The notes under the pieces were generated by a model. It saw nothing but the letters and a program-made list of their open reading frames with translations. It made no database searches and had not been told where the DNA came from. The position numbers and the translations under genes were made by a program. Below, piece after piece: positions 1 to 64,000 of a DNA stretch of 64,000 nt. This stretch comes from Clostridia bacterium (GTDB lineage Bacteria > Bacillota > Clostridia > TANB77 > CAG-465), in assembly GCA_045652705.1 (NCBI GenBank), contig JAZRUV010000001.1, positions 12,268 to 76,267 of the forward strand. The letters are read 5' to 3'. How positions within the stretch are numbered: position 1 is the stretch's first letter; every line of letters starts with the position of its first letter.

Positions 1-184
1 TAAAATTCACACAGAATATCTTTTAAAAGTAAAAGAAAAACTAAACAAAATCCTAAGTGAAAACACAGGAAAACCATTAGAACAAGTTGAAAAAGATACA
101 GATAGAGATAACTTCTTATCTAGTGCAGAAGCTAAAGAATACGGCTTAATAGACGAAGTTATGAATAGTATAAACGAGTTATAA
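1..184 (+). CDS. clpP: ClpP protease subunit, C-terminal fragment (5' end outside window)
   Basis: Frame 2 reads ...[37 protein letters not shown], stop TAA 182-184. Typical ClpP C-terminus and clpP-clpX synteny. Confidence 0.85.
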
Positions 185-194
185 GGAGAGAACC

Positions 195-1499
195 ATGGCT
201 AAAAGAACAACAAATGATGATTATGATATATTTTGTTCGTTTTGTGGCAGATACAAAGATGAGGTCGGCAAATTAATTGCCGGCCCTAATGGCATATTTA
301 TATGTGAAGATTGCATAGATATCTGTAACAAAATAATACTAGAAGACCTTATAGAAGAGGAAGATTTAGAAAACATTCTAATGGAAGAAGAAAATACTAG
401 TAAAAAGAAAGCAAAAGCAAATAAAGAGCTTATAGAAAATACAGAGCTGCCTACTCCAGACCAAATAAGAAAGATATTAGATGAATATGTAATTGGACAA
501 GATGATGCAAAAAGAGTACTTGCAGTTGCAGTATATAACCATTATAAACGTATTAGAAATCTAGACAAGATAGATGATGTGGAGATACAAAAAAGTAACA
601 TTCTTATGATGGGACCTACTGGATGTGGTAAAACTCTTATGGCTCAAACATTAGCTAAAGTATTACGTGTTCCATTTGCTATAGCAGATGCAACAACTCT
701 TACAGAAGCTGGTTACGTAGGTGAAGATGTAGAAAACATACTTTTAAGACTTATTCAAGCTGCAGATTACGATATATCTAAAGCTGAAAAAGGAATTATA
801 TATATAGATGAGTTAGATAAGATTACTAGAAAATCTGAGAATCCATCTATAACAAGAGATGTTAGCGGTGAAGGTGTTCAACAAGCGCTTCTAAAAATAA
901 TAGAAGGAACTGTTGCAAATGTACCTCCACAAGGCGGCAGAAAACATCCTCAACAAGAATATTTAAAGATAGATACAAGTAATATTCTATTTATCTGCGG
1001 TGGAGCTTTTGAAGGCTTAGATAAGATTATAGAAAATAGAATAGGGGAGAAATCCATTGGTTTTGGCGCTAAAATAGAAGAGAAAAAAGATATAGACTAC
1101 AAAACTATATTTAAAAATGTTCTTCCAAATGATATTATTAAATTTGGTCTAATACCAGAGCTTGTAGGGCGTCTTCCAATAATAACAACTTTAGGCCAAT
1201 TAGATGACAAAGCTTTAATAGATATTGTTACAAAGCCTAAAAATGCATTAATTAAGCAATACAAAAAGCTGCTTAAAATGGATAAAGTAGATTTAGAATT
1301 TAAGAAAGATGCTATTGAAGAAATAGTAAAACTTGCATTAGAAAGAAAAACTGGCGCAAGAGGCTTAAGAGCGATTTTAGAAGAAGTAATGTTAAATCCA
1401 ATGTATGAAGTACCTTCTAATAAAAACATTAAGAAATGTATAATAACAAGAGAAGTTGTAACTAAAGAAATTGGACCTATATATGAATATAAAGAATAA
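195..1499 (+). CDS. clpX: ATP-dependent Clp protease ATP-binding subunit ClpX
   Basis: N-terminal zinc-binding CxxC...CxxC (CSFCGR...CEDC), Walker A GPTGCGKT, Walker [18 protein letters not shown] pore loop. SD AAGGAGAG upstream. Confidence 0.97.
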
Positions 1500-1512
1500 G
1501 TTGAAGATATGA

Positions 1513-1540
1513 AAAGGACAGCAAATTAATGCTGTCCTTT
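1513..1540. terminator. Hairpin between the convergent clpX and 1526..2005 genes
   Basis: AAAGGACAGC-8 nt loop-GCTGTCCTTT. Weak T tract, and it overlaps the 3' end of the minus-strand ORF. Confidence 0.5.
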
Positions 1541-2005
1541 GGCCTCTCTTTTTGATTTGAGTTTTTCAAATATCTTGTTTACTATGAATGAGCAGGGGAA
1601 AGTTAACAAGGCTCCAATAGTAACTGATAACACTGCAAGCAAAGCTCCAAGGATTATAGGGGCGTTCTTTTCAGTATATAAACGGGGTCCTTCTAATTGA
1701 ATATGTGTAAACTCTTTATCGTGTGTAAAATATAATGCAAAAGTACACGTTCCTTTAGTTAACCTGACAACAATGGCTTTGTCTTTAGGGGCTATTGAAT
1801 AGTTGTCTTGCAAATATACATTTTCAAAATCTTGTTGGATAATTTCTGCTTGTTCATATAGCGCTTGAGAATCAGTTTCATATTTATTTAAGTTCCTTAC
1901 TATTATCAAGTCTGTTGTTACAGCAAACAAAATAATAGCAATCAGTGCCCAAATAAAATAGGGATTACTTATAACTTTAAGAACAGATTTGCAAAGTTTT
2001 TTCAT
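1526..2005 (-). CDS. Hypothetical membrane protein (N- and C-terminal TM helices)
   Basis: 159-aa ORF with hydrophobic segments at both ends, SD GGAGAG upstream, visibly GC-richer than the neighbours. No recognisable family. Confidence 0.55.
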   Translation of the reverse strand: MKKLCKSVLKVISNPYFIWALIAIILFAVTTDLIIVRNLNKYETDSQALYEQAEIIQQDFENVYLQDNYSIAPKDKAIVVRLTKGTCTFALYFTHDKEFTHIQLEGPRLYTEKNAPIILGALLAVLSVTIGALLTFPCSFIVNKIFEKLKSKREAKGQH

Positions 2006-2025
2006 AATTACTCTCCTTTAAAAAT

Positions 2026-2397
2026 TTATTTATTATTTGAGATGTGCAAGTGAATTATCTTAGCAAGATTATGAGTTTGAAACGCTAAAAAATTAAGCTC
2101 GTCTGTAATAACTGCAAGGGCAACGGGAAAATATTTGTCATCTTTTGAAAGTTCTTCGAGAAAAGAATCGAAATATTGAGTAGCATTTTTATCGTAGATG
2201 GCAGCTTTAACCGCCTCGATAAAAGTCACAACATCAATTTCATCTTGATTGACATTAGGCGTTCGATATTGCTCCTCAATAATTGTTACACCTCGTCCAG
2301 GTGTACAAATAAAAAGCTGATCCAACTTGCCATCTGAAAAACCAAAGTCGTAATTTTGTTTTCGTACTTGATCGTTAAACATAAAATGTTTAATCAT
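2026..2397 (-). CDS. Hypothetical protein
   Basis: 123-aa ORF with SD AGGAGGTG upstream, transcribed divergently from the LexA-box promoter region. No recognisable family. Confidence 0.55.
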   Translation of the reverse strand: MIKHFMFNDQVRKQNYDFGFSDGKLDQLFICTPGRGVTIIEEQYRTPNVNQDEIDVVTFIEAVKAAIYDKNATQYFDSFLEELSKDDKYFPVALAVITDELNFLAFQTHNLAKIIHLHISNNK

Positions 2398-2508
2398 AAA
2401 AACACCTCCTAAAATTATTTAATAGGTATATTCTAAATTCTTGATAATTATATCACACAATAGGAATAAAAGCAATACAGTAAACATAATACAGTTACAA
2501 ACAAAAAA

Positions 2509-2570
2509 CGAACAAATTTTCGATAAATTTAAAAATTACTATTGACAAACGAACGTATGTGCTATATAAT
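2509..2570 (+). promoter_or_regulatory. Sigma-A type promoter with two LexA (Cheo/SOS) box-like sites
   Basis: TTGACA 2543-2548, 16-nt spacer, TATAAT 2565-2570. CGAACAAATTTTCG at 2509-2522 and CGAACGTATGTGCT at 2550-2563 resemble the Firmicute consensus CGAAC-N4-GTTCG. The second site lies between -35 and -10. Confidence 0.6.
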
Positions 2571-2602
2571 ATTAGCAGAACAGAGGTTCGGGAGGTAATA
2601 TT

Positions 2603-2899
2603 ATGAAAAGATATAGATTAAATATGAAAAGAATAATGACAAACATATGCATAATTTTATTGTTTATTATAGTAATGAATTTCATTTCCAATTTCACTTT
2701 TGGAAACAAACATATAGATACTAAGTCTGTTACTGTTGCAAGTAACGATACTCTTTGGAAGATAGCTGAAGATGTTTGTAATAACTCTTCTGAAGATTTA
2801 AATGTACAAAATATAGTTATTGAGATAAAGAATATAAATAACTTAAAAAGTAGCAACATTTATTCTGGGCAAGTATTAGAAATACCTATATATAATTAG
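2603..2899 (+). CDS. yneA: YneA-like SOS cell-division inhibitor (N-terminal TM helix + LysM domain)
   Basis: 98 aa with a TM segment (ICIILLFIIVMNFI) and a LysM motif (VTVASNDTLWKIAEDV...GQVLEIP). Same size and architecture as B. subtilis YneA. LexA-box promoter upstream, SD GGGAGG. Confidence 0.6.
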   Translation: MKRYRLNMKRIMTNICIILLFIIVMNFISNFTFGNKHIDTKSVTVASNDTLWKIAEDVCNNSSEDLNVQNIVIEIKNINNLKSSNIYSGQVLEIPIYN

Positions 2900-2915
2900 A
2901 AATAATATAAAAGGA

Positions 2916-2940
2916 CACTGCAACAATTTATGTTGCAGTG
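2916..2940. terminator. Bidirectional hairpin terminator
   Basis: CACTGCAACA-ATTTA-TGTTGCAGTG followed by a T-rich tract. Confidence 0.6.
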
Positions 2941-3218
2941 TTGTCTTTCTTAGCATTTTTATTGGACAATATTTTATCCACAATACCAATTAAGAGTACG
3001 CCTAACAGAGAAAGAGAGATTATCCAACCACAGTAGAAAAGTGTCAAAACGAATATCCAACCTACTAATTGTAAATTAGCTGGTATAAGAGGGAGAAGGC
3101 CGCCATTACATAGCAACGTAGTTGTTAATATTGAAATAATAATTGAAACAGTAAATGTAATAACTATTCTTTTATCTGTACAACTAATGTAAATCCGTTC
3201 CTTTTGCATTTTTAACAT
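2928..3218 (-). CDS. Hypothetical small membrane protein
   Basis: 96-aa ORF with 2-3 hydrophobic helices and SD AGGAGATG upstream. Confidence 0.45.
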   Translation of the reverse strand: MLKMQKERIYISCTDKRIVITFTVSIIISILTTTLLCNGGLLPLIPANLQLVGWIFVLTLFYCGWIISLSLLGVLLIGIVDKILSNKNAKKDNTAT

Positions 3219-3298
3219 CTCCTTAAAATTATTTTAGAGTTAATAATAAAACCACAAATATTATAACATAATACTTGTGATTTTTCAAATTATATTAA

Positions 3299-4255
3299 TT
3301 ACATATTATTTAATGGATTGTTATCTATAGCATTTTTAACTTCTTCACTATCTATATGAGTATATATTTGAGTAGTAGCTATAGTTTCGTGTCCTAATAC
3401 TTGTTGTAATGTTCTAATATCTACACCACCATATTTGTGCATTAGAGTAGCTGCAGTATGTCTAAGTTTGTGGGGTGTGTATTTCTTAGGGTCAAGCCCA
3501 GCCTTTACAATATAGTCTTTAACCATTATTTCAACCATTCTAGGACTTATCCTTTTATACTTTCTACTAATGAATAAAGCATGTCTATCTTCGCCTTTAA
3601 CCTTATCTATTGGTCTATCCTTAAGGTAATCTTGAATTGCATCTAAACACGCCTTATTTAAGTGTACAGAGCGTTCTTTGTTACCTTTACCAATGACAGA
3701 TAGGGAATCGCCTTTAATATGCTCCATATTTATATTTACAAGCTCAGAAAGTCTTAACCCACAGTTTAAGAAGATGGTTAAGATTGCATAGTCTCTAGTT
3801 TTAAACTCGCCATCAACAGAGTGGAGTAGGGACTTGGCCTCAGTAAGTTCTAAATATTTTGGTAATCTTTTTTCTAATTTTGGTGATTCTAAACCTACAC
3901 AAGGATTTCTGTCTATTATTTTTGCAACATTACATAAATAATTAAAAAAAGATCTAATTGATGAAATTTTTCTAGCTCTAGAAATTGCTTTAGTATTTTT
4001 ATCATATAAATATTCATATATATCTGAAACTTCAATTGATTTAAAAAAACTTGCATCTAAATCTGTAATATTTATTTCTTTAAAATTTTCAACTTTAATA
4101 TTATATTTATCACGTTTAATAAATTGAAATGCATCACGTAAGTCATAATAATATTCTTTAACAGTTGTTTTAGATCTGTTTTTAGTTATTATTAAGTAAT
4201 TTTTAAGATAATCTTGTAAAATTCTTGGCATATCATCAAATGTCATTTGTTTCAT
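3299..4255 (-). CDS. Tyrosine site-specific recombinase (XerC/XerD/integrase family)
   Basis: C-terminal catalytic signature HKLRHTAAT...LGHETIATTQIYTH, plus an upstream R (GLRLSEL). ATG at 4255 preferred over the TTG at 4267 because GGAGG (4261-4265) precedes it. Confidence 0.9.
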   Translation of the reverse strand: MKQMTFDDMPRILQDYLKNYLIITKNRSKTTVKEYYYDLRDAFQFIKRDKYNIKVENFKEINITDLDASFFKSIEVSDIYEYLYDKNTKAISRARKISSIRSFFNYLCNVAKIIDRNPCVGLESPKLEKRLPKYLELTEAKSLLHSVDGEFKTRDYAILTIFLNCGLRLSELVNINMEHIKGDSLSVIGKGNKERSVHLNKACLDAIQDYLKDRPIDKVKGEDRHALFISRKYKRISPRMVEIMVKDYIVKAGLDPKKYTPHKLRHTAATLMHKYGGVDIRTLQQVLGHETIATTQIYTHIDSEEVKNAIDNNPLNNM

Positions 4256-4271
4256 AAAAACCTCCAAAAAA

Positions 4272-4296
4272 CGACGCTCTAAAATCGATTTTAAGA
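4272..4296. repeat. Left inverted repeat (IR-L) of the candidate invertible segment
   Basis: CGACGCTCTAAAATCGATTTTAAGA is the exact reverse complement of 5077-5101. It contains the internal palindrome TAAAATCGATTTTA. Confidence 0.9.
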
Positions 4297-4701
4297 CGTT
4301 TTTAGAATTGGGGTGGTATCATTTGACGTCTGAAAAAAGCCTTTAAAATCGAATTTGAGGAAAAGGGCTAAAATTAGTTAAATTTTATAAATTGTATATA
4401 AAAGTATATACTAAATATAAAATATATAGTAAAATAATATAGTAATGAATGACAACTTATAATAAGTAGAGTGAAATAGAAAGTTAAATAAATATATTTA
4501 TATAAATAAGAATATATATAAGGTGTCAGACAGCATATAAGCTATGTATACTAATATTATAATAGAAGTGGGCTAAATAATCAATAGCTCCTTCTCCAAA
4601 ATACACAAAATATTTATTTTGCGAAATAAGGCAAAACAAAATAAACGGTCTTTGACCTTCTATGCCTTGCCCTATCTCACTTATATGGATTTCACTATTT
4701 T

Positions 4702-5025
4702 TTACTTTTTGTAAATTTTATATTCTTTCCAATTATAAAAATTATTTTTACAATCCGCTGTTATCTTATTTATAGATAAACTCAAATCAAAAATATCTTC
4801 TTCAAAATTATTTTTATCAAAAAACAATTCAACTGGTATTTCTTCCATCTTCTTATAATATAAAGATCTTCTTGTAAATGCTAATGAATTAATTATAAGA
4901 CTTGCGTATCTTCTATTCAACTTTAAGTACACATACTTGTTGTTCTTAAGTTTCAATTTTTGCTTCATTTGTTTTTCTATTATATTGTTTTTCATTCGAT
5001 TTCTGATGATATACGGTACAAACAT
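4702..5025 (-). CDS. Hypothetical basic protein carried inside the IR-bounded segment
   Basis: 107-aa K/N-rich ORF with a good SD (AAAGGAGAG, 7 nt before the ATG) next to the inner repeat motif. No family recognised. Confidence 0.5.
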   Translation of the reverse strand: MFVPYIIRNRMKNNIIEKQMKQKLKLKNNKYVYLKLNRRYASLIINSLAFTRRSLYYKKMEEIPVELFFDKNNFEEDIFDLSLSINKITADCKNNFYNWKEYKIYKK

Positions 5026-5076
5026 TAAATCACTCTCCTTTCAGACGTAAACTTTATCACCTTGAAAATTTTAACC

Positions 5077-5101
5077 TCTTAAAATCGATTTTAGAGCGTC
5101 G
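5077..5101. repeat. Right inverted repeat (IR-R) of the candidate invertible segment
   Basis: TCTTAAAATCGATTTTAGAGCGTCG is the exact reverse complement of 4272-4296. Confidence 0.9.
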
Positions 5102-5208
5102 GTTTTTGTTCATATTTGTATAAAATAAATCAAACCCCTACTATATGTAGAGGTTGATTATAAGAGGTTATATATGAAAACTAAAGTTTTCTTTAGTCAG
5201 CATTCAAT

Positions 5209-5781
5209 TTAATATTTCCAGATTCCTAATCCGTCATGTCTTGCTTTAATTTGAGCCGCTACTAATAAGTCTAATTTATCTATGTTTTGTCTTTCTGGTC
5301 TTAATTCAGCAAGTCCTTTTGCAAGTAATGTTTCATTGTATAATGTGCCATCAACATATATATAACCATAAACTTTACCATTTTCAGTTTTTACATTGTC
5401 ATAGTCTACAGTTACTGTCTTACCTTTTAAGTCATTTGCAATAGTTTTAGGTAATTCTGTATTTTTATCATTTTGCATTATACCTATAAGATTAATGTCA
5501 TATGTGTTATTATTTGAATTAACTGTTACAGTTAAACCGTTTGTTTTAGTTACTGTACCTGTTATAGCCTCTGCTGTATATGCATATGCGTTAGTGTCTA
5601 CAACTGGATTTACAACTTCTTGTGACGGTTTGTCCGGGTTTTCTGCAACTACGTTACTATTATTCATAGAATTAAATCCTATAACTACACCTGTAACTAT
5701 TAAAGCTAAAGCTGCAACTATAACTAATGCCACGGGACCATATTGTTTTATGTAAAAACTACGTTTATTCTCATAATACAT
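5209..5781 (-). CDS. Membrane-anchored thermonuclease (SNase)-like OB-fold protein, probably catalytically degenerate
   Basis: N-terminal TM helix. The C-terminal region aligns by eye to staphylococcal nuclease (GKVYGYIYVDGTLYNETLLAKGLAEL...GLGIWKY), but the D-T-P-E and Arg positions are replaced (INLIGIMQND, GKVYG). Confidence 0.6.
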   Translation of the reverse strand: MYYENKRSFYIKQYGPVALVIVAALALIVTGVVIGFNSMNNSNVVAENPDKPSQEVVNPVVDTNAYAYTAEAITGTVTKTNGLTVTVNSNNNTYDINLIGIMQNDKNTELPKTIANDLKGKTVTVDYDNVKTENGKVYGYIYVDGTLYNETLLAKGLAELRPERQNIDKLDLLVAAQIKARHDGLGIWKY

Positions 5782-5941
5782 AAGCTATCAACCTCCTTAT
5801 ATAAATAATGCAAAAACACATTATCTATATACTATAATACCATACTTTTTATGTAAAGTCAATATTATGTTATCAAATAGGCCGAAAAAAGTCTTTTTAT
5901 ATGTATTTTAAGTATAAACGTAGTGTAAATTAGTTTACAAT

Positions 5942-6664
5942 TTATATATCTGCATTATGCCAAACGTTTTGAACGTCGTCATTTGCTTCCATTTTGTCTA
6001 TAAAATTCTCAAGTTTTGTTGCTTCTTCTTCAGATAATTCTTTCTTTATTGTTGGAACCATTTTAATTTCTGCTTCAATTGCTGTATATCCTTTAGTTTC
6101 AAGGTATTCGCTTATTTTAGCAAAGCTTGTTGGTTCAGCTATAATTTCAATGCATTCTTCATCAGATACCATATCTTCAGCACCCAAATCTAGTACTTCC
6201 ATCATAAGTTCATCTTCATCAATATTTGCTGACTTTTCTAATACGAACACTGCTTTTTTGTTGAACATATATCCAACAGAACCTGTTTGTCCCATGCTTC
6301 CGCCGCTTCTATCAAAGATACATCTAATATCTGCAGCCGCTCTATTCTTGTTATCTGTCATTGCTTCAACTATAACAGCAACACCGCAAGGACCAAAACC
6401 TTCATATGTTATTTCTTCATAGTTTGCGTTACTACCTTCTCCTGATGCTTTTTGAATACATCTATTTATATTATCATTTGGCATGTTGTTAGCTTTTGCT
6501 TTAGCTATAACATCTCTTAATTTTGCGTTATTTGCAGGATCAGGTCCACCTTGTTTAACTGCAACAGTCAATTCCTTCCCTATTTTTGAATATATTTGGG
6601 CTTTCTTTCCATCTACTGCTTCTTTTCTTCTTTTTATATTTGCCCATTTGCTATGTCCTGACAT
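5942..6664 (-). CDS. yebC: YebC/PmpR family DNA-binding transcriptional regulator
   Basis: Starts MSGHSKWANIKRRK; 240 aa with typical family length and motifs. Confidence 0.93.
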   Translation of the reverse strand: MSGHSKWANIKRRKEAVDGKKAQIYSKIGKELTVAVKQGGPDPANNAKLRDVIAKAKANNMPNDNINRCIQKASGEGSNANYEEITYEGFGPCGVAVIVEAMTDNKNRAAADIRCIFDRSGGSMGQTGSVGYMFNKKAVFVLEKSANIDEDELMMEVLDLGAEDMVSDEECIEIIAEPTSFAKISEYLETKGYTAIEAEIKMVPTIKKELSEEEATKLENFIDKMEANDDVQNVWHNADI

Positions 6665-6812
6665 AATTTCACACTCCTTTTAATTTTACCTTAATTATTT
6701 TACCATAATTTTATTCATTTGTGTAGCCCTATTTAATAAATTATAGCTAATATTAGATTATATCATAAGAGTAGGGAGTTAAAATTAATAGTGATTTTAT
6801 AGTATTGAAAAA

Positions 6813-6838
6813 ATGCGTGCAAATGCACGCATTTTTTT
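6813..6838. terminator. Bidirectional rho-independent terminator
   Basis: ATGCGTGC-AAAT-GCACGCAT flanked by an A run and a T run. Confidence 0.75.
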
Positions 6839-6848
6839 CATCTTAATC

Positions 6849-7190
6849 TTAACAGATGGGGCGAAAATTTCCAGTAACTTCGAAAAGCTTGGGGAAAGCA
6901 TTACGGAGAGCTTCCAAACTTGCAAACTTTCCGCCATCATCATTCAAATTTCGCATAATGTTGCCCTTATCATCAGCGGGATGAAAATCAGCTGTTACGC
7001 CATATGTTTTGGCAAGATGTTTCCACGTTACACCGATACCTTCAAAAGTATGGCCTTCAGGAACATCTACGGCAAGAACGTTCTCGTGCACGATCCAAAG
7101 GTAAAGATTTTTGGACATGCCTTCAGACTTGAGGATAGCTTCTTCTAAGGTCATTTTTTGTTCTTCTGCAAAGATGTTTTTCAAAACCAT
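6849..7190 (-). CDS. Hypothetical protein (GC-rich single-gene insert)
   Basis: 113-aa ORF with SD AAGGAGTG. Local G+C is clearly above the flanks (about 45% in a hand-counted 60-nt stretch). The opposite-strand ORF 6813..7148 starts inside the terminator hairpin and was rejected. Confidence 0.5.
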   Translation of the reverse strand: MVLKNIFAEEQKMTLEEAILKSEGMSKNLYLWIVHENVLAVDVPEGHTFEGIGVTWKHLAKTYGVTADFHPADDKGNIMRNLNDDGGKFASLEALRNAFPKLFEVTGNFRPIC

Positions 7191-7326
7191 GTCACTCCTT
7201 ATATAAAATTATTTATTTAATTTGCTTTAGTGAACGTATATATTATACCACAATTAACATAAAATTACAAGTATTAGTGCATAATTAAAGACAGACATAT
7301 GCCGTCTGCCTTATTTTGTATATATT

Positions 7327-10300
7327 CTATTCACTTCTAAGCGCAAGTACCGGATCTTTCTTAGCTGCTTGTTTTGATGGAATTAAGCCACCAATAAGTG
7401 TTAGTATTACACTAAGTATTACAAGTACAATTGCTCCCTCTGTTGGAAGTACTGCCGTTATATTCATATTATTTGTAACAGCATGTATTATACTGTTTAT
7501 TGGGAATAACAGTAATAATGACACGCCTATTCCAAGAAGTCCAGCAAATAGACCAACTATAAATGTTTCTGCATTGAATATAGAAGATATATTTTTCTTT
7601 GATGCTCCTATTGCTCTAAGTACACCTATTTCTTTAGTACGCTCTAGTACGGAAATATATGTAATGATTCCTATCATAATTGACGATACTATTAATGAGA
7701 TACTTACAAATGCTATAAGTACATAGCTTACACTATCTACTATTACTTTTACTGATGACATCAATATGCCAGTTATGTCTGTATATTTTATAACTTTTTC
7801 ATCATCTTCTTTTTCCATTTTGTCGTTATATGCGTCTAAGAAACTAATAAAGTTTTCTTTAGATGCGAAATCTTTAAAATAGAAAGATATTGCTGTTGGT
7901 TCATCCAAGTCTTGGTAACCTAAAGATGTTAAATTAGTTTCAGCAGTCTTAGTAGTTGAATTTGTCATAGCTTGGAACAATCTTTTTAGTTCTTCTTCGT
8001 CTAAATTAAATTTAAACGCTTTTGCAATTTTATTTTCATCTACTTTAAATGCAGATGCCATAGTTGACATTAGTTTGCCACTTAACTCCCCTACTGAAGT
8101 TAAAATTGTTTTGTTCATTGTGGCTTCTACCATCTTTCCACCCATAGTTTTTGCTGCTGTCAAAATCATTTCTTGCGATACAAATGCTTCAACCATTTGA
8201 TCCACCGCATTTTTTACAAGCATAGCACTTGGGTCTTCAGAATTAGGGTCCATCATAGAAATATATTGACTCAAGAAACCTTTAATAATAGGTGAATACA
8301 CCTGAATAAAAGCATCTATAGGCACAACATATTCTTTTTCTAGATTTTTAAGTAGTGTTTGAGCTTGTTCAGATTTCATATATTCATTTACAACACTATC
8401 TACTTGGCTTAATTTTATTGAAGCAAAACCTACTACTTGACTATTATCTATATAACTATTTAATAATCCTTTTGTTAGTGCTGTTAAGGCATCTATAAAC
8501 GCTTTTTCTGCTTTAGACGTATCTGTTGTAATAGCCTTAGATATTTCACCCATATAGCCTTCTGTCATTTTAGTTATATCTTTTTCATTTATTTTAACAC
8601 CAAAAGCCGAAGACAACATATTTGTATCTACAGATATCATATCCTCAAATTTTAGTCCCGTTTGTTTCTCTTCATCATCAAAATATTTATTACTAAATAC
8701 ATTTATATTTCTGTTTTCTAGCTGTTTCTTTACAATTTCAGATTCAGAAGCTTCGTTTATTACATACTCTGTTAGTTCCTTTTTATATAACACTCCTGAC
8801 ATTAAATTAGAAGAATTAGAACTATCTTTTGGAGCTGCAATTCCAACTATCTTTAATTTTAAAGAATCGTTATATAGACTTTCCATAAACTTCTTATCTG
8901 ATGTCATATCTTCATATACTTTGTATTTACTGTTATATTTATATGTATCTGTTGCATGTATAAGTTTAAGATCTATGTTCATAAGCTCATCATATGTAAG
9001 TTCTAATGGAACTGTGTTATCTTCAGTAGCTTCTCCTTGCATTATATTAGTAAGCATTTTCTCTAGGTCTTTTACATCTTTTAAGCCTAAACTGTATAGC
9101 AATAAATCAGAAATTTCGTTTTCTGCCGGAAGAACTAGAAGTACTTCATCATATTTTTCAGGCCATTTACCTTTTAGCATCTTATATGGACTTTTTGCCA
9201 TCGTATCATTATCTACCATTTCAGTAAATACAGATACAGTACCACTTGCCATAGACATTATTGAATCTCCACCATACATTGACGCCAGTATTTCGCTTGG
9301 ATTTAATTTTGTTATATCACCTTTTACATTTTTAGTATATATAAGAGGATTTATATTATATTTGTATTGTGTTAAAGATACCATATCATCTACTTTTTTC
9401 TTATTATCTTGCAAGTAGTATTTTAAAGACTTAAGATCGTTTTCTCCTATTTTTGAAAACATATTAGTAAAGTTTTTATTTTCCTTTACAACTCCATCTT
9501 CTCTTTCTTCAGTATCGCCCGGCACCATAGAAAGAAGCATTGATGTGGCATCTGCTGTTTCAGCCATTATACTTAATGGATATGATGTTAATGTGTCTTC
9601 TTGTATCTTATCTATATAGTTTTGAAATCCTGTAGATAAAGATAGTATGAGAGCTATACCAATTATACCAATTGAACCAGCAAAAGCTGTAAGTATTGTT
9701 CTTCCTTTTTTAGTCAGTAAATTATTAAAACTCAAAGCTAAAGCTGTCATAATAGACATTGATGCTTTTCCCAAGTTCTTATACTTAGGCTTCTCTTTCT
9801 TTTTATCTTCTATTATAAAAGGATTTGAATCGTCTATTATTTTACCATCTCTTAATTTAACAATTCTTGTAGAATAAGTCTCTGCAAGTTCTGGATTATG
9901 AGTAACCATTATTACAAGTCTATCATTTGCCACTTCTTTTAAAAGTTCCATAACCTGTACACTTGTCTCTGTATCTAAGGCGCCTGTAGGTTCATCTGCA
10001 AGAAGTATATCTGGGTTATTGACTAAAGCTCTTGCAATAGCAACCCTTTGCATTTGTCCACCAGACATTTGGTTAGGTCTCTTATGGGCTTGATCTTTTA
10101 ACCCTACTTTATCTAATGCCTCTAATGCTCTTTTCTTTCTTTCGCTTTTCGAAATACCACCAATAGTTAAGGCTAGTTCAACATTTGCTAGAACAGTTTG
10201 GTGTGGTATTAAGTTATAGCTTTGGAATACAAAGCCTACAGTATGGTTTCTATATGAGTCCCAGTCTCTATCTTTGTAGTCTTTAGTAGATACGTTGTTT

Positions 10301-10491
10301 ATAATTAAATCTCCTGTATCATATCTATCTAAACCACCTACTATATTAAGTAATGTCGTTTTACCACTGCCTGAAGGTCCAAGAATAGATACAAATTCGT
10401 TATCTCTAAAGTTTAAACTTACATCATTTAACGCAATTTGTACTAGCTCCCCTGTTTTATATTTTTTAGATATATTTTTTATTTGTAGCAT
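7327..10491 (-). CDS. Fused ABC transporter ATP-binding domain + FtsX/MacB-type permease with a very large extracytoplasmic domain
   Basis: N-terminal Walker A GPSGSGKTT, signature LSGGQMQR, Walker B ILLADEPT. C-terminal FtsX-like TM bundle (...GVLRAIGASKKNI...). 1054 aa. Confidence 0.88.
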   Translation of the reverse strand: MLQIKNISKKYKTGELVQIALNDVSLNFRDNEFVSILGPSGSGKTTLLNIVGGLDRYDTGDLIINNVSTKDYKDRDWDSYRNHTVGFVFQSYNLIPHQTVLANVELALTIGGISKSERKKRALEALDKVGLKDQAHKRPNQMSGGQMQRVAIARALVNNPDILLADEPTGALDTETSVQVMELLKEVANDRLVIMVTHNPELAETYSTRIVKLRDGKIIDDSNPFIIEDKKKEKPKYKNLGKASMSIMTALALSFNNLLTKKGRTILTAFAGSIGIIGIALILSLSTGFQNYIDKIQEDTLTSYPLSIMAETADATSMLLSMVPGDTEEREDGVVKENKNFTNMFSKIGENDLKSLKYYLQDNKKKVDDMVSLTQYKYNINPLIYTKNVKGDITKLNPSEILASMYGGDSIMSMASGTVSVFTEMVDNDTMAKSPYKMLKGKWPEKYDEVLLVLPAENEISDLLLYSLGLKDVKDLEKMLTNIMQGEATEDNTVPLELTYDELMNIDLKLIHATDTYKYNSKYKVYEDMTSDKKFMESLYNDSLKLKIVGIAAPKDSSNSSNLMSGVLYKKELTEYVINEASESEIVKKQLENRNINVFSNKYFDDEEKQTGLKFEDMISVDTNMLSSAFGVKINEKDITKMTEGYMGEISKAITTDTSKAEKAFIDALTALTKGLLNSYIDNSQVVGFASIKLSQVDSVVNEYMKSEQAQTLLKNLEKEYVVPIDAFIQVYSPIIKGFLSQYISMMDPNSEDPSAMLVKNAVDQMVEAFVSQEMILTAAKTMGGKMVEATMNKTILTSVGELSGKLMSTMASAFKVDENKIAKAFKFNLDEEELKRLFQAMTNSTTKTAETNLTSLGYQDLDEPTAISFYFKDFASKENFISFLDAYNDKMEKEDDEKVIKYTDITGILMSSVKVIVDSVSYVLIAFVSISLIVSSIMIGIITYISVLERTKEIGVLRAIGASKKNISSIFNAETFIVGLFAGLLGIGVSLLLLFPINSIIHAVTNNMNITAVLPTEGAIVLVILSVILTLIGGLIPSKQAAKKDPVLALRSE

Positions 10492-10672
10492 ATTTCCTCC
10501 GCTAAAAATTAAATAAACACAATTCCTTTAATCATATAATTTTACTACAAAAAAATAGTAATAGCAACGATTATACGCAATTTCACATATTATTTATAAC
10601 AAATAATTAGAAATATATGGAAACTCCTATATCTATTATATGGAAATATTTTTGCAGTATACTATACATAGC

Positions 10673-10702
10673 AAAAAGGATGGTAAAATTACCATCCTTT
10701 TT
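10673..10702 (-). terminator. Rho-independent terminator after the 12670->10710 operon
   Basis: AAAAAGGATGGT-AAAATT-ACCATCCTTTTT, with A/T runs on both sides. Confidence 0.75.
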
Positions 10703-10709
10703 AGTTTTA

Positions 10710-11303
10710 CTAATTATCGTAAGCTTGGTCACTGTAATACGAGCACATTATCATAAGCACTGTAATGTGGTCAAGTGTACAATTGTCTGAAACTTTTACA
10801 GTAAAGTCGTTGAAGAAAAAATTAGATGAGTATGTTGCTATAAGCGTTCCATCTTTATCTCTCATTTCACCAGAAGTGTTAAAGTCATTAAATTTTACTT
10901 TGGCTACGAGATTCTCTTCAGTATCATATATTTTGTACTCTTCTCCCAATAGCTCTACTTGACCTACCATATCTACAGTGAAACTATCATTTACATAGAT
11001 GCCATGTGAATCCTGAGCTATAAAATGATAGGCATCTCCTGCATAGGCGATTTTATCTCCAGATGAGCTATACATAGTAAGTGGATCGGTTACAAGGGCA
11101 AATATATTCCCTTTTACCTCACCTATTTCGGTACCGTCACGTTCAACCTCAATGGTTGTAGAAAGTCTAAAGTTTTTTACATCACATTTATATTCTGTAA
11201 TATTCCCCGCAAGTTTAGGCATAAGGAACATTGAGATTATGCCTAACAATATTATAGCAGTTATAATAGCAAAATAAATTATATACCACTTTTTCTTATT
11301 CAT
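10710..11303 (-). CDS. Membrane-anchored protein, possibly LURP-one/YxjI (tubby-like) family
   Basis: Start moved to MNKKKWYIIYF (ATG 11303, SD AGAGGTG) with an 8-nt overlap on the upstream gene. TM helix followed by a beta-rich domain that loosely resembles B. subtilis YxjI. Confidence 0.45.
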   Translation of the reverse strand: MNKKKWYIIYFAIITAIILLGIISMFLMPKLAGNITEYKCDVKNFRLSTTIEVERDGTEIGEVKGNIFALVTDPLTMYSSSGDKIAYAGDAYHFIAQDSHGIYVNDSFTVDMVGQVELLGEEYKIYDTEENLVAKVKFNDFNTSGEMRDKDGTLIATYSSNFFFNDFTVKVSDNCTLDHITVLMIMCSYYSDQAYDN

Positions 11304-11700
11304 ATCCAACACCTCTTTCTTTATCACGTTTTGGATATTCTGGAGCTTTAGGCATAATTCCTCTAACCTCATATCTGTCATCCGGAGCTTGATAAGGTAA
11401 AAATCCTCCTGTACTTTTGCCAGGTTCTGAATAATCCATAATTTCTACTGGTTTAAACCCTACAGGTTTCCACAAAGCAGGATTAAACCGCTTTTCTTGT
11501 TTTACTATGGGTATGTTATTTTCATCCTCCACATTATCTGTTGCATTAAGATTTCTGCCGCATAACGGGCAAACTTTAACTTCTAACTCGGCAGAATTCC
11601 ATGGTAAACATACTTGCATAATATTATTCCGAATAATAATCTTACATCTCATTCCTCGAGATTCAAATTCATATCCAACTCCATTACAACAATTGCACAT
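11296..11700 (-). CDS. Small Cys-rich (zinc-ribbon-like) protein with a C-terminal NPALW...EVxGxxPKAPE module
   Basis: 134 aa with SD AAGGAGAA 9 nt upstream, CNCC...CPLCG cysteines, and a C-terminal about 55 aa paralogous to the neighbouring small ORF. Confidence 0.55.
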   Translation of the reverse strand: MCNCCNGVGYEFESRGMRCKIIIRNNIMQVCLPWNSAELEVKVCPLCGRNLNATDNVEDENNIPIVKQEKRFNPALWKPVGFKPVEIMDYSEPGKSTGGFLPYQAPDDRYEVRGIMPKAPEYPKRDKERGVGYE

Positions 11701-11715
11701 TTCTTTGCATTCTCC

Positions 11716-11907
11716 TTAATATGAATTATAGATCTTTTTAACCTCTGGGGCTTTAGGCAGAAGCCCGGGGACTTCAAATTGTTCTTCAAGTGGTTGATGC
11801 TCAATAAAACCGTTATGTTTAGTTACAAATGAAGTAGTTGCAATCTTAGTAGAATCAATTTCAAATAGTTCCCATAAGGCGGGATTCCACTTCTTTTCAC
11901 TCTTCAT
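11716..11907 (-). CDS. Small protein consisting of the NPALW...EVxGxxPKAPE module
   Basis: Start chosen at MKSEKKW (ATG 11907; GGAGG 9 nt upstream). Overlaps the stop of the MBL gene. Shares KKWNPALW and FEVPGLLPKAPE with 11296..11700. Confidence 0.5.
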   Translation of the reverse strand: MKSEKKWNPALWELFEIDSTKIATTSFVTKHNGFIEHQPLEEQFEVPGLLPKAPEVKKIYNSY

Positions 11908-12670
11908 ATTCTTCATCCTCCAACGAAAAAATATCTCCTTCATTAGCTACAACAACATTGTCAAATATTGCTTTTGCCTCTCCAACATAGCTTTCAGGAG
12001 ATTCCTCAGGCCAAAAATGCGTAAGCATAAGTTTCTTTACATTTGCTTCTTTGGCAATAATTGCAGCTTGCTTTGCAGTAAGATGCGGATTAATTTCCGG
12101 AAATCCATGCCTTTCAAGAAGGCTAGATTCACATATGAGTAAATCTGCATTTTTTGCAAACCCAATTATCTTATTCCTCGTATTTAAAACAAAAGAAATA
12201 TCTGAAGTATAAACAACCGTACGAATACCATCTTCTACTTTAATAGAATAAGATTCATTGCTATGCCCATTCAAACAAAATGATACTTTGAGCTTACCAA
12301 TCTTCACCCCTATATAATCATTAAGAATGGTAGCATAATTTGCAAACGCGTTGTCTTCAAGAACAATATCTTCATGAATATCTGTAGGCATCATCGGAAG
12401 ATAAATAGAAATGGGCTTTTCTAACCGTTTCTGCTTATGAAATACATAGGATGCATATTGTAAGTTGTATACATCGTTGTAATGGTCGCGATGTAAATGA
12501 CTTATAAACACATGAAGATTTCTCAGATCTTCGGGGTAATTTAACAGCCTATGGCTGCCGCTTCCGCAATCCAACATTACTTTTGCATCACCTTCGGTGA
12601 TAAGAAAGCCAGGACAATTGTGACCTTCAGTGGCATATGGAGATTGAGTCCCTAAAACCTTTACTTGCAT
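11897..12670 (-). CDS. MBL-fold metallo-hydrolase
   Basis: HxHxDH motif (SHLHRDHY), 257 aa, SD GGAGGT upstream. G+C well above the local background (about 48% in a hand-counted 60-nt stretch). Confidence 0.8.
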   Translation of the reverse strand: MQVKVLGTQSPYATEGHNCPGFLITEGDAKVMLDCGSGSHRLLNYPEDLRNLHVFISHLHRDHYNDVYNLQYASYVFHKQKRLEKPISIYLPMMPTDIHEDIVLEDNAFANYATILNDYIGVKIGKLKVSFCLNGHSNESYSIKVEDGIRTVVYTSDISFVLNTRNKIIGFAKNADLLICESSLLERHGFPEINPHLTAKQAAIIAKEANVKKLMLTHFWPEESPESYVGEAKAIFDNVVVANEGDIFSLEDEEYEE

Positions 12671-12858
12671 ATTTTACCTCCAAAATTATTTTTATTTAAA
12701 AGATAGTTACTTTTAATTTATATAAATTGCGTAGTTATTATAACATACATTATGTCAATTTACAAGCTGTTTGCATTGCAATATCTTCATGACTATGATA
12801 TAATTAGTTATACTATAAATTTAAGGTTAATTGTTAATACAACAAAGGAGATGTATAT

Positions 12859-13461
12859 ATGAGCGATAACTCTATCGAAAGAGCCTGGAAATACTTTCTT
12901 GAACGGACGAAAAAAGTTTATATAGAAAAGCGTGTAGAAATAGAAACATTTGAAGAATACCTCGCCCACAGATATCGTGACAATTGCTATTACTATAGTG
13001 GCTATGCAATTATGGGACTTATGCCTCAAGACTATCTTTTAAGAGGTGAGCTTACTTTAAAAGATGATTGGCCATGGCAAAATGGCGGTTATAGACATGG
13101 CTGGGTTGAATTTGAGTTTGAAGGTGAATGCTACGTTTTTGATTCTATGCTTAAAACCCCTGTGCCTAAACAAGAATATTACGACTATTACAAACCTCAA
13201 ATCAGTTACAAGAAATCTCAAAAAGAAATTTTAGATATATTCTTAAATGTACCTGGCGCTATAAAAATCGATGATTATTTTTGGCAATTCAAGTATTGCA
13301 TTACGCATATAAGCCCTAAGGAACTTTCATATGATGAAATTATTGAATATGATCGTAATAATGGTTACGTTCCTAGTGTATTAATGCTTGCTAGAATTCA
13401 AATTAATAAGTATACTGGCGAGGTAACACGGTTTATCGCATATTCAGAACCATCAGGTTAA
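12859..13461 (+). CDS. Hypothetical protein (possible Cys/His/Asp papain- or transglutaminase-like core)
   Basis: 200-aa ORF with SD AAAGGAGATG. The spacing of NCYYYSG...RHGWVEF...VFDS suggests a Cys-His-Asp triad, by inference only. Confidence 0.5.
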   Translation: MSDNSIERAWKYFLERTKKVYIEKRVEIETFEEYLAHRYRDNCYYYSGYAIMGLMPQDYLLRGELTLKDDWPWQNGGYRHGWVEFEFEGECYVFDSMLKTPVPKQEYYDYYKPQISYKKSQKEILDIFLNVPGAIKIDDYFWQFKYCITHISPKELSYDEIIEYDRNNGYVPSVLMLARIQINKYTGEVTRFIAYSEPSG

Positions 13462-13466
13462 AACTA

Positions 13467-13502
13467 AAACAGATTAGATATTAATTTTATCTAATCTGTT
13501 TT
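13467..13502. terminator. Bidirectional rho-independent terminator
   Basis: AAAACAGATTAGAT-loop-ATCTAATCTGTTTT, followed by a T run. Confidence 0.8.
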
Positions 13503-13514
13503 TATATGTTCAAA

Positions 13515-14069
13515 TTAATATAGTACTGTGTAATAGTTATAATTTTTAATTACACTATTTAAATAGTTTCTTGTTTCTTTATATTTAATGCATTCATATA
13601 CATCCGAGAATGTTTCATATGCTTTATATTCCTTGTCAAGCCACGCCTTTGTGTTTCCCATTCCCGCATTATATGCTACAACTGCGAGGTAATAATTCCC
13701 TTCAAAATGACTTATTAAATAAGATATGTATTTAGTGCCTAAAAATATATTTGTATAAGGGTCATATACATCATACTCTTTCTCATCTATACTGTCTGTT
13801 TTTCTTGCCATATCATAAGCTGTGGCATCCATAAGTTGCATTAATCCCTTTGCTCCACTATGTGAAGTAGCACTTTCATTAAACTTACTTTCTTGCTTAA
13901 TAATTGCGTATACTAAATTAGGGTCAACATTATATATACTTGATGCTTGTTCAACTATATCTTTGTATTTTCTAGGATATACCATATTTCTATATATCCA
14001 TAAAACGACAATACAAACTGACGCAACAACTATTATTATTTGTAATATTCTTTTTAGTATTTTTTTCAA
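13515..14069 (-). CDS. Lytic transglycosylase (SLT domain), membrane anchored
   Basis: N-terminal TM helix and SLT motifs AIIKQESKFN...GAKGLMQLM...AYNAG. Confidence 0.88.
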   Translation of the reverse strand: MKKILKRILQIIIVVASVCIVVLWIYRNMVYPRKYKDIVEQASSIYNVDPNLVYAIIKQESKFNESATSHSGAKGLMQLMDATAYDMARKTDSIDEKEYDVYDPYTNIFLGTKYISYLISHFEGNYYLAVVAYNAGMGNTKAWLDKEYKAYETFSDVYECIKYKETRNYLNSVIKNYNYYTVLY

Positions 14070-14082
14070 AGCGTTCTCTCTC

Positions 14083-16818
14083 CTATTTTGCTTCTACCCA
14101 GCTATTTCCAACATTTATATCTATAGCTAGTGGTACTTTTAATTTAGCTGCATTTTCCATTGCATCTTTCATATATTCTTGAACTTGTTCTAACTCTTCT
14201 AAAACAGCTTCTACAATAAGTTCGTCATGAACTTGCATTACTATTTTAGATTTAAGGCTGTTTTCTTTAAATTTCTTGTACAAATTATTCATTGCTATTT
14301 TCATTATATCCGCTGCTGTTCCTTGAATTGGCATATTCATAGCAACCCTTTCTCCAAAACTTTTTGTGTTATAGTTTGAAGATTTTAATTCTGGTACATT
14401 TCTAATTCTGCCAAACTGAGTTTTAACATAACCATTAGTCTCACCAAATTTTACAGATTCTGTCATAAAGTTTGCAATACCTGTATAGTGATTTAAATAG
14501 TTTGTAATATATTCTTTGGCTTCTGCTCTAGTAGAATTTATGTTTTTTGCCAAACCATAATCGCTTATTCCATATACAATACCAAAGTTTACAGCTTTTG
14601 CTTTAGAGCGAAGTTCTTTTGTTACATTATCCAAAGGTACATTAAATACTTGTGATGCTGTAACAGAATGTATATCTGTATCACTTAAGAATGCGTTTAT
14701 CATATTATTATCATTTGCTATACTTGCTAAAACCCTAAGTTCAATTTGGCTGTAATCCGCATCTACAAGCTTTGTATTTTCATTAGGTGCTGTAAAACAA
14801 TCTCTAATTCTACTTCCTATTTCTGTTCTTACAGGTATATTTTGAAGATTTGGTTCTACACTACTAAGTCTTCCTGTAGCCGTTACCGCTTGCATAAATG
14901 TAGTATGTATTCTTCCATCTTCACCCACTGAGCTAAGAAGTCCTTCTCCATAAGTTGAAGCGAGTTTAGCGAGTGACCTATACTCTAATACTAGTGGCAC
15001 TATTTCGTGTTTATCCTCTATAGCTTCTAGTACCTCTTTATCCGTAGAATAACTTGTCTTAGTTTTCTTATAACAAGGCAAGTCTAATTTCTCAAATAAA
15101 ATATGTCCGAGTTGTGCAGGTGAATTTATATTAAACTCCTCTCCCGCCAATTTATATATTTTAGTTGTAAGTTCTTTTATATGTTCATCTAAATATACAC
15201 AAAAATCTTTTAATTTGCTTGTATCAAGATACATTCCATTACTTTCAATATTGGCAAGAGTTTCAATAAGTGGTATTTCTATATTATTATATAACTCTTG
15301 TAAGTTAAATTCTTTAAGTTTTTCATTTAATATGTAATTTGTCCCTTTAATTCCCTTCAAATATGTATAAATATACTTTTTATCGGTATCTGTTAATTCT
15401 AATTTTTCTACCACAGGTATGATTGGAGTATCTAACATATCAAAAAGAGATGTTTGAGCGGGTTTTTTCTTTACATTTTGTTCTAATTCTGGAAAGGCTA
15501 CATCTAATAAATTGTATACTATATTAGTAATAGAATAATTAGTTTCGGTTGCGTGTAATAAATAATATGCTATCATTACATCTTGGTTAAACCCCATAGG
15601 ATTTTTGTATCCCGCATCGAAATACAGTTTTAAAACCTTTTTAGTGTTATAACCCATCTTTACTCTATTTGACTCGCAAAAAACTCTTAAAGCGTCTTTT
15701 AAATCTTCCTCACGCATATCTATAACATATATATTCTCGTCAATATATAACAATAATTTGCTTCTTAATTTATCATATGAAAAATCATTACCTATATATG
15801 TAAATGTAATATCTTCATTGCTGTTTGAAATAACATTATTCACTTCATCTAGTGTAGTTAATATCTTAAATTCTGTTTTAGATAAGTCTTTATAGAATTT
15901 AGCTGCAGAATCAGTTTCTAAATTTTTAATTTCGTCTCCAGATACATATCTTTCTAAAAACTTCTTAAAAGCAAGTCTTGTAAATAATTGACTAAGTTTA
16001 GGAAGATTTACATCTTTTAATTTAAACTCGTCATAATCCATATTAACAGGCACATCTGTATTTATTGTAGCAAGCCTGTAACTTAAATATGCCATATCTT
16101 TATTATCTTTTAGACGCTGTCTTAATTTTTCGCTTACATCTATAGTGTCTACATTTGAATATATATAATCTAAATTATTATATGATTCAAGCAGTGATAA
16201 AGCTGTCTTTTCTCCTACCAAAGGTACACCAGGGATATTATCTGATTTATCCCCCATTAGCGCTTTCATATCTATAACTTGCGCAGGAGTTATGTTGTAT
16301 GTCTCTTTAAGTTTTTCTATATCATATATAGTATATTCTGTTTTACCCATTTTAGTAGACGGCATAACAATATTTGTATTTTCGTCAATAAGTTGGAACG
16401 AATCTCTATCTCCTGTAAGTATATATGTTTTTATTCCCTGTTTAGAATTATTTTTTGCAACAGTACCTAAAATATCGTCAGCTTCATAGCCTTCTAATTC
16501 TAGTATAGGAATATTCATAGCAGAAAGTATGTCTTTTATAAGTGGCAATTGTGGTCTAAGCTCATCTGGCATAGAACGACGACCTGCTTTATACTCCCCA
16601 TACATTTCATGTCTGAATGTAGGTTTAGAGATATCAAAAGCAACTGCTACGTAATTTGGATTTAACTTTTCTTGCATCATATAATAGATATTTAAAAATC
16701 CATATGCTGCATTTGTATATGTTCCATCTTTTGTTGTTAAAATTCTTATGCCGTAGAACGCTCTATTCATTATACTGTTTCCATCTATAATTAAGAATTT
16801 ATTTTCGTTTTGTTCCAT
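14083..16818 (-). CDS. polA: DNA polymerase I
   Basis: 5'-nuclease N-terminus (LIIDGNSIMNRAFYG). Pol A motifs DYSQIELRVLA, RSKAKAVNFGIVYG and QVHDEL. ATG 16818 preferred because GGAGGA lies 5 nt upstream; the ORF extends to 16830. Confidence 0.97.
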   Translation of the reverse strand: MEQNENKFLIIDGNSIMNRAFYGIRILTTKDGTYTNAAYGFLNIYYMMQEKLNPNYVAVAFDISKPTFRHEMYGEYKAGRRSMPDELRPQLPLIKDILSAMNIPILELEGYEADDILGTVAKNNSKQGIKTYILTGDRDSFQLIDENTNIVMPSTKMGKTEYTIYDIEKLKETYNITPAQVIDMKALMGDKSDNIPGVPLVGEKTALSLLESYNNLDYIYSNVDTIDVSEKLRQRLKDNKDMAYLSYRLATINTDVPVNMDYDEFKLKDVNLPKLSQLFTRLAFKKFLERYVSGDEIKNLETDSAAKFYKDLSKTEFKILTTLDEVNNVISNSNEDITFTYIGNDFSYDKLRSKLLLYIDENIYVIDMREEDLKDALRVFCESNRVKMGYNTKKVLKLYFDAGYKNPMGFNQDVMIAYYLLHATETNYSITNIVYNLLDVAFPELEQNVKKKPAQTSLFDMLDTPIIPVVEKLELTDTDKKYIYTYLKGIKGTNYILNEKLKEFNLQELYNNIEIPLIETLANIESNGMYLDTSKLKDFCVYLDEHIKELTTKIYKLAGEEFNINSPAQLGHILFEKLDLPCYKKTKTSYSTDKEVLEAIEDKHEIVPLVLEYRSLAKLASTYGEGLLSSVGEDGRIHTTFMQAVTATGRLSSVEPNLQNIPVRTEIGSRIRDCFTAPNENTKLVDADYSQIELRVLASIANDNNMINAFLSDTDIHSVTASQVFNVPLDNVTKELRSKAKAVNFGIVYGISDYGLAKNINSTRAEAKEYITNYLNHYTGIANFMTESVKFGETNGYVKTQFGRIRNVPELKSSNYNTKSFGERVAMNMPIQGTAADIMKIAMNNLYKKFKENSLKSKIVMQVHDELIVEAVLEELEQVQEYMKDAMENAAKLKVPLAIDINVGNSWVEAK

Positions 16819-16849
16819 ATATTCCTCCATTTATTTATGCAAAGTATTG

Positions 16850-17971
16850 CTATATAAACTCTTGCCAAACAATATTTGCAAGGTCTTCCCCTTTATACGT
16901 AAGAGATATATTATCTCCTACTCTTTGTAATAGTCCGTCTTTTATTAGCTTGTCTATATTTTCTTTATATAACTCATATATGTCTTGTTTAAATTTTGTT
17001 TTAAACTCTTTAAGATTAATTCCTTGTTTTAATCTTAATCTTAAAATTATATATTCCTTTATAAGGCCTAACTTATCCATCTCTTCTATATCTTGTTTAT
17101 TACTAGTAGCATTTTGTATATTTGCAATATACCTATCTATATCTTGTATATTCGTATATCTTATACTATTTACAAAGCTAGATGCTGCTGCGCCAAAGCC
17201 TAGATACTGTTCTTGGTTCCAATATTTCAAGTTATGTTTTGACTGGGAGCCAGGCTTAGCATAATTAGATATTTCATATCTGTTAAATCCAGACTCTTCT
17301 AACTTTTTATCTAACATATATTTCATTTCACGTTCTACATTTTCATCAGGAAGTGTCACAAAATTATTATTTACTAAAAAATCTAGTTTAGTATTTTCGT
17401 GTAATTCTAAACCGTACGCAGATATATGTGTAATATGTTCTAAGTTTAATACATAATCTACTGTGTTTTCAAACATATCTAACGTTTCATCTGGAAGACC
17501 TATCATTACATCACAAGAAATATTCCTAAATCCAGCTTTAACAGCGTTGTTATATGCTTTTTCAAACTCTTTTAGTGATGCTATTCTTCCTATTTTTTTA
17601 AGCGTAGTATCATTTGCAGATTGTAGCCCTATACTTATACGATTTACACCCGCATCAAAATAATCTTTTAGTTTTTGTTCTGTTACCGACTCAGGATTAA
17701 CCTCTATTGTTATTTCTGCATCCTCTGTCGCAAACAACTTTAGTACATCTAAAATCTTTACTATATATTTTGAATCTATTACGCTAGGTGTTCCGCCACC
17801 TATATATATTGTGTTTAATCCTCTAACAGATAAAAGTTCTGCCTCAGACATTATTTCTTTTATTACTGCATCTATATATGCTTCTACATTAGTTTTATTT
17901 ACACACGAATAAAAATCGCAATAAAAGCATTTAGACGCGCAAAAAGGTATGTGTATATATGCTCCAAGCAC
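16850..17971 (-). CDS. hemW: Radical SAM HemN-like protein (heme chaperone HemW family)
   Basis: YIHIPFCASKCFYCDF radical-SAM CxxxCxxC motif, 373 aa, HemN_C-like tail. Confidence 0.88.
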   Translation of the reverse strand: MLGAYIHIPFCASKCFYCDFYSCVNKTNVEAYIDAVIKEIMSEAELLSVRGLNTIYIGGGTPSVIDSKYIVKILDVLKLFATEDAEITIEVNPESVTEQKLKDYFDAGVNRISIGLQSANDTTLKKIGRIASLKEFEKAYNNAVKAGFRNISCDVMIGLPDETLDMFENTVDYVLNLEHITHISAYGLELHENTKLDFLVNNNFVTLPDENVEREMKYMLDKKLEESGFNRYEISNYAKPGSQSKHNLKYWNQEQYLGFGAAASSFVNSIRYTNIQDIDRYIANIQNATSNKQDIEEMDKLGLIKEYIILRLRLKQGINLKEFKTKFKQDIYELYKENIDKLIKDGLLQRVGDNISLTYKGEDLANIVWQEFI

Positions 17972-18669
17972 TACTCTTCCTCCGCTATTTTAATAATTTT
18001 ATTTAACCTGTGATATACTCCTGACTTAGATATTTTATATGAACATTTTTCGGCCAGTTCATCTAAAGAAGCTTCTGGGAATTTTTGCCTTAAAGAGGCT
18101 ATTTCTTTAAGCTTAGGATTAAGCTCGTTAAATCTATCTTCTGCCTTTAGCTTATTTATTGCTTCTTGTTGCTTTACTGCAGCCTCAATTGTTTTTGTTA
18201 AATTAGCAGTTTCGCAATTTACACTTCTATTTATATTGTTAGTTATACTTTTACTTATTCTAATATTTTCATACTCTAAAAGCGCCCTATTTGCCTCTAA
18301 AATAGCAAGCAGAGTAGATATTTGTTCTGAGTCTTTAAGATATATTACATAGTTTGAATTTCTTTTAATTATCTTAGGTGTAAGTTCAAATTCACTGAGT
18401 AACTTTACAATGTAATCTGCATATACCTTAGATTTAGTTGTAATCTCAAAATGGTAATCTGTATTTGGGTTTACAACACAACCACTGCCCAAAAACACTC
18501 CTTTTAAAAAGGCTTTTTTGCAGCAACTATCTTTAATTAGTTTTTTAACTTCAGTAATTTTTAAATCTTTTGATTCCGTTATAAGCTCACCGTATCTTAA
18601 GGGTAAGATACAGCATTTTTTGTTTTTAGTCATAAGTATTTCATCTTTTATTTGTTCTGAAAATGACAT
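17971..18669 (-). CDS. whiA: WhiA-like DNA-binding protein, short form (232 aa)
   Basis: WhiA N-terminal start (MSFSEQIKDEIL..KCC), LAGLIDADG-like middle region (CCKKAFLKGVFLGSGCVVNP), VNCETANLTKTI, and C-terminal HTH (ISKSGVYHRLNKI). About 85 aa shorter than canonical WhiA. Confidence 0.75.
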   Translation of the reverse strand: MSFSEQIKDEILMTKNKKCCILPLRYGELITESKDLKITEVKKLIKDSCCKKAFLKGVFLGSGCVVNPNTDYHFEITTKSKVYADYIVKLLSEFELTPKIIKRNSNYVIYLKDSEQISTLLAILEANRALLEYENIRISKSITNNINRSVNCETANLTKTIEAAVKQQEAINKLKAEDRFNELNPKLKEIASLRQKFPEASLDELAEKCSYKISKSGVYHRLNKIIKIAEEE

Positions 18670-19520
18670 ACTACCACCCTATCTTTATTATTTATATCTC
18701 GTATGACTTGAATATTCCCATAACACTTGTGTGACAAGATTATATCTATTACATCTTGTGCTTGTGCATACCCAATTTCTACTGCAATTATTCCACCATC
18801 ATTTAAAAAGTTTTTAGCATCGTTATATATTATTTTGTAAAAATCTAGCCCATCACGCCCACCGTATAACGCAATGCTTGGTTCTTTTTCTACAAATTCC
18901 GAAATCTCTTTCATTTCACCTTTTGTAAGATATGGTGGATTTGAAAGTATTATATCATATTTATTGTTTAATTTGTATATAGCATCAAACATATTAGACT
19001 CTATAATATTACATTTATTGCCTACACCATTTAAATTAATATTTTCTCTTGCAACTTGTAGCGCTTCTGAAGAAATGTCTGAGAGAGTTACGTGAGAGAT
19101 ATCTGTATGCTTTGCAATAAGTATACCAATTATTCCAGAACCAGTACACATGTCTAAAGCTGTTTTGTAACCGTTCTTCTTAATACTATTTATAGCAAAT
19201 TCTATTAATGTTTCTGTGTCTTGCCTTGGGATTAATACACTTTCACTCACATTAAATTCATCTCCAAAAATATATTCCTTATTTGTAACATATTGAGGTG
19301 GAGTTTTTTCATTTGCTATTTTATTTAACATATCTTCTAAAGTCTCAATATCCTTATCTTCTACCTTTACCACGTCTAATTTAATATTTGCTATACTTGT
19401 CTTTTTTATATGAGATAAGAGCATAATAATAAGTTCCCTTGGGTTTGAAGTTACATCAAGGGAATTTAAATTGTACTTTATCATTAAATCATTTATTTTA
19501 CTATTTAATTTACTATTCAT
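18648..19520 (-). CDS. prmC: Peptide chain release factor N5-glutamine methyltransferase
   Basis: SAM motif DMCTGSG and the NPPY motif (ILSNPPYL). 290 aa. Confidence 0.9.
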   Translation of the reverse strand: MNSKLNSKINDLMIKYNLNSLDVTSNPRELIIMLLSHIKKTSIANIKLDVVKVEDKDIETLEDMLNKIANEKTPPQYVTNKEYIFGDEFNVSESVLIPRQDTETLIEFAINSIKKNGYKTALDMCTGSGIIGILIAKHTDISHVTLSDISSEALQVARENINLNGVGNKCNIIESNMFDAIYKLNNKYDIILSNPPYLTKGEMKEISEFVEKEPSIALYGGRDGLDFYKIIYNDAKNFLNDGGIIAVEIGYAQAQDVIDIILSHKCYGNIQVIRDINNKDRVVVCHFQNK

Positions 19521-20316
19521 TTTCCGTCCTTTTACTAATTTTATTTAGTACATTTTTTACATATATGTCTATATCGCTACCCTCTGTATAATCTGTAGTT
19601 GCAATATAGTTTACTCTGCCATCAGCAAGTAATTTATTTGCTAACGCTTCTTTTTTGTCATATACAGATATAGCGTGTCCACCGCTATCTTTTACAAGTT
19701 TCATACACGGTACATCTGTTAAGCCATCACCAAAATACACCATATTTTCAAAAGGAATTTTCTTATCCTTTTCTAACATTTTGTCATTTATGCTTGCGTC
19801 ATATACTTCATATATACCTTTATTAATTCTATATAGAAATTGAGTTTTATTTGTATAGTTTACAGAAACTGCTGGCCATTTAGCAATTTCATCTACATTG
19901 TATAAAAAGCTACAAGCATATATTCTTTCAAATTCTTTTGCAATTTCTGTTCCTTCTATCATTTCTTTAATTCCAGAAGAAACAATATAATGGTGCATTG
20001 TAATTCCAAGATTTTCAGCATAAGCATTAATTCTACCAAACCAATCTAAAACACCAGGATAAAATTTTATATTTTTACCATATTTTACAAAGGAAGATTT
20101 TTTAACAGACATATTCTTCTCCTCTGCCTTTTTAAGCATTAGATACATATATGCTAAAACATTTTCCATGTTATTTTTTATCTTTAGCTTCTCTACTTCA
20201 TTCCAAAATTCATCGCTAGTCATTTTTAGTGCTGGTATAAAGTTATATTCTTGTATATTTCCATGTGCTAAAGTTCCATCAAAATCATAAATAAATGCTA
20301 CGTGTTTTTCTTTCAT
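19513..20316 (-). CDS. HAD-superfamily hydrolase
   Basis: Motif I FIYDFDGTL and motif IV YFGDGLTDVP. Start set at MKEKHVAF (ATG 20316). Confidence 0.8.
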   Translation of the reverse strand: MKEKHVAFIYDFDGTLAHGNIQEYNFIPALKMTSDEFWNEVEKLKIKNNMENVLAYMYLMLKKAEEKNMSVKKSSFVKYGKNIKFYPGVLDWFGRINAYAENLGITMHHYIVSSGIKEMIEGTEIAKEFERIYACSFLYNVDEIAKWPAVSVNYTNKTQFLYRINKGIYEVYDASINDKMLEKDKKIPFENMVYFGDGLTDVPCMKLVKDSGGHAISVYDKKEALANKLLADGRVNYIATTDYTEGSDIDIYVKNVLNKISKRTENE

Positions 20317-20368
20317 AATACCCTCTTTTCTATATAATAAAAGTGCTACATTAAGTAGCACCATTATA

Positions 20369-20572
20369 TTACATTTTTGTTCCGTATTTTTCCATAAATT
20401 TTGCGGCTCTACCTTTAGAAGAAACAGCTTGTTTTAATCCTGTAAAGAAAGGATGACATGCACTACATGTATCTGTTTTCATTTCTTTTTTAGTTGAACC
20501 AACTTTAATTACGTTACCACAAGCACAAGTTATTGTTGCTTCGTTGTAGTTTGGTTGTATTTCTTTTCTCAT
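20369..20572 (-). CDS. rpmE: 50S ribosomal protein L31 (Zn-binding type A)
   Basis: MRKEIQPNY...CACGN...CSACHPFFTG. 67 aa. Confidence 0.95.
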   Translation of the reverse strand: MRKEIQPNYNEATITCACGNVIKVGSTKKEMKTDTCSACHPFFTGLKQAVSSKGRAAKFMEKYGTKM

Positions 20573-20665
20573 TTTTTGTCCCTCCTTGTATTTGGAATCG
20601 TTTTTACCTTAATATTTTAACATAACTTAAAATAAAATACAATGCTTTTTAGAAAAAATATTTGT

Positions 20666-21064
20666 TTAGATAATTATATTATTGTCTTTTATATACTTTT
20701 CGACTATTTCTAATTTGACTTTATCTTTTGCTCTACGAGTTGTTATTAAATAATTATAGTATCTCTTTATGCTTTCTAGATTGTATTCACCATACTTTTC
20801 AACCTTCCAATCATCTTTAGTATCTAATACACATTCTACTTTATCATTTACTATATACCAACCATTTGGTTTTTGTTTAAGGTAGAATCTTTCCTTTAGT
20901 TGCTCTAGACCTTTTTCAGTAACAGCGATATCTAAATCTCCTGCATCTGGATATAACCCTCTTATAATAAGAGCCGATGTAGACAATATCCAAAATTCTT
21001 CATAATCTATTCCTAAATTTTCAATTACATTAATCAATTCTTCTTTATTCATTCTTTTTTCCAT
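20666..21064 (-). CDS. Hypothetical protein (possible minimal nucleotidyltransferase fold)
   Basis: 132-aa ORF with an SD upstream. The GDLDIAV motif is reminiscent of NTase GxD/DxD; assignment is weak. Confidence 0.4.
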   Translation of the reverse strand: MEKRMNKEELINVIENLGIDYEEFWILSTSALIIRGLYPDAGDLDIAVTEKGLEQLKERFYLKQKPNGWYIVNDKVECVLDTKDDWKVEKYGEYNLESIKRYYNYLITTRRAKDKVKLEIVEKYIKDNNIII

Positions 21065-21123
21065 TTTAATAAACTCCTCTTATGCAGTTTAAATGAAGTG
21101 GAATAAATCCACTTCATAAATTG

Positions 21124-21864
21124 CTATTGCTCTTCTCTAAATGATTTAGCCATATTTAAGGCGTGTGATTTTATAAGTTCACCTTTTGATTGATCTTCTG
21201 AAGTATCATATACGATCCAATATGCATATGCCCCGTTAGATTTTAGTGTTGTAGCATAAGCTACAAAGCAATATTTGCGGTGTACATCTTGCCATTTGCC
21301 CATACTCTTAATTTCAGTATCAAATTCAAAATAACCTTCAAACATATGCATTTGGTAATCGTTAATCTCGACTGCTCGATTATTTTCAAGTGAGAATTTA
21401 AAATTATCAGCAAGAAGCCCATATATACTTTGAAGAGTATATTCTAAATCATTAAAAGCTGTTGGGAAAAATGTTGAAATATTATCAATAGTCGTTAAAT
21501 TTTTATGTTGTCCTACAACGATAGTACTTGTGCCATCAATATGTTCACTATATAATCCGCGTCCCTCTGTATAACCACGATATTTGGGTTGATTTATATA
21601 AAACGGTGCTGAAGTTCCTTTTTCAGCAGTCCAACGGTCGGTAATTCCCCATTCTTTTTCTTCTTCGTTTTTATCTGTTACACTGTTATTTGTGTTATTT
21701 TGATTATTAATATTAATTTCTGTTCCACTATTTGCATCGTTATTATCCACCGCTGTATTGTTATCTCTGTTAAAAATTAATAAAACCGTTGCTATTACTA
21801 CGGCAATAACAGCAATTATTACTATTGTAACTATTAAGCCTATTCCTTTTTTATTGTTTTTCAT
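21124..21864 (-). CDS. Hypothetical membrane-anchored protein with an N/T-rich low-complexity linker
   Basis: 246-aa ORF with an N-terminal TM helix and SD AAGGGGGA upstream. No family recognised. Confidence 0.55.
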   Translation of the reverse strand: MKNNKKGIGLIVTIVIIAVIAVVIATVLLIFNRDNNTAVDNNDANSGTEININNQNNTNNSVTDKNEEEKEWGITDRWTAEKGTSAPFYINQPKYRGYTEGRGLYSEHIDGTSTIVVGQHKNLTTIDNISTFFPTAFNDLEYTLQSIYGLLADNFKFSLENNRAVEINDYQMHMFEGYFEFDTEIKSMGKWQDVHRKYCFVAYATTLKSNGAYAYWIVYDTSEDQSKGELIKSHALNMAKSFREEQ

Positions 21865-22049
21865 TTGTTAATTCCCCCTTTTATCTCTTATAAATTATAT
21901 ATTAAATATAATTTTATAGCAATTGTTTTTTATAATTTTTATTTTATTTTCTAAAAATGATGGCTATTTATAATTCTTATTTGTAATGTGTTGTATTGTG
22001 ATAATATATTATTTATTCATTCAACATCATTAAAATTAATTTATAGTCC

Positions 22050-22078
22050 TTGACATTGGTAACAAACGAATGTATAAT
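22050..22078 (+). promoter_or_regulatory. Consensus sigma-A promoter of the type III TA locus
   Basis: TTGACA 22050-22055, 17-nt spacer, TATAAT 22073-22078. Confidence 0.8.
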
Positions 22079-22107
22079 GAGTATATTAATAGTATTATTA
22101 CTTTTAA

Positions 22108-22223
22108 TTCGAGTGTTTCGCGACTCATTTAACTGCGAACTAAATATTGAGTGTCTCACAGCTCATCTAATGGTGAACTATATATTCGAGTGTTTCGCGA
22201 CTCATGTAATGGCGAATTTTAAT
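22108..22223 (+). ncRNA. toxI: ToxI-like type III antitoxin RNA: three tandem 38-39-nt repeats
   Basis: R1 22108-22146, R2 22147-22184, R3 22185-22223. R1 and R3 share an identical first 21 nt (TTCGAGTGTTTCGCGACTCAT); R2 is diverged. Contiguous with no spacers, lying between the promoter and the toxin gene. Confidence 0.8.
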
Positions 22224-22229
22224 CGGGGG

Positions 22230-22260
22230 GTTAAAACTTTTGTTTTAACTTCCTGTTTTT
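22230..22260 (+). terminator. Hairpin/attenuator between the antitoxin repeats and toxN
   Basis: GTTAAAAC-TTTT-GTTTTAAC followed by TTCCTGTTTTT, in the same position as the ToxIN internal terminator. Confidence 0.65.
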
Positions 22261-22278
22261 ATGTTAGGAGGTGATTAT

Positions 22279-22782
22279 ATGAAACTTAAATTCTATGAGG
22301 TAGATAGTGAATATATAAAATATTTAAAGGAAAATGCAGATAATAAAGTTCCAAATTTTGAGTACAAAAAACACAAGAAGTTTTTTTGCGGTATTGTACT
22401 AACAATCAATAATTTTAATTATTTTGCACCTGTTTCTTCGTACAACAAAAAGAATCAAACTACTTTCATAATTCTAGACAAAGATAAGAAAACAAACTCA
22501 TTAAAACCAATTTCATCGTTAAGATTTTCATTTATGTTTCCATGTCCAAATAAATATTTAAGTCAAAAAGATTTCTCAAAAGAAGATCCAAAATATCAAA
22601 TTCTGCTTCGTAAAGAACTAAAATATTGCAATGCCAATAGCGATAAAATAGTTAAATTAGCTAAAAGAGTATATAATTTAGGCATAAAAGAAAAAACGAG
22701 AACTAAATTTAATATTTGTAATTTTACCAAATTAGAAAACATATGTTTAGAGTTAGAAAGGCATAGTGGTAATTTAGAATAA
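22279..22782 (+). CDS. toxN: ToxN/AbiQ-family type III toxin endoribonuclease
   Basis: MKLKFYEVDSEYIKYLKE..DNKVPN, FCGIVLTINNFNYFAPVSS, YCNANSDKIV and CNFTKLE match remembered ToxN blocks (KFYTISSKYIEYLKEFDDKVPN, FIGIVLEI..YLAPLTS, FIRANSDKI, CNFSLLE). SD AGGAGG 22266-22271. Confidence 0.85.
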   Translation: MKLKFYEVDSEYIKYLKENADNKVPNFEYKKHKKFFCGIVLTINNFNYFAPVSSYNKKNQTTFIILDKDKKTNSLKPISSLRFSFMFPCPNKYLSQKDFSKEDPKYQILLRKELKYCNANSDKIVKLAKRVYNLGIKEKTRTKFNICNFTKLENICLELERHSGNLE

Positions 22783-22792
22783 GACTTTTATT

Positions 22793-22826
22793 GAGGAACA
22801 TACCAGTCTTTGCAGATACGTTCCTC
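22793..22826. terminator. Hairpin between the convergent toxN and 22832..23167
   Basis: GAGGAAC-20 nt loop-GTTCCTC, then a T-rich tract. The loop is long, so this is a weak call. Confidence 0.4.
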
Positions 22827-22831
22827 ATTTA

Positions 22832-23167
22832 TTATAATTCTTCCAGATAATTTACTGTCTTACCTGTATTTTTAGCATATTCAATTTCAGATTTTGTACT
22901 TTCACCTATATAACCGCCTACATTTATTACAAATATCTCATCTGCCATATCTATCTTTCTTTTATGCATATCGTCTAGCATTATTTTAGTTTTAGTAAGT
23001 GTTCCATCATCCATATTCTCCCATACTTCATTATCTCCAGAATGACCAAATAGTCCTACTGAAATTACAATATTTCCTTGCAGTGTTAAATCTTTTTGAG
23101 CCTTCATAAATTCGTCTTTAAATTTAGTAGAACCACATAATGTTATTATCTTATAATCCTTTATCAT
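22832..23167 (-). CDS. Nucleoside 2-deoxyribosyltransferase-like small Rossmann protein
   Basis: 111 aa. LCGSTKF...ADEIFVINVGGYIGESTKSEIEYA resembles the NDT/DNPH1-like fold with a conserved Glu. Confidence 0.5.
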   Translation of the reverse strand: MIKDYKIITLCGSTKFKDEFMKAQKDLTLQGNIVISVGLFGHSGDNEVWENMDDGTLTKTKIMLDDMHKRKIDMADEIFVINVGGYIGESTKSEIEYAKNTGKTVNYLEEL

Positions 23168-23182
23168 ATATAACCTCTTCTA

Positions 23183-23740
23183 TTATTTTAATCCTTGAAT
23201 TTTTTCTATTATCTTTTTGTTAACTGGTCTTACCCAATCTACAATTTCGCTGTTTGTGGCATCTTGTAAGTCTATCCATTTAACACCCTTACTCTCATCT
23301 TCTCTAAAAGATAGCTCTTGTGTGTCGTCTGCTTCTACGAGATATATAACATCATAATGTATGTGGGCTGGTACATATTTGCCGCGTTTAACATGTCCTT
23401 TTACTGGAGCTGCTTGTATAGCAAAAATGGTTTCATCCAACACTTTTGCTTTTAAACCGGTTTCTTCCTCTACTTCTCTCAATGCTACAGATAGAAAATC
23501 TGCTTCACCATCAGCATGTCCACCAGGAAAAATCCATCCATCATTAATTATGTGATAAACAACTAGTGTTTTTGTTCTATCTTTATTTACAACAAATGCC
23601 GAAGCTGAAAAGTGACCAAACAAATTATCTCTTGTAAGTATATCATCAAAATTATCTATAAACTTTAAAAAATATTCCTTGTCTTTTTCTTCTTGTTCAT
23701 TAAAAGGAACAAAATCTTGTATTTGTTTTCTAATATCCAT
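23183..23740 (-). CDS. NUDIX hydrolase
   Basis: Nudix box GGHADGEADFLSVALREVEEETGL. Confidence 0.9.
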   Translation of the reverse strand: MDIRKQIQDFVPFNEQEEKDKEYFLKFIDNFDDILTRDNLFGHFSASAFVVNKDRTKTLVVYHIINDGWIFPGGHADGEADFLSVALREVEEETGLKAKVLDETIFAIQAAPVKGHVKRGKYVPAHIHYDVIYLVEADDTQELSFREDESKGVKWIDLQDATNSEIVDWVRPVNKKIIEKIQGLK

Positions 23741-23766
23741 AAAAATCCCCCTTATATATTTACATA

Positions 23767-24519
23767 TTATATATCTAAACTAGCAATTACCATATAATGG
23801 TCTGAAACCGATTTAATCATTTTAGTGCTATAATTTGCATCTTTTTTAACAAGAATATCATCAAACATTTTACCATCTACTGTTGTAATAGTATTAAACG
23901 TTCTTATATATTCCACATTTGTTTTATCCATCATTGTCATAAAATTATCTGCGTTAAAATCACCTGTTATAACATCTGGATTTAAATCACATATTGCTTT
24001 ATCAAATTCTTCAAATATATATTTATTATCTTCAGGAGTTGAATTAAATCTACGATACGGGAAACCGTGATGTGTAAGTACTTTTATACTTTTATCATTT
24101 ACATTTATATTTGCCATTAAATATCCTTTATCGTAAGTATAATAAGTGTTTCCACTAGAAGTTGTTTTAGATAATCTAGGATTAGTAAATTTTACTTTTA
24201 TACTTTCTGTAATTGGATATTTAGAAAGTATGGCTAAGCCACAGTTAGTATCTTTTACTATATTGCAAGGACTAAGTTCAAATTCCTCGTTATATTTAAG
24301 TTCCGTATTATCCATGATTGTTTGGATATATTGTATTTTTTTAGTAGTAATTATTTCTTGGAAACAAATAACATCAATATTTTCTTCGTTTATATAATTT
24401 ATAATATTTTCTAGAAGCTTATTGTCTACTGAAGAAACTGCTTCCCTATCTAGATATTCCGTTGACTCATCTCCAATATAAAAACCCCCACTTATATTAA
24501 AACTTGCTATTTTTAACAT
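23767..24519 (-). CDS. Endonuclease/exonuclease/phosphatase (EEP) family protein
   Basis: N-terminal IASFNI, QEI, GDFNA and C-terminal SDHY motifs typical of the EEP fold. Confidence 0.8.
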   Translation of the reverse strand: MLKIASFNISGGFYIGDESTEYLDREAVSSVDNKLLENIINYINEENIDVICFQEIITTKKIQYIQTIMDNTELKYNEEFELSPCNIVKDTNCGLAILSKYPITESIKVKFTNPRLSKTTSSGNTYYTYDKGYLMANINVNDKSIKVLTHHGFPYRRFNSTPEDNKYIFEEFDKAICDLNPDVITGDFNADNFMTMMDKTNVEYIRTFNTITTVDGKMFDDILVKKDANYSTKMIKSVSDHYMVIASLDI

Positions 24520-24546
24520 AATGTTCCTCCTTTATTATCTTATTCC

Positions 24547-25233
24547 TTAATTAAGTTTAACTAGTTCAAACTTCGTGTAATCTCCACTAACCATTTTGTA
24601 TTCCACACCGTCTATTTCGCCTTCACGCACCATATAATGACCTTCACCGTGAAGATGTCCATAAATACACTTTTTCACGTTATACTTCTTAAAAATCTCT
24701 TGTATCTCGTGCCTACAAGGTGGAAAATGTGTCATTACCAATATGTCTTTATCTTTATTATCCTCCTCAATGCTATTTAAAGAAAGTTCCAAACGTACTA
24801 GTTCTCTTAGATACACTTTGTAATTGTTCGTTTTATCATCCTCGGTATTGCCCCAACCTCTAAAACCACATATATTTATATTTTCTACTAAAAAGCTATT
24901 GTTGTTTAATATTTTTATGGTATTGAAGTTATTCTCTTCTAAAAATTTATTTACTTTTGTTAGAGTTGAAAAGTAATAATCGTGGTTTCCTTTTAGTATT
25001 ATTTTATTTCCTGGAAGACTGTCTATATATGCAAAGTCTTCATATGCTTCGTTTAAGTCTATTGCCCAAGAAATATCTCCCGGAATAAGTACTGTATCTG
25101 TATCTTTTACAGTTTTTCTCCAATTTTCATCTAATCTTTGTTCGTAATTTTCCCAATCTTTTCCAAATAGTTCCATTGATTTGTTTGGAACCGCTTTTGA
25201 AAGATGCAAATCTGAAATTGCATATATAGCCAT
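24547..25233 (-). CDS. Metallophosphoesterase (calcineurin-like)
   Basis: ISDLHL, GDISWA, GNHDY and GHLHG motifs. Confidence 0.88.
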   Translation of the reverse strand: MAIYAISDLHLSKAVPNKSMELFGKDWENYEQRLDENWRKTVKDTDTVLIPGDISWAIDLNEAYEDFAYIDSLPGNKIILKGNHDYYFSTLTKVNKFLEENNFNTIKILNNNSFLVENINICGFRGWGNTEDDKTNNYKVYLRELVRLELSLNSIEEDNKDKDILVMTHFPPCRHEIQEIFKKYNVKKCIYGHLHGEGHYMVREGEIDGVEYKMVSGDYTKFELVKLN

Positions 25234-25243
25234 AATCTCACCT

Positions 25244-26266
25244 CTATTCCTCTTCTATATTCATGCTAGCTTTTGCATTTAAGCTTAAATCTTTTGTATA
25301 TTTACCTTCTCTATACTTAAATATTCCTGCCGCCGTAATCATAGCAGCATTATCTGTGCAATATTTAAGTTCTGGTAAATATACCTCTATATTTTCTTTA
25401 TTTCCTTGTTCTGACAACAACTCACGTATCTTTCTATTTGCAGATACCCCTCCAGCTAAAGCAACTTTGTTTATACCAGTTTGTTTTGCCAAAGCAAGTG
25501 TATGGTCTACCAAAACTTCAGCTACATTATTTTCAAAGCTTGTACACATATCTGCTACTCTTAAATTTTCTTTTTCTTTATTTGCTATATTTAATACAGC
25601 TGTTTTTACACCACTAAAGCTAAAGTCAAAATTATCTTCAAATTTAGTCTTAGGTAGTTTGTAAGTAGCTTGTCCTCTTTCTGCCATTTTGCTTACTTCA
25701 GGGCCACCTGGATATCCTAATCCAAGTACACGAGCCACTTTATCGAAAGCTTCTCCTACAGCGTCATCACGTGTTTTAGCTAAAATCTTAAAGCTTGTAT
25801 AATTTTTTACCTCTATAACATGAGAATGTCCACCAGATACTACTAATGATAAAAATGGTGGTTTTAGATTAGGGTGTGTTAAAAAGTTTGCTGCTATGTG
25901 ACCTGCTATATGGTGCACTGGTACAAGTGGTATGTTTAATGTATATGCTAAAGCTTTAGCAAAAGATATACCCACTAAAAGAGCGCCAACAAGACCTGGC
26001 CCTATAGTCACAGCTATAGAGCACAAGTCTTCAAGTTTTATCCCTGCAGCGTCTAACGCTTCATCTAACACAAGTCCAATGTTTTTAGTATGGTGTCTTG
26101 ATGCTATTTCAGGCACTACTCCACCATATTTTTTATGTACATCTATTTGCGAAGACACTACATTTGCAAGCACTTTAAAATTGTTATCATTATTATCTTT
26201 TTCATTAAATTCAAGTATTGCTATAGACGTTTCGTCACAGCTACTCTCTATTCCTAATATATACAT
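25244..26266 (-). CDS. tsaD: tRNA N6-adenosine threonylcarbamoyltransferase TsaD
   Basis: ILGIESSCDETS...HH..GH motifs of the Kae1/TsaD family. 340 aa. Confidence 0.95.
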   Translation of the reverse strand: MYILGIESSCDETSIAILEFNEKDNNDNNFKVLANVVSSQIDVHKKYGGVVPEIASRHHTKNIGLVLDEALDAAGIKLEDLCSIAVTIGPGLVGALLVGISFAKALAYTLNIPLVPVHHIAGHIAANFLTHPNLKPPFLSLVVSGGHSHVIEVKNYTSFKILAKTRDDAVGEAFDKVARVLGLGYPGGPEVSKMAERGQATYKLPKTKFEDNFDFSFSGVKTAVLNIANKEKENLRVADMCTSFENNVAEVLVDHTLALAKQTGINKVALAGGVSANRKIRELLSEQGNKENIEVYLPELKYCTDNAAMITAAGIFKYREGKYTKDLSLNAKASMNIEEE

Positions 26267-26278
26267 TTATTTTCCCCT

Positions 26279-26932
26279 TTACAGCATAAGTATTAGTCCT
26301 AACAACCATCCTATTAGTGCATATGCAGGTTCAATTATATATACATATGCATCTGTTATAAATAATACAAGTAATATCCAAAATGAATATTGCTCTAATT
26401 TATCAAACCACTGTTTTGCTTTGTATGGTAAAAAGTAATATAGTACTTTTGAACCATCAAATGGTGGTAATGGTATTAAGTTAAATACAGCAAATATTAT
26501 ATTAAACTGTATCATAAGTAGTAGTATATTAAATATTATAGCAAGTACACTACTTGTAGTTACAGCATCAAACACTCCTACCACTAAAAGTATTTTAAAA
26601 AGTACAGTTACAACTAATGCTAGTCCTAAATTAAACATTGGACCTGCTAGTGCAACTAACATATTTCCTTTACCTCGTTTTTCAAAATTTCTATCATCTA
26701 CCATAACAGGTTTACCCCAACCTATTCCAATTAAAGCAATAGATAAAAATCCAAACCAATCTATGTGTGCAAATGGTGAAAGAGTTAATCTCCCTTGCGC
26801 CTTTTGACTTCTATCCCCTAGCTTATACGCAACAATTGCGTGGCCAAACTCATGTATTGCTAGAGATAACAATAACGCTGGCAAGAAATATAAAAATTCT
26901 ATTAATCCTTCTCTTGTAAATATATCAAACAT
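26279..26932 (-). CDS. Site-2 protease family (M50) membrane metalloprotease
   Basis: HEFGHA zinc motif in TM1, multi-TM, and a NLIPLPPFDG motif. Confidence 0.85.
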   Translation of the reverse strand: MFDIFTREGLIEFLYFLPALLLSLAIHEFGHAIVAYKLGDRSQKAQGRLTLSPFAHIDWFGFLSIALIGIGWGKPVMVDDRNFEKRGKGNMLVALAGPMFNLGLALVVTVLFKILLVVGVFDAVTTSSVLAIIFNILLLMIQFNIIFAVFNLIPLPPFDGSKVLYYFLPYKAKQWFDKLEQYSFWILLVLFITDAYVYIIEPAYALIGWLLGLILML

Positions 26933-26978
26933 AACATCCCTCTTTATTAATTTTTAATTTATGGTTGTTTATTATTTC

Positions 26979-27467
26979 TTAATCTTCTAAAACACTATCT
27001 AATACTTGTTTAAAACTTTGTATAAAGTTTTTAGTATTGCTAGTGTATTCTTTGACTTCAAAGCTTTCTGCCTCTTTTATTTTTTCAGCAATTTTATTTT
27101 CGTCCTCAGTACTTAAGATATAACCTTGTTCTGTCATCTTCTTAATTACTTGAAGCTGATGGTCGTTAATGTGTTCACCATACTTTTCAAGTCTTGGTAC
27201 AGCTATAACTTTCTTTTTTAGTTTTAATGCATTAAGTATAGAGCCTACTCCTCCGTGTGTTATTATTATATCAGCTTTTAAAAGATAATTGTTAAATTCA
27301 TCAAAAGGAACATAATTTAACACATTTAAAACCTTAGATTCATACTTAGTATTTCCTGCTTGTACTATAACTTCATCTTTTATTTTACCATCTATTACAG
27401 CTTGTTCCACTGCCTGTATAATCCTTGTAAAAGGTTTGTCTTGTGTTCCAACTGTCAAAAATATCAT
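26979..27467 (-). CDS. PssE/Cps14G-like (Alg13-type) glycosyltransferase subunit
   Basis: Small GT28 C-terminal-domain protein (ITHGGVGS), paired with an Alg14-like gene by a 1-nt overlap. Confidence 0.75.
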   Translation of the reverse strand: MIFLTVGTQDKPFTRIIQAVEQAVIDGKIKDEVIVQAGNTKYESKVLNVLNYVPFDEFNNYLLKADIIITHGGVGSILNALKLKKKVIAVPRLEKYGEHINDHQLQVIKKMTEQGYILSTEDENKIAEKIKEAESFEVKEYTSNTKNFIQSFKQVLDSVLED

Positions 27468-27940
27468 TAAAATATTCCCCCTAGATATGTAGCTTTAGGA
27501 TATACTTTTAACATATCCTCCCACTGCACAATAAACTTATCTGCAAATTTATATATAAACTTACCTGAGCCGGTAGGTGTAAATACATTTGCGTATGTTT
27601 CTATAAATATTATCTTTGCTCCTAAAAGCTTACCAATAATACACATAGGCATTGCTGTATGTGTACCAGTTGTAACCACTGCTTTTGGTCTTATTTTTAT
27701 AAACAAACCTAATGATTTTATAGTATTGAACGTTGTTTTAAAAAAGTATGTAATCTTTTTTACTCTAGTACCATATACCAAATAATGCATTCTCTCTTTA
27801 TATTCCTCCTTAAGCGAAACCGTAGATGCTGTTTTTTCAGTAATTAAGTGAAAATCATAATTCTCAAAAATCGGTTTTAATATCATAAGTTCTGAAAAAT
27901 GACCACCGGTACTAGAAATAAATATAACCTTGTTTTTCAT
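27467..27940 (-). CDS. PssD/Cps14F-like (Alg14-type) glycosyltransferase membrane-associated subunit
   Basis: 157 aa, SSTGGHFSE motif, adjacent to the Alg13-like partner. Confidence 0.7.
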   Translation of the reverse strand: MKNKVIFISSTGGHFSELMILKPIFENYDFHLITEKTASTVSLKEEYKERMHYLVYGTRVKKITYFFKTTFNTIKSLGLFIKIRPKAVVTTGTHTAMPMCIIGKLLGAKIIFIETYANVFTPTGSGKFIYKFADKFIVQWEDMLKVYPKATYLGGIF

Positions 27941-27960
27941 AAAGAAAACTCCTTTATTTA

Positions 27961-28947
27961 TTAATTATATTTTTTACCATTTTGTACAATATAGTTTATA
28001 TGAGATAAAAATCTGTTAAAGTGTTTTATGTATCTACCTTTTATCCCCATTAATTTTAAATATCTATTTCTCTTGTAATTTGGAAAATATTCATTTACTT
28101 TACTAAATGCAAATTCTATTCCCTTGTTATATTTTGTTTTATCTTTGCATTTAGCAAGTCTTTTTGGAAATGTTGTAAATGCATATCTTGCATATAAATA
28201 TTCAAGCTCATCTTTATATTCGTCATATACGCCCTCAGCTTTATAATATTTAAAAACACGCTCCATATTATTTATTATATCATAAAGTTTATCATTGTAA
28301 GTATATGTAATTGAATTTTTTCTTTGTAAGTAATTATATAATGGAACTTTTACTACCCCAACGCTATTTATATGAGGGTAAAGTTTAAGTAGATATTCCA
28401 TATCTTCATACCATACTCCACTTGTAAATTTAACTTTTTTAACAAGTTCTGTTTTATATACTTTGTTCCACACAACAGGATAAAATATTGGCATAGTCTC
28501 TCTTATTTTGTTTTTGTGATATAAATCCCTCATATAACCTGACGCAACAACTTTTGTATCGGAACACGTCTCATACACAAGTCTTGCATCACAAGCTACG
28601 ATATCAAAATCATCTGATTCGATTTTACTTATCATAGTTTCGAAAGCAGTAGGTTCTATGTAATCATCGCTATCTATAAAAGTAATGTATTTACCTGTAG
28701 CCTTGTCTATACCGTCGTTTCTAGCTTCGCTTATGTCATTACGATCCCTTTTTATATATATAACTTGTTCTGAATATTTTTCTTTACACTCTAACATTAT
28801 CTTTTCAGAGCTATCCTCAGATGAGTTATTTATTATTATTAATTCAAAATCTTTAAAACTATTATTAAAAATACTTTGTAAACATTTTTCTAAATACTTT
28901 TCAGTATTCCATACTGGAAGTACTATACTAAGTTTTGGATTTTTCAT
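27961..28947 (-). CDS. Family 2 glycosyltransferase
   Basis: LSIVLPVWN...FIDSDD (DxD) GT-A motifs. Confidence 0.88.
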   Translation of the reverse strand: MKNPKLSIVLPVWNTEKYLEKCLQSIFNNSFKDFELIIINNSSEDSSEKIMLECKEKYSEQVIYIKRDRNDISEARNDGIDKATGKYITFIDSDDYIEPTAFETMISKIESDDFDIVACDARLVYETCSDTKVVASGYMRDLYHKNKIRETMPIFYPVVWNKVYKTELVKKVKFTSGVWYEDMEYLLKLYPHINSVGVVKVPLYNYLQRKNSITYTYNDKLYDIINNMERVFKYYKAEGVYDEYKDELEYLYARYAFTTFPKRLAKCKDKTKYNKGIEFAFSKVNEYFPNYKRNRYLKLMGIKGRYIKHFNRFLSHINYIVQNGKKYN

Positions 28948-30529
28948 CTATCTTCTCACTCCTATAGAAATTTGTAACAATTCCCGCCACAATACCTAAA
29001 TAAATTGAAATTATATACTCATCTATTACGTGTCCTGCAAAGTAACCTGTAAAGTACGTCATAACTATAGCGAGTACATAAACTGCAAACTCCATATTTA
29101 TTATATCAAATAAATGCTTTCTACATCTATACAAAGAATATATAATACCTAGTAAAAATGGAGATACAAAAAGTACTATTCCTACTATACCCAAATTATA
29201 ATAATGAGATATAAGGTCGTTTTCTATCATATAGCCTCTAGAATTTAATGGAGTTGCTCCCATACCAAACAATGTATCTAATAGCACATTATCATTATTT
29301 TGTTTTATACGCTTAATAATCGCAATTTGTCTTCCCCTATTATCTCCTTTTACAGATATAGGCATATCAAAAATTTCTAACCAAAAGTCTAGGTCATCTT
29401 GATATGGATAAATTTCTAAAATATATTTATTTGTTATATAATGATACTTATACATTTCAGATATATATTTACTCTTAGCAGCTATTATTAAGTCTCCCTT
29501 TAATCCCTTTGTATATCTTTTTAATTTAGCCTCGTCTGCAAGTATCTTTCTAAATTCTTCTACTGACATATATTGGGCTTGGTCTATTTCGACCATCTCT
29601 TCATTATACATTCCTTCATGTTCTGAAGCGAATGCTCTTGTATTTGAAGGAGAATGTATATATAAAACTACTGCTACTATTAAAACTGTACTTAGGCCAA
29701 TTATATTTTGTAATTTCAACTTAAATCTCTTGGTAAAATATAATATGGCATACATTACTATCATAGCTACAAATACTAGTATCCAACCGTAATTTGCAAC
29801 TCTAGTACCTACTAACACCATACTTACTACTTGTAGTAGGACTACTATATATAAATACCATTTACATTCTCTTACTGTGTAATATATAGTCATAGGAAGT
29901 AAAAATACAAGTAACGCCCCAATTTGATTTGCAGAAACAAAATAGCCTTTAGAAAGCGTTTTATCATATGTTAGGTCATCTTTTATAAACCAATCTATTA
30001 CATTATACTCTATTTTTCCATTTGTCTGAGAATACGACGCATATGACACTTCAAATATATTAGTTATTATAATTACTAAAGATATAAAAGCTACTACCGC
30101 TAGTATAACTTTAAACAAATCTTCTTTTGATGGTTTTGTTATTATTACAATATATATTAAAAATACTGGTATTATAAGCCTTAATACATACAATATTTCT
30201 GTTAAGAAACTATATATTCCCTCTGTTATAAAATAACCATCAGAACTTATTATATTTAAATGATGTAATAAACTATAAATTATTACAACTAACAAATACC
30301 CTAAAATCGCATAAGCATATTTAATATGATATTTATATTTTATTTGGCTAATAACAACAATTGCAAATATTGTTATTACAAATATTGTTCTTAGCAACGT
30401 TGCTATAGAAATGCCAAATACATCAAACGCATCACCTACAAGTGCCATATAAACATCTAATAGTGGTTGTAATACCAAAAATATCATAAGTAGCTTATTC
30501 AGTTTTTCGTATAGTTTACATTGTTTCAA
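28928..30529 (-). CDS. O-antigen polymerase/ligase (Wzy)-like polytopic membrane protein
   Basis: 533 aa with more than 10 hydrophobic helices and one large loop, sited inside the glycan locus. Confidence 0.65.
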   Translation of the reverse strand: MKQCKLYEKLNKLLMIFLVLQPLLDVYMALVGDAFDVFGISIATLLRTIFVITIFAIVVISQIKYKYHIKYAYAILGYLLVVIIYSLLHHLNIISSDGYFITEGIYSFLTEILYVLRLIIPVFLIYIVIITKPSKEDLFKVILAVVAFISLVIIITNIFEVSYASYSQTNGKIEYNVIDWFIKDDLTYDKTLSKGYFVSANQIGALLVFLLPMTIYYTVRECKWYLYIVVLLQVVSMVLVGTRVANYGWILVFVAMIVMYAILYFTKRFKLKLQNIIGLSTVLIVAVVLYIHSPSNTRAFASEHEGMYNEEMVEIDQAQYMSVEEFRKILADEAKLKRYTKGLKGDLIIAAKSKYISEMYKYHYITNKYILEIYPYQDDLDFWLEIFDMPISVKGDNRGRQIAIIKRIKQNNDNVLLDTLFGMGATPLNSRGYMIENDLISHYYNLGIVGIVLFVSPFLLGIIYSLYRCRKHLFDIINMEFAVYVLAIVMTYFTGYFAGHVIDEYIISIYLGIVAGIVTNFYRSEKIDEKSKT

Positions 30530-30530
30530 T

Positions 30531-31715
30531 TTATTCCTCCAATAATTTTGTGATTTTATCTAATATTTCTTTGTTTTTTGTTTCATAAGAATAATCCTTA
30601 ACTTGTTTTCTTAAATTGTCTACAAGTTCTTTATTCGTTATAGCCTGTTTTACTCCATTATATATTCCTTGTTCAGAGTTTTCTACCACTATTCCAAATT
30701 TATCTTGTATTAATTCTTTAGTATAGGCAACATCTGTTGTAATTACAGGAAGTCCCAATGTTAAAGCTTCAACTCTTACCATTCCGAACGATTCAGATAA
30801 AGAGGATAATACAAACATATCGCACTCTTTCATAAGAGCATAAGGACTATATGTTATTTTATTACTTTCTATTATATCTATATTATCTTGTAAATTTAGT
30901 CGAATTATATCGCCTAATAATTTCTCTTTATATTCTCCATAGCCTATTATATAAGCGTGAACATTTGCAATGTCTATTTCTTGTTTTAGGGTATATAGTG
31001 CTTTAATAATTCTTTCAAATCCTTTTTCAGGGCAAAATCTGCCTAACGTTACAAGATTCCATTTTGATTTATCTATTGCTATATTGTTTGCAGTAATTTC
31101 ATTATTTGCTTTTTCTAATATAGCTTTAGTGTCTATATAGTTTTCTATTACAAATGTTTTGTCTTCATTTCCATATATTTTACAAAATGATTTTTTAGCA
31201 TCTTCAGATACTGTTATATGTTTATCAAATAGGTTAAAAATTTCTTTAAATGTGTTTTCATATCTTTTTGTTCTGTTATATGTTGCATAATCTTCATGTA
31301 TCCAATTTGTTTTTCTTTTTGAGTTACCATAGGCTACAAAAGCAGAACAAAAGCCGGCTTTAAAAGCGATTTCTACATCATAATTTGCAAGGCCCATATT
31401 TTTTCTTTGCCTTTTAATAAGCTTTACTATTTTGCCCGTTTTAAGCCTGTATGACATACATACTTTCTTTATAGCCTGTCCCAACTTAAAGCCTTTAAGT
31501 AAGCTCTTAAAATCTCGGTCTATTACATTAAATACTTTAGGACCATATATAATATTTATATTTTTATCTATATTTTCTAGTCTATCTCCGCTGTTATGCA
31601 AAACTAATATGTCTATGGCATACTTTGTTATATCTAAGTTGTTAAGTATATTTTCAAGAAGTATACTTACCCCACCTAGTTTTCTTTCATCTACGACAAA
31701 CAGTACCTTTTTCAC
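30531..31715 (-). CDS. Family 4 (GT-B) glycosyltransferase
   Basis: The C-terminal SESFGMVRVEALTLGLPVITTD motif is the EX7E region of GT4. Confidence 0.88.
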   Translation of the reverse strand: MKKVLFVVDERKLGGVSILLENILNNLDITKYAIDILVLHNSGDRLENIDKNINIIYGPKVFNVIDRDFKSLLKGFKLGQAIKKVCMSYRLKTGKIVKLIKRQRKNMGLANYDVEIAFKAGFCSAFVAYGNSKRKTNWIHEDYATYNRTKRYENTFKEIFNLFDKHITVSEDAKKSFCKIYGNEDKTFVIENYIDTKAILEKANNEITANNIAIDKSKWNLVTLGRFCPEKGFERIIKALYTLKQEIDIANVHAYIIGYGEYKEKLLGDIIRLNLQDNIDIIESNKITYSPYALMKECDMFVLSSLSESFGMVRVEALTLGLPVITTDVAYTKELIQDKFGIVVENSEQGIYNGVKQAITNKELVDNLRKQVKDYSYETKNKEILDKITKLLEE

Positions 31716-31737
31716 TATATCACCTTTTATTTATATT

Positions 31738-32877
31738 CTAACTTTTATTTTTTCTTAATTTGCTTATAATTCTTCTTGCTAAACGTTCCCTACTCATCTT
31801 GTTTATATACTCTAGTACATTTTCATCTTTTATATTATCTAGTCTTTTAAAGAATTTTTCTCTATTTCTGTGAGGATTGTCTGGTTTTTTATGGTTATAT
31901 TTAAATACATCTAGTGTCTCATCTAATTTATATAACGTTAACCCTTGTACATCTTTAAAAAACTCCTGTCCTTTTCCCGTATTAAGTAATATTAAAGATG
32001 TCCCATTTTGGTAATTAGATATATTTGTTAGTTTATCTACTCCCCAAAAATCCCCAAGCGTTATATCCGCAAAGTTATATGGTTTAATAAACTTACAGTC
32101 GTAACAGCAAGGCCTGTTTAGAGTAGCTCTTAAAAATGCCGTTAAGAAAGTTAATTCTTCCTCACGAGTACCATCTGCATATTCTACTATAGGTTTTAAA
32201 TTATCCCAACCGTTAGATTTAGCTCTAAACGAATAACTTTTAATCTTTGAACCTCGTTTTAATTCTAGCGCCTTAATATATCTTTTAAATACTTTAGGTG
32301 AAGGGTTCGAGTGGCAAATTATATCGCACAAAATTAAATTTGGATAATCTTTATTTAAATATGTACTAAGTCCTGCTGTTTGACAAGGTGTCCCAGTAAA
32401 CAACACTTGTTTACCAGCTTTTAAATCTTGTTTAACACTTTCATATATACCTGAAATATTACTTCGTAGATATTTAGAACCACGGAACTTAAAAGCTTGC
32501 TCTAGAGTATCTGCTCTCATATGTACCACTTCAAAGTTTTTGTTATATGCCACTCCGTAGCAGACTGCATCTTTATTTTCAAATAGTTTCTTAACAAGTG
32601 CACTAAATGCTCCACCTGATGTGCTTTCAGATAATATCTGCGCGTCGTTATTTATTGCAGCATAAGAGATATATTTTCTATCTTCAGCTTTAGAATAGTT
32701 GCTACAAGTATTTAAGCACTTACCACATTTAATACATTTTTCTTCCATAATTCTTGGATATATAAAGCCTTCACTGTCCTCTACCATTTCTATTGCACCT
32801 TTAGGGCATATTAAAGCACAGGCTGTACAACCATTACAGGTTTTCTTATCTTTGGTTTTTAAATATATGTTTTCCAA
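31738..32877 (-). CDS. 4Fe-4S ferredoxin-domain / coenzyme F420 hydrogenase beta-subunit-like protein
   Basis: CNGCTACALICP and CIKCGKCLNTC clusters at the N-terminus. This family commonly accompanies polysaccharide pyruvyl transferases. Confidence 0.7.
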   Translation of the reverse strand: MENIYLKTKDKKTCNGCTACALICPKGAIEMVEDSEGFIYPRIMEEKCIKCGKCLNTCSNYSKAEDRKYISYAAINNDAQILSESTSGGAFSALVKKLFENKDAVCYGVAYNKNFEVVHMRADTLEQAFKFRGSKYLRSNISGIYESVKQDLKAGKQVLFTGTPCQTAGLSTYLNKDYPNLILCDIICHSNPSPKVFKRYIKALELKRGSKIKSYSFRAKSNGWDNLKPIVEYADGTREEELTFLTAFLRATLNRPCCYDCKFIKPYNFADITLGDFWGVDKLTNISNYQNGTSLILLNTGKGQEFFKDVQGLTLYKLDETLDVFKYNHKKPDNPHRNREKFFKRLDNIKDENVLEYINKMSRERLARRIISKLRKNKS

Positions 32878-32878
32878 A

Positions 32879-34294
32879 TTAAGCTTCTCCTTTTGAAAAT
32901 TTTCTTTTTAATATTTTCCCAATTGATTTAAATGAATTTTTGTTATATAGCACTGAGAACATTACAACCGCTACAAGCATAACCACATTTAGCCAATTTA
33001 TATTTATATAATACATTATAAATGTAGCCACAAACGCTATAAACATAGAAGTTAGCATTTTAATGTCCCATTTCACTTTTACATACTTTCTACAGTCTAT
33101 TCCTCTGTATATAAACATTGCAAGATATGCCACTGCAGTAGATAATGATGCCGCATAAAGTCCTATATATTTTATTAAAGCAACATTTACTACTATATTT
33201 ATAACAGCTGCAAAAAATGACGTTTTAGAAATATCCTTTGTGCGTTTCATTGCAACATATATTGCGCTTATTAATCCCACTCCTACGTTAAATAAGGACG
33301 ATAACATAAGAAGTGGTATTTGGTTATATGCTTCACTAAATTTAGCATTTATTAACATTGGAAATATAAAAGGAGTTATCCCAATTATTATAAGTGCAAA
33401 ACACCCAAACACTTTAAATACTGTATTTATTGTTTTAGAAAAATATTCATCTTTATCATGATCATTTATATGCACTGCTGCTGATTCTGTCCAAGCTACG
33501 TTAAATATGTTGTATGCGTTTATATACATTCCAGAAAATTTATTTGCCGCTGCATATATACCGTTTGCTGCAACAGACATCATACTAGAAATTATTGTTC
33601 TATCTGATACGTTTATTACCCACCAAGATATTGCGTTTGGTATCAAGGCTGCTGCGTATTTTACCATTGCCTTCAATAGTTTAGAACTAAACATTTTAGG
33701 CACAATATATTTATAGGTCTTTTTAGATAGTAACAAGTATATTGTAGCCAATATATTAGCTATAAATATAGCTAGAAACATTCCACTAACACCAAGTTCT
33801 AATATTACTATAAATAACACATTAAGTATTACAGTAAATGCGGCTACTATAAAGCTCCCTATTGAATACTGAGCGTTGTTTCCTAAACCTCTTGCCACTT
33901 GCAACATAAGTGTAGATAATATAGTTGCAAATACATTTATCAAAAGATAATATTTATACTCGTTAGATATAAACGGAGCTATACACATAAATATTACTGT
34001 ATATGCCATTATACCTATCACAACAAGTGTAAAAGCACTTGTAATAAGTTTTGTCTTGTCTTCTTCATTTTGTCTTGCGTCTATTAAAAATCTAAATAGT
34101 GCTTGTTCTATTTGTATTGTAAGAATTGGTACAAGTAATGCTACTATTGTATTAAATAGGTCAACTACACCAAATTCTGTTGTACTAAATACAGCTGTGT
34201 AAAGAGGAAGTAAGAAAAAACTTATCATTTGTGTACATACTCTTCCTATTGTTATTATTCCTGTATTTTTTATTAATTCCTTTTCCCTAGACAT
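32879..34294 (-). CDS. Wzx-type polysaccharide flippase (MOP superfamily)
   Basis: 471 aa with about 12-14 TM helices, sited in the glycan locus. Confidence 0.8.
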   Translation of the reverse strand: MSREKELIKNTGIITIGRVCTQMISFFLLPLYTAVFSTTEFGVVDLFNTIVALLVPILTIQIEQALFRFLIDARQNEEDKTKLITSAFTLVVIGIMAYTVIFMCIAPFISNEYKYYLLINVFATILSTLMLQVARGLGNNAQYSIGSFIVAAFTVILNVLFIVILELGVSGMFLAIFIANILATIYLLLSKKTYKYIVPKMFSSKLLKAMVKYAAALIPNAISWWVINVSDRTIISSMMSVAANGIYAAANKFSGMYINAYNIFNVAWTESAAVHINDHDKDEYFSKTINTVFKVFGCFALIIIGITPFIFPMLINAKFSEAYNQIPLLMLSSLFNVGVGLISAIYVAMKRTKDISKTSFFAAVINIVVNVALIKYIGLYAASLSTAVAYLAMFIYRGIDCRKYVKVKWDIKMLTSMFIAFVATFIMYYININWLNVVMLVAVVMFSVLYNKNSFKSIGKILKRKFSKGEA

Positions 34295-34302
34295 AGTCTA
34301 TC

Positions 34303-35394
34303 TTAAAGTACCCCTTTCTTTAAATATTCTATAGACTGAGACTTCATCTCCTCTATTTTTTCTTTTGCGTATGTATAATCTATCTCTTTATCGAAGTTTA
34401 TATTTTCCATATTCTCTACAATTCTAGAACTCAAGTTCAATGTGCCAAGTAAATCTTTTATTCTACCAGCTCTAGCTATAGGCAGTACTGAATAAAATTT
34501 CTTTTCATAAATTATACTAAACACTGTTCCGTGAAACGAATTGGTTATTACATATTCTGCGTTTTTAAAAGCATTTACAAAGTCTATTGGGCCTTTAGAA
34601 TATAAATTCATATATTCATTATCATAAGCGTTATATTTTCTAAAATGTATTACCTTAAGTCCGGTAATTTTAGATATATAATTTGCAATTTTAGTTACTT
34701 CATCACTTTCAAACAAAGTATATACCAAAATATATTTTTTGTCTTTTAAATTTATAGTAGCATTATTAGAGATTAACTTGTCCCAATCAGATTTATCTAA
34801 AAGTAGTGTTGGGTCAATTACTTGCTCTACTTTTTTACCACAAATATTTTCTAATGGATTAATTATGCTTTGTTCTCTTACAGATATATAATCTAGTTTT
34901 TCCGTTTTAGTTTTAAAGTCTAATGCATGTTTCTGTAATAATTCCTCATTACCTAAACTAGCGCCATATATTACTCTTTTAATATTTTTATCTGTTTTAA
35001 AGTTTAATGTATATATGTCAGACAGACCATCTGTTAATTCTGGATTCCATATTTGGTCGCTACCTGCCAAAAACACATCACCAGTTTCAACGTCTTGTTC
35101 TATTTGAGAAATCTCTGTATACTTCTTACTATTAGCATCTAGGTATGCATCACTAAAGCTCTTAAAACTTATTTTCCTTTTTAAGTTACGTGGTAAAAAA
35201 CACAAACTTGAAAAAAAAGATTTAAGAGAATTTGTTCTTATTAATTTGTAATCTGCAAGTATTGCTTTATTTTCATAATTTACAAATGATGGATTTGTTC
35301 CAAGCTTTTTTAATGTTTCTTTTAACGCATAAGCTTGAAGTGTTGCGCCGTAATTTTCTGCATTATGAAAAGTAAGCATCTTAACTTTTAGCAT
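34303..35394 (-). CDS. Polysaccharide pyruvyl transferase family protein
   Basis: MLTFHNAENYGATLQAYAL N-terminus and GSDQIWNP motif, typical of the family. Confidence 0.8.
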   Translation of the reverse strand: MLKVKMLTFHNAENYGATLQAYALKETLKKLGTNPSFVNYENKAILADYKLIRTNSLKSFFSSLCFLPRNLKRKISFKSFSDAYLDANSKKYTEISQIEQDVETGDVFLAGSDQIWNPELTDGLSDIYTLNFKTDKNIKRVIYGASLGNEELLQKHALDFKTKTEKLDYISVREQSIINPLENICGKKVEQVIDPTLLLDKSDWDKLISNNATINLKDKKYILVYTLFESDEVTKIANYISKITGLKVIHFRKYNAYDNEYMNLYSKGPIDFVNAFKNAEYVITNSFHGTVFSIIYEKKFYSVLPIARAGRIKDLLGTLNLSSRIVENMENINFDKEIDYTYAKEKIEEMKSQSIEYLKKGVL

Positions 35395-35412
35395 TTAATT
35401 TTCACCACAAAT

Positions 35413-35441
35413 ATTATACCAAATATTGGTGAGTATATCAA
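35413..35441 (-). promoter_or_regulatory. Near-consensus sigma-A promoter of the polysaccharide operon
   Basis: Minus strand: TTGATA (35436-35441), 17-nt spacer, TATAAT (35413-35418). It overlaps an imperfect palindrome CACCA(CA)AATATT...AATATTGGTG. Confidence 0.65.
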
Positions 35442-35480
35442 GGAAATACTAGAAATATCTGTATTTCTATGAGTAAAGAA

Positions 35481-35513
35481 AACACCCTACATACAATTTG
35501 TACGTAGAGTGTT
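35481..35513 (-). terminator. Rho-independent terminator ending the XRE/small-ORF unit
   Basis: Minus strand AACACTCTACGTACA-AATT-GTATGTAGGGTGTT followed by TTCTTTAC. Confidence 0.7.
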
Positions 35514-35527
35514 TATAATGCTTTATA

Positions 35528-35599
35528 CTACAACCTGTCTGACCAAATAGCTATAAGAAGAGGAATGAATATCACAAGGAAATTTATTAATATGTCCAT
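35528..35599 (-). CDS. 23-codon hydrophobic small ORF (MDILINFLVIFIPLLIAIWSDRL)
   Basis: ATG 35599, TAG 35528-35530, AAAGGA 9 nt upstream. Below the ORF-track cutoff and found by hand translation. Confidence 0.35.
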   Translation of the reverse strand: MDILINFLVIFIPLLIAIWSDRL

Positions 35600-35685
35600 A
35601 TTTCTTATCCTTTCAAACTACAATGTCATCTTTTTGTTCGAATCGCTTTTGTTGAACTTCATCTTGCTTGTCTTCTTTTAATATT

Positions 35686-35757
35686 TTAATGAGATATAAA
35701 CCATTAAAAATCGTGTATAACGCAAGAGTAATTACTATAAACCAATCGTCTGACATT
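35686..35757 (-). CDS. 23-codon hydrophobic small ORF (MSDDWFIVITLALYTIFNGFISH)
   Basis: ATG 35757 lies 10 nt after the XRE gene stop and is preceded by AGGAGAAAG. TAA at 35686-35688. Confidence 0.4.
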
Positions 35758-35767
35758 ACTTTCTCCT

Positions 35768-36280
35768 TTAGTAGTTGTTTATTATATGTGTAAGATAAAT
35801 ATAGTATACTTGCTCATCCGTATCTTCCAGCTGTCTGTCAACTATTTCGGGTACATCAAACATACCTGTTATAAACTCAATTTTTTTCTTATAACTCACC
35901 GGTCCAAGATGCTGTTCGATGGTTTCATTAGCAGATTCAACATTATCCGCGAGTATAATTAAGCTGTATGCTAACCTTCGCGAAATTTTACCTCTATTGC
36001 TTTCAATCATTATTAATGCTTTTGTAAGTGCTCGCCTATATTTCCTTTCTTCTTCGAACAAACTATTAGTATAATATTTTTCCAATTTAATAATCTGTTC
36101 CATCCTCAAGCCATAACCCGCCGCCAGTTTAACAAGACATTCTTTACTTACATTTATCTTTTTTCCTGTCTCCAATTCGCTTATGTAAATAGCGCTTACA
36201 CTCGTAGCTTCGCTTGCCTGTTTACGTGACATATTATTAGCAATTCTTATAATTTTTAATACCTTGCCAATATTTTGCAT
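35768..36280 (-). CDS. XRE-family HTH transcriptional regulator with a helical C-terminal domain
   Basis: HTH region KIIRIANNMSRKQASEATSVSAIYISELETGK. Start at MQNIGK (ATG 36280; AAAGGAG upstream). Confidence 0.8.
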   Translation of the reverse strand: MQNIGKVLKIIRIANNMSRKQASEATSVSAIYISELETGKKINVSKECLVKLAAGYGLRMEQIIKLEKYYTNSLFEEERKYRRALTKALIMIESNRGKISRRLAYSLIILADNVESANETIEQHLGPVSYKKKIEFITGMFDVPEIVDRQLEDTDEQVYYIYLTHIINNY

Positions 36281-36400
36281 AAACAAATCTCCTTTTAAAT
36301 TTTGTATAAGGTTCATATATGTTACGTAAACATTATAACATACAAACCATATTTTGACAAGACAGCAAAAAGATAGGCGCCCCAGCCTATCTTTACTACA

Positions 36401-37006
36401 TTATAATTCTTCTGTTTTAAATGACATATAACCTTCATATAGATAGCTGTTATCTATGCCTTTCATATATACTTGTCTGTCATTAACCTTATCTGTTAAA
36501 GCTTGTTTTAATAGCTCTTTAATTTCTATGTCTTTTATTGGGCTACGTTCCATCGCAAGTAAATAGTCTGTTTTATCCACTTTACTCCAGTCAACAACTA
36601 CGCCCAACTCTTTTTTAAAAATTAAGTCTAACCATATTCTTGTACTTCTTCCATTTCCTTCTCTAAACGGATGGGCAATATTCATCTCTACATATTTTTT
36701 CACTATCTCTTCAAAAGTAGATTGTGGCATTTTCTCAATGTTTTTAATTGCTTCATCAAGATATGCAAGAGGAGTAAATCTAAAATTATCTTTTGCTATA
36801 TCCACTTTTCTAATAGTACCTGCAAATTCATATATTTCGCCAAATAGGAAATTGTGAATTTTGCTTAATGTTCCAAATGTTCCCGGTTCTAGCGCATCTA
36901 GATAACCCGTTTCAAACATTTCTTTTGCACGAACCTTACTACGTCTTTCTTCCTCACTTGCTAATTCTGCAGGATTAGTAATATTTAATTTGTATTCTAA
37001 AATCAT
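36401..37006 (-). CDS. fic: Fic-domain AMPylase, class III (C-terminal autoinhibitory helix)
   Basis: Fic motif HPFREGNGRSTR. C-terminal SYLYEG matches the inhibitory (S/T)xxxE(G/N) motif. Confidence 0.88.
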   Translation of the reverse strand: MILEYKLNITNPAELASEEERRSKVRAKEMFETGYLDALEPGTFGTLSKIHNFLFGEIYEFAGTIRKVDIAKDNFRFTPLAYLDEAIKNIEKMPQSTFEEIVKKYVEMNIAHPFREGNGRSTRIWLDLIFKKELGVVVDWSKVDKTDYLLAMERSPIKDIEIKELLKQALTDKVNDRQVYMKGIDNSYLYEGYMSFKTEEL

Positions 37007-37031
37007 GTTTACCTACTCAGATATTATGTGG

Positions 37032-38534
37032 TTAATCCTTTTTAAGCGGTTTCATTGTTGGGAAGAATAGAATGTCTCTGATTGAATAGCTGTTTGTAAG
37101 AAGCATTATTAGTCTGTCTAAACCTATTCCTAGTCCTCCTGTAGGTGGTAAACCTATTTCTAAGCAATTTACGAAATCTTCATCCATTCCACCAGCTTCT
37201 TCATCACCTTTTGCTTTTGCTTCAGCTTGTTTTACAAATCTTTCATATTGGTCTATTGGGTCGTTAAGTTCAGAATAAGCATTACCATATTCTCTTCCAC
37301 CAATAAATAGTTCAAATCTTTCAACAAGTGTTGGGTTAGATGGTTTTCTCTTAGTTAGAGGCGATACTTCTACAGGATAGTCTATTATAAATGTTGGTTG
37401 AATTAATGTATCTTCAACAAACTCTTCAAAGAACATATTTATAATGTGTCCTCTTGTATTTTTTAGTTCGTCTACTTCTAGTCCTTTAGATTTAGCTAGT
37501 TCTTGAGCCTCCACATCTGTTTTTATTGTTTCAAAATCTATGCCTGTTACATCTTTAATAGCTGTAATCATAGGTATTCTCTTCCAACCAGGTGTTAAAT
37601 CTATATCTACTCCTTGATAGTTTATTTTTGTTGTTCCAAGAACATTTATAGCTATAGTAGATATAATTTCTTCTGCTATATCCATCATATCGTTATAATC
37701 TTCATAAGCAGAATATAACTCTATATTGGTAAATTCAGGATTGTGCTTAATATCCATTCCTTCATTTCTAAAGTTTCTACCGATTTCATAAACTTTTTCA
37801 ATACCACCAGCTATAATTCTTTTTAGATTTAGTTCTGGTGCTATTCTTAAATACATGTCCAAATTTAATGTATTGTGGTGAGTTACGAATGGTCTTGCAG
37901 CGTCTCCTGTAGCAACAGTTGTAAGTATAGGTGTTTCTACTTCAATGTAACCTTTATCGTCTAGAATTCTTCTTAATTCCTTTATGATTTTACTTCTTAC
38001 AATAAATGTATCTTTAACCTCAGGATTCATTATCATATCAACATATCTTTGACGATATCTTAAATCTACATCTTTAAGTCCGTGGTACTTTTCAGGAAGA
38101 GGTCTTAAAGACTTAGTAAGAAGCGTTATTTCTTTTGCGTGTACAGAAATTTCCTCTGTTCTTGTTTTAAATACAAAACCTTTAACTTCTATAATATCTC
38201 CTATATCATAAGATTTAAATTCTTTATATGCTTCTTCTCCTAAATCGTTTGTGCTAATATATAGTTGAAGTCTTCCAAACATATCTTGTATATGACAGAA
38301 AGATGCTTTACGCATAATTATTTTACCCATAATTCTTCCAGCAATTAGAACATCTTTTTCTGCTAATTCATCATAGTTATCTTTAATTTCCTTGCTAGTA
38401 TGAGTTCTATCAAATTTTGTTACTTCAAATGGATCGCGCCCATTTGCTCTAAGTTCTTTCAGCTTGTCCTTTCTAACTTCAACTAATTTTTCTACATCTT
38501 GTTCTAATTCTACATTATTGTTTTCTTCTTGCAT
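37032..38534 (-). CDS. lysS: Lysine--tRNA ligase (class II)
   Basis: 500 aa with an OB anticodon-binding N-domain and class II motifs (YEIGRNFRNEG, GGLGIGLDRL). Confidence 0.96.
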   Translation of the reverse strand: MQEENNNVELEQDVEKLVEVRKDKLKELRANGRDPFEVTKFDRTHTSKEIKDNYDELAEKDVLIAGRIMGKIIMRKASFCHIQDMFGRLQLYISTNDLGEEAYKEFKSYDIGDIIEVKGFVFKTRTEEISVHAKEITLLTKSLRPLPEKYHGLKDVDLRYRQRYVDMIMNPEVKDTFIVRSKIIKELRRILDDKGYIEVETPILTTVATGDAARPFVTHHNTLNLDMYLRIAPELNLKRIIAGGIEKVYEIGRNFRNEGMDIKHNPEFTNIELYSAYEDYNDMMDIAEEIISTIAINVLGTTKINYQGVDIDLTPGWKRIPMITAIKDVTGIDFETIKTDVEAQELAKSKGLEVDELKNTRGHIINMFFEEFVEDTLIQPTFIIDYPVEVSPLTKRKPSNPTLVERFELFIGGREYGNAYSELNDPIDQYERFVKQAEAKAKGDEEAGGMDEDFVNCLEIGLPPTGGLGIGLDRLIMLLTNSYSIRDILFFPTMKPLKKD

Positions 38535-38577
38535 ATTATTCCCCTCCTTATATATGCCACACAGAGCATGTAACTTT

Positions 38578-39054
38578 CTACACGCTCTTTTTAATATCTA
38601 ATATTTTGTATTTATTAACTCCATCTGGAACTTCAACTTCTATTTCATCATCCTTACGTTTACCAAATAAAGCCTTACCTACTGGAGATTCTAAAGAAAT
38701 TTTGCTTTGAGCCACATCTATTTCAGTTGCTCCAACTATGTGATATTCTATTTCCTCTTCAAATTCATAATCATAAAGTTTTACGGTAGTTCCAATACCT
38801 ACAGAATTTGTAGATACTTTCTCTACGATTTTTGCTGAACGAAGCATTGCTTCTGTTTCTGCAATTTTTGCTTCAAGTAATGCTTGCTCGTTTTTAGCTT
38901 CATCATATTCTGAATTTTCAGATAAGTCTCCGTACTCTCTAGCTTGTTTTATCTTTTCAGCAACTTCCATTTTTCTTGGTCCTTTAAGATAAGCTAGTTC
39001 TTCTTGTAATTTTTTATACCCTTCTTCTGTAAGAAGTGTTTCGTTGTTTTCCAT
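38578..39054 (-). CDS. greA: Transcription elongation factor GreA
   Basis: 158 aa. [19 protein letters not shown] coiled-coil tip, C-terminal S.SP.G.AL.GK. Confidence 0.95.
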
Positions 39055-39096
39055 TATTTTTCCTCCTAATTAAGTCCTTATAGTTTACCGCAAATA

Positions 39097-39939
39097 CTAC
39101 GATTTGTCAAGAACATTTGTTATTTTATTAACCACCCTTGCTAGTTCTAGATTATCATATTTCAACTTTAGCTCATCTATATTTTTAACATTTACATTTT
39201 GTTTATTTGTAAATTCCTTTAAATATATTAAATTTGAGTTATATTTATCCTGGTTTGTTGTTTCTAAATCTATTACCTGTGAACTTTTGTTTAATCTAAA
39301 TCTAGGGTAATTTTCCTTAAAATCATCTACAAAATAAATAACATTATAATCAATAAAAGACTTTCTTTCTTTTTTTAATATTTCTATTGTTGTTCCTTCC
39401 GTTTTGTTTATTTGTTTTATTCTTTTTAAAATATATTCCGAAGGAGCGTCCTTTAAGTATATATTTACACTTTTAAATTTCCTTATTAAATTCAAAAGCA
39501 GAGTAATATTCAAGTTTTTAGAGTTTGTTACAACTAATAGTACTTTTACTTCATACGATTTTAATTGTTCATTTTTACTTACATATTCATCAATATATCT
39601 AAACACATTATTGTCCATTTCATTTGTCTTTGATAATTTATAGCCTAACAGTTGTTCTAATTTATTAGATAAATATTTATTGCTCACATTTATATTTTTA
39701 GACAATATATAATACCACTTTTTATCGTAACTATCCAAAGCTTTAAGTATTATTTTTTCTATTTTTATATCATAATATTTATATTTCATTTTTTCAAGAA
39801 TACGTCTAGGCTCATTGTTCATTGAGTTTAATGTGCTCTTAGAAAATACCACTTCATTTATGTAACAATTACTATCTAACTCTATTTTATTTATTTCACT
39901 TTTGCTTTTATCTTGCACATTAAATAAAATAAATTTCAT
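39097..39939 (-). CDS. Hypothetical protein in the position normally held by cdaR
   Basis: 280-aa K/N-rich ORF. Start at MKFILF (AAGGTGA 5 nt upstream). No TM helix and no recognisable YbbR repeats by eye. Confidence 0.5.
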   Translation of the reverse strand: MKFILFNVQDKSKSEINKIELDSNCYINEVVFSKSTLNSMNNEPRRILEKMKYKYYDIKIEKIILKALDSYDKKWYYILSKNINVSNKYLSNKLEQLLGYKLSKTNEMDNNVFRYIDEYVSKNEQLKSYEVKVLLVVTNSKNLNITLLLNLIRKFKSVNIYLKDAPSEYILKRIKQINKTEGTTIEILKKERKSFIDYNVIYFVDDFKENYPRFRLNKSSQVIDLETTNQDKYNSNLIYLKEFTNKQNVNVKNIDELKLKYDNLELARVVNKITNVLDKS

Positions 39940-39982
39940 ATATATCACCTTATGAATAATATATATGAATAATTTATTTTGC

Positions 39983-40861
39983 TTATGATATTTTATCTGC
40001 TTTTTCCTCTAATTTGTCTTTAGCTTTCGAAATTTTTACTCTTTCTCTGTTATTATCCAACGATCTAAGTAGTATGCTAGATAATTTATCTCCATTTAAA
40101 TCTCTCTTCATTTTTCCATCTTCAACAAAAGAGATAACACCTGTTTCTTCTGATACTACGATTACAAGTGCGTCAGATACTTCACTCATACCAATAGCTG
40201 CTCTATGCCTTGTTCCCACATTTCTTGGCACCATATTTTCTGATGCTAAAGGTAGTACACATTTAGCTGCTTTTATTTGATTGTTTTCTATAATTACAGC
40301 GCCATCGTGCAGCGGGGTTCTTGGATTAAATATAGTCTGTATAAGTTCAGATGAAACTTTTGCAGATAAATCTACACCCTCACGAATAATATCATTTATT
40401 TTAGTGCTTTGTTCTATAACAATTATTGCACCTATTTTTTTAAGTGACATTATTTCTACTGCTTTAACTATTTCAGAAATAACTTGCTTATCTCTTATTT
40501 TATCATCGAAATCAAAAATATTTGTAAAGTTTTTTCTGCCTAATTTTTCAAGCGCACTTCTTAATTCTGGCTGGAATACTATAATCATTAAAATCATACC
40601 ATATGTTAAGAAATTTTCTAATATAAAGTTCAAAATAACCAAATCTAAAAGTTCGCTTACCGCAAGCAATGCTAATATTATTAAGAACCCTTTGAATATT
40701 TGAACTGCTCTTGTCTTTTTTATCAATACATATATTGAATATACAACTATAGCAACTATTGCTATATCTAATATAAGCATTACAACCCTAAATGGGCTAG
40801 ATAAATCGAACGCGTTTTTTATGTTGGTTAAGAAATTAAAAAATTTTACAGACAAATCCAT
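39983..40861 (-). CDS. cdaA: Diadenylate cyclase CdaA (c-di-AMP synthase)
   Basis: Three N-terminal TM helices and a DAC domain with DGAVII and GTRHRAA motifs. Confidence 0.93.
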   Translation of the reverse strand: MDLSVKFFNFLTNIKNAFDLSSPFRVVMLILDIAIVAIVVYSIYVLIKKTRAVQIFKGFLIILALLAVSELLDLVILNFILENFLTYGMILMIIVFQPELRSALEKLGRKNFTNIFDFDDKIRDKQVISEIVKAVEIMSLKKIGAIIVIEQSTKINDIIREGVDLSAKVSSELIQTIFNPRTPLHDGAVIIENNQIKAAKCVLPLASENMVPRNVGTRHRAAIGMSEVSDALVIVVSEETGVISFVEDGKMKRDLNGDKLSSILLRSLDNNRERVKISKAKDKLEEKADKIS

Positions 40862-40870
40862 CCTAACCTC

Positions 40871-40975
40871 CTACATAATTGCATATATTAAAGACATAAA
40901 TACTCCAAGTACACTACCACCTATAAGAATCCATACTAAAGCTTTTGCCCATAAGCTATTTTTTCCATTTCCCAT
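40871..40975 (-). CDS. 34-aa small membrane ORF immediately upstream of cdaA
   Basis: MGNGKNSLWAKALVWILIGGSVLGVFMSLIYAIM. Its stop is followed by the AGGAGG serving cdaA. Hand-translated. Confidence 0.35.
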   Translation of the reverse strand: MGNGKNSLWAKALVWILIGGSVLGVFMSLIYAIM

Positions 40976-40994
40976 AATACTACCTCTTTTCTTT

Positions 40995-41786
40995 CTAATT
41001 TTCTATTGTTATATCTAAATAATCTTTATTTTCTCCCATCTCTCCAGGATTAAACATTATATGAAGTTTACCACCTTTTACGTAGAACTCTTCTAATCCA
41101 GTTAAAGAATATGTATATGTCTCTGCATTAAATAATTTTTTAGATATTACAAAATCCTTTATTTGTTCTTTTATTATAGTTTTATATGTTGAGCCAAGTA
41201 TTGCTATAGCCGCCTCATCTTGCGTCATAATTTTTCTTGCTGCTAAATCTATATTATATGCATAAAGTTTATATGTCACATCAGTTCCTTTGGCATCATC
41301 AATAATTCTTTCATAGAATGTAAAAGTTAAAATTCTTTTATTATCTACATTACTTTCATATTTGTTATATGTAACTTTGTATGTAAATTTGTTTTCTAAA
41401 TTTTGAACTTCGTCTTTTACAGAGTTGTATCTTACCAAGAATTTGTTCAATATCTCTTCATTTATTTCCGTTAGCTCCTCGCCATCTATTTCAATTTTAG
41501 GCACGGCTATATTTGATTTGAATTTTCCTCCACTTGATTTATACACATCATTTTTTACTTTATATTTAATATTTGCTACATATTCTTCTGAATATATATC
41601 CACCTCTTGATTTGTATTAGTTGAAGTTGCTGGGATATACATGTCTTGTCCTAAAACTGTAGGTTCTGGTTCGTTTGCCATCATATAAAATGTTGCAACA
41701 GTCCCCACACAAGCAAAAAGTACAAACCCGACTATGCCGGCTTTAGAGTTTTTCTTGTTATCCCTGTTATAATTCATTGTTTCCAT
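40995..41786 (-). CDS. Hypothetical membrane-anchored extracytoplasmic protein
   Basis: 263 aa with a TM helix (IVGFVLFACVGTVATFYMM). The C-terminal domain vaguely resembles RsiV/DUF3298. Confidence 0.55.
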   Translation of the reverse strand: METMNYNRDNKKNSKAGIVGFVLFACVGTVATFYMMANEPEPTVLGQDMYIPATSTNTNQEVDIYSEEYVANIKYKVKNDVYKSSGGKFKSNIAVPKIEIDGEELTEINEEILNKFLVRYNSVKDEVQNLENKFTYKVTYNKYESNVDNKRILTFTFYERIIDDAKGTDVTYKLYAYNIDLAARKIMTQDEAAIAILGSTYKTIIKEQIKDFVISKKLFNAETYTYSLTGLEEFYVKGGKLHIMFNPGEMGENKDYLDITIEN

Positions 41787-41869
41787 TTAGTTTACCTCTT
41801 TTTTACCACAAAATTTTATCATATATAATATACAACTGCAAGGAATATGCTCAAATTATTTAATTTATA

Positions 41870-42865
41870 TTAAGTATTCCTAGCCTGAACACAAGTTATA
41901 GCTACAACACCCACTATGTCTTCTGCTTTACATCCACGGGATAAGTCATTTATTGGTTTTGCCAAGCCCTGAGTTATTGGGCCATAAGCATTGGCGCCTG
42001 CAAAACGTTCAACTAGTTTATAGCCTATATTCCCAGCGTCAAGATTTGGAAATACTAAAACGTTTGCAGCTCCTGCAACGTGACTTGTTGGTGCTTTAAG
42101 TCCCGCAACTTTTTCATCCAGCGCTGCATCAAGTTGAAGCTCACCATCTATTACAATATCTGGTCTTAAGTTATTAACTATATTTTTTGCTTCCATAACC
42201 TTTGTTGTAGCGTCAGACTTTGCACTACCTAATGTAGAATAAGATAAAAGTGCTACTTTAGGCTCATTTCCTATAAGCAATTTATATGTATCATTTGCAA
42301 GTATTGCAATTTCCGCAAGGTCTGTTTTATCTGGATTTGGTATTAGCCCGCAGTCCGAAAATATATATTCTTTTTCGTATTTTGAATTTTCTATTTCCAT
42401 TAAAAAGAAAGATGATACAAGCTTAGTTCCACTTTTAGCTTTTACTATTTGAAGCGCTGGTCTTAAAGTATCAGCTGTTGAATGACTTGCTCCTGAAACA
42501 AGTCCATCTGCTAAACCCAGTTTAACCATTAGAACACCAAAGTACACTGGGTCTAACACATATTCGCGAGCCATGTTTACTGTCATACCTTTTTCTTTTC
42601 TTAGTTCGTACAAATAATGTACAAATTCTTCGTAATGTTCACTTTGGGCAGGAGTAATAAATTCAATATCTTCAATACTTATGTGTGCTACTTTTGCCTT
42701 ACGTAAAGCTTGTAATTTGTCTCCTACTAAAATTATTCTTGCAATACCCTGGTCTTTAATAATTCTTGCTGCTTTTATAACCCTCTCATCTTCCGATTCG
42801 GGAAGCACTATTGTTTTAATATCTTGTTTTGCTCTCGCAATAATTTTATCTATTATCTTTTCCAT
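41870..42865 (-). CDS. pta: Phosphate acetyltransferase
   Basis: 331 aa. IVLPE..D.R...A and SGA.H.T.DT.RPALQ motifs of Pta. Confidence 0.93.
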   Translation of the reverse strand: MEKIIDKIIARAKQDIKTIVLPESEDERVIKAARIIKDQGIARIILVGDKLQALRKAKVAHISIEDIEFITPAQSEHYEEFVHYLYELRKEKGMTVNMAREYVLDPVYFGVLMVKLGLADGLVSGASHSTADTLRPALQIVKAKSGTKLVSSFFLMEIENSKYEKEYIFSDCGLIPNPDKTDLAEIAILANDTYKLLIGNEPKVALLSYSTLGSAKSDATTKVMEAKNIVNNLRPDIVIDGELQLDAALDEKVAGLKAPTSHVAGAANVLVFPNLDAGNIGYKLVERFAGANAYGPITQGLAKPINDLSRGCKAEDIVGVVAITCVQARNT

Positions 42866-42884
42866 TAGTTTCTCCCAACAACAA

Positions 42885-43481
42885 TTAAAATAATTTGTTT
42901 TCTTTTCCTGCTATTATTCTTTCAATATTTGCTCTATGATTATATACAACTACAGCAACTGTAATAAGTAATAGTAAAAAGTTATAATTTGTAGCCATAA
43001 ATATATCTAGTACTACAAGCATTATAGAACCTGTAATACTTCCTAAGGACACCATACGAGACACAGCTATCACTGCTACACCTATTCCTATACATATTAG
43101 TGCTATTTTCCAGTCAACTATTATTGCAGACATTAAAAATACTGCAACACCTTTTCCGCCTTTAAATCCATAATATACTGGAAATGAATGCCCAAGAACA
43201 GATGCTAACATATATAATGTTTTAACACTAGACGAAATATTTTCCTTGAACATCCATGCCACTAGACATATAACTCCATAGGGAATCACTACTTTTAAAA
43301 GGTCTAGTATAAACACTAAAGCTCCTATACCTTTTCCCATAGTCCTTATTGCATTTGTTGTTCCTGCGTTCTTACTTCCCAAATTACGTATGTCTGTTTT
43401 TAAAACTCTTTTTGAAATTACTATAGCAGGGTTTATTGCTGCTATTAAGTAAGCTATTAAAAATGTAACTATATATAACAT
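42885..43481 (-). CDS. plsY: Glycerol-3-phosphate acyltransferase PlsY
   Basis: SKNAGTTNA and FKGGKGVA motifs in a 198-aa polytopic protein. Confidence 0.93.
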   Translation of the reverse strand: MLYIVTFLIAYLIAAINPAIVISKRVLKTDIRNLGSKNAGTTNAIRTMGKGIGALVFILDLLKVVIPYGVICLVAWMFKENISSSVKTLYMLASVLGHSFPVYYGFKGGKGVAVFLMSAIIVDWKIALICIGIGVAVIAVSRMVSLGSITGSIMLVVLDIFMATNYNFLLLLITVAVVVYNHRANIERIIAGKENKLF

Positions 43482-44809
43482 TATTCTTCTTTTTCTCCCC
43501 TTTGTCTTACAACAATATTGATTGGAGTGCCCTCTAAATCAAAATGCTGTCTAAATACATTTTCCATGTGTCTAATGTATGAAAAATGTGCTAAGTTTTT
43601 ATCGTTTACAAAAAGTACAAATGTTGGCGGATTAGCCTTAACCTCTGTTCCATAATAAATTTTAAGTCTTTTACCTTTATCTGTCGGTGGTGGAACTATT
43701 GCTACAGCTTCCATGATTATTTCATTTAATACACTTGTAGAAACTCTTAGGCTATTTGCCGCATACACTTTGTTTACAATATTAAATATATCCTCTACCC
43801 TTTTACCAGTCTCGGCAGAAAGTGTAAGTATTGGCGCATAAGACATAAATTTAAAGCTTTTTCTAACTTCTTTTGCATATGATGCCGGTGTCGTTTCTTC
43901 TTTATTTACTAAATCCCACTTGTTTACACCTATTATCATAGCCTTGCCTTTTTCGTGTGCATAACCTGCAATTTTTTCGTCTTGGTCTGTTACACCTTCT
44001 AATGCATCTATTAAAATTATAGCAACATCTGCTCTATCTATTGCAGCTCTTGCTTTTACTATACTGTATTTTTCTATATTATCATAAACTTTATTTTTCT
44101 TTCTAATTCCAGCCGTGTCTATAAATACATAATTGCCATATCTGTTTGAAATTTTACTGTCTGTTGCATCTCTTGTTGTCCCAGCAACATTACTTACAAT
44201 AGCTCTTTCTTCTCCTAATATTTTATTTACTAATGAAGATTTACCAACATTTGGTTTGCCAATAATTGCAACTTTAATACTTGTTTCATCTTCTTCTGTT
44301 TCAGGTATTTCTTTAAAGCTATCATATATTGCGTCTAGCACTTCACCAATTCCAAGTTTTGCTCTTGCTGAAACCGCTAGGGGTTCACCCAAGCCTAAGT
44401 TATAAAATTCATATATGTCTTCTGGTGGAAGCCCTACATTATCTACCTTATTGCAAACAAGTATTACAGGCTTACGAGTACGTCTTAACATTGTTGCAAC
44501 TTCCATATCTTGTGCCACAAGTCCAGCTCTTATATCTACAACAAACACTATAACATCCGCCATATCCATAGCTAGCTCTGCTTGTCTTCTCATCCCTTTA
44601 TATATAACGTCATCTGTTTTAGGTTCTATTCCACCTGTATCTACTATTTGAAATGTCGTACCTCTCCACTCACAATCAGCATATATTCTATCCCTTGTAA
44701 CTCCTGGCTCGTCTGAAACTATAGATAAGGCTTCTCCTGCAAGCAAATTAAAAAAAGTAGATTTACCTACATTCGGTCTTCCCACTATCGCAACTATTTT
44801 CTTTGACAT
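43481..44809 (-). CDS. der: Ribosome biogenesis GTPase Der (EngA)
   Basis: Two tandem G domains (GRPNVGKST and GKPNVGKSS) plus a KH-like C-terminus. Confidence 0.96.
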   Translation of the reverse strand: MSKKIVAIVGRPNVGKSTFFNLLAGEALSIVSDEPGVTRDRIYADCEWRGTTFQIVDTGGIEPKTDDVIYKGMRRQAELAMDMADVIVFVVDIRAGLVAQDMEVATMLRRTRKPVILVCNKVDNVGLPPEDIYEFYNLGLGEPLAVSARAKLGIGEVLDAIYDSFKEIPETEEDETSIKVAIIGKPNVGKSSLVNKILGEERAIVSNVAGTTRDATDSKISNRYGNYVFIDTAGIRKKNKVYDNIEKYSIVKARAAIDRADVAIILIDALEGVTDQDEKIAGYAHEKGKAMIIGVNKWDLVNKEETTPASYAKEVRKSFKFMSYAPILTLSAETGKRVEDIFNIVNKVYAANSLRVSTSVLNEIIMEAVAIVPPPTDKGKRLKIYYGTEVKANPPTFVLFVNDKNLAHFSYIRHMENVFRQHFDLEGTPINIVVRQRGEKEE

Positions 44810-45000
44810 TTTTTCACCTTCTTTTATCCTATATATTTTACATTAATTTTAACTTAAAGTAAAGGTTTTGATGTGAATTTCCAAATTTCTCTTTGTAACA
44901 TATTTATGCAAAAAATGTCACATAAATGTAGTTGTATTTATGTCTGGTTGTAATATAATTAAAATATATTATTGTGTATTTATTTTACAAAGGAGAAGTT

Positions 45001-46248
45001 ATGCAAAGAAACATAAAATTATTTCCAGTATATAAATTATTTTCATACGATATACTGTTTTATTATGCCGTTTCAATACTGTTCTTAACTGGCGCAAAAG
45101 GGTTTAGCTTGTCTCAAGTAGCTTTGCTTTCTAGTATCTATTCTTTTGCCGCAATACTAAGTCAAATACCGGCATCTATTGTTGCAGATAAAATCGGCCT
45201 TAGAAATTCTATGATAGCCGGTAACATTTTAATTATGATATGGGCAATATTTTATTTAATAATCCCAACGTTTAGCCTAATTATTGTAGCAGATTTCTGT
45301 TGTGCTTTTGGGTTTGCATTAAAAGGGGTTTCGGAATCACCTTTCTTATATTCTAGCTTAAAGAAAATGAACAAAGTCTCAGATTTCGCAAAGGTTGAAA
45401 GTAAAGGCTCTTCCCTATACTTTATAGTTGAAGCCATTGCAAGTATAGCTGCTGGATATTTATATTTTATAAACGCATATTTACCAATGATTTTTTCAAC
45501 AACTTGCGCTTTAATTTCAACAGTATTGGCATTTTACATGAAACCAATTAAGACGTTAGATAAAGATAAAAGAACTGCTAAAGAAAGATTTACTGAAATG
45601 TTCGGCGGATTTAAGTTTATATTTAAATCTAAAAGGCTACACGCAATACTAATATTTGCTTGTGTTTTTTATGGAGTACTTTCGTTATCCAATATGTATA
45701 TTAAAACTTTCTTAAACGATATAAATGTATCTTCTAAGATGTTTGGTTACATATTTGCCATTGCATCAGTAGCCTCAGCCGTAGGTTCAATGGTTCAAGA
45801 CAAAATAGAAAAGAGACATAGAAACAAAACACTAACAACAATATCTATTACCTACATATTGTCTTTTGTACTTCTTGGAATGATTGCTTTAATATTTAAA
45901 AACTATAACATATTATTAACAGCTGGTATTATTATATTTTTAATACAATCATTAGTAAAAGGGGCTTACAGAATAATAATAAAAGAATATGTAAGTCGTT
46001 ATACAACTTCATCTATAAGGTCAAAGCTTATGTCTATATATTATTTAGCTGAATCTTTTGGTTCTGCAATATTAATGTTTATAGCAAGTAAAACAATAGA
46101 TTTAGTTCCAATTGGTGTAAGTTACTGTGTATTTGGATTTTGTTTATTTATAGTAATGATACTTATTCTTAACTATATGTCTTCAAGAATGGGCCTTGAC
46201 CCTTCTAAATATGGGAAAAGTGATAGAATGGATTTACAGGAAGAATAA
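45001..46248 (+). CDS. MFS transporter
   Basis: About 12 TM helices. Start at MQRNIK (AGGAGAAG upstream). Confidence 0.8.
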   Translation: MQRNIKLFPVYKLFSYDILFYYAVSILFLTGAKGFSLSQVALLSSIYSFAAILSQIPASIVADKIGLRNSMIAGNILIMIWAIFYLIIPTFSLIIVADFCCAFGFALKGVSESPFLYSSLKKMNKVSDFAKVESKGSSLYFIVEAIASIAAGYLYFINAYLPMIFSTTCALISTVLAFYMKPIKTLDKDKRTAKERFTEMFGGFKFIFKSKRLHAILIFACVFYGVLSLSNMYIKTFLNDINVSSKMFGYIFAIASVASAVGSMVQDKIEKRHRNKTLTTISITYILSFVLLGMIALIFKNYNILLTAGIIIFLIQSLVKGAYRIIIKEYVSRYTTSSIRSKLMSIYYLAESFGSAILMFIASKTIDLVPIGVSYCVFGFCLFIVMILILNYMSSRMGLDPSKYGKSDRMDLQEE

Positions 46249-46298
46249 ATTACCAATATTAAATAAAACAAATTTATATATTATAAAACATATAATAA

Positions 46299-46324
46299 AC
46301 CAAGTCATTTTAATATGACTTGGT
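46299..46324. terminator. Bidirectional rho-independent terminator
   Basis: ACCAAGTCAT-TTTAAT-ATGACTTGGT followed by ATTATTTT. Confidence 0.75.
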
Positions 46325-46339
46325 ATTATTTTATTATGT

Positions 46340-47377
46340 TTAATTTATACAGATATATTCTGGTGTTCTAGCACTTGTTATTTGTGCTGTTTTCCCAGTT
46401 GTTATATCTAATTTGTTTATCCCTATTGTCCCTACCACTGTATAATAAATTGCATTTCCATCTATTTGAATTGACTCAATATTTTTCTTTATAACAAGCT
46501 TTATTTCTTTAGTTTTTGTATTATACATATACAGTGTATTGTTATCGCTTTTATTTATATAATATATAACATCTTTGTAGCAAACAACATTCTCTGCTTT
46601 TGCAATTTTACTATCTACTACTTTTTGTATTTTTCCACCAGATTTAGAAACCACATATAAATTAGTGTCTTTTGAATTTATAAAATATATATTATCTCCA
46701 TTTAATATCATACTAGTAACAATATATTTGTCAGATAATTCTTTTTCTTTTTTACCATTTAAATTATATTTTATTATGCTTTTACTTGTTTTTCCTGCTG
46801 TTATGACATAAATATTATTACCATCTATAACAAATCCAAAACATTTTCCATTGATTATTTTCTTAGTTTCTCCTGAACTTACAACATATTTATATATTCC
46901 ATCATCTAATTTTAAATATATAGCCTCTTCCTGAACTAAATAATCTTGTACTTTTTTATCTGAAATTTGCACTTTCTCGTTAGTCAATAAATCTATTGAG
47001 TATAACTTTCCTGCACAAACACCATATAACTTATTCTCTACAACTTTAATATTGCTAAAGTTTTCACTGCCAATTATTTGTGTTCTTGATTCATCATAAG
47101 ATTTATATAGCATAACTGATGTATTTCCATCTTTAGTATAAGGTTCAGATACGTAATACATTGTCATAGTCCTAGCAAGTTTTGTTTCTTCAACTACTTT
47201 ATTTGCTAGTTTAGTAACATTGTTATATACGTTAAGTTGTTTAAAAACATAAACTCCAAGTAATACTACCACTATAATTAAAAGGACGTACTTAAGCTTA
47301 GAAAGCCAAAAATTGCTTTTCTTTTTGCTTTTTAAATATTCTTTTCTAGTCATTGTATTACCATTAGAATATTCCAC
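46340..47377 (-). CDS. Membrane-anchored beta-propeller-like repeat protein (DUF5050-like)
   Basis: Repeated ...IYY/IYF... blades after a TM helix. GTG 47377 preferred (GGAGG 7 nt upstream); the ORF could extend to 47422. Confidence 0.6.
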   Translation of the reverse strand: MEYSNGNTMTRKEYLKSKKKSNFWLSKLKYVLLIIVVVLLGVYVFKQLNVYNNVTKLANKVVEETKLARTMTMYYVSEPYTKDGNTSVMLYKSYDESRTQIIGSENFSNIKVVENKLYGVCAGKLYSIDLLTNEKVQISDKKVQDYLVQEEAIYLKLDDGIYKYVVSSGETKKIINGKCFGFVIDGNNIYVITAGKTSKSIIKYNLNGKKEKELSDKYIVTSMILNGDNIYFINSKDTNLYVVSKSGGKIQKVVDSKIAKAENVVCYKDVIYYINKSDNNTLYMYNTKTKEIKLVIKKNIESIQIDGNAIYYTVVGTIGINKLDITTGKTAQITSARTPEYICIN

Positions 47378-47519
47378 GATAGCACCTCCTCTAATACATT
47401 TATTATACTCTCCCTCAAGCATTTTTTCAACAAAATATTGTATATTTATTAATATATTTTTTTATTAATATACGAAAAAAGAATAAGCTTTGAAATATCA
47501 AAACTTATTCTTTTTATTG

Positions 47520-48281
47520 TTACTTTTTAAGCATAATACCATATCTTCCCGAGCGATAATACATTCCGGGATATGCAATTTGTAAAGCCCTTAAAACACT
47601 TCTATTTCCAATGTGCGCAAGCAGGCCGTCCAAATTGTTGTCAATAAAATCTTGCTTTGTAAGATTACAGGCTTGTTCAGGAGTAAGCTGTAGCTTTTCT
47701 TCTACAAGCCACTTAATAGCAGGAACTACTTCGTCTTCGTGCCAAGGCCAAATTACAGTTATCTCCCACTTTTTATACTTATCTTTAGCCACTGTGTTTA
47801 GCAAATTAAACAAACTTCCTGCATTGTGCATTGCTTTGCTACCACCATATCTTATAATAAGTTCAGCATTTATCTTTCTGTAGTCTTCCTTGGTGCGAAG
47901 CTTTATTTTTTCCTTTTTTGCTACCCATAAAAGAAAATCTCGCCTATTTTCCTCGCTCTTCCAAAAGTTTTGTGGTACTTTTTCAAATTCCCACGCTTTC
48001 AATTTCCATTCCGGAAAACAGTAGATAAGCATCTCTACGTCTCTATTATTGAAGAACTTCTTAGCGCCTCCAAGACAATTATCCTGTAAAAATACGTGAT
48101 TTACTTTTGTCAAAACGTCTTCTCGAGTATAACCATGAAGTGTTAAGATAAGATGCCGGACCATAACCTTGATACTTTTTTTGTCGAGATAGTTGTTAGG
48201 AAAAGTTTTTAACTTTCCCTGAAGCAACATCCCATACATAGTGATAGGGTCTAATCCCAAGTGATTCTTATATTTTGCCAC
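47520..48281 (-). CDS. Hypothetical protein (moderately GC-richer gene)
   Basis: 253-aa ORF with SD GGAGGT upstream. No motif recognised with confidence. Confidence 0.55.
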   Translation of the reverse strand: MAKYKNHLGLDPITMYGMLLQGKLKTFPNNYLDKKSIKVMVRHLILTLHGYTREDVLTKVNHVFLQDNCLGGAKKFFNNRDVEMLIYCFPEWKLKAWEFEKVPQNFWKSEENRRDFLLWVAKKEKIKLRTKEDYRKINAELIIRYGGSKAMHNAGSLFNLLNTVAKDKYKKWEITVIWPWHEDEVVPAIKWLVEEKLQLTPEQACNLTKQDFIDNNLDGLLAHIGNRSVLRALQIAYPGMYYRSGRYGIMLKK

Positions 48282-48416
48282 TTTATTACCTCCAAATTAT
48301 TGTTAGTTTTAATAAAATCCCTTCTTGTATTTTACCACAAAAAGAGATTTTTATCAATATTATGTGAAGTGATTTCGTTAAATGCATGTATTTTCTGCAC
48401 AAATAATTGAATTACA

Positions 48417-48809
48417 TTATTCTACATAATCATATTCCCAAAGACTTAATTTGCCATTAACAGATATATGCTCTATTTCTTGAACGTTTTCTAATTTAAA
48501 TCCGTAACCTTTCCAATTGTCTTTCATCGCTATACCTTTATATACCAACGGATCTTTTGGTACTACTTGCTCTCTAAAATTATCATCGACAAAAATACAA
48601 TCTGTTAATGTTGCTTTAGCTATAACACATCCAAGTGGATATTCCAAATTTAGATGTTCAAATCTTTGCATAGCCTCTTTATCTACACCTTTCCCAGCAT
48701 GTATTAATATGTTTCCCCTATAGTTAGTTTTCCATGTTCTAAATTCATATTCTTTATATCCCTTGGCAATCAATGTTGCCCATGGTTGTTTTATAGTTAT
48801 AACTTTCAT
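48417..48809 (-). CDS. ASCH (PUA-like) domain protein
   Basis: MKVITIKQPWATLIAKGYKEYEFRTW is the typical ASCH N-terminus. Confidence 0.75.
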   Translation of the reverse strand: MKVITIKQPWATLIAKGYKEYEFRTWKTNYRGNILIHAGKGVDKEAMQRFEHLNLEYPLGCVIAKATLTDCIFVDDNFREQVVPKDPLVYKGIAMKDNWKGYGFKLENVQEIEHISVNGKLSLWEYDYVE

Positions 48810-49390
48810 TTGTATCTCCTTATCACACTACAGTTTTTCTCAACTCTACTACCACCTATTGTTGCATAATATATTTGAAATACATCTTTTATTATTTTAT
48901 CTTCACTTTCTATTTTATCCATAATAGGAAGTAATAGCGGTGTATAGATAACCTTATATAATATAAAATCACAATTAAGTTCAATAAACCCTAGCTTTTT
49001 ATAAAACTGCATTCTTCTTTGTCTTAACTCGTTTTCTTTTTTGTCTTTACCTAATCCCAATTTTTCTACTTCTATAAATATCCCTTTATATTTACTACTC
49101 ATTTGTTTTAGCCTATCTATAGCTTGCGTACCATATCCTCTACCCTGAAACTCAGGTAATATTGCAAAGTAATCTACTTGAAAATAGCCATTTTTGTCTA
49201 ATGAATTAGCCAAAACAAACCCCACAAAATCTTCACCACTGGTTATTTCAAATATTTGTAATATTGACTTTTTAAAAGCCGTTTCTAATTGTTTATATGA
49301 TTTTCTTTCAGAGTCTGGAAATAATTTTAAATATTCCGGATATATTTTATTTTTAAATCTATTTATATCTACTCCTACTAATTCTAACAT
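48806..49390 (-). CDS. GNAT family N-acetyltransferase
   Basis: QGRGYGTQAI acetyl-CoA binding motif. Start at MLELVG (AAGGAG 9 nt upstream). Confidence 0.8.
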   Translation of the reverse strand: MLELVGVDINRFKNKIYPEYLKLFPDSERKSYKQLETAFKKSILQIFEITSGEDFVGFVLANSLDKNGYFQVDYFAILPEFQGRGYGTQAIDRLKQMSSKYKGIFIEVEKLGLGKDKKENELRQRRMQFYKKLGFIELNCDFILYKVIYTPLLLPIMDKIESEDKIIKDVFQIYYATIGGSRVEKNCSVIRRYK

Positions 49391-49426
49391 TTTTATTTGC
49401 TCCTTAATTAATAACAAAATTAATAA

Positions 49427-50605
49427 TTAATATTTTAAGAATAATTTTACTACTCTTTTTGCAATCTTGTATGCAGGTCCCTCTAATTCTTTTCTTGCAT
49501 TTTTTAATTCCTTACGTATTTCTATCCCTTGTGGACAATGCTTCTCACATTTGCCACATTCAATACAATTTGATGCTGATGTAGATTCTTTTCTAAGAAG
49601 TGTGCACATAACATACTCTTTTATTCCTACAAATTTATTATCTGTATAGCATTTATTATACGCCGAAAAAGTTCCTGGTATATCTACATTCTTAGGACAA
49701 GGCATACAATAGCGGCAGCCCGTGCATCCCACTTTCATATTGTCATTTATAGCTAATACTACTTTTTTCAACAGTTCTTCATCTTGCTCACTAAATTCTC
49801 CTACTTTTGATGTAGATGCCACTTTAATATTCTCCTCTACCATTTCCTTAGAATTCATACCGGATAGAACGCACATAACTTCTTTTTGATTCCACAGCCA
49901 TCTAAAAGCCCACTCGGCAGGAGTACGCTTAATATGATAGTTTTCAAATAACGTCTTCGCCTTATCTGGCAAAGCATTTACAAGTCTTCCTCCACGAAGC
50001 GGCTCCATAATAATTACTGGTATACCTTTACTTGCCGCATAATTTAATCCTGTTCTACCCGCTTGAGAATGCTCATCTAAATAATTGTATTGTATTTGGC
50101 AAAAGTCCCAATCATATGCGTCAATAAGCTTACAAAACATATCTGAATTCCCGTGATATGAAAAACCTATTTGACGTATTATACCTTTTTGTTTTTTGTC
50201 CTCTAACCACTCAAGAATACCAAGCTCTACAAGGCGTTCCCAGCTCTTTACGTCCGTCAACATATGCATTAAGTAATAATCTATGTAATCTGTCTTTAAA
50301 CGTCTTAATTCTTCGTTAAGACACTTTTCAGCCCCTTCTTTTGACTTAATCATATACTGAGGGAGTTTTGTCGCAATATATACTTTATCTCTAATTTTAT
50401 TTCTTTCAAATATTTCACCTATAGCAGCTTCACTTCCAGGATAAATGTATGCCGTATCGTAGTAATTTACTCCTGCTTCATAGGCCATCATTACCTCTTG
50501 TTCAGCCTTTTTTATATCTATCTTGCCCGCCTTTTGAGTAAAACGCATACAACCATACCCTAGTACAGATATTTTATTGTTATATTTATCTAAACGATAT
50601 TCCAT
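49427..50605 (-). CDS. Aldo/keto reductase fused to a C-terminal 4Fe-4S domain
   Basis: AKR N-terminus (LGYGCMRF...YYDTAYIY) with CTGCRYCMPCP and CIECGKCEKHCP clusters. Confidence 0.85.
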   Translation of the reverse strand: MEYRLDKYNNKISVLGYGCMRFTQKAGKIDIKKAEQEVMMAYEAGVNYYDTAYIYPGSEAAIGEIFERNKIRDKVYIATKLPQYMIKSKEGAEKCLNEELRRLKTDYIDYYLMHMLTDVKSWERLVELGILEWLEDKKQKGIIRQIGFSYHGNSDMFCKLIDAYDWDFCQIQYNYLDEHSQAGRTGLNYAASKGIPVIIMEPLRGGRLVNALPDKAKTLFENYHIKRTPAEWAFRWLWNQKEVMCVLSGMNSKEMVEENIKVASTSKVGEFSEQDEELLKKVVLAINDNMKVGCTGCRYCMPCPKNVDIPGTFSAYNKCYTDNKFVGIKEYVMCTLLRKESTSASNCIECGKCEKHCPQGIEIRKELKNARKELEGPAYKIAKRVVKLFLKY

Positions 50606-50687
50606 ATTCCACCCCTTTATTTATATATATTTATTGTTGAAATTATATCATTACAAAAAAATATATTCAACTACAAATAACCACGAC

Positions 50688-50716
50688 AAAAGATTAGTGA
50701 TTATCACTAACCTTTT
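50688..50716 (-). terminator. Terminator after the kinase gene
   Basis: Palindrome TTAGTGAT-T-ATCACTAA with A/T-run flanks. Confidence 0.55.
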
Positions 50717-50723
50717 AATATAT

Positions 50724-52223
50724 TTATTTACTTTTTATTCCCTCTATTTTTATACGCTTATCCTCGCAAGCAAGCTTTAACTTTTCTGCCCTATATGAAC
50801 ATATTTTATATTGCTTCTTTCCATCGAACTTTATAGTTACGCATTTTGTATATGTGTTACTTTCTAATTTAGGATATTCCGTTATTATTAGACTGGCTTT
50901 AGTTTCTTCTAAAGTTTCAAATGTTGTCATAAAACCCGTACCTGTACCGCCTCTTTCTTTATTAGTTGTGACCGCCTCTAGTCCTAATTTCATTAATGTA
51001 TCAATTGTAAAATCTACACCCGTATCATAAATAGACAATTCGTATTTCTTATTCTTAACACCAAGTATCGCAAGAACTTCCTTGTTATTCTCATCACTCA
51101 AACTAACTGCATTTATAGCATCTCTTAAATGGTCGCCTATTAATGTTTCTAATTTGTCTTTAGAAATTAAGTTATTAACTAAATAATGAATATTACCTAT
51201 TACTTTTAACTTGAAATTAATGTCGTTTTTCTGACACTCACTTTGCATATACTTAAACATATTGTCTATTTCTGGCATTTCAGTTTCATCAAGTTTTGGT
51301 AGTTCCTTAACTTCCTCAAATCTTTCAGAATATTCATTAGTTAGTGATTCTATTATTTTTAAAACATTCGGGCTTATATTTTCTTTATCTATATTATATG
51401 AATTCATATTACTTGCTACCATCAACTCTAACGCTTTTTGCCTGTTATAGAATTCGTGTGTAATTTTGCTTACATTCTTCTTATCTTGTTTTAATGCATC
51501 TATTTCATTTTGCTTTTCAATTAATTCTTTCTTGTACTCTTCCATAGTGTCTGTAAGTAGCTTTTGTTTGTAATGCATAGTTAACATCTTATGAATTGTG
51601 AAATACATTACAACTCCTATTATTAAAAATGATATTATTAAACTCCATGTTATTTGATCATATTTTGCTCCTAATAAGCAATAAAGAATTATCATAATCG
51701 TACTTATATTAATTATTATAATATTTGTTACTTCATTATTAAGCTTAGCATTTATAAATAAAAAACCATTTTTAAATCTTTTTATACTAAAAAATGCATA
51801 TAGAATTCCAAATTCTATCATCAACATACATAATAAACTTACAAATTTGTTGTCAAACCCTAGCAACTGTTCTATCAATTTGTAGGGAATAAAACTTATA
51901 ACAACACTTAATGTATGAAAAATTGCTAAGATTGCATAAGCCAATATAATTATAATCATAGAGTAAGATAATTTTTTGCATGTTATTTTTGATATTATTA
52001 ATGTATAAGTAAAATATAATAGTATAAATGCAAGAAATGAATCAAACACTGTTTTCATATAAATATATGATGGTATTAAAAATATATTTACTAATATTAA
52101 TATAATGTTATGTTTTATAAAGTTTTCCTTACTATTAGATACTTTTACAAAGCAATAATACACCCATATGTTAGTTATAAACAATCTAATAAAATATATT
52201 ATTGTATCTATGTTAATTTCCAT
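50724..52223 (-). CDS. Multi-TM sensor histidine kinase (AgrC/ComD-like, GHKL ATPase)
   Basis: About 6-7 N-terminal TM helices, a coiled coil, H-box SKITHEFYNRQ, N-box-like GDHLRDAINA, G1 YDTGVDF and G2 GGTGTGF. Confidence 0.75.
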   Translation of the reverse strand: MEINIDTIIYFIRLFITNIWVYYCFVKVSNSKENFIKHNIILILVNIFLIPSYIYMKTVFDSFLAFILLYFTYTLIISKITCKKLSYSMIIIILAYAILAIFHTLSVVISFIPYKLIEQLLGFDNKFVSLLCMLMIEFGILYAFFSIKRFKNGFLFINAKLNNEVTNIIIINISTIMIILYCLLGAKYDQITWSLIISFLIIGVVMYFTIHKMLTMHYKQKLLTDTMEEYKKELIEKQNEIDALKQDKKNVSKITHEFYNRQKALELMVASNMNSYNIDKENISPNVLKIIESLTNEYSERFEEVKELPKLDETEMPEIDNMFKYMQSECQKNDINFKLKVIGNIHYLVNNLISKDKLETLIGDHLRDAINAVSLSDENNKEVLAILGVKNKKYELSIYDTGVDFTIDTLMKLGLEAVTTNKERGGTGTGFMTTFETLEETKASLIITEYPKLESNTYTKCVTIKFDGKKQYKICSYRAEKLKLACEDKRIKIEGIKSK

Positions 52224-52317
52224 TTATTTCACCCTGTTAATAATTATAACTAAAATTCCTAATATTAGCAATATTTTTAGTATTTACTTATGATAAGTTG
52301 TGTTCAAATACTAAATA

Positions 52318-52347
52318 AAGCAGTTCCTAATAAATAGAAACTGCTTT
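52318..52347 (-). terminator. Hairpin after the 13-codon ORF
   Basis: Minus strand AAAGCAGTT-12 nt-AACTGCTTT followed by ATTTAGTATTT. Confidence 0.5.
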
Positions 52348-52360
52348 GTTTGAATATATA

Positions 52361-52402
52361 TTAATATCCTAACCAATATCTTAACCACTCTAGAAAACTC
52401 AT
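52361..52402 (-). CDS. 13-codon ORF MSFLEWLRYWLGY (candidate signalling or leader peptide)
   Basis: ATG 52402, TAA 52361-52363, strong SD GGAGGTGA (GGAGGT at 52411-52416) 8-9 nt upstream. Lies between the RR and HK genes. Hand-translated. Confidence 0.35.
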   Translation of the reverse strand: MSFLEWLRYWLGY

Positions 52403-52532
52403 ATATAATCACCTCCACCGCTTAATAAAAAAAATACCATCTATGCGCTTTGCATAAATGATATTTGGAAGTGTTTATATGTTATAATTGATTACATTTT
52501 GTTATAATTTGTTGTTTTTTGCTTTAATTTTA

Positions 52533-53315
52533 TTACATTTCCTTTCTAATCTTGTCTGCATAGTAATATACAAACTCTGTCGGTGTTGGAACACCAGTTT
52601 CATAATTAACTCTTGCTGTATAATATTTAGTTAAGTCTTCTATTGGCGTTATTCTCCAAGCGTGCAATATTGCATTTTGCATTGCTCTACTTATAGTACT
52701 ACTAGACTTTTTATATTTGCCAACTAGATGTTGTACTATAGATAGTTTAGAATTATCTCCACTATGAAGAATAAAATGTATTGCATCACACAAATATTTT
52801 CTTCCGTGAAGATGTGAGCCAACACCAATTAAGTCTAGCTCCTTATTTATTTTGTTATATATACTTTCTTCTAATTTATTATCTTCTACTTCAATCGCAG
52901 CAACTTTATTTGTTGTTTCATAACTTTTAAGCAAAAGCAATGTGTTTATTACAGTTTCTCGAGAATAATTCTTTTGCTTTTTATAAAATACAAAATCTAT
53001 ATTGTTATTATGGCAATAGTCATATACTGTATTAGAATGTACATTTGTCGTTACTATTATCTTAGGACGTTTGTTTATTGGATATTCTTTCATTGTTTCA
53101 ATAAAGTCAAAACCGCTACCTTCACCATCCGTTAATTCTAAATCTAGTATTACCGCATCTGGATTGTGAATTTCAAATTTTTCAACTGCTTTGACTGACG
53201 AATTAGTAACAGAAACTATTTTAACATCTTCTCTATTCTTTACAATATTTTTATAAATTCCACATTCATTCAAATCATCTTCAACAAGTAAAATTGTTAA
53301 TGGCATCTTTTCCAT
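52533..53315 (-). CDS. Response regulator with a Spo0A-type C-terminal DNA-binding domain (Spo0A paralog-like)
   Basis: Receiver (LLVEDD, AVILDLEL, IIVTT, FYKK). The C-terminus aligns by eye to Spo0A_C (IGVGSHLHGRKYLCDAIHFIL...SRAMQNAILHAW...PTPTEFVYYYADKIR versus IGVPAHIKGYLYLREAI...ERAIRHAIEVAW...PTNSEFIAMVADKLR). Confidence 0.75.
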   Translation of the reverse strand: MEKMPLTILLVEDDLNECGIYKNIVKNREDVKIVSVTNSSVKAVEKFEIHNPDAVILDLELTDGEGSGFDFIETMKEYPINKRPKIIVTTNVHSNTVYDYCHNNNIDFVFYKKQKNYSRETVINTLLLLKSYETTNKVAAIEVEDNKLEESIYNKINKELDLIGVGSHLHGRKYLCDAIHFILHSGDNSKLSIVQHLVGKYKKSSSTISRAMQNAILHAWRITPIEDLTKYYTARVNYETGVPTPTEFVYYYADKIRKEM

Positions 53316-53442
53316 ACAAATCTCCTCTCACGATTTTGTAACATATTATCATAATTTGTCACTTGTTACCACACTCAAGCACTATGAGTTTTCACTATTT
53401 AAATTATTATTTTAAATATACTTTAATTGTGGGTGGTAAATT

Positions 53443-53766
53443 ATGAAAAAAGAAATCGGTCAAAGAATTAGAAAAATTCGCGAGAGTATGTTCTTAACAA
53501 AAGAAGCTTTTGCAAAAGAAATAGGAATAACAGGTCAATATTTAGGTTTAATTGAACACGGTCAAAATTATCTATCAATAGAGAAACTTAAAATACTATG
53601 TGACTTCACAGGCTTTTCTGCTGATTACATTTTGTTTGGTAAAGACTTAAATGTGATTAAAACCACTAAAGAAATGCTAACAGAATTCTCTGACGAACAA
53701 TTAATTAGTGCTTGCCTTGCATTAAAAGATTTAGCGTTATATTTAAAATCTAATAATGATGACTAA
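53443..53766 (+). CDS. XRE-family HTH transcriptional regulator
   Basis: IRKIRESMFLTKEAFAKEIGITGQYLGLIEHGQ HTH. 107 aa. Confidence 0.85.
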   Translation: MKKEIGQRIRKIRESMFLTKEAFAKEIGITGQYLGLIEHGQNYLSIEKLKILCDFTGFSADYILFGKDLNVIKTTKEMLTEFSDEQLISACLALKDLALYLKSNNDD

Positions 53767-53962
53767 ATAATAAAAAATCAGTCGATAATCTTTTTTGATT
53801 ATTTGTCTGGTTTTATTTTTTATCTTATTTGAACTAATGTCTAATAATATTTGAATATTTTACATAATTATGCTATAATATTATCGTTAATACTATACTA
53901 TCCTTATGGATTATACATATATTAAGCACAACATCTCATTAATTAATGAAAGGACGATTTTT

Positions 53963-54418
53963 ATGGAATCAAAAAAACGGCATAATCTTAACAAAAGAAA
54001 GCTAATTATTGGATTAATTTTTTGCGTTATTCTTTTATCTAGCTTACTGTACTTTTATCATAATCATTGGAACGGACTTTACATTGTAAATAATATTCCT
54101 ACCTCCATCACCGGAGTTGGGATAATTATTGTCATTTCGCTTACAATTTGCACAGTATTTGTCCTTGGAGGATTTCTTCTTGGAATTTACTTTCCAGCTG
54201 AAAGCAAAAAGAAACTTACGAATTTATCGGATAAATTCGTAAGTGTAGCTATTAAAGATTTTGATAACTTTCCCTTAGCCAAGTTTATTTCTAAAGATGA
54301 TATATCTTGCATCGCTAAACTTGGTGCAGATAAAAAAGTTAGCTATTCTTTTAACGTGAAGGCCAAATTCTACCAAACTGATGATTATGAGCTGTTTTTG
54401 AAACATTTTGATGTTTAA
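53963..54418 (+). CDS. Hypothetical two-TM membrane protein
   Basis: Start at MESKKRH (GAAAGGA upstream). Two hydrophobic helices, then a soluble tail. Confidence 0.5.
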   Translation: MESKKRHNLNKRKLIIGLIFCVILLSSLLYFYHNHWNGLYIVNNIPTSITGVGIIIVISLTICTVFVLGGFLLGIYFPAESKKKLTNLSDKFVSVAIKDFDNFPLAKFISKDDISCIAKLGADKKVSYSFNVKAKFYQTDDYELFLKHFDV

Positions 54419-54421
54419 AAA

Positions 54422-54463
54422 AGCTCCCTCGTACACTTATTTGTGTTACGAGGGAGCTTTTTA
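54422..54463 (+). terminator. Rho-independent terminator
   Basis: AGCTCCCTCGTA-13 nt-TACGAGGGAGCT followed by TTTTT. Confidence 0.85.
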
Positions 54464-54639
54464 TTGTATAGGAAATATCGTTAAATTAATGAATATAAAA
54501 ATGTCGAAATTTGCGATGAAAAGCGGAACAAAAGGTCTTGGCAAAACATTGTTCTGGATGTAAAATATGTCTAATTCAAGAAGGGTGGCCTAGGAATAGG
54601 TGGAAACTTAAATACAACATCTTTATAAAAAATCCCTAG

Positions 54640-54654
54640 ACTATTTAAAGTCTA
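54640..54654. repeat. 15-bp direct repeat flanking the IS (left copy)
   Basis: ACTATTTAAAGTCTA, identical to 56009-56023. Confidence 0.85.
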
Positions 54655-54687
54655 TGGACTTGTCAACAAAAAGTAGACACAAAAAAC

Positions 54688-55506
54688 CTATCGAAACCCT
54701 AATTGAATTTTATATTCAATTGGGGTTTTGTAGTTTAATGCATAACTAGGTCTATATTCATTATTGTCCCTTACAATATCTTTTATAAATTCTTGTACTG
54801 TGTTATAATTATTTGTGTCAAAATCAATATACATTTCTTTCTTAAGCCAACCATTTTTGGATTCTATAACCGGATTATCTGTAGGTGTTCCGACTCTAGA
54901 CATGGATCTTGTAATAAAGAAGTGTTTTAGCATATTGTTAAATGACGCAGAGGAATATATCGCGCCTTGATCTGTGTGGAAAATTGTTTCAAGTTCGCTA
55001 TATCCTCTTTTTTGTTTGTTATCTAACATCTCATTTAACGCAGCACGATGATTTAAAATATTGCAACCATGTTTAGATTCTCTAACGTCAGAGCCTACAA
55101 TTTCGTTGTTGAAAACATCTAGATAAAAAGTCCAATCATAAGGTTTTCTTTTAAACCAAAATGTAGTTGTATCCGAAACAATCTTTTCGAAAGGACGTGA
55201 AACGTTCCAATTACCCTGTATTATATTAGGATATTTAATTGATTCTTCGCCTGCTTTTTTATATTTGTAATGTCTAGCCTTTGATTTAATATTTAAGGCT
55301 TTACATACCTTATGAACTAAATTATCCGATACAACCCAATCAGTTTCTCTACGTATTAAAGCATTTATTCTACGATAACCGTAACTAGGTTTCTTGATAT
55401 GAATTTCTTCAACTAGTTTCTCTAAATCCAACCTATTAATCTCATAAATGTTTAAAACATCTTTATTCTTTAGCCATTTGTAGTAACCACTTCTAGAGAT
55501 TTTCAT
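54688..55506 (-). CDS. IS3 transposase OrfB (DDE/rve domain); made as an OrfAB fusion by -1 frameshifting
   Basis: DDE residues in VSDTTTF, FHTDQG and DNPVIESKNGWLK. The orfB frame stays open upstream to the slippery site (…IVKEREFEIVLALSSEFNVKSLCEYMKISRSGYYKW). Confidence 0.9.
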   Translation of the reverse strand: MKISRSGYYKWLKNKDVLNIYEINRLDLEKLVEEIHIKKPSYGYRRINALIRRETDWVVSDNLVHKVCKALNIKSKARHYKYKKAGEESIKYPNIIQGNWNVSRPFEKIVSDTTTFWFKRKPYDWTFYLDVFNNEIVGSDVRESKHGCNILNHRAALNEMLDNKQKRGYSELETIFHTDQGAIYSSASFNNMLKHFFITRSMSRVGTPTDNPVIESKNGWLKKEMYIDFDTNNYNTVQEFIKDIVRDNNEYRPSYALNYKTPIEYKIQLGFR

Positions 55507-55577
55507 ATATTCACATAATGATTTAACATTAAACTCAGAGCTTAATGCTAAAACAATTTCAAATTCTCTTTCTTTGA

Positions 55578-55925
55578 CTATTTGAATATTACAACGGAAC
55601 CATCTCCTTTCACAATGTATCCTTTTTTTAATCTTTCATTCTCGATTCTTAATTTCATATTTTCATATTCAAGTTTTTCTAATTCTGAAAGTTCGTTACG
55701 TCTTTGATATTTAGTTAACGGATTACCAGGTTTTCTTTTATTAGTTAATCCAGGCTCTCCTTCGGACAAGTATATTCTTGTCCATTTTCTAACTGTACCA
55801 CTATCTACATTTTCTTCTCGAGAGACTTCTCTAGAAGATTTTCCTTCCAATACAACTTTATTAACTATTCTTAATTTTTCTTCTTTACTCCAATATTTGT
55901 TTTTTCCACCTTTTGGTCTTCCCAT
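55578..55925 (-). CDS. IS3 transposase OrfA (HTH)
   Basis: 115 aa with an HTH and a leucine-zipper-like region (LEKLEYENMKLRIENERLKK). SD GGGAGGAA upstream. Confidence 0.9.
   Translation of the reverse strand: MGRPKGGKNKYWSKEEKLRIVNKVVLEGKSSREVSREENVDSGTVRKWTRIYLSEGEPGLTNKRKPGNPLTKYQRRNELSELEKLEYENMKLRIENERLKKGYIVKGDGSVVIFK
55623..55629 (-). promoter_or_regulatory. Programmed -1 ribosomal frameshift slippery run (A7 followed by G)
   Basis: Minus strand TTA AAA AAA GGA lies near the end of orfA, and the -1 frame continues into orfB. Confidence 0.75.
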
Positions 55926-56008
55926 AATACATTCCTCCCTAATGTTATTTTAACACAAACAAAAAAATGAAAGTAGATTTTTGTGTCTACTTTCATTTTA
56001 CCACTTCA

Positions 56009-56023
56009 ACTATTTAAAGTCTA
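56009..56023. repeat. 15-bp direct repeat flanking the IS (right copy)
   Basis: ACTATTTAAAGTCTA, identical to 54640-54654. Confidence 0.85.
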
Positions 56024-56094
56024 GGGAGGGCGAATTTATTCGCTTTGTTCTCTTATAACAAACGTTGTACTTAATATTATGTCGTTTTACAGGT

Positions 56095-57459
56095 TTACTT
56101 AAGCGTCAGAACCGCTACGCACTCCACGTGATGAGTCCACGGGAACATATCTACTAAGTCTATAGACCTAATCTCGTAATTTTCTGTACAAAGGAGGTTC
56201 AAGTCCCTAGCAAGAGTTGCCACATTACAGCTAACGTATCCTATCTTGTTTGGTTTTAATTTAAGTATTAATTCTATCCCTTCTAAATCTAAACCTTTTC
56301 TTGGAGGATCAACTACTATATAATCAAAAAATTTGCCTTCATTTACAAGTCTTAATGTTTCTTTAGTAGCATCTCCATTTACATTAATTATATTTGTTAT
56401 ATTATTAATTCTAGCATTTTCTTTTGCAGCTTCAGTTGCAGATTCTACTATTTCAACAGAATATACGTCCTTAACACCATCAGATAAGAATATTCCTATG
56501 CTACCAACTCCGCTATAAAGTTCTAACAAGTTTTTATCTTGCTCAAGTTCTAACTTTTCCTTAAGAACACTATATAACACTTCTGCTTGTATTGTATTTA
56601 CTTGAAAGAATGAATCGGCTGTTATTTTAAATGTATATTCACCTATTTTATCTGTTATATATTCCTTACCGTATATGCAAACATTGTCATTAGATAAAAT
56701 AACGTTTGTATTTTGTTCGTTTATATTTAGCACAAACGAGCAAATATCTTTGTATTCTTCTGTAATTTTTTCTATTACATTTTTCCATCTACTGTCATTT
56801 GTTAGCTTTTTATTATTTATTACAACAACACACATAATTTCATCTGTATGTGTACCACGTCTAACCATTATGTTGCGTATGTCTCCTGCACCACTTTTTT
56901 CATTATATCCTATAAATTTATTGTCATTTATTAGTTTGAATAAGTTATGCGCAACATCGTGTGTAATCTTATCTTGTATTAAGCACTCTTTGTTTTCTAC
57001 AATATCGTGAGTTGATTTTATAAACATACCCATAACCGTTTTTCCATTTACGCATCTTACAGGATATTGTAATTTGTTCCTATAATAATATGGCTTCCCC
57101 ATTCCATAAATACTACCAATTTTGCTTACATCTACATCCTGCTTGTTTAATGTATTTATAGCGTTTGCAAGTTTAATATCTAGTGTAGTATCATAGTCCA
57201 TGTGCCTTGCTGCACATCCCCCACAAAGTGAATATGATTTACAGTCTTCCTCTAATCTATTTTGAGATTTAGTTATATATTCTTTAACTTCACCTAATGC
57301 ATAAGATTTATTAACCTTAATTATTTTAGCATTAACCATTTCACCTTTTAACGTGCCCGGTATAAATACAGTGTGTCCATCCTCAGCTTTTGCAATACCT
57401 TCAAAATTTATTCCAACATCTATTATTTCAAATTTATATATCTTTCCTTTTTCTAACAT
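56095..57459 (-). CDS. 23S rRNA (uracil-C5)-methyltransferase, RumA/RlmD family
   Basis: N-terminal TRAM domain, a Cys cluster (C..CGGC), SAM motif ELYSGVGSIG, and catalytic VDPPRKG...SCN. Confidence 0.9.
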   Translation of the reverse strand: MLEKGKIYKFEIIDVGINFEGIAKAEDGHTVFIPGTLKGEMVNAKIIKVNKSYALGEVKEYITKSQNRLEEDCKSYSLCGGCAARHMDYDTTLDIKLANAINTLNKQDVDVSKIGSIYGMGKPYYYRNKLQYPVRCVNGKTVMGMFIKSTHDIVENKECLIQDKITHDVAHNLFKLINDNKFIGYNEKSGAGDIRNIMVRRGTHTDEIMCVVVINNKKLTNDSRWKNVIEKITEEYKDICSFVLNINEQNTNVILSNDNVCIYGKEYITDKIGEYTFKITADSFFQVNTIQAEVLYSVLKEKLELEQDKNLLELYSGVGSIGIFLSDGVKDVYSVEIVESATEAAKENARINNITNIINVNGDATKETLRLVNEGKFFDYIVVDPPRKGLDLEGIELILKLKPNKIGYVSCNVATLARDLNLLCTENYEIRSIDLVDMFPWTHHVECVAVLTLK

Positions 57460-57528
57460 AATTATCTCCTATTAACATAATAACAGAATATATATAATTT
57501 TTCAACATTTAGGATATTAAAGTTAAAA

Positions 57529-57556
57529 ATATCCGCGTGTAAAAACACGCGGATAT
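57529..57556 (-). terminator. Rho-independent terminator after the beta-CASP gene
   Basis: ATATCCGCGTG-TAAAAA-CACGCGGATAT, with a T run on the minus strand. Confidence 0.75.
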
Positions 57557-57566
57557 ATAATATGTG

Positions 57567-59075
57567 TTAAAAGTACTTTTCAATTCCATCAGAAGAAAGC
57601 TTAACTGTTCTTCCGTAAAGAAGTGCATGAGTTTGCTTGCAAAGGCCACTGTACCTTTTAGCATAGTTAACCTTAGAGTCGTTGACACCGTGGTTAAACA
57701 AAATTGCTTTTACATTCCAAAACTGTGCCAAGAATCCATCCATTTCCTCGGTAGGTACATGAGATGAATAATAACCAAACTGGTATCTCTTACATCTAAG
57801 TTTAATACTCTCGCCCATATAGTTAATCTCTGTACCACAAGGCAGCGCAATAATGTTCTGAACTTCGGGTGGAACATATGCAACAAAGATTAATGTGACA
57901 TTGGGGTCCTCAAGCATTTTTGCACCATAGTTTAAGAATGACCCTTGATAAAATCTTGGAGAAGTACAGATAATCATACGAGGACCATGTTCTGCAAAGA
58001 TTTGACCTCTAGATGTCTTATCCACAACACTAAAGTTGTTGGGAAGATAGCCATTACCATAGATATGCAAATACTTTTGCAGACACTTGACACCAAACGT
58101 AGAATCCAGGAAAATATTGAACTTTTTCATTTGTTCAGAAATTCTTGAATTCATCTGCATGGCTCTCAAATCAACGCCAACGCGCTCTGGTCTTTCCAAA
58201 GAGTTAGACATATACATTATTGTGCCTCTTTTATTTGCCACCTCACGAATAATGTCCATGTGTTTCTCTCTTTGTTTTTCATCATTGCGATGTGCTTCAG
58301 ATGAACCGTAAGTAGATTCACACACAATGTAAGAAATTTTATCTGCAACTTCCTTAGGAATTTCAGTCACTACATTAGTTACAGGATTCGTAAGACATAA
58401 ATCACCAGTAAACAGCAAATGCATTTCTTCTGTTTCGCTAAAAATTCTACATACCGTAAGAACAGCACCAGCAATATGAGCATTGGGATAGAAAGTAATT
58501 TCAAGACCAGGATACGGAGAGAAAGTATCATACAAATCTATTACCTCAGTATGGCTAATAATCTTTTCAATATGCTTTCTCTCGTAGAACAAACGAGGCA
58601 TCTCTGGGCCTTTTTCCTTTTTCTTAGATTCCCGTCTGGGTTTATCCCGTTTGCCACGCCCATGACCTCTTGTCTTCTCCAGCTTTTTAGCTTGTTTTTG
58701 TCTTATATACCGCTTAAACTGAGTTCTGTAATCATCTTCCAGCCGCTCATAGCTTTCTTCAAGCACTACGGGAAGAATCTCTGCTGTCTCATAAGAAGTA
58801 TATAACGGGCCATTAAAACCTTCTTTAGCTAATTTAGGGAACATACCAACATGGTCAGTATGAACATGAGTAGCAATTGCAAACGCAATATTTTCAGCCT
58901 TATACGGCAGTTTCTCTGCATTTCTATGGTTGTGTTCCTTTTCCTGGAACAGTCCACAGTCTACAACAAAGGCGATTTCCCGCCCATCTGGCCATTCGAC
59001 CTTGACGTGATTGTTGCTTCCTGTAACTTCTTCGGAAAAAGATGTTACAAACACTTTTAACCTGTCAGATAACAT
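57567..59075 (-). CDS. Beta-CASP family metallo-beta-lactamase nuclease with a Lys/Arg-rich insertion
   Basis: THVHTDH (HxHxDH), beta-CASP-like motifs LFTGDL, YYSSH and LFNHG, and the insert KQAKKLEKTRGHGRGKRDKPRRESKKKEKG. ATG 59075 (AAAGGAGAG upstream). G+C is about 40-50% in hand-counted stretches versus about 20-30% in neighbouring genes. Confidence 0.75.
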   Translation of the reverse strand: MLSDRLKVFVTSFSEEVTGSNNHVKVEWPDGREIAFVVDCGLFQEKEHNHRNAEKLPYKAENIAFAIATHVHTDHVGMFPKLAKEGFNGPLYTSYETAEILPVVLEESYERLEDDYRTQFKRYIRQKQAKKLEKTRGHGRGKRDKPRRESKKKEKGPEMPRLFYERKHIEKIISHTEVIDLYDTFSPYPGLEITFYPNAHIAGAVLTVCRIFSETEEMHLLFTGDLCLTNPVTNVVTEIPKEVADKISYIVCESTYGSSEAHRNDEKQREKHMDIIREVANKRGTIMYMSNSLERPERVGVDLRAMQMNSRISEQMKKFNIFLDSTFGVKCLQKYLHIYGNGYLPNNFSVVDKTSRGQIFAEHGPRMIICTSPRFYQGSFLNYGAKMLEDPNVTLIFVAYVPPEVQNIIALPCGTEINYMGESIKLRCKRYQFGYYSSHVPTEEMDGFLAQFWNVKAILFNHGVNDSKVNYAKRYSGLCKQTHALLYGRTVKLSSDGIEKYF

Positions 59076-59125
59076 ACACAAGTCTCTCCTTTAATTAAAT
59101 TTAAGCCTAGGGTTTTGCTACTAAT

Positions 59126-59154
59126 ATTCTATCATTCGACCGCACATATTTCAA
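59126..59154 (-). promoter_or_regulatory. Sigma-A type promoter for the beta-CASP gene
   Basis: Minus strand TTGAAA (59149-59154), 17-nt spacer, TAGAAT (59126-59131). Confidence 0.55.
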
Positions 59155-59177
59155 CATAATTTGACAATTTTCTTAAA

Positions 59178-59576
59178 TTAGATAGTTTCTAATTTATTTT
59201 TCAAATATTTTATGTATTCTTCAAAACTAACTTTACCTCTTAGTCCGCAACTTATTTCAATTGCCCTCTTCACTTCATTTAAAACTTTCTTATCTATTCT
59301 TCCAACCTTTTCTTTAAGTCTACTTTTGTCTAAAGTCCTAATTTGTTCTGCAAGTATAATAGAATCTTTTTCTAAGCCATATTTATTACCCTCTATCGCT
59401 ATATGCGTAGGCATACTTATTTTGGCTTTAGAAGTTATAGGGACACCTATTATTGTTGGACTAAATTTATTTCCTATATCATTTTGTATAATAAGGATAG
59501 GACGTACCCCAGACTGTTCACTACCAACAACCGGGCTTAAATCTGCATAATATATATCTCCTCTTTTTATATTCAT
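59178..59576 (-). CDS. mazF: MazF/EndoA (PemK family) toxin endoribonuclease with a short C-terminal extension
   Basis: Near-colinear with B. subtilis EndoA (KRGDIYYADLSPVVGSEQSGVRPILIIQNDIGNKFSPT...LAEQIRTLDKSRL). About 17 extra C-terminal residues. Confidence 0.9.
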   Translation of the reverse strand: MNIKRGDIYYADLSPVVGSEQSGVRPILIIQNDIGNKFSPTIIGVPITSKAKISMPTHIAIEGNKYGLEKDSIILAEQIRTLDKSRLKEKVGRIDKKVLNEVKRAIEISCGLRGKVSFEEYIKYLKNKLETI

Positions 59577-59584
59577 ATTCTCTC

Positions 59585-60256
59585 CTATGTGTCTGTATTT
59601 ACTTTATCTTCAAACACATTATATACTATGCTAATATATTCTTTTTGGTTTATATCTAAGATAATATAATTTTTAGGAATTCCATCTACTAATATTAATT
59701 TTAATGTTTTAATTCCCATTTCTTGAACTATCTTATTACAATTGCAACTACAATTGCAGTTCTCATTTAAAATAATAGTAATTATCATTTCGTTATCCTT
59801 AATATATTTCTGTCTTTCACATTTACAGCTGTCCGAATGATTATTATACATTTTTCCAAACGTGCTAAGTGATGCTATATTCTTATTACCTATCATATTA
59901 TTTATTGCTAATTTTGCAGTATTACCACTGTTTTGTATAGTACAATTGTTACCTTTTAATGTAATTATAACTTTATTTTTCACATAGTCTAAATATTCTA
60001 ATTTTGTATAATCCTCTTTATGCCACTCTTTTACTGCATATGTATTTATGTTTTTATTAGAAATTACTGTCATATCTGCCTGGACATAATATTCACTAAA
60101 GGATAAGTCTAACTCCCCCTTAAATATTTCGCCATTTTTTATTTTATCTATAATATTTAACATAGCAAAAATACTTATTATAAAAATTATAACTGCTAGC
60201 CCAAATACTAATAACGCCCATTTGCCTTTAGATTTTAAAGAAATATTTAAAAACAT
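59585..60256 (-). CDS. Membrane-anchored protein, possibly YdcC/LolA-like
   Basis: TM helix plus a beta-rich domain and a Cys-rich patch (CNCSCNCN). The functional guess rests on position (ydcC precedes the ndoAI-ndoA locus in B. subtilis). Confidence 0.45.
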   Translation of the reverse strand: MFLNISLKSKGKWALLVFGLAVIIFIISIFAMLNIIDKIKNGEIFKGELDLSFSEYYVQADMTVISNKNINTYAVKEWHKEDYTKLEYLDYVKNKVIITLKGNNCTIQNSGNTAKLAINNMIGNKNIASLSTFGKMYNNHSDSCKCERQKYIKDNEMIITIILNENCNCSCNCNKIVQEMGIKTLKLILVDGIPKNYIILDINQKEYISIVYNVFEDKVNTDT

Positions 60257-60313
60257 AATAAAAACCCCTAACTTACATAATATAATGTATGAGTTATGGG
60301 TTTGCTATTATAC

Positions 60314-61294
60314 TTATTTTAATGTATCAAAATACTCTTTTAATATTTTAAGAACGCCGTCTAATGTCGTTTCTTTATTTATAGCGTCTTTAGCCACAGA
60401 ACTGTTTTTAAGCCCTTTTAAATACCAAGCTATATGTTTTCTCATCTTAGGTATTGCAGTTTTTTCTGAGTCTCTTTTAACTGCCAAATCTAAATGTTCT
60501 AGTATAACGTTATATCTTTCTTGTATGTTTGGAATATATTCCTTACCTTGAAGTATCGTTTTAAATATCCACGGATTACCAAGCGCCGCTCTACCTATCA
60601 TAATACCATCAACTTTTGTATGTTCAAACATCCTTTTAGCACTATCTAAATCTACTATGTCTCCATTGCCGATTACGGGAATAGAAACTTGCTCTTTAAC
60701 TTTTCTTATTTCATCTATATCTGCCTTGCCTTGGTAATACTCATCTTTAGTTCTTCCGTGAATTGTAATCAAAGACACACCATATTTTTCACAAAGCTTA
60801 GCAACAGCTATTGCCGTCATATGATTCCTGTCATATCCAAGCCTAGTTTTAACTGTTACCGGCTTTTTAGCTACTGACATTATTTCTTTTAGGATTATTT
60901 CTACTTTATTTAAATCTTTTAAAAGTTCACTTCCATCACCGTTTTTTACAACTTTTGGTGCAGGGCATCCCATATTAAAGTCTATGATGTCTACGTCATC
61001 ACTTTCATTTAATTTTATTACAACTTTTTTTAAAACTTCAGGTTCACTACCAAATATTTGTACAACACGTGGAGATTCTCCTTCGTATCCATCCATAATC
61101 TTGTGTGTTTTATGGTCTTTGTACACAAGTCCTTTTGTGCTAACCATTTCCGTAGGAGTATATACTACTCCACCGTATTTATTACAAATATATCTAAATG
61201 GTACATCTGTAACCCCAGCCATAGGAGCTAGAAACACATTATTTTTAACGCGTACATCTCCTACATTAATCTCCCTAATATATTCTTTTAGCAA
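60314..61294 (-). CDS. dusB: tRNA-dihydrouridine synthase (DusB-like)
   Basis: LAPMAGVTD, DFNMGCP and HGRT motifs. 326 aa. Confidence 0.93.
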   Translation of the reverse strand: MLKEYIREINVGDVRVKNNVFLAPMAGVTDVPFRYICNKYGGVVYTPTEMVSTKGLVYKDHKTHKIMDGYEGESPRVVQIFGSEPEVLKKVVIKLNESDDVDIIDFNMGCPAPKVVKNGDGSELLKDLNKVEIILKEIMSVAKKPVTVKTRLGYDRNHMTAIAVAKLCEKYGVSLITIHGRTKDEYYQGKADIDEIRKVKEQVSIPVIGNGDIVDLDSAKRMFEHTKVDGIMIGRAALGNPWIFKTILQGKEYIPNIQERYNVILEHLDLAVKRDSEKTAIPKMRKHIAWYLKGLKNSSVAKDAINKETTLDGVLKILKEYFDTLK

Positions 61295-61349
61295 TTGTTC
61301 CTATCCCCCTTAACTATTATTTATTGTTTCGCTTATGTTTTCTATATAT

Positions 61350-62459
61350 CTATTTTATAAATAACGACTTTTGTCTTCTTGAGCTTACGCTTAACACTAA
61401 AGCCAGTGCTACAAAATTTGTAAGCATACTACTTCCACCATAGCTTACAAACGGAAGTGGTATTCCTGTAATTGGCATAATCCCTATCGTCATGCCAATG
61501 TTCTCTAAGAAATGGAAGAAAAACATTCCAAATACACCTATTGCTATAATTGACCCTAGCCTGTCCTTTGATGTTTCTGCTATTTTTAATATTCTAAGTA
61601 ACATTACTACATAAATTACTACAATTAATGCAGATAATACAAATCCTAGTTCTTCAGAAATTACAGAAAATATAAAATCTGAAGATTTAACCGGAAGATA
61701 TCCCCATTGAGTTTGTGTTCCTTTACCTAAGCCTGTCCCAAATAGCATTCCTGAACCTACCGCAATTTTAGACTGTATTGCATTGTATCCTGCTCCTAAA
61801 GGTTCTTGTTCAGGATTTAAGAACACTTGTATTCTTGCTTGTTGGTAGTCGCTTAACACAAAGAAATATAACAAAGGAACTGTTACAATTAACACTAGTA
61901 ATAACGCTAATATATATTTATAACTTAGACCAGATTTAAACAGCATAAAGAATGTTATACTTGCAAACACCAAAGCTGTACCAAAGTCTGGTTGAAGCAT
62001 TATTAGCATAACTGGCACTAAAAATATACATAGAGCAACACCAATATAGTACCATTTATTTATTGCATCTTTTCCCTTAGTATACACATAGTCTATATAT
62101 TTAGCCAAAAGTAAAATATATGCAAGCTTCATAAATTCTGATGGTTGTATTAAGACATTTCCTATATGAAACCAGCTGGATGCTCCATTTACCTCGGGCA
62201 TAAATAGGACTATGACAAGAAGTACCAAACATATAGGATAAGCTATAAGACCCACCACACTACTTATATGATAATCTAACATCCATACCACAAACATAGC
62301 CACTAATGATATGCCTATCCAAATCATTTGCTTTATATATTCTTGCTCAGAGCTTGTACTATTTAAGCCCGCGCTATAAATTCCCACTACACCAATTATA
62401 GCAAGAATTATAGCAAGGATTAATATTATATAGTCTGTATTTTTAAAAATACTCCTCAT
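61350..62459 (-). CDS. FtsW/RodA/SpoVE (SEDS) family peptidoglycan glycosyltransferase
   Basis: 10-TM protein with QPSEFMK, LQPDFGT, PVKSSDFIF and PLPFVSYGGSS motifs. Confidence 0.92.
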   Translation of the reverse strand: MRSIFKNTDYIILILAIILAIIGVVGIYSAGLNSTSSEQEYIKQMIWIGISLVAMFVVWMLDYHISSVVGLIAYPICLVLLVIVLFMPEVNGASSWFHIGNVLIQPSEFMKLAYILLLAKYIDYVYTKGKDAINKWYYIGVALCIFLVPVMLIMLQPDFGTALVFASITFFMLFKSGLSYKYILALLLVLIVTVPLLYFFVLSDYQQARIQVFLNPEQEPLGAGYNAIQSKIAVGSGMLFGTGLGKGTQTQWGYLPVKSSDFIFSVISEELGFVLSALIVVIYVVMLLRILKIAETSKDRLGSIIAIGVFGMFFFHFLENIGMTIGIMPITGIPLPFVSYGGSSMLTNFVALALVLSVSSRRQKSLFIK

Positions 62460-62526
62460 AAATCCCCCTTAAACTTTATATATTTAATATGTTGTTCATT
62501 AATCTATTAATAGTTATTGTTTTTAA

Positions 62527-63912
62527 CTAACTATTAAAGAAAGCTTTATACCCTTTATATGTCATATAAATATCTCCAATGCTTGCAAGTTCGTATGGAG
62601 AGTGCATAGAAAGTAGCGCTGTTCCGCAATCTACTACTTCTACCCCTTTATTTGCTAAGATGTAAGCGATAGTTCCACCGCCACCTTTTCCAATTTTACC
62701 TAATGTTCCCATTTGGTAAACAACATTTGCTTTATCTAATATTGTCATAACCTTATTCATAAATTTAGCACTTGCATCATTTGCAGAATATTTTCCACCA
62801 CTTCCTGTATATTTTTCAATAGATAATCCACAGCCTATTATGTTGCCATTTTGCACATCACTTAAATGCTCATGCATTGGATCTACTGCTGCAGATACAT
62901 CTGCTGAAAGCATACTAGAATTGTTAAATGTTTCAAGTAATATCTCTATATTCGCTTGTTCTCCTTTAAGTCTTAACATTTTGCTTATAAATAAATCAAA
63001 AGCATCTGAACTCATAGAAGTGTTTCCTTCGCTTCCTATTTCTTCTTTATCTACTATAACAGCAACTGCTGTTTTATCTAACACTTTACCGTCTTTTACA
63101 CTATTGATTAAAGCGGCAATGGTTGCATAAGCACATACTCTGTCATCATGGCCATAGCCTGCAACAAGGCCTTTATCTAAACCTACATATTTTGCATTAA
63201 AACTTGGTACAAATCTAATATCACTTCTTGCAAAGTCTATTTCGTTTATTCCGTACTTTCTATTTAATTCTTTTAATATTTTAGCTTTTATTTTAGATTC
63301 CTTTTCATCACTATCTGGAATAGAACCTACAACTACGTTTAAATTTTCAGGGTCTATAAACTCAGAAGCTTTTTTCTCTTGCTCTTCTCGCCCTAGGTGT
63401 GGTAAAAGGTCTGTTATAACAAAAGTAAAATCATCTGATGCTTCTCCTAATACAACATCAATTTGTTCGCCTTTAGAGTTGTATACTTTACCATACATTG
63501 CAAGAGGTATTGCAAGCCATTGGTATTTTTTAATTCCACCATAGTATTGTGTCTTCATTAAAGCTAAACCTTGTTTTTCAAATAAAGGCATAGGCTTAGT
63601 ATCTAAACGTGGACTGTCTATATGTGCACCTATTATATTTAAGCCTTGAGCTATATTTCCTTTACCAATAACTGCTGCAAAAAGCGAACGTTCTTTGTTT
63701 ATATAATATACTTTATCTCCAAGATTTAGGCCTTCCTTCTTAGCAAGATCTACAAAACCATTTTCTTCTAACTCACGTACAATATATTCAACACATTTGT
63801 ATTCTGTTTTTGCATAGTCTAAAAACTTAATATATTCATCTACATATTTATACATATTCTCTTGTTCATATTTGTTAGTTTGTTCAAAAACATTTTTCTT
63901 TTCATACTTCAT
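62527..63912 (-). CDS. M18-family aminopeptidase
   Basis: 461 aa. GAHIDSPRLD, GYGHDDR, EEIGS and LSMHSPYE motifs. Confidence 0.82.
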   Translation of the reverse strand: MKYEKKNVFEQTNKYEQENMYKYVDEYIKFLDYAKTEYKCVEYIVRELEENGFVDLAKKEGLNLGDKVYYINKERSLFAAVIGKGNIAQGLNIIGAHIDSPRLDTKPMPLFEKQGLALMKTQYYGGIKKYQWLAIPLAMYGKVYNSKGEQIDVVLGEASDDFTFVITDLLPHLGREEQEKKASEFIDPENLNVVVGSIPDSDEKESKIKAKILKELNRKYGINEIDFARSDIRFVPSFNAKYVGLDKGLVAGYGHDDRVCAYATIAALINSVKDGKVLDKTAVAVIVDKEEIGSEGNTSMSSDAFDLFISKMLRLKGEQANIEILLETFNNSSMLSADVSAAVDPMHEHLSDVQNGNIIGCGLSIEKYTGSGGKYSANDASAKFMNKVMTILDKANVVYQMGTLGKIGKGGGGTIAYILANKGVEVVDCGTALLSMHSPYELASIGDIYMTYKGYKAFFNS

Positions 63913-64000
63913 TTTATCACCTAATATATATTATTTTTTAAAGACATAAATATTATACCATAAAATGCTATTTTTTCAATGTTTTGAATATATTAAAAGA

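Follow-up and report, generated by a model that had tools for sequence, protein, structure and literature searches.

The window, by which we mean the whole 64-kb stretch of DNA analysed, contains a single tyrosine recombinase gene (xer), preceded by a compact series of elements. Read in the direction of xer, an SNase-like gene and its terminator are followed by an inverted distal copy of a module that we call O1, by ORF107 and by dif; then come a promoter-like site (P1), an AT-rich spacer of ~300 bp, a further palindrome (O2), the proximal O1 module, the ribosome-binding site (RBS) and xer itself. The individual features are:

3299-4255, minus strand: Xer-family tyrosine recombinase gene, 318 aa, matching Pfam Phage_integrase (E=5e-38) with a SAM-like N-terminal domain.
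4261-4265, minus strand: RBS of the recombinase gene, GGAGG, conserved in relatives.
4265-4300, no strand: left repeat (IR-L), the proximal O1 element, containing the perfect 25-mer (4272-4296) and reading TTAAAATCGATTTTAGAGCGTC in the recombinase orientation.
4326-4333, no strand: inner box ACGTCTGA in the proximal O1 module (~70 bp); this box and the O1 block are the parts of the module that stay conserved from lineage to lineage.
4341-4359, no strand: O2, a third, degenerate O1-like palindrome, 64 bp from IR-L and also found in close relatives.
4360-4555, minus strand: AT-rich spacer or leader from P1 to the O1 module, with no Rfam match.
4556-4584, minus strand: promoter-like P1, TTGATT-17-TATAAT, pointing at the recombinase gene and recognised by consensus match only.
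4600-4627, minus strand: dif, ATTTCGCAAAA-TAAATA-TTTTGTGTATT (11-6-11, 28 bp), the single match in 64 kb where 0 are expected by chance.
4702-5025, minus strand: ORF107, predicted small basic protein of inovirus/IMEX origin, whose homologues adjoin dif in inovirus prophages.
5041-5108, no strand: distal inverted O1 module including the right repeat (IR-R), with the perfect 25-mer at 5077-5101.
5133-5155, minus strand: hairpin resembling a terminator, assigned to the SNase-like gene upstream; it lies immediately beyond IR-R and is kept in relatives.

An earlier note on this DNA had described the locus as a candidate invertible switch, and the elements on which it built are indeed there. The 25-bp inverted repeats are real: CGACGCTCTAAAATCGATTTTAAGA at 4272-4296 is matched by its exact reverse complement at 5077-5101; the palindrome TAAAATCGATTTTA is found in both repeat cores, and the inner boxes ACGTCTGA and TCAGACGT (5041-5048) are present. 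The recombinase gene, the enclosed 107-aa ORF, and the recombinase ATG at 4255 with its GGAGG, the latter two read directly, all lie on the minus strand as claimed. Similarity between the repeats extends to 36 nt at 94% (4265-4300 and 5073-5108), and a 25-mer search of the window allowing up to three mismatches returned these two matches alone (0.00 expected, 100 shuffles). The degenerate third copy, O2, was not among the features listed in that note.

The best NCBIfam matches of the recombinase, to XerC with 231.7 bits and to XerD with 206.9, miss the equivalog cut-offs of 335 and 330, respectively, and its score against archaeal XerA is 199.6 bits against a cut-off of 220. The catalytic set of E. 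coli XerD (1A0P), R, K, H-x-x-R, H and Y, has aligned counterparts in the protein, and its relatives carry the NCBI name XerC. There was no record of protein products identical to those of the window xer and ORF107, and a protein-based scan of metagenome contigs found no relative of the recombinase. The expectation that transcription of xer would come from inside the segment fits a candidate promoter, P1 (4584-4556, minus strand); no other conserved site upstream of the gene looks like a promoter. At the same position relative to dif, L003, L004, L007 and L019 (loci in relatives are given by such numbers) have TTGATT, TTGCAA or TTGACA and, after 17 nt, TATAAT, TATTAT or TACTAT. Because P1 lies inside the segment, inversion would separate it from the recombinase gene.

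The locus is placed at the replication terminus because GC skew and gene strand bias both flip there. The cumulative GC-skew maximum falls at ~2200, ~2.4 kb from dif, where a skew of +0.17 turns negative, and the genes to the right are nearly all on the minus strand; the same skew and strand flip is found directly 3' of the recombinase gene in L001-L004. Sequence and setting together mark the recombinase as a probable Xer-family enzyme, conserved on the chromosome at the terminus, and the segment between the repeats holds a canonical-looking chromosomal dif site, with 19 of 28 positions identical to what we take to be the dif of B. subtilis. Genes for xerC are reported to lie mostly near dif (Kono et al., PMC3025954).

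Loci that encode an identical recombinase (P0046) made it possible to see where foreign DNA enters. In five of them dif is empty (L019, L021, L022, L024 and L026), while in three a prophage with a Zot-family (pI-like) gene is found at dif (L020, L023 and L025), and between empty and occupied loci sequence identity resumes exactly at ATTTCGCAAAATAGATATTTTGT. The definition of dif is validated by this comparison of empty and occupied sites. In L007, a prophage encoding a Phage_CRI replication protein and Zot lies between a hybrid dif and a full dif, flanked by a 21-bp perfect direct repeat that corresponds to the left arm plus centre of dif. The inovirus prophages of these relatives have no integrase of their own and end exactly at dif, and the alignments show dif to be the attachment site that filamentous (inovirus) prophages occupy there. 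Viral matches to a dif half-site (L080 and L081) lie inside phage genes and were set aside as chance.

ORF107 appears to descend from such elements. It is 36% identical to ORF106 of L003 (E=3e-15), and further homologues are ORF109 and ORF86 of L007 and, recognised by sequence inspection, ORF120 of L020; the two copies of the family in L007 form a 146-nt direct repeat with 71% identity. Its dN/dS of 0.05-0.15 implies purifying selection, and these comparisons show ORF107 as a member of a family that phages carry beside the dif junction, kept here by selection. No Pfam or PHROG family matched ORF107, a protein-based scan of viral contigs returned no relative, and its AF2 model is poor (pLDDT 56, three helices) and too weak for a fold search. 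It may act as a repressor, as an Xer activation factor like XafT, or in some other way. The 64-kb window contains no second dif-like junction, and of the element ORF107 alone remains.

The repeats themselves belong to a much more widespread element. O1 is a conserved element of ~22-35 nt, found 173-365 bp from dif in 33 distinct units (16-26% G+C) from many lineages, and in all 33 the two keep the same relative orientation, with or without a second O1. The proximal 22-mer has 0 mismatches in every relative of the window's group, and O1 is conserved ahead of xer genes down to ~55-60% protein identity and also stands beside dif in a clade with an xer of 53% identity. Relatives that lack the right repeat still have the left one, in invariant form. 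O1 stays coupled to dif in L035, which has no xer downstream, and on insertions that carry no recombinase (L064 and L086), and many unrelated contigs likewise contain the 22-mer. Extra copies lie after the xer stop and before a convergent LysM gene (L019, L021 and L037), and just downstream of endolysin genes on viral contigs (L084 and L085), and a mobC-relaxase fragment (L050) has one at each end. The element can be read as two 11-bp arms (7/11 symmetric) around the 6-bp centre ATCGAT, and the arms are unlike those of dif. We found no description of O1 in a literature search. Across many lineages the comparison shows O1 as an invariant element in physical coupling with dif; its role may be that of an accessory site, a recombination site, a boundary or a terminator.

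The distal copy has a far narrower distribution. The alignments show the right repeat to be another O1 module of ~70 bp, inverted and restricted to a single group of lineages: the module is a ~72-bp indel relative to L005 and L006, and the distal O1 was found only in nine close lineages, with 0-3 mismatches in the 22-mer. Its orientation could be read in 15 assemblies from these 9 lineages, counted if they contain both O1 copies or the distal copy with ORF107/dif (dS 0.25-1.2 among the distal-O1 genomes). In 15 of 15, ORF107 and dif are co-oriented with xer, assemblies being reports of the majority orientation in which a rare inversion would not show; the junction sequence diagnostic of the reverse orientation is CCTCCAAAAAACGACGCTCTAAAATCGATTTTAAGAGGTTAAAA. 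The short ORF107 contigs L075, L078 and L079 are not bounded by both repeats and show no sign of an assembly bubble, and L075, which breaks off within the proximal O1 yet continues across the distal copy, is at odds with an inversion bubble.

The repeat centre is identical in both copies in the window, L002 and L078, while the central CG of the distal copy is changed in three of the nine lineages (L001, L076/77 and L087-91), a change that would block exchange with the proximal copy if the crossover takes place at the centre. At 0-3 changes per 22 nt, the distal O1 is conserved well above its flanks, the adjacent spacer differing (by eye) at a large share of positions, which suggests that some function is retained. 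The conservation of the distal copy and the perfect 25-bp pair in the window count against a static reading of the locus.

On balance, we are probably looking at the Xer/dif locus that marks the replication terminus in an uncultured Clostridia bacterium and not at a purpose-built switch. The dedicated invertible switch put forward in the earlier note is not supported, because the recombinase gene is a conserved one of the Xer family at the terminus and the segment holds dif, and because the left repeat is invariant without a right repeat, only one orientation is seen among the 15 assemblies and the distal centre is mutated in three of nine lineages. We propose that O1 would serve as a protein-recognition element of an extended dif locus, either as an accessory or architectural site or as a secondary recombination site. 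The inverted pair may have arisen via duplication or rearrangement at the dif recombination hotspot and would now be essentially static, with no routine ON/OFF inversion, and the distal copy may weakly retain an O1 binding function across dif.

An unlikely alternative, and the one that survives best, holds that O1 is a transcription regulator or boundary, either the operator of a repressor or a protein-assisted bidirectional terminator ending the P1 transcript, with the two copies simply flanking and insulating the ORF107-dif-P1 unit. The position of O1, 8-16 nt before the xer RBS and flanked by an A-run and a T-run, speaks for this, as do the extra copies at gene ends described above and the finding that where xer does not follow O1 (L035 and L064) the next gene is on the opposite strand. 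However, the hairpin is weak and was missed by the terminator scan, fold z-scores for O1 range from +0.7 to -1.8, and the consensus fold of 15 lineages reaches -1.2 kcal/mol with no compensatory pair, a common T-to-C variant breaking a pair uncompensated. A plain terminator would not hold 22-35 nt invariant at 53-60% xer identity, and no regulator gene is consistently linked to O1. With no relevant Rfam match, weak folds and 0 compensatory pairs across 15 lineages, a structured RNA was rejected, and a sigma-70 promoter within the O1 module was likewise discarded for the unsuitable spacing of its conserved boxes (~24 alignment columns).

Two further readings, which we consider improbable to the same degree, give O1 a role in strand exchange. 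In the first, O1 would be functionally tied to dif across a wide range of Clostridia, as the second recognition or crossover site of an Xer system, possibly one with a single recombinase, that captures recombinase-less cassettes, and in this lineage the inverted pair would flip dif, the xer promoter and the phage-derived gene at low frequency. The cassette junctions of L064 fit integration at dif and those of L086 fit integration at O1; since the two disagree, the evidence for O1 as the crossover point of cassettes is ambiguous.

The second is a genuine inverton, in which the Xer recombinase or a partner exchanges strands at the O1 copies and flips the 780-bp segment, disconnecting P1 from the recombinase gene and reorienting dif and ORF107. 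The perfect 25-bp pair adjoins a tyrosine recombinase with intact catalytic residues, a conserved promoter-like site lies within the segment, O1 can be read as 11-bp arms around the 6-bp centre ATCGAT, and the distal O1 is conserved above flank level. Xer enzymes are known to invert DNA between opposed sites on Acinetobacter plasmids, and the known Xer-mediated inversions involve site pairs with identical central regions (PMC9947245). Against this stand the absence of a flipped orientation from all 15 assemblies, which span nine diverged lineages, the mutated distal centre in three of these nine, and arms that do not resemble those of dif. The proximal O1 is invariant in many lineages that have no partner copy, so inversion cannot be its primary role. 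Symmetric lox and FRT spacers set no directionality and also permit deletion; the O1 centre is a perfect palindrome and would give no direction either, so that exchange there could equally remove dif and the promoter. Switching off the recombinase that is needed to flip back would, moreover, be an awkward design.

It is highly improbable that a small transposable element or MITE with ORF107 as its cargo has the repeats as its inverted ends: inverted repeats do surround a small ORF and the 22-mer is found in many unrelated contigs, but no target-site duplication is evident, no transposase was found, O1 elsewhere is single and beside dif, and the inner 370 bp (dif, P1 and spacer) is conserved host sequence in relatives without the right repeat. 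The multi-copy transposon that the earlier note had offered as its own alternative gains nothing from the window, where the 64 kb holds these copies only. Also rejected were IR-L and IR-R as a hybrid attL/attR pair (from a palindromic attB and attP), as relatives without IR-R have the 370 bp between IR-L and dif as conserved host sequence and phages join at dif, not O1, and a kinship of the module's inner box with the C. difficile RecV repeat AAGTT(A/G)CTAT(A/T)TTACAAAAAA, which is mere AT-rich similarity.

A phase-variation switch, which the evidence does not favour, would have been a minor finding. The locus instead allows dif to be defined by its sequence in gut Clostridia that are uncultured, and places integrase-less inoviruses of Gram-positive hosts at dif. 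Inovirus integration at dif is well documented in Proteobacteria; in a limited search of the inovirus literature, we found no description of it for Gram-positive inoviruses. The locus also ties to dif an invariant element of 22-35 nt that is present on phages and small cassettes too. Should O1 turn out to be an accessory or crossover site for Xer, mobile DNA would have one more way than is now known of exploiting the machinery of chromosome-dimer resolution.

Several known systems share parts of this arrangement. The cer and psi sites of plasmid resolution combine an Xer core with ~180 bp of accessory sequence, and they may resemble this locus in having a core site at a roughly fixed distance (173-365 bp here) from conserved DNA, in a coupling that here persists on mobile cassettes. 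In contrast to cer and psi, the locus is chromosomal, its accessory region lies on the side of the better-conserved arm, and no PepA-, ArgR- or ArcA-type partner was identified. The C. difficile RecV switches and E. coli fimS likewise combine short inverted repeats, an internal promoter and a tyrosine recombinase, but here the flipped form is absent from all 15 assemblies, a housekeeping recombination site lies within a larger segment, and the left repeat is widespread without a partner, whereas such switches are readily seen in both orientations among strains, C. difficile BI1 being an example (PMC5386303). The pdif (pXerC-D) modules of Acinetobacter also place opposed quasi-palindromic sites of ~28 bp in an Xer context, and pdif pairs invert when their central regions are identical (PMC9947245). 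Unlike these modules, the locus is chromosomal, its repeats are not dif-like in sequence and would bind Xer only putatively, a real dif lies inside, and no structural variants were seen among 15 assemblies.

Closely comparable are the integrative mobile elements exploiting Xer (IMEX; filamentous phages at dif such as CTXphi, TLCphi, VGJphi and XacF1). Relatives of the window have integrase-less inovirus prophages at dif, with a full dif on one side and a hybrid half-dif on the other, and in the window a small phage-derived gene persists beside dif; the differences are that the hosts are Gram-positive Clostridia and that the window retains a one-gene remnant with no second dif-like junction. 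With XerS/difSL of streptococci and lactococci, and with the xerC genes that many bacteria have near dif, the locus shares an Xer recombinase gene beside an 11-6-11 site near the skew switch, here a unique site ~350 bp upstream of the gene. It departs from these loci in a protein that falls below the curated XerC, XerD, XerS and XerA thresholds, and from Xer/dif loci generally in the additional, invariant O1 that is coupled to dif.

The inverted repeat that the earlier note had proposed as the ends of an invertible DNA switch is exact, with CGACGCTCTAAAATCGATTTTAAGA at 4272-4296 matched by its perfect reverse complement at 5077-5101, and a repeat finder lengthened this match to 36 nt at 94%. 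The 64-kb window was searched for further copies of the 25-mer at ≤3 mismatches and none was found, shuffled sequence also giving 0. The inward boxes ACGTCTGA and TCAGACGT were present as described, and the ATG (4255) and GGAGG (4261-4265) of xer, the tyrosine recombinase gene on the minus strand at 3299-4255, had likewise been placed correctly. Between the repeats lie the following features:

4341-4359, degenerate third palindrome, found by repeat search
4600-4627, minus strand, dif site ATTTCGCAAAA-TAAATA-TTTTGTGTATT, single occurrence in the window
4584..4556, minus strand, promoter-like site P1 (TTGATT-17-TATAAT), directly after dif

The dif site is thus within the supposed invertible segment. 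The xer product is a 318-aa protein with Phage_integrase and SAM-like domains, with which the catalytic R, K, H-x-x-R, H, and Y of E. coli XerD align. Its best NCBIfam matches were XerC (231.7 bits) and XerD (206.9 bits), each under the curated cut-off, archaeal XerA scored 199.6 against a cut-off of 220, and its relatives carry the NCBI name XerC. GC skew starts at +0.17 (first 2 kb) and lies below zero from ∼3 kb to the window end, cumulative G-C peaks at ∼2200, and strand bias switches within 1-3300, between ClpX (plus strand) and a long minus-strand run rightward; the right-hand genes are almost all on the minus strand. Four MAG loci have the order YebC, SNase-like, xer, LysM, ClpX in common, and in these loci skew and gene strand both switch just 3' of the recombinase. 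Because of these switches and the common gene order, xer is a conserved chromosomal gene at the replication terminus. It has been reported that xerC genes tend toward positions near dif (Kono et al., PMC3025954). The LysM gene (2603-2899, plus strand), which is transcribed convergently to the xer region and kept in relatives, encodes a protein whose match to the SOS cell-division suppressor YneA scores 57.6 bits (cut-off 60), and no lexA was seen nearby. Leu leader Rfam matches on both strands between the YebC-like gene and an ABC transporter (6778-6953) stay under the gathering score of 50, at 32.5 and 26.4 bits, and are probably spurious.

Loci encoding one identical recombinase, P0046, occur in two states, with either a 760-bp intergenic region or a prophage carrying a Zot-family (pI-like) gene, and identity between empty and prophage-bearing loci resumes precisely at ATTTCGCAAAATAGATATTTTGTTACTT. 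The inovirus at locus L007 is complete, having a Phage_CRI replication protein, a 590-aa protein, Zot, and small coat-sized ORFs. The direct repeat on either side of it, TATTTCGCAAAATAGATATTT, is 21 bp long and perfect, with the full 11-6-11 site at the right junction and a hybrid at the left. A similar prophage is present at L003, where the recombinase shares 96% identity with that of the window. Prophages at dif beside xer, in relatives of window 4600-5110, are:

L007:958-7655
L003:395-5638
L020:1-4657

These are complete or near-complete (gpII/Phage_CRI, Zot/pI, coat-sized ORFs). The dif-sited inovirus prophages lack an integrase of their own and have a hybrid dif on one side and a full dif on the other, a pattern that resembles IMEX behaviour, here in Clostridia, which are Gram-positive. 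The window's dif matches the B. subtilis dif at 19 of 28 positions. P1 keeps its position and hexamers even in relatives whose recombinase is as little as 60% identical. A conserved GGAGAAGGA directly follows dif (4585-4599, minus strand; same place in L003, L007, and L019), is directed away from it, and resembles GAGAAGGG, the recognition sequence of B. subtilis SpoIIIE. In L035 (7329-7356) and relatives, with xer 53% identical, the dif arms are near-perfectly symmetric (ATTGCGCAAAA / ATTGCACAAAA), an arrangement that would fit a Xer system with one recombinase.

The 107-aa ORF107 (4702-5025, minus strand) had no Pfam or PHROG match, and its AF2 model of three helices (pLDDT 56) is too weak for use. 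Homologues form the last gene before dif in prophages (L003 ORF106, L007 ORF109, and, by inspection, L020 ORF120), and older remnants keep them too, as with L007 ORF86. Its dN/dS across six lineages is 0.05-0.15, and it is therefore a working gene. Since its synonymous divergence in some cases exceeds that of xer, the sequences suggest that ORF107 alleles may have been replaced by phages.

The left repeat belongs to an element, O1, whose 22-mer TTAAAATCGATTYTAGAGCGTC lies upstream of the xer ribosome-binding site in all relatives fetched by protein; a DNA scan of metagenome contigs added 47 loci. In 33 distinct units O1 is separated from a dif-like site by 173-365 bp of AT-rich spacer, and the relative orientation of the two is constant in all 33. 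This coupling is kept in a clade with xer 1.6 kb off on the opposite strand and on recombinase-less, cargo-bearing insertions (L064, L086). Among 15 aligned lineages a block of ∼35 nt, ATAAAAAYGNCTTAAAATCGATTYTAGAGCGTC, is invariant, and their alignment gave no conserved fold (consensus -1.2 kcal/mol, no compensatory pair). O1 matched no Rfam family, and no description of the motif was found in the searchable literature. Because the block is invariant, with neither a conserved fold nor an Rfam family, we conclude that O1 is probably recognised by sequence.

O1 also occurs in other settings. In a clade with xer 70% identical (L019, L021, L037), a second module lies past the xer stop codon, before the convergent LysM gene, so that two direct copies bracket xer (L019:4962-4983 and 5997-6018). 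Copies in tailed-phage contexts, and insertions of 0.85-1.9 kb starting directly after the O1 T-run, are:

L056:273-294, tailed-phage context
L071:4136-4157, tailed-phage context
L084:2280-2301, tailed-phage context
L085:7768-7789, tailed-phage context
L054:1803-1824, tailed-phage context, upstream of a divergently transcribed tyrosine recombinase (32% identical)
L086:3733-5463, insertion
L064:8763-10689, insertion
L067:457-1311, insertion
L015:3538-4784, insertion

The first four adjoin phage lysogeny or lysis modules, the settings being next to a CI-type repressor, in the interval separating CI from an integrase-like gene, and just 3' of endolysin genes; the phage copies may be attachment sites or terminators. 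The insertions carry a membrane protein, a 322-aa ORF, and small ORFs, without a recombinase. In L064 and L086 the whole dif-half/P1/spacer/O1 unit is directly repeated on both sides of the insertion, and whether entry was at dif or at O1 is ambiguous. The O1 22-mer, with one variable base, is also within a conserved, structured-looking intergenic stretch of G+C-richer genomes (L033:1622-1643, L061, L028, L062). These loci may be one family that matches by chance and is unrelated; the stretch matched no Rfam, tRNA, or tmRNA model. The sole other inverted O1 pair found is on a 1.4-kb contig (L050:1-1448), where a MobC-like gene and a relaxase fragment are enclosed by long inverted repeats (>100 nt by eye), each beginning with a full O1 module.

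L005 and L006 also have ORF107, and their recombinase is 97% identical; relative to them, the stretch from the SNase terminator to the ribosome-binding site of ORF107 is longer by ∼72 bases in the window, L001, and L002. The added bases repeat the proximal module in inverted orientation: the TCAGACGT box, then O1, then the T-run. With further loci gained by lookups with ORF107 homologues, this distal copy was found in 15 assemblies of 9 lineages, and ORF107 and dif are co-oriented with xer in 15/15. In all loci the 22-mer is free of mismatches in the proximal copy and has 0-3 in the distal, the distal central CG being altered in L001, L076/77, and L087-91. By eye, the distal O1 is better conserved than the adjacent spacer, and some constraint is therefore left. 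The outer flank of the right repeat, GGTTTTTGTTCAT (5094-5106), equals the first cassette bases after O1 in L086 (3727-3746), where a (TATATTA)n microsatellite (2870-2920) lies directly outside the distal copy. This match of flank to cassette hints, weakly, at an O1-cassette junction as the source of the distal copy.

The locus is best read, with moderate confidence, as static, its O1 module having been duplicated at a Xer/dif hotspot. O1 might instead act at the level of transcription, a rival reading that is live though unlikely. What stood of the proposed switch is its perfect repeat pair, an adjacent and apparently live recombinase, and promoter-like P1 inside the segment, and Xer-mediated inversions on Acinetobacter plasmids provide a precedent (PMC9947245); however, flipping between the O1 copies is improbable, given that none of the 15 assemblies carries a flipped allele despite deep divergence, that O1 is widespread without a partner copy, and that its arms are unlike those of dif. 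To judge by symmetric spacers of other tyrosine-recombinase sites, the palindromic O1 centre would moreover impose no direction, and deletion of dif and the promoter would be permitted too. The distal centre is also mutated in one third of the lineages, and active inversion pairs on the Acinetobacter plasmids have identical central regions (PMC9947245).

Xer/dif loci, xerC adjoining dif, and filamentous phages at dif are already known kinds, and what is new is the definition of a Clostridia dif, backed by inovirus junctions, together with the O1 element coupled to it.

Follow-up and report, generated by a model that had tools for sequence, protein, structure and literature searches.

How might a peptide of thirteen residues take part in signal transduction, when it is encoded between a response regulator (RR) and a membrane-embedded histidine kinase (HK) and no gene for its processing adjoins it? 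The question arises from a locus in a stretch of 64,000 nucleotides from a Clostridia bacterium, the whole of which is called the window here. Peptide quorum sensing in the Firmicutes follows a few designs: agr, the double-glycine three-component systems, ComQXPA and RRNPP. To our knowledge, all of these require processing and transport proteins that are dedicated to the system or otherwise known. A sequence-only reading had suggested a peptide-linked circuit with a Spo0A-like output at this locus or, alternatively, a regulatory leader peptide. The minus strand holds the RR gene, the mini-ORF and the HK gene in that order, as that reading had placed them. The coding features are the following.

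53906..54418, plus strand: membrane protein behind the XRE gene, 170 aa, at a lineage-variable 'cargo' position
53443..53766, plus strand: XRE-family HTH regulator, 107 aa (Pfam HTH_3, E=3.5e-9), divergent from the RR gene
53315..52533, minus strand: response regulator, 260 aa, REC + Spo0A_C (Pfam)
52416..52409, minus strand: strong SD of the peptide gene, GGAGGTGA
52402..52361, minus strand: peptide gene MSFLEWLRYWLGY, 13 codons plus stop, conserved in 64 of 65 loci
52223..50724, minus strand: kinase, whole gene, 499 aa, seven TM
51579..52223, minus strand: kinase sensor, aa 1-215, seven TM helices (AF2; sliding-window locus comparison)
50724..51578, minus strand: kinase cytoplasmic core, aa 216-499, DHp helix and CA domain

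The regulator matches Response_reg (E=8e-10) and Spo0A_C (E=1.7e-14) in Pfam. The match to the latter (PF08769) reaches 54.1 bits against a cut-off of 25 and covers profile positions 1-104 of 104, the full length, and over its whole length the C-domain aligns with the structures 1FC3 and 1LQ1 of the Spo0A C-domain. These results confirm the Spo0A-type C-terminal domain that had been recognized by eye. Scored with TIGR02875, the Spo0A equivalog model with a curated cut-off of 200 bits, the protein stays below the threshold at 88.4 bits, and a true Spo0A that reaches 350 bits is encoded on another contig (C13:66492-67262). The protein is thus best described, as first suspected, as a paralog of the genome's true Spo0A. 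It has more than 1,700 homologs, all combining PF00072 with PF08769; Pfam gave no match to a LytTR domain, and the output domain is Spo0A_C instead. In an alignment of 14 sequences that included the true Spo0A, D13 is invariant and D14 nearly so, and D58, T89/T90 and K112 are conserved. The regulator therefore appears to have the residues of a phospho-accepting receiver, that is, the acidic pocket, the acceptor Asp, the Thr/Ser and the Lys.

By its conserved boxes and predicted DHp-CA fold, the protein encoded downstream is a two-component histidine kinase. Its core carries His256 (THEFYNRQKALE), an N box (GDHLRDAINA), YDTG and GGTGTGF. Across 26 homologs, the columns H256, D364, G402, G426, G428 and G430 are invariant, as is the motif T-H-E-F-Y-N, and N371 is nearly so. 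The AlphaFold model (pLDDT 75) has seven TM helices joined by very short outer loops, with almost no extracellular part, followed by a long DHp helix with His256 and a CA domain. Foldseek relates the core to the DHp-CA regions of LvrB, BceS, WalK, HK853 and AgrC, at E=4e-5 and weaker. Sequence profiles from Pfam, NCBIfam, PADLOC and PHROGs gave nothing above cut-off (HATPase_c, E=0.11), and PDB sequences gave just a weak match to the KinB G-box. The H-box consensus of HPK10-type kinases is H-[DE]-[YF]-x-N, and the kinase fits both this feature and the 6-7 TM short-loop sensor of that type. HATPase_c_5 (PF14501) and SPOB_a, however, gave no match even at E<=10; the agr-type kinase that the genome encodes on contig C4 served as the control and matches HATPase_c_5 (5.5e-12) and SPOB_a. 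When our family profile (A1) was compared with that agr kinase by hhalign, the probability was 2.6%, in the N-to-G2 region only. Of the AgrC/ComD-like kinase described earlier, the multi-TM sensor thus stands and the HPK10/AgrC kinship does not. We assign the kinase to an unclassified family whose resemblance to HPK10/AgrC would be functional, not familial.

The mini-ORF, first described as a 13-codon ORF with a strong SD and its own downstream hairpin, bears out that description. Its conservation between homologous RR-HK pairs was checked: 64 of 65 loci have a Trp-rich ORF of 12-18 codons, with an SD, between the two genes, and where the HK gene is not linked to the RR gene such a Trp-rich ORF precedes it in 4 of 4. 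This is much more than chance would give. The 61 distinct peptides have no leader, double-glycine leaders included, and consist of 19% Trp and 0.3% Cys. They are aromatic and neutral or acidic, with net charges of 0 to -2. Synonymous codon changes, which affect the conserved Ser, Phe and Glu, leave the motif M-[ST]-F-W-[ED]-W-[LI] intact. Because the position is conserved in nearly all loci and conserved residues undergo synonymous changes, we interpret the mini-ORF as an independent, translated-looking gene under amino-acid-level selection.

Among the gene clusters around the homologous loci, XRE, RR and HK are the only ones present in more than 14 of 79 loci. Orthologs of the XRE protein, about 104-110 aa long, are divergent from the RR gene in 58 loci (cluster 2), and the XRE-RR linkage persists where the peptide-HK pair is elsewhere. 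What had been noted as a mere neighbour is thus apparently a conserved fourth member, and XRE, RR, peptide gene and 7-TM kinase probably make up a four-part peptide-signalling cassette. By this clustering of 79 loci, the cassette has no linked gene for an exporter, a protease or a modifying enzyme. The module contains no AgrB/ComAB-type gene, in agreement with the sequence-only reading, and EcsB/PptB (PF05975) is absent from the genome. The same reading had placed the module in an accessory patch, which does not hold: rumA and a DUF4046 gene flank it here and in relatives within the genus, and the kinase is carried by 12 of 13 species of the genus. To judge from this synteny, the module belongs to the syntenic core. 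A phage or defence origin is unsupported by PADLOC and PHROGs profile searches, and an Rfam scan of the whole module gave nothing near gathering scores. About 70 related species of gut bacteria have retained the peptide gene, and the cassette is confined to one order, probably TANB77, of uncultured gut Clostridia with small genomes.

The intergenic regions contain a set of elements that would allow the cassette genes to be expressed and regulated separately.

53337..53362, plus strand: triple box TGTAAC-N4-TATCAT-N4-TGTCAC in the XRE/RR divergent region, facing XRE; candidate RR site
52481..52506, minus strand: triple box TATAAC-N4-TGTAAT-N4-TATAAC upstream of the peptide gene, 0A-box-like; candidate RR site
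52424..52466, minus strand: hairpin 1 with T-run, predicted RR terminator (terminator scan)
52439..52431, minus strand: TGGTATTTT, extended -10-like element at the 3' base of hairpin 1, inferred peptide-gene promoter
52347..52317, minus strand: hairpin 2 with T-run, predicted peptide-gene terminator, kept in relatives (terminator scan)
52243..52271, minus strand: predicted sigma-A-type kinase promoter TTGCTA-17-TATAAT (promoter scan and locus comparison)

Hairpin 1 is present in most loci, and its 57 G.U pairs far exceed the 2 A.C pairs (the hairpin finder tolerates G.U more readily), which argues for a structure formed in sense-strand RNA. The same counts, with the same leaning of the finder, disfavour hairpin 1 as a DNA operator for XRE. 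TGnTAT occurs 28-40 nt from the peptide ATG in 59 of 64 loci, and loci that lack hairpin 1 have TGATAAT at an unchanged 58-nt spacing from the boxes. We infer that transcription of the peptide gene starts near the TGGTATTTT element; this would put about 58 nt between the boxes and the putative -10 downstream of them, a long distance for an activator. Hairpin 2 begins 14 nt after the peptide stop codon. About 20 nt before the HK start, 60 of 64 loci have TTGAtT-17-TATAAT, with the -35 usually within the 3' arm of hairpin 2. From this arrangement, the RR gene, peptide gene and HK gene are predicted to form three separate transcription units.

The pattern T[GA]T[CA]A[CT]-N4 x3 has only two matches in the 1.275-Mb genome, both at module promoters and both with a 10-bp period, and none in five Markov simulations. 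Within the genus, three-box matches are found at module promoters only, besides simple TATAAT or tandem repeats, and the triple-box arrangement of the XRE/RR divergent region recurs in relatives. In 24 of 64 loci, compared to 0.2 expected, the peptide gene is preceded by two or more phased boxes under a strict definition, and the first box is the canonical TGTCGAA in L013-15 and L024. Two-box matches in the genome (10) are near chance (3-7 in simulations) and mostly inside genes. The two- and three-box searches of genome and genus identified no RR target outside the cassette.

The strongest indication of what the peptide does comes from its variation. We compared near-identical locus pairs (L030/L040, L039/L041, L039/L050, L005/L006 and L026/L042) by sliding window. 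XRE, RR, peptide promoter, kinase core and flanks are about 88-100% identical, mostly 95-100%. Within the peptide ORF identity begins to drop, to 50-70%, and it rises again around HK residues 130-215; the C-terminal half of the peptide is hypervariable along with the kinase sensor. Over 14 close pairs, the edit distance between peptides correlates with sensor identity (Spearman -0.94); the corresponding values are +0.30 with the kinase core and +0.40 with the RR. In L005 and L008 the peptides are identical and the sensors 96% identical, with RRs of just 89-92% identity, whereas in L026/L042 nearly alike peptides accompany only 75% sensor identity. When peptide and sensor were compared globally in 53 divergent loci, a partial Mantel test showed no significant association (partial r=0.07, p=0.13), probably due to saturated divergence. 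We interpret these patterns to indicate that the peptide gene and the membrane sensor of the kinase constitute a single hypervariable allele block. Variation that is joint and so sharply bounded argues that peptide and sensor are a specific ligand-receptor pair. By sequence criteria the co-variation establishes a specific partnership, but not action between cells. Together with the conservation of the ORF, it bears out the peptide-linked circuit that had been suggested. The many specificity alleles further suggest strain- or species-specific cell-to-cell signalling, with pherotypes.

The peptide gene thus most likely encodes the signal peptide of its kinase in a cell-to-cell signalling system. 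The peptide, with no dedicated processing or export gene, would exit the cell or partition into the membrane interface and bind the TM sensor of the kinase. Autophosphorylation at His256 would be followed by transfer of the phosphate to Asp58 of the RR, which in its phosphorylated form would bind the 10-bp-phased, 0A-box-like TGT[CA]A[CT] boxes. Those before the peptide gene would create positive feedback. Because boxes occur only before the peptide gene and XRE, the output may run via XRE plus the variable gene behind it. With the DNA-binding fold of Spo0A and, among its putative boxes, some canonical TGTCGAA sites, the regulator may in addition link the Spo0A regulon to cell density. More tentatively, the cassette could represent a new class of Gram-positive signalling, in which a ribosomally made, leaderless and probably unmodified Trp-rich peptide acts through a new 7-TM kinase family on a Spo0A-paralog output. 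With comparable reserve, we suggest that the peptide of such a class is sensed within the membrane and that many pherotype alleles circulate in uncultured TANB77-type gut bacteria.

Alternatively, the peptide may be a cell-autonomous modulator that stays in the inner membrane leaflet of its producer and tunes that cell's own kinase, as the PhoP-induced MgrB does PhoQ. The absence of EcsB/PptB and of any linked export or processing gene would be expected in this case, as would a tiny, aromatic, neutral or acidic peptide and a sensor that in the AF2 model is almost without extracellular loops; the putative RR boxes make the peptide gene a feedback element in any case. Nevertheless, we consider such a modulator unlikely. 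It does not readily explain why there should be dozens of specificity alleles with sharp boundaries, or why different backgrounds should have alleles in common (L005/L008), and the bilayer is too thick for thirteen residues. The RR-HK copies without a peptide that lie beside a complete module in L007 better fit a shared signal. MgrB resembles the cassette peptide in being small, in acting on the membrane domain of a cognate kinase and in having a gene that is probably regulator-controlled, but it is a 47-aa transmembrane protein and has not diversified allelically with its kinase.

Still less probable is that the peptide is the effector of the system, a surfactant of the PSM, delta-toxin or leaderless bacteriocin kind, and that the kinase senses something else. 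Membrane activity is typical of short Trp-rich peptides, the putative RR boxes stand at the peptide gene, and in staphylococci the agr regulator directly targets small formylated peptides. Yet co-variation specifically with the sensor half of the kinase would be unexpected for an effector, the net charge of 0 to -2 is not cationic, and linked immunity or export genes are absent. The leader peptide suggested at the outset would act in the manner of trpL or tnaC, transcription past the terminator into the kinase gene depending on how the Trp-rich ORF is translated. This reading can draw on two or three Trp codons in 13 and on the hairpin with T-run past the stop codon, but it is highly improbable, as the peptide gene has its own terminator followed in 60 of 64 loci by a near-consensus kinase promoter, often in the terminator 3' arm, the hairpin is simple with no conserved alternative antiterminator pairing, synonymous changes preserve residues other than Trp as well, hypervariability affects the C-terminal half of the peptide and the sensor alike, and no Rfam family matches.

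Read as a ligand-receptor system, the cassette shares organization with several known designs, although its three core parts appear to come from other families. As in agr of staphylococci, listeriae and clostridia, a small peptide gene adjoins a polytopic kinase and a regulator, the promoter is of an autoinduction type with repeated (here putative) regulator sites, and a hypervariable block of peptide gene and kinase sensor defines specificity groups. The cassette differs in having no AgrB, in module or window, and no AgrD-type propeptide with N-terminal helix, Cys/Ser ring residue and C-terminal tail, its ORF being only 12-18 codons long. It also differs in a kinase without HATPase_c_5 and SPOB_a, a regulator with Spo0A_C, not LytTR, and an XRE gene in the unit. 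A genuine agr locus is found on contig C4, with the sole PF04647 match in the genome, a 36-aa AgrD-like ORF, an HPK10 kinase and a LytTR regulator. ComCDE, BlpCHR and PlnABCD of streptococci and lactobacilli likewise combine induction peptide, HK and RR, have direct repeats in the promoter of the peptide gene and show pherotype polymorphism in both peptide and sensor. In contrast to these systems, the cassette has no double-glycine leader, no ABC-peptidase exporter and no LytTR regulator, its repeats have a period of 10 bp instead of about 21 bp, and its order is RR-peptide-HK in three predicted transcription units. ComQXPA of Bacillus subtilis offers a Trp-containing pheromone, a multi-TM kinase and a polymorphic block of comQ, comX and the N-terminal part of comP. 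In the cassette, however, judged from the gene clusters of 79 loci, no third conserved enzyme gene recurs and no linked ComQ-like prenyltransferase, the enzyme modifying the Trp of ComX, is present, the peptide is not cut from a precursor of about 55 aa, and the regulator is of the Spo0A and not the NarL type. The Rgg/ComR-SHP/XIP systems (RRNPP) rely on an HTH-TPR receptor of about 300 aa and on PptAB/EcsAB export; the XRE protein here has 107 aa with an HTH only, and EcsB is absent.

Compared to Spo0A itself, the master sporulation regulator, the paralog has the same two-domain architecture, a DNA-binding domain alignable over its full length and putative sites near the 0A box TGTCGAA. As an orphan regulator, Spo0A receives its input from orphan kinases or through a phosphorelay, whereas the paralog has a dedicated kinase, falls under the equivalog cut-off and coexists with the true Spo0A. 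Searches of the literature on Spo0A paralogs, on leaderless or Trp-rich autoinducers and on the peptide motif found no description of the cassette. Spo0A paralogs have been counted in some Clostridiales, in a preprint passage that reports no function for them (bioRxiv 10.1101/2022.02.25.481979).

If our reading is correct, the cassette widens the known ways for a ribosomal peptide to act as a signal and gives a first functional context for a Spo0A paralog. Because the genome keeps only seven receiver proteins, retention among them of a signalling system with many alleles makes ecological importance likely. TANB77 has been linked to immunotherapy response (PMC11680825), which would apply here if the host lineage is TANB77. 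The hypothesis is directly testable since the peptides are short enough for synthesis, and the cassette could be used for strain typing or in cultivation attempts.

It is possible, although uncertain, that the 170-aa membrane protein behind XRE is an output gene. It gave no family match in the profile search and is 72% identical in the relative G202. In about 27 other loci, the position behind XRE is occupied by small, unrelated proteins 70-120 aa in length (clusters 3, 6 and 77).

The sequence-only reading placed three features on the minus strand, a Spo0A-type response regulator, a 13-codon ORF with an SD sequence before it and a hairpin behind it, and a multi-TM histidine kinase, and all three lie where it put them. 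It suggested that they may form a peptide-linked circuit not described before, feeding a Spo0A-like output. This view is supported, and no description of the cassette was found in the literature on Spo0A paralogs, on leaderless or Trp-rich autoinducers, or on the peptide motif. The features, with an internal control from elsewhere in the same genome, are:

53443..53766, divergent from the regulator: XRE-family gene, ~107 aa; same arrangement in 58 loci
53315..52533, minus strand: response regulator, 260 aa; receiver domain and full-length Spo0A_C
52402..52361, minus strand: peptide ORF, 13 codons, MSFLEWLRYWLGY; GGAGGTGA before it, hairpin and T-run after it
52271..52243, minus strand: kinase promoter, TTGCTA-17-TATAAT
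52223..50724, minus strand: histidine kinase, 499 aa; from homolog alignment and AlphaFold model
C4:6808-9822, a contig outside the window: agr-like locus with AgrB (205 aa, PF04647), an AgrD-like ORF, a convergent HPK10 kinase (HATPase_c_5) and a LytTR regulator

The short aromatic ORF is conserved among homologous regulator-kinase pairs. The 79 loci compared come from species-representative genomes; wherever the DNA suffices, the kinase has the regulator immediately 5' of it, ~230-650 nt away, and 64 of 65 such gaps hold an SD-preceded ORF of 12-18 codons. The 61 distinct peptides begin M-[ST]-F-W-[ED]-W-[LI] or M-[ST]-W-[DE]-[DE]-x-W, are rich in Trp (19%) and carry a net charge of +1 to -3, mostly 0 to -2. 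Selection acts at the peptide level, because the conserved Ser (AGT/AGC/TCA), Phe (TTT/TTC) and Glu (GAA/GAG) vary synonymously. On these comparisons, the mini-ORF is a gene.

Several pairs of loci are near-identical over XRE, regulator, peptide promoter, kinase core and flanks, and differ in one sharply bounded segment with 50-70% nucleotide identity. This segment starts inside the peptide ORF, past its conserved first codons, and ends around kinase residue 130-215, where the TM sensor ends. Loci L030 and L040, for example, are 100% identical up to the ORF, 51-70% across the sensor and 98-100% thereafter; L039/L041, L039/L050, L005/L006 and L026/L042 follow the same pattern. In 14 close pairs, the edit distance between peptides follows the identity of the sensors (Spearman -0.94; the pairs are non-independent, so the p-value is not to be taken literally) but not that of the kinase cores (+0.30) or the regulators (+0.40). 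In L005/L008 the peptide is identical and the sensor 96% identical, with regulators at just 89-92%; L026/L042 have near-identical peptides, yet their sensors agree at only 75%. Over divergent loci, a global partial Mantel test gave no significant result. Because the divergence is confined to peptide ORF and sensor, as in the specificity blocks of agr and comCD, it marks the two as a putative co-evolving ligand-receptor pair.

Modules occur as tandem duplicates at L007 (4179-6476 and 7394-9929), L009 and L011. The two L007 kinases have sensors with 74% identity. Only 24 nt separate regulator and kinase in the first pair, which lacks the peptide gene and may serve as a 'listening' receptor; the second module encodes the peptide MSFWEWLAYWLK. 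At L011 the leading kinase of the tandem appears to be broken.

The leader-peptide alternative raised earlier, which would make the mini-ORF part of an attenuator, is disfavoured by the arrangement of signals around it. The ORF has its own terminator hairpin, followed in 60 of 64 loci by a near-consensus kinase promoter (TTGAtT-17-TATAAT) ~20 nt before the kinase start, whose -35 usually lies within the 3' arm of that hairpin. Upstream of the ORF, the regulator gene ends in a long hairpin and T-run; its non-Watson-Crick pairs are 57 G.U and 2 A.C, which argues that it forms in sense-strand RNA. The 3' base of this hairpin reads TGnTAT(T/C)(T/C)T in 59 of 64 loci, 28-40 nt before the ATG in most, an extended -10-like element that we infer to be the peptide promoter. 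Four loci have the peptide-kinase pair behind ftsH rather than the regulator and lack the regulator-end hairpin; they retain TGATAAT, 58 nt from the upstream boxes (0A-box-like repeats) as elsewhere. With this candidate promoter, the peptide ORF is best read as a transcription unit of its own; the lack of any Rfam match for the module likewise speaks against an attenuator. At L027, L039, L041, L050 and L067 the T-run of the regulator-end hairpin is complementary to A residues immediately before the SD (TATCTTTTTATTGTAAnAAATAAAAAGATA), giving a potential second conserved stem that might affect translation initiation.

The cassette is functionally agr/ComCDE-like but belongs to neither system. 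It differs from agr in lacking AgrB, a propeptide and a LytTR domain, and from ComCDE in lacking a double-glycine leader, a linked exporter and a LytTR domain; EcsB/PptB is absent from the genome. Kinship of the kinase with HPK10/AgrC, also proposed from sequence, is not supported. Unlike agr-type kinases it lacks the HATPase_c_5 and SPOB_a signatures, and it has no detectable kinship beyond the GHKL N-to-G2 region with the agr-like kinase of its own 1.28-Mb genome, where the AgrD-like ORF is 36 aa and Cys-free (MKKLLAKIVEAYAKSTTTSSMMWYFHATKAPRSLVK). HMM libraries gave no family match (HATPase_c, E=0.11). An alignment of 26 homologs has invariant His256 (THEFYNRQKALE), N box GDHLRDAINA, YDTG and GGTGTGF, and in the AlphaFold model (pLDDT 75) seven TM helices, whose outer loops are very short, are followed by a long DHp helix and a CA domain. 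Foldseek matched the DHp-CA cores of many kinases, with AgrC included but not foremost. A word-indexed search gave >1,000 members of the kinase family, and an exhaustive profile search 1,401 clusters (50% identity).

The regulator was rightly read as a Spo0A paralog, since it scores 88 bits against the Spo0A equivalog cut-off of 200 and a genuine Spo0A (350 bits) lies at C13:66492-67262. Spo0A_C matches in full (Pfam, E=1.7e-14, positions 1-104 of 104), and the solved effector domains 1FC3 and 1LQ1 align end to end with the C-terminal half. The receiver, one of only seven in the genome, retains D13/D14, acceptor Asp58, T89/T90 and K112; homologs of the regulator number >1,700. A preprint includes counts of Spo0A paralogs in some Clostridiales (bioRxiv 10.1101/2022.02.25.481979), and gut phages carry truncated Spo0A copies (PMC10294663).

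Boxes reading TGT[CA]A[CT], or the reverse CGACAT, recur two or three times 5' of the peptide gene with an exact 10-bp period (at least two strict boxes in 24 of 64 loci, against 0.2 in shuffles), and boxes of the same phasing face XRE in the XRE/regulator divergent region. Given its Spo0A-type DNA-binding domain, these are probably sites for the regulator, which would then upregulate the peptide gene in a feedback loop and pass its output through XRE. The three-box pattern occurs exactly twice in the 1.275-Mb genome, both times at the module (0 in simulations), and marks both module regions in the related genomes G202 and G018; one extra G018 match is merely a simple TATAAT repeat. No further target beyond the module was found. 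The sole intergenic two-box match resembling a possible external target, in a class near chance, is TGTAAC-N4-TGTAAT over the promoter of a ParA/Soj-like gene (C36:15431). In G124, a genome of the same genus, 10-bp tandem-repeat arrays at or near the ends of contigs C19, C22, C26 and C50 (TGTCATAGCC, TGTCATACCC, TGTCATTTGG) have units starting with a TGTCAT box, as module repeats do.

XRE remains beside the regulator where the peptide-kinase pair is elsewhere. In L013, L014, L015, L024 (about 4600-6450) and L083 that pair lies behind ftsH, with XRE and regulator on another contig; the three boxes 5' of the peptide gene there read TGTCGAA/TGTCACA/TGTCAAA, the first a canonical 0A box. Behind XRE stands a lineage-variable small gene, encoding a 170-aa membrane protein in the window and unrelated 70-120-aa proteins of several kinds elsewhere. 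Two of these, cluster 3 (L004-L012, L022, L044, L069) and cluster 6 (L023, L026, L033, L042, L048, L049, L064, L072, L077), are mutually unrelated helical families of 70-120 aa with no Pfam match. The small proteins may be a variable output or XRE partners.

The module had been assigned to an accessory patch. It is instead core, because its position between rumA and a DUF4046 gene is shared across the genus and some of the window's genes in this interval are missing in the same-genus neighbours compared: G018 and G202 lack the IS3 element towards rumA (54640-56030), and G018 has no aldo/keto reductase-GNAT-ASCH genes in the stretch that separates kinase and DUF4046 gene (48417-50605). One carrier locus comes from Clostridium sp. 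CAG:245, whose genus belongs to the uncultured order TANB77, so the window's order is probably TANB77. In that order 78 of 301 genomes, from 13 of 43 genera, carry the kinase, and all carriers have genomes of 1.1-2.0 Mb. Within the window's genus only one species of 13 lacks it, and carriers usually have one copy. A sample of ~290 genomes from elsewhere in the class yielded no kinase of this family.
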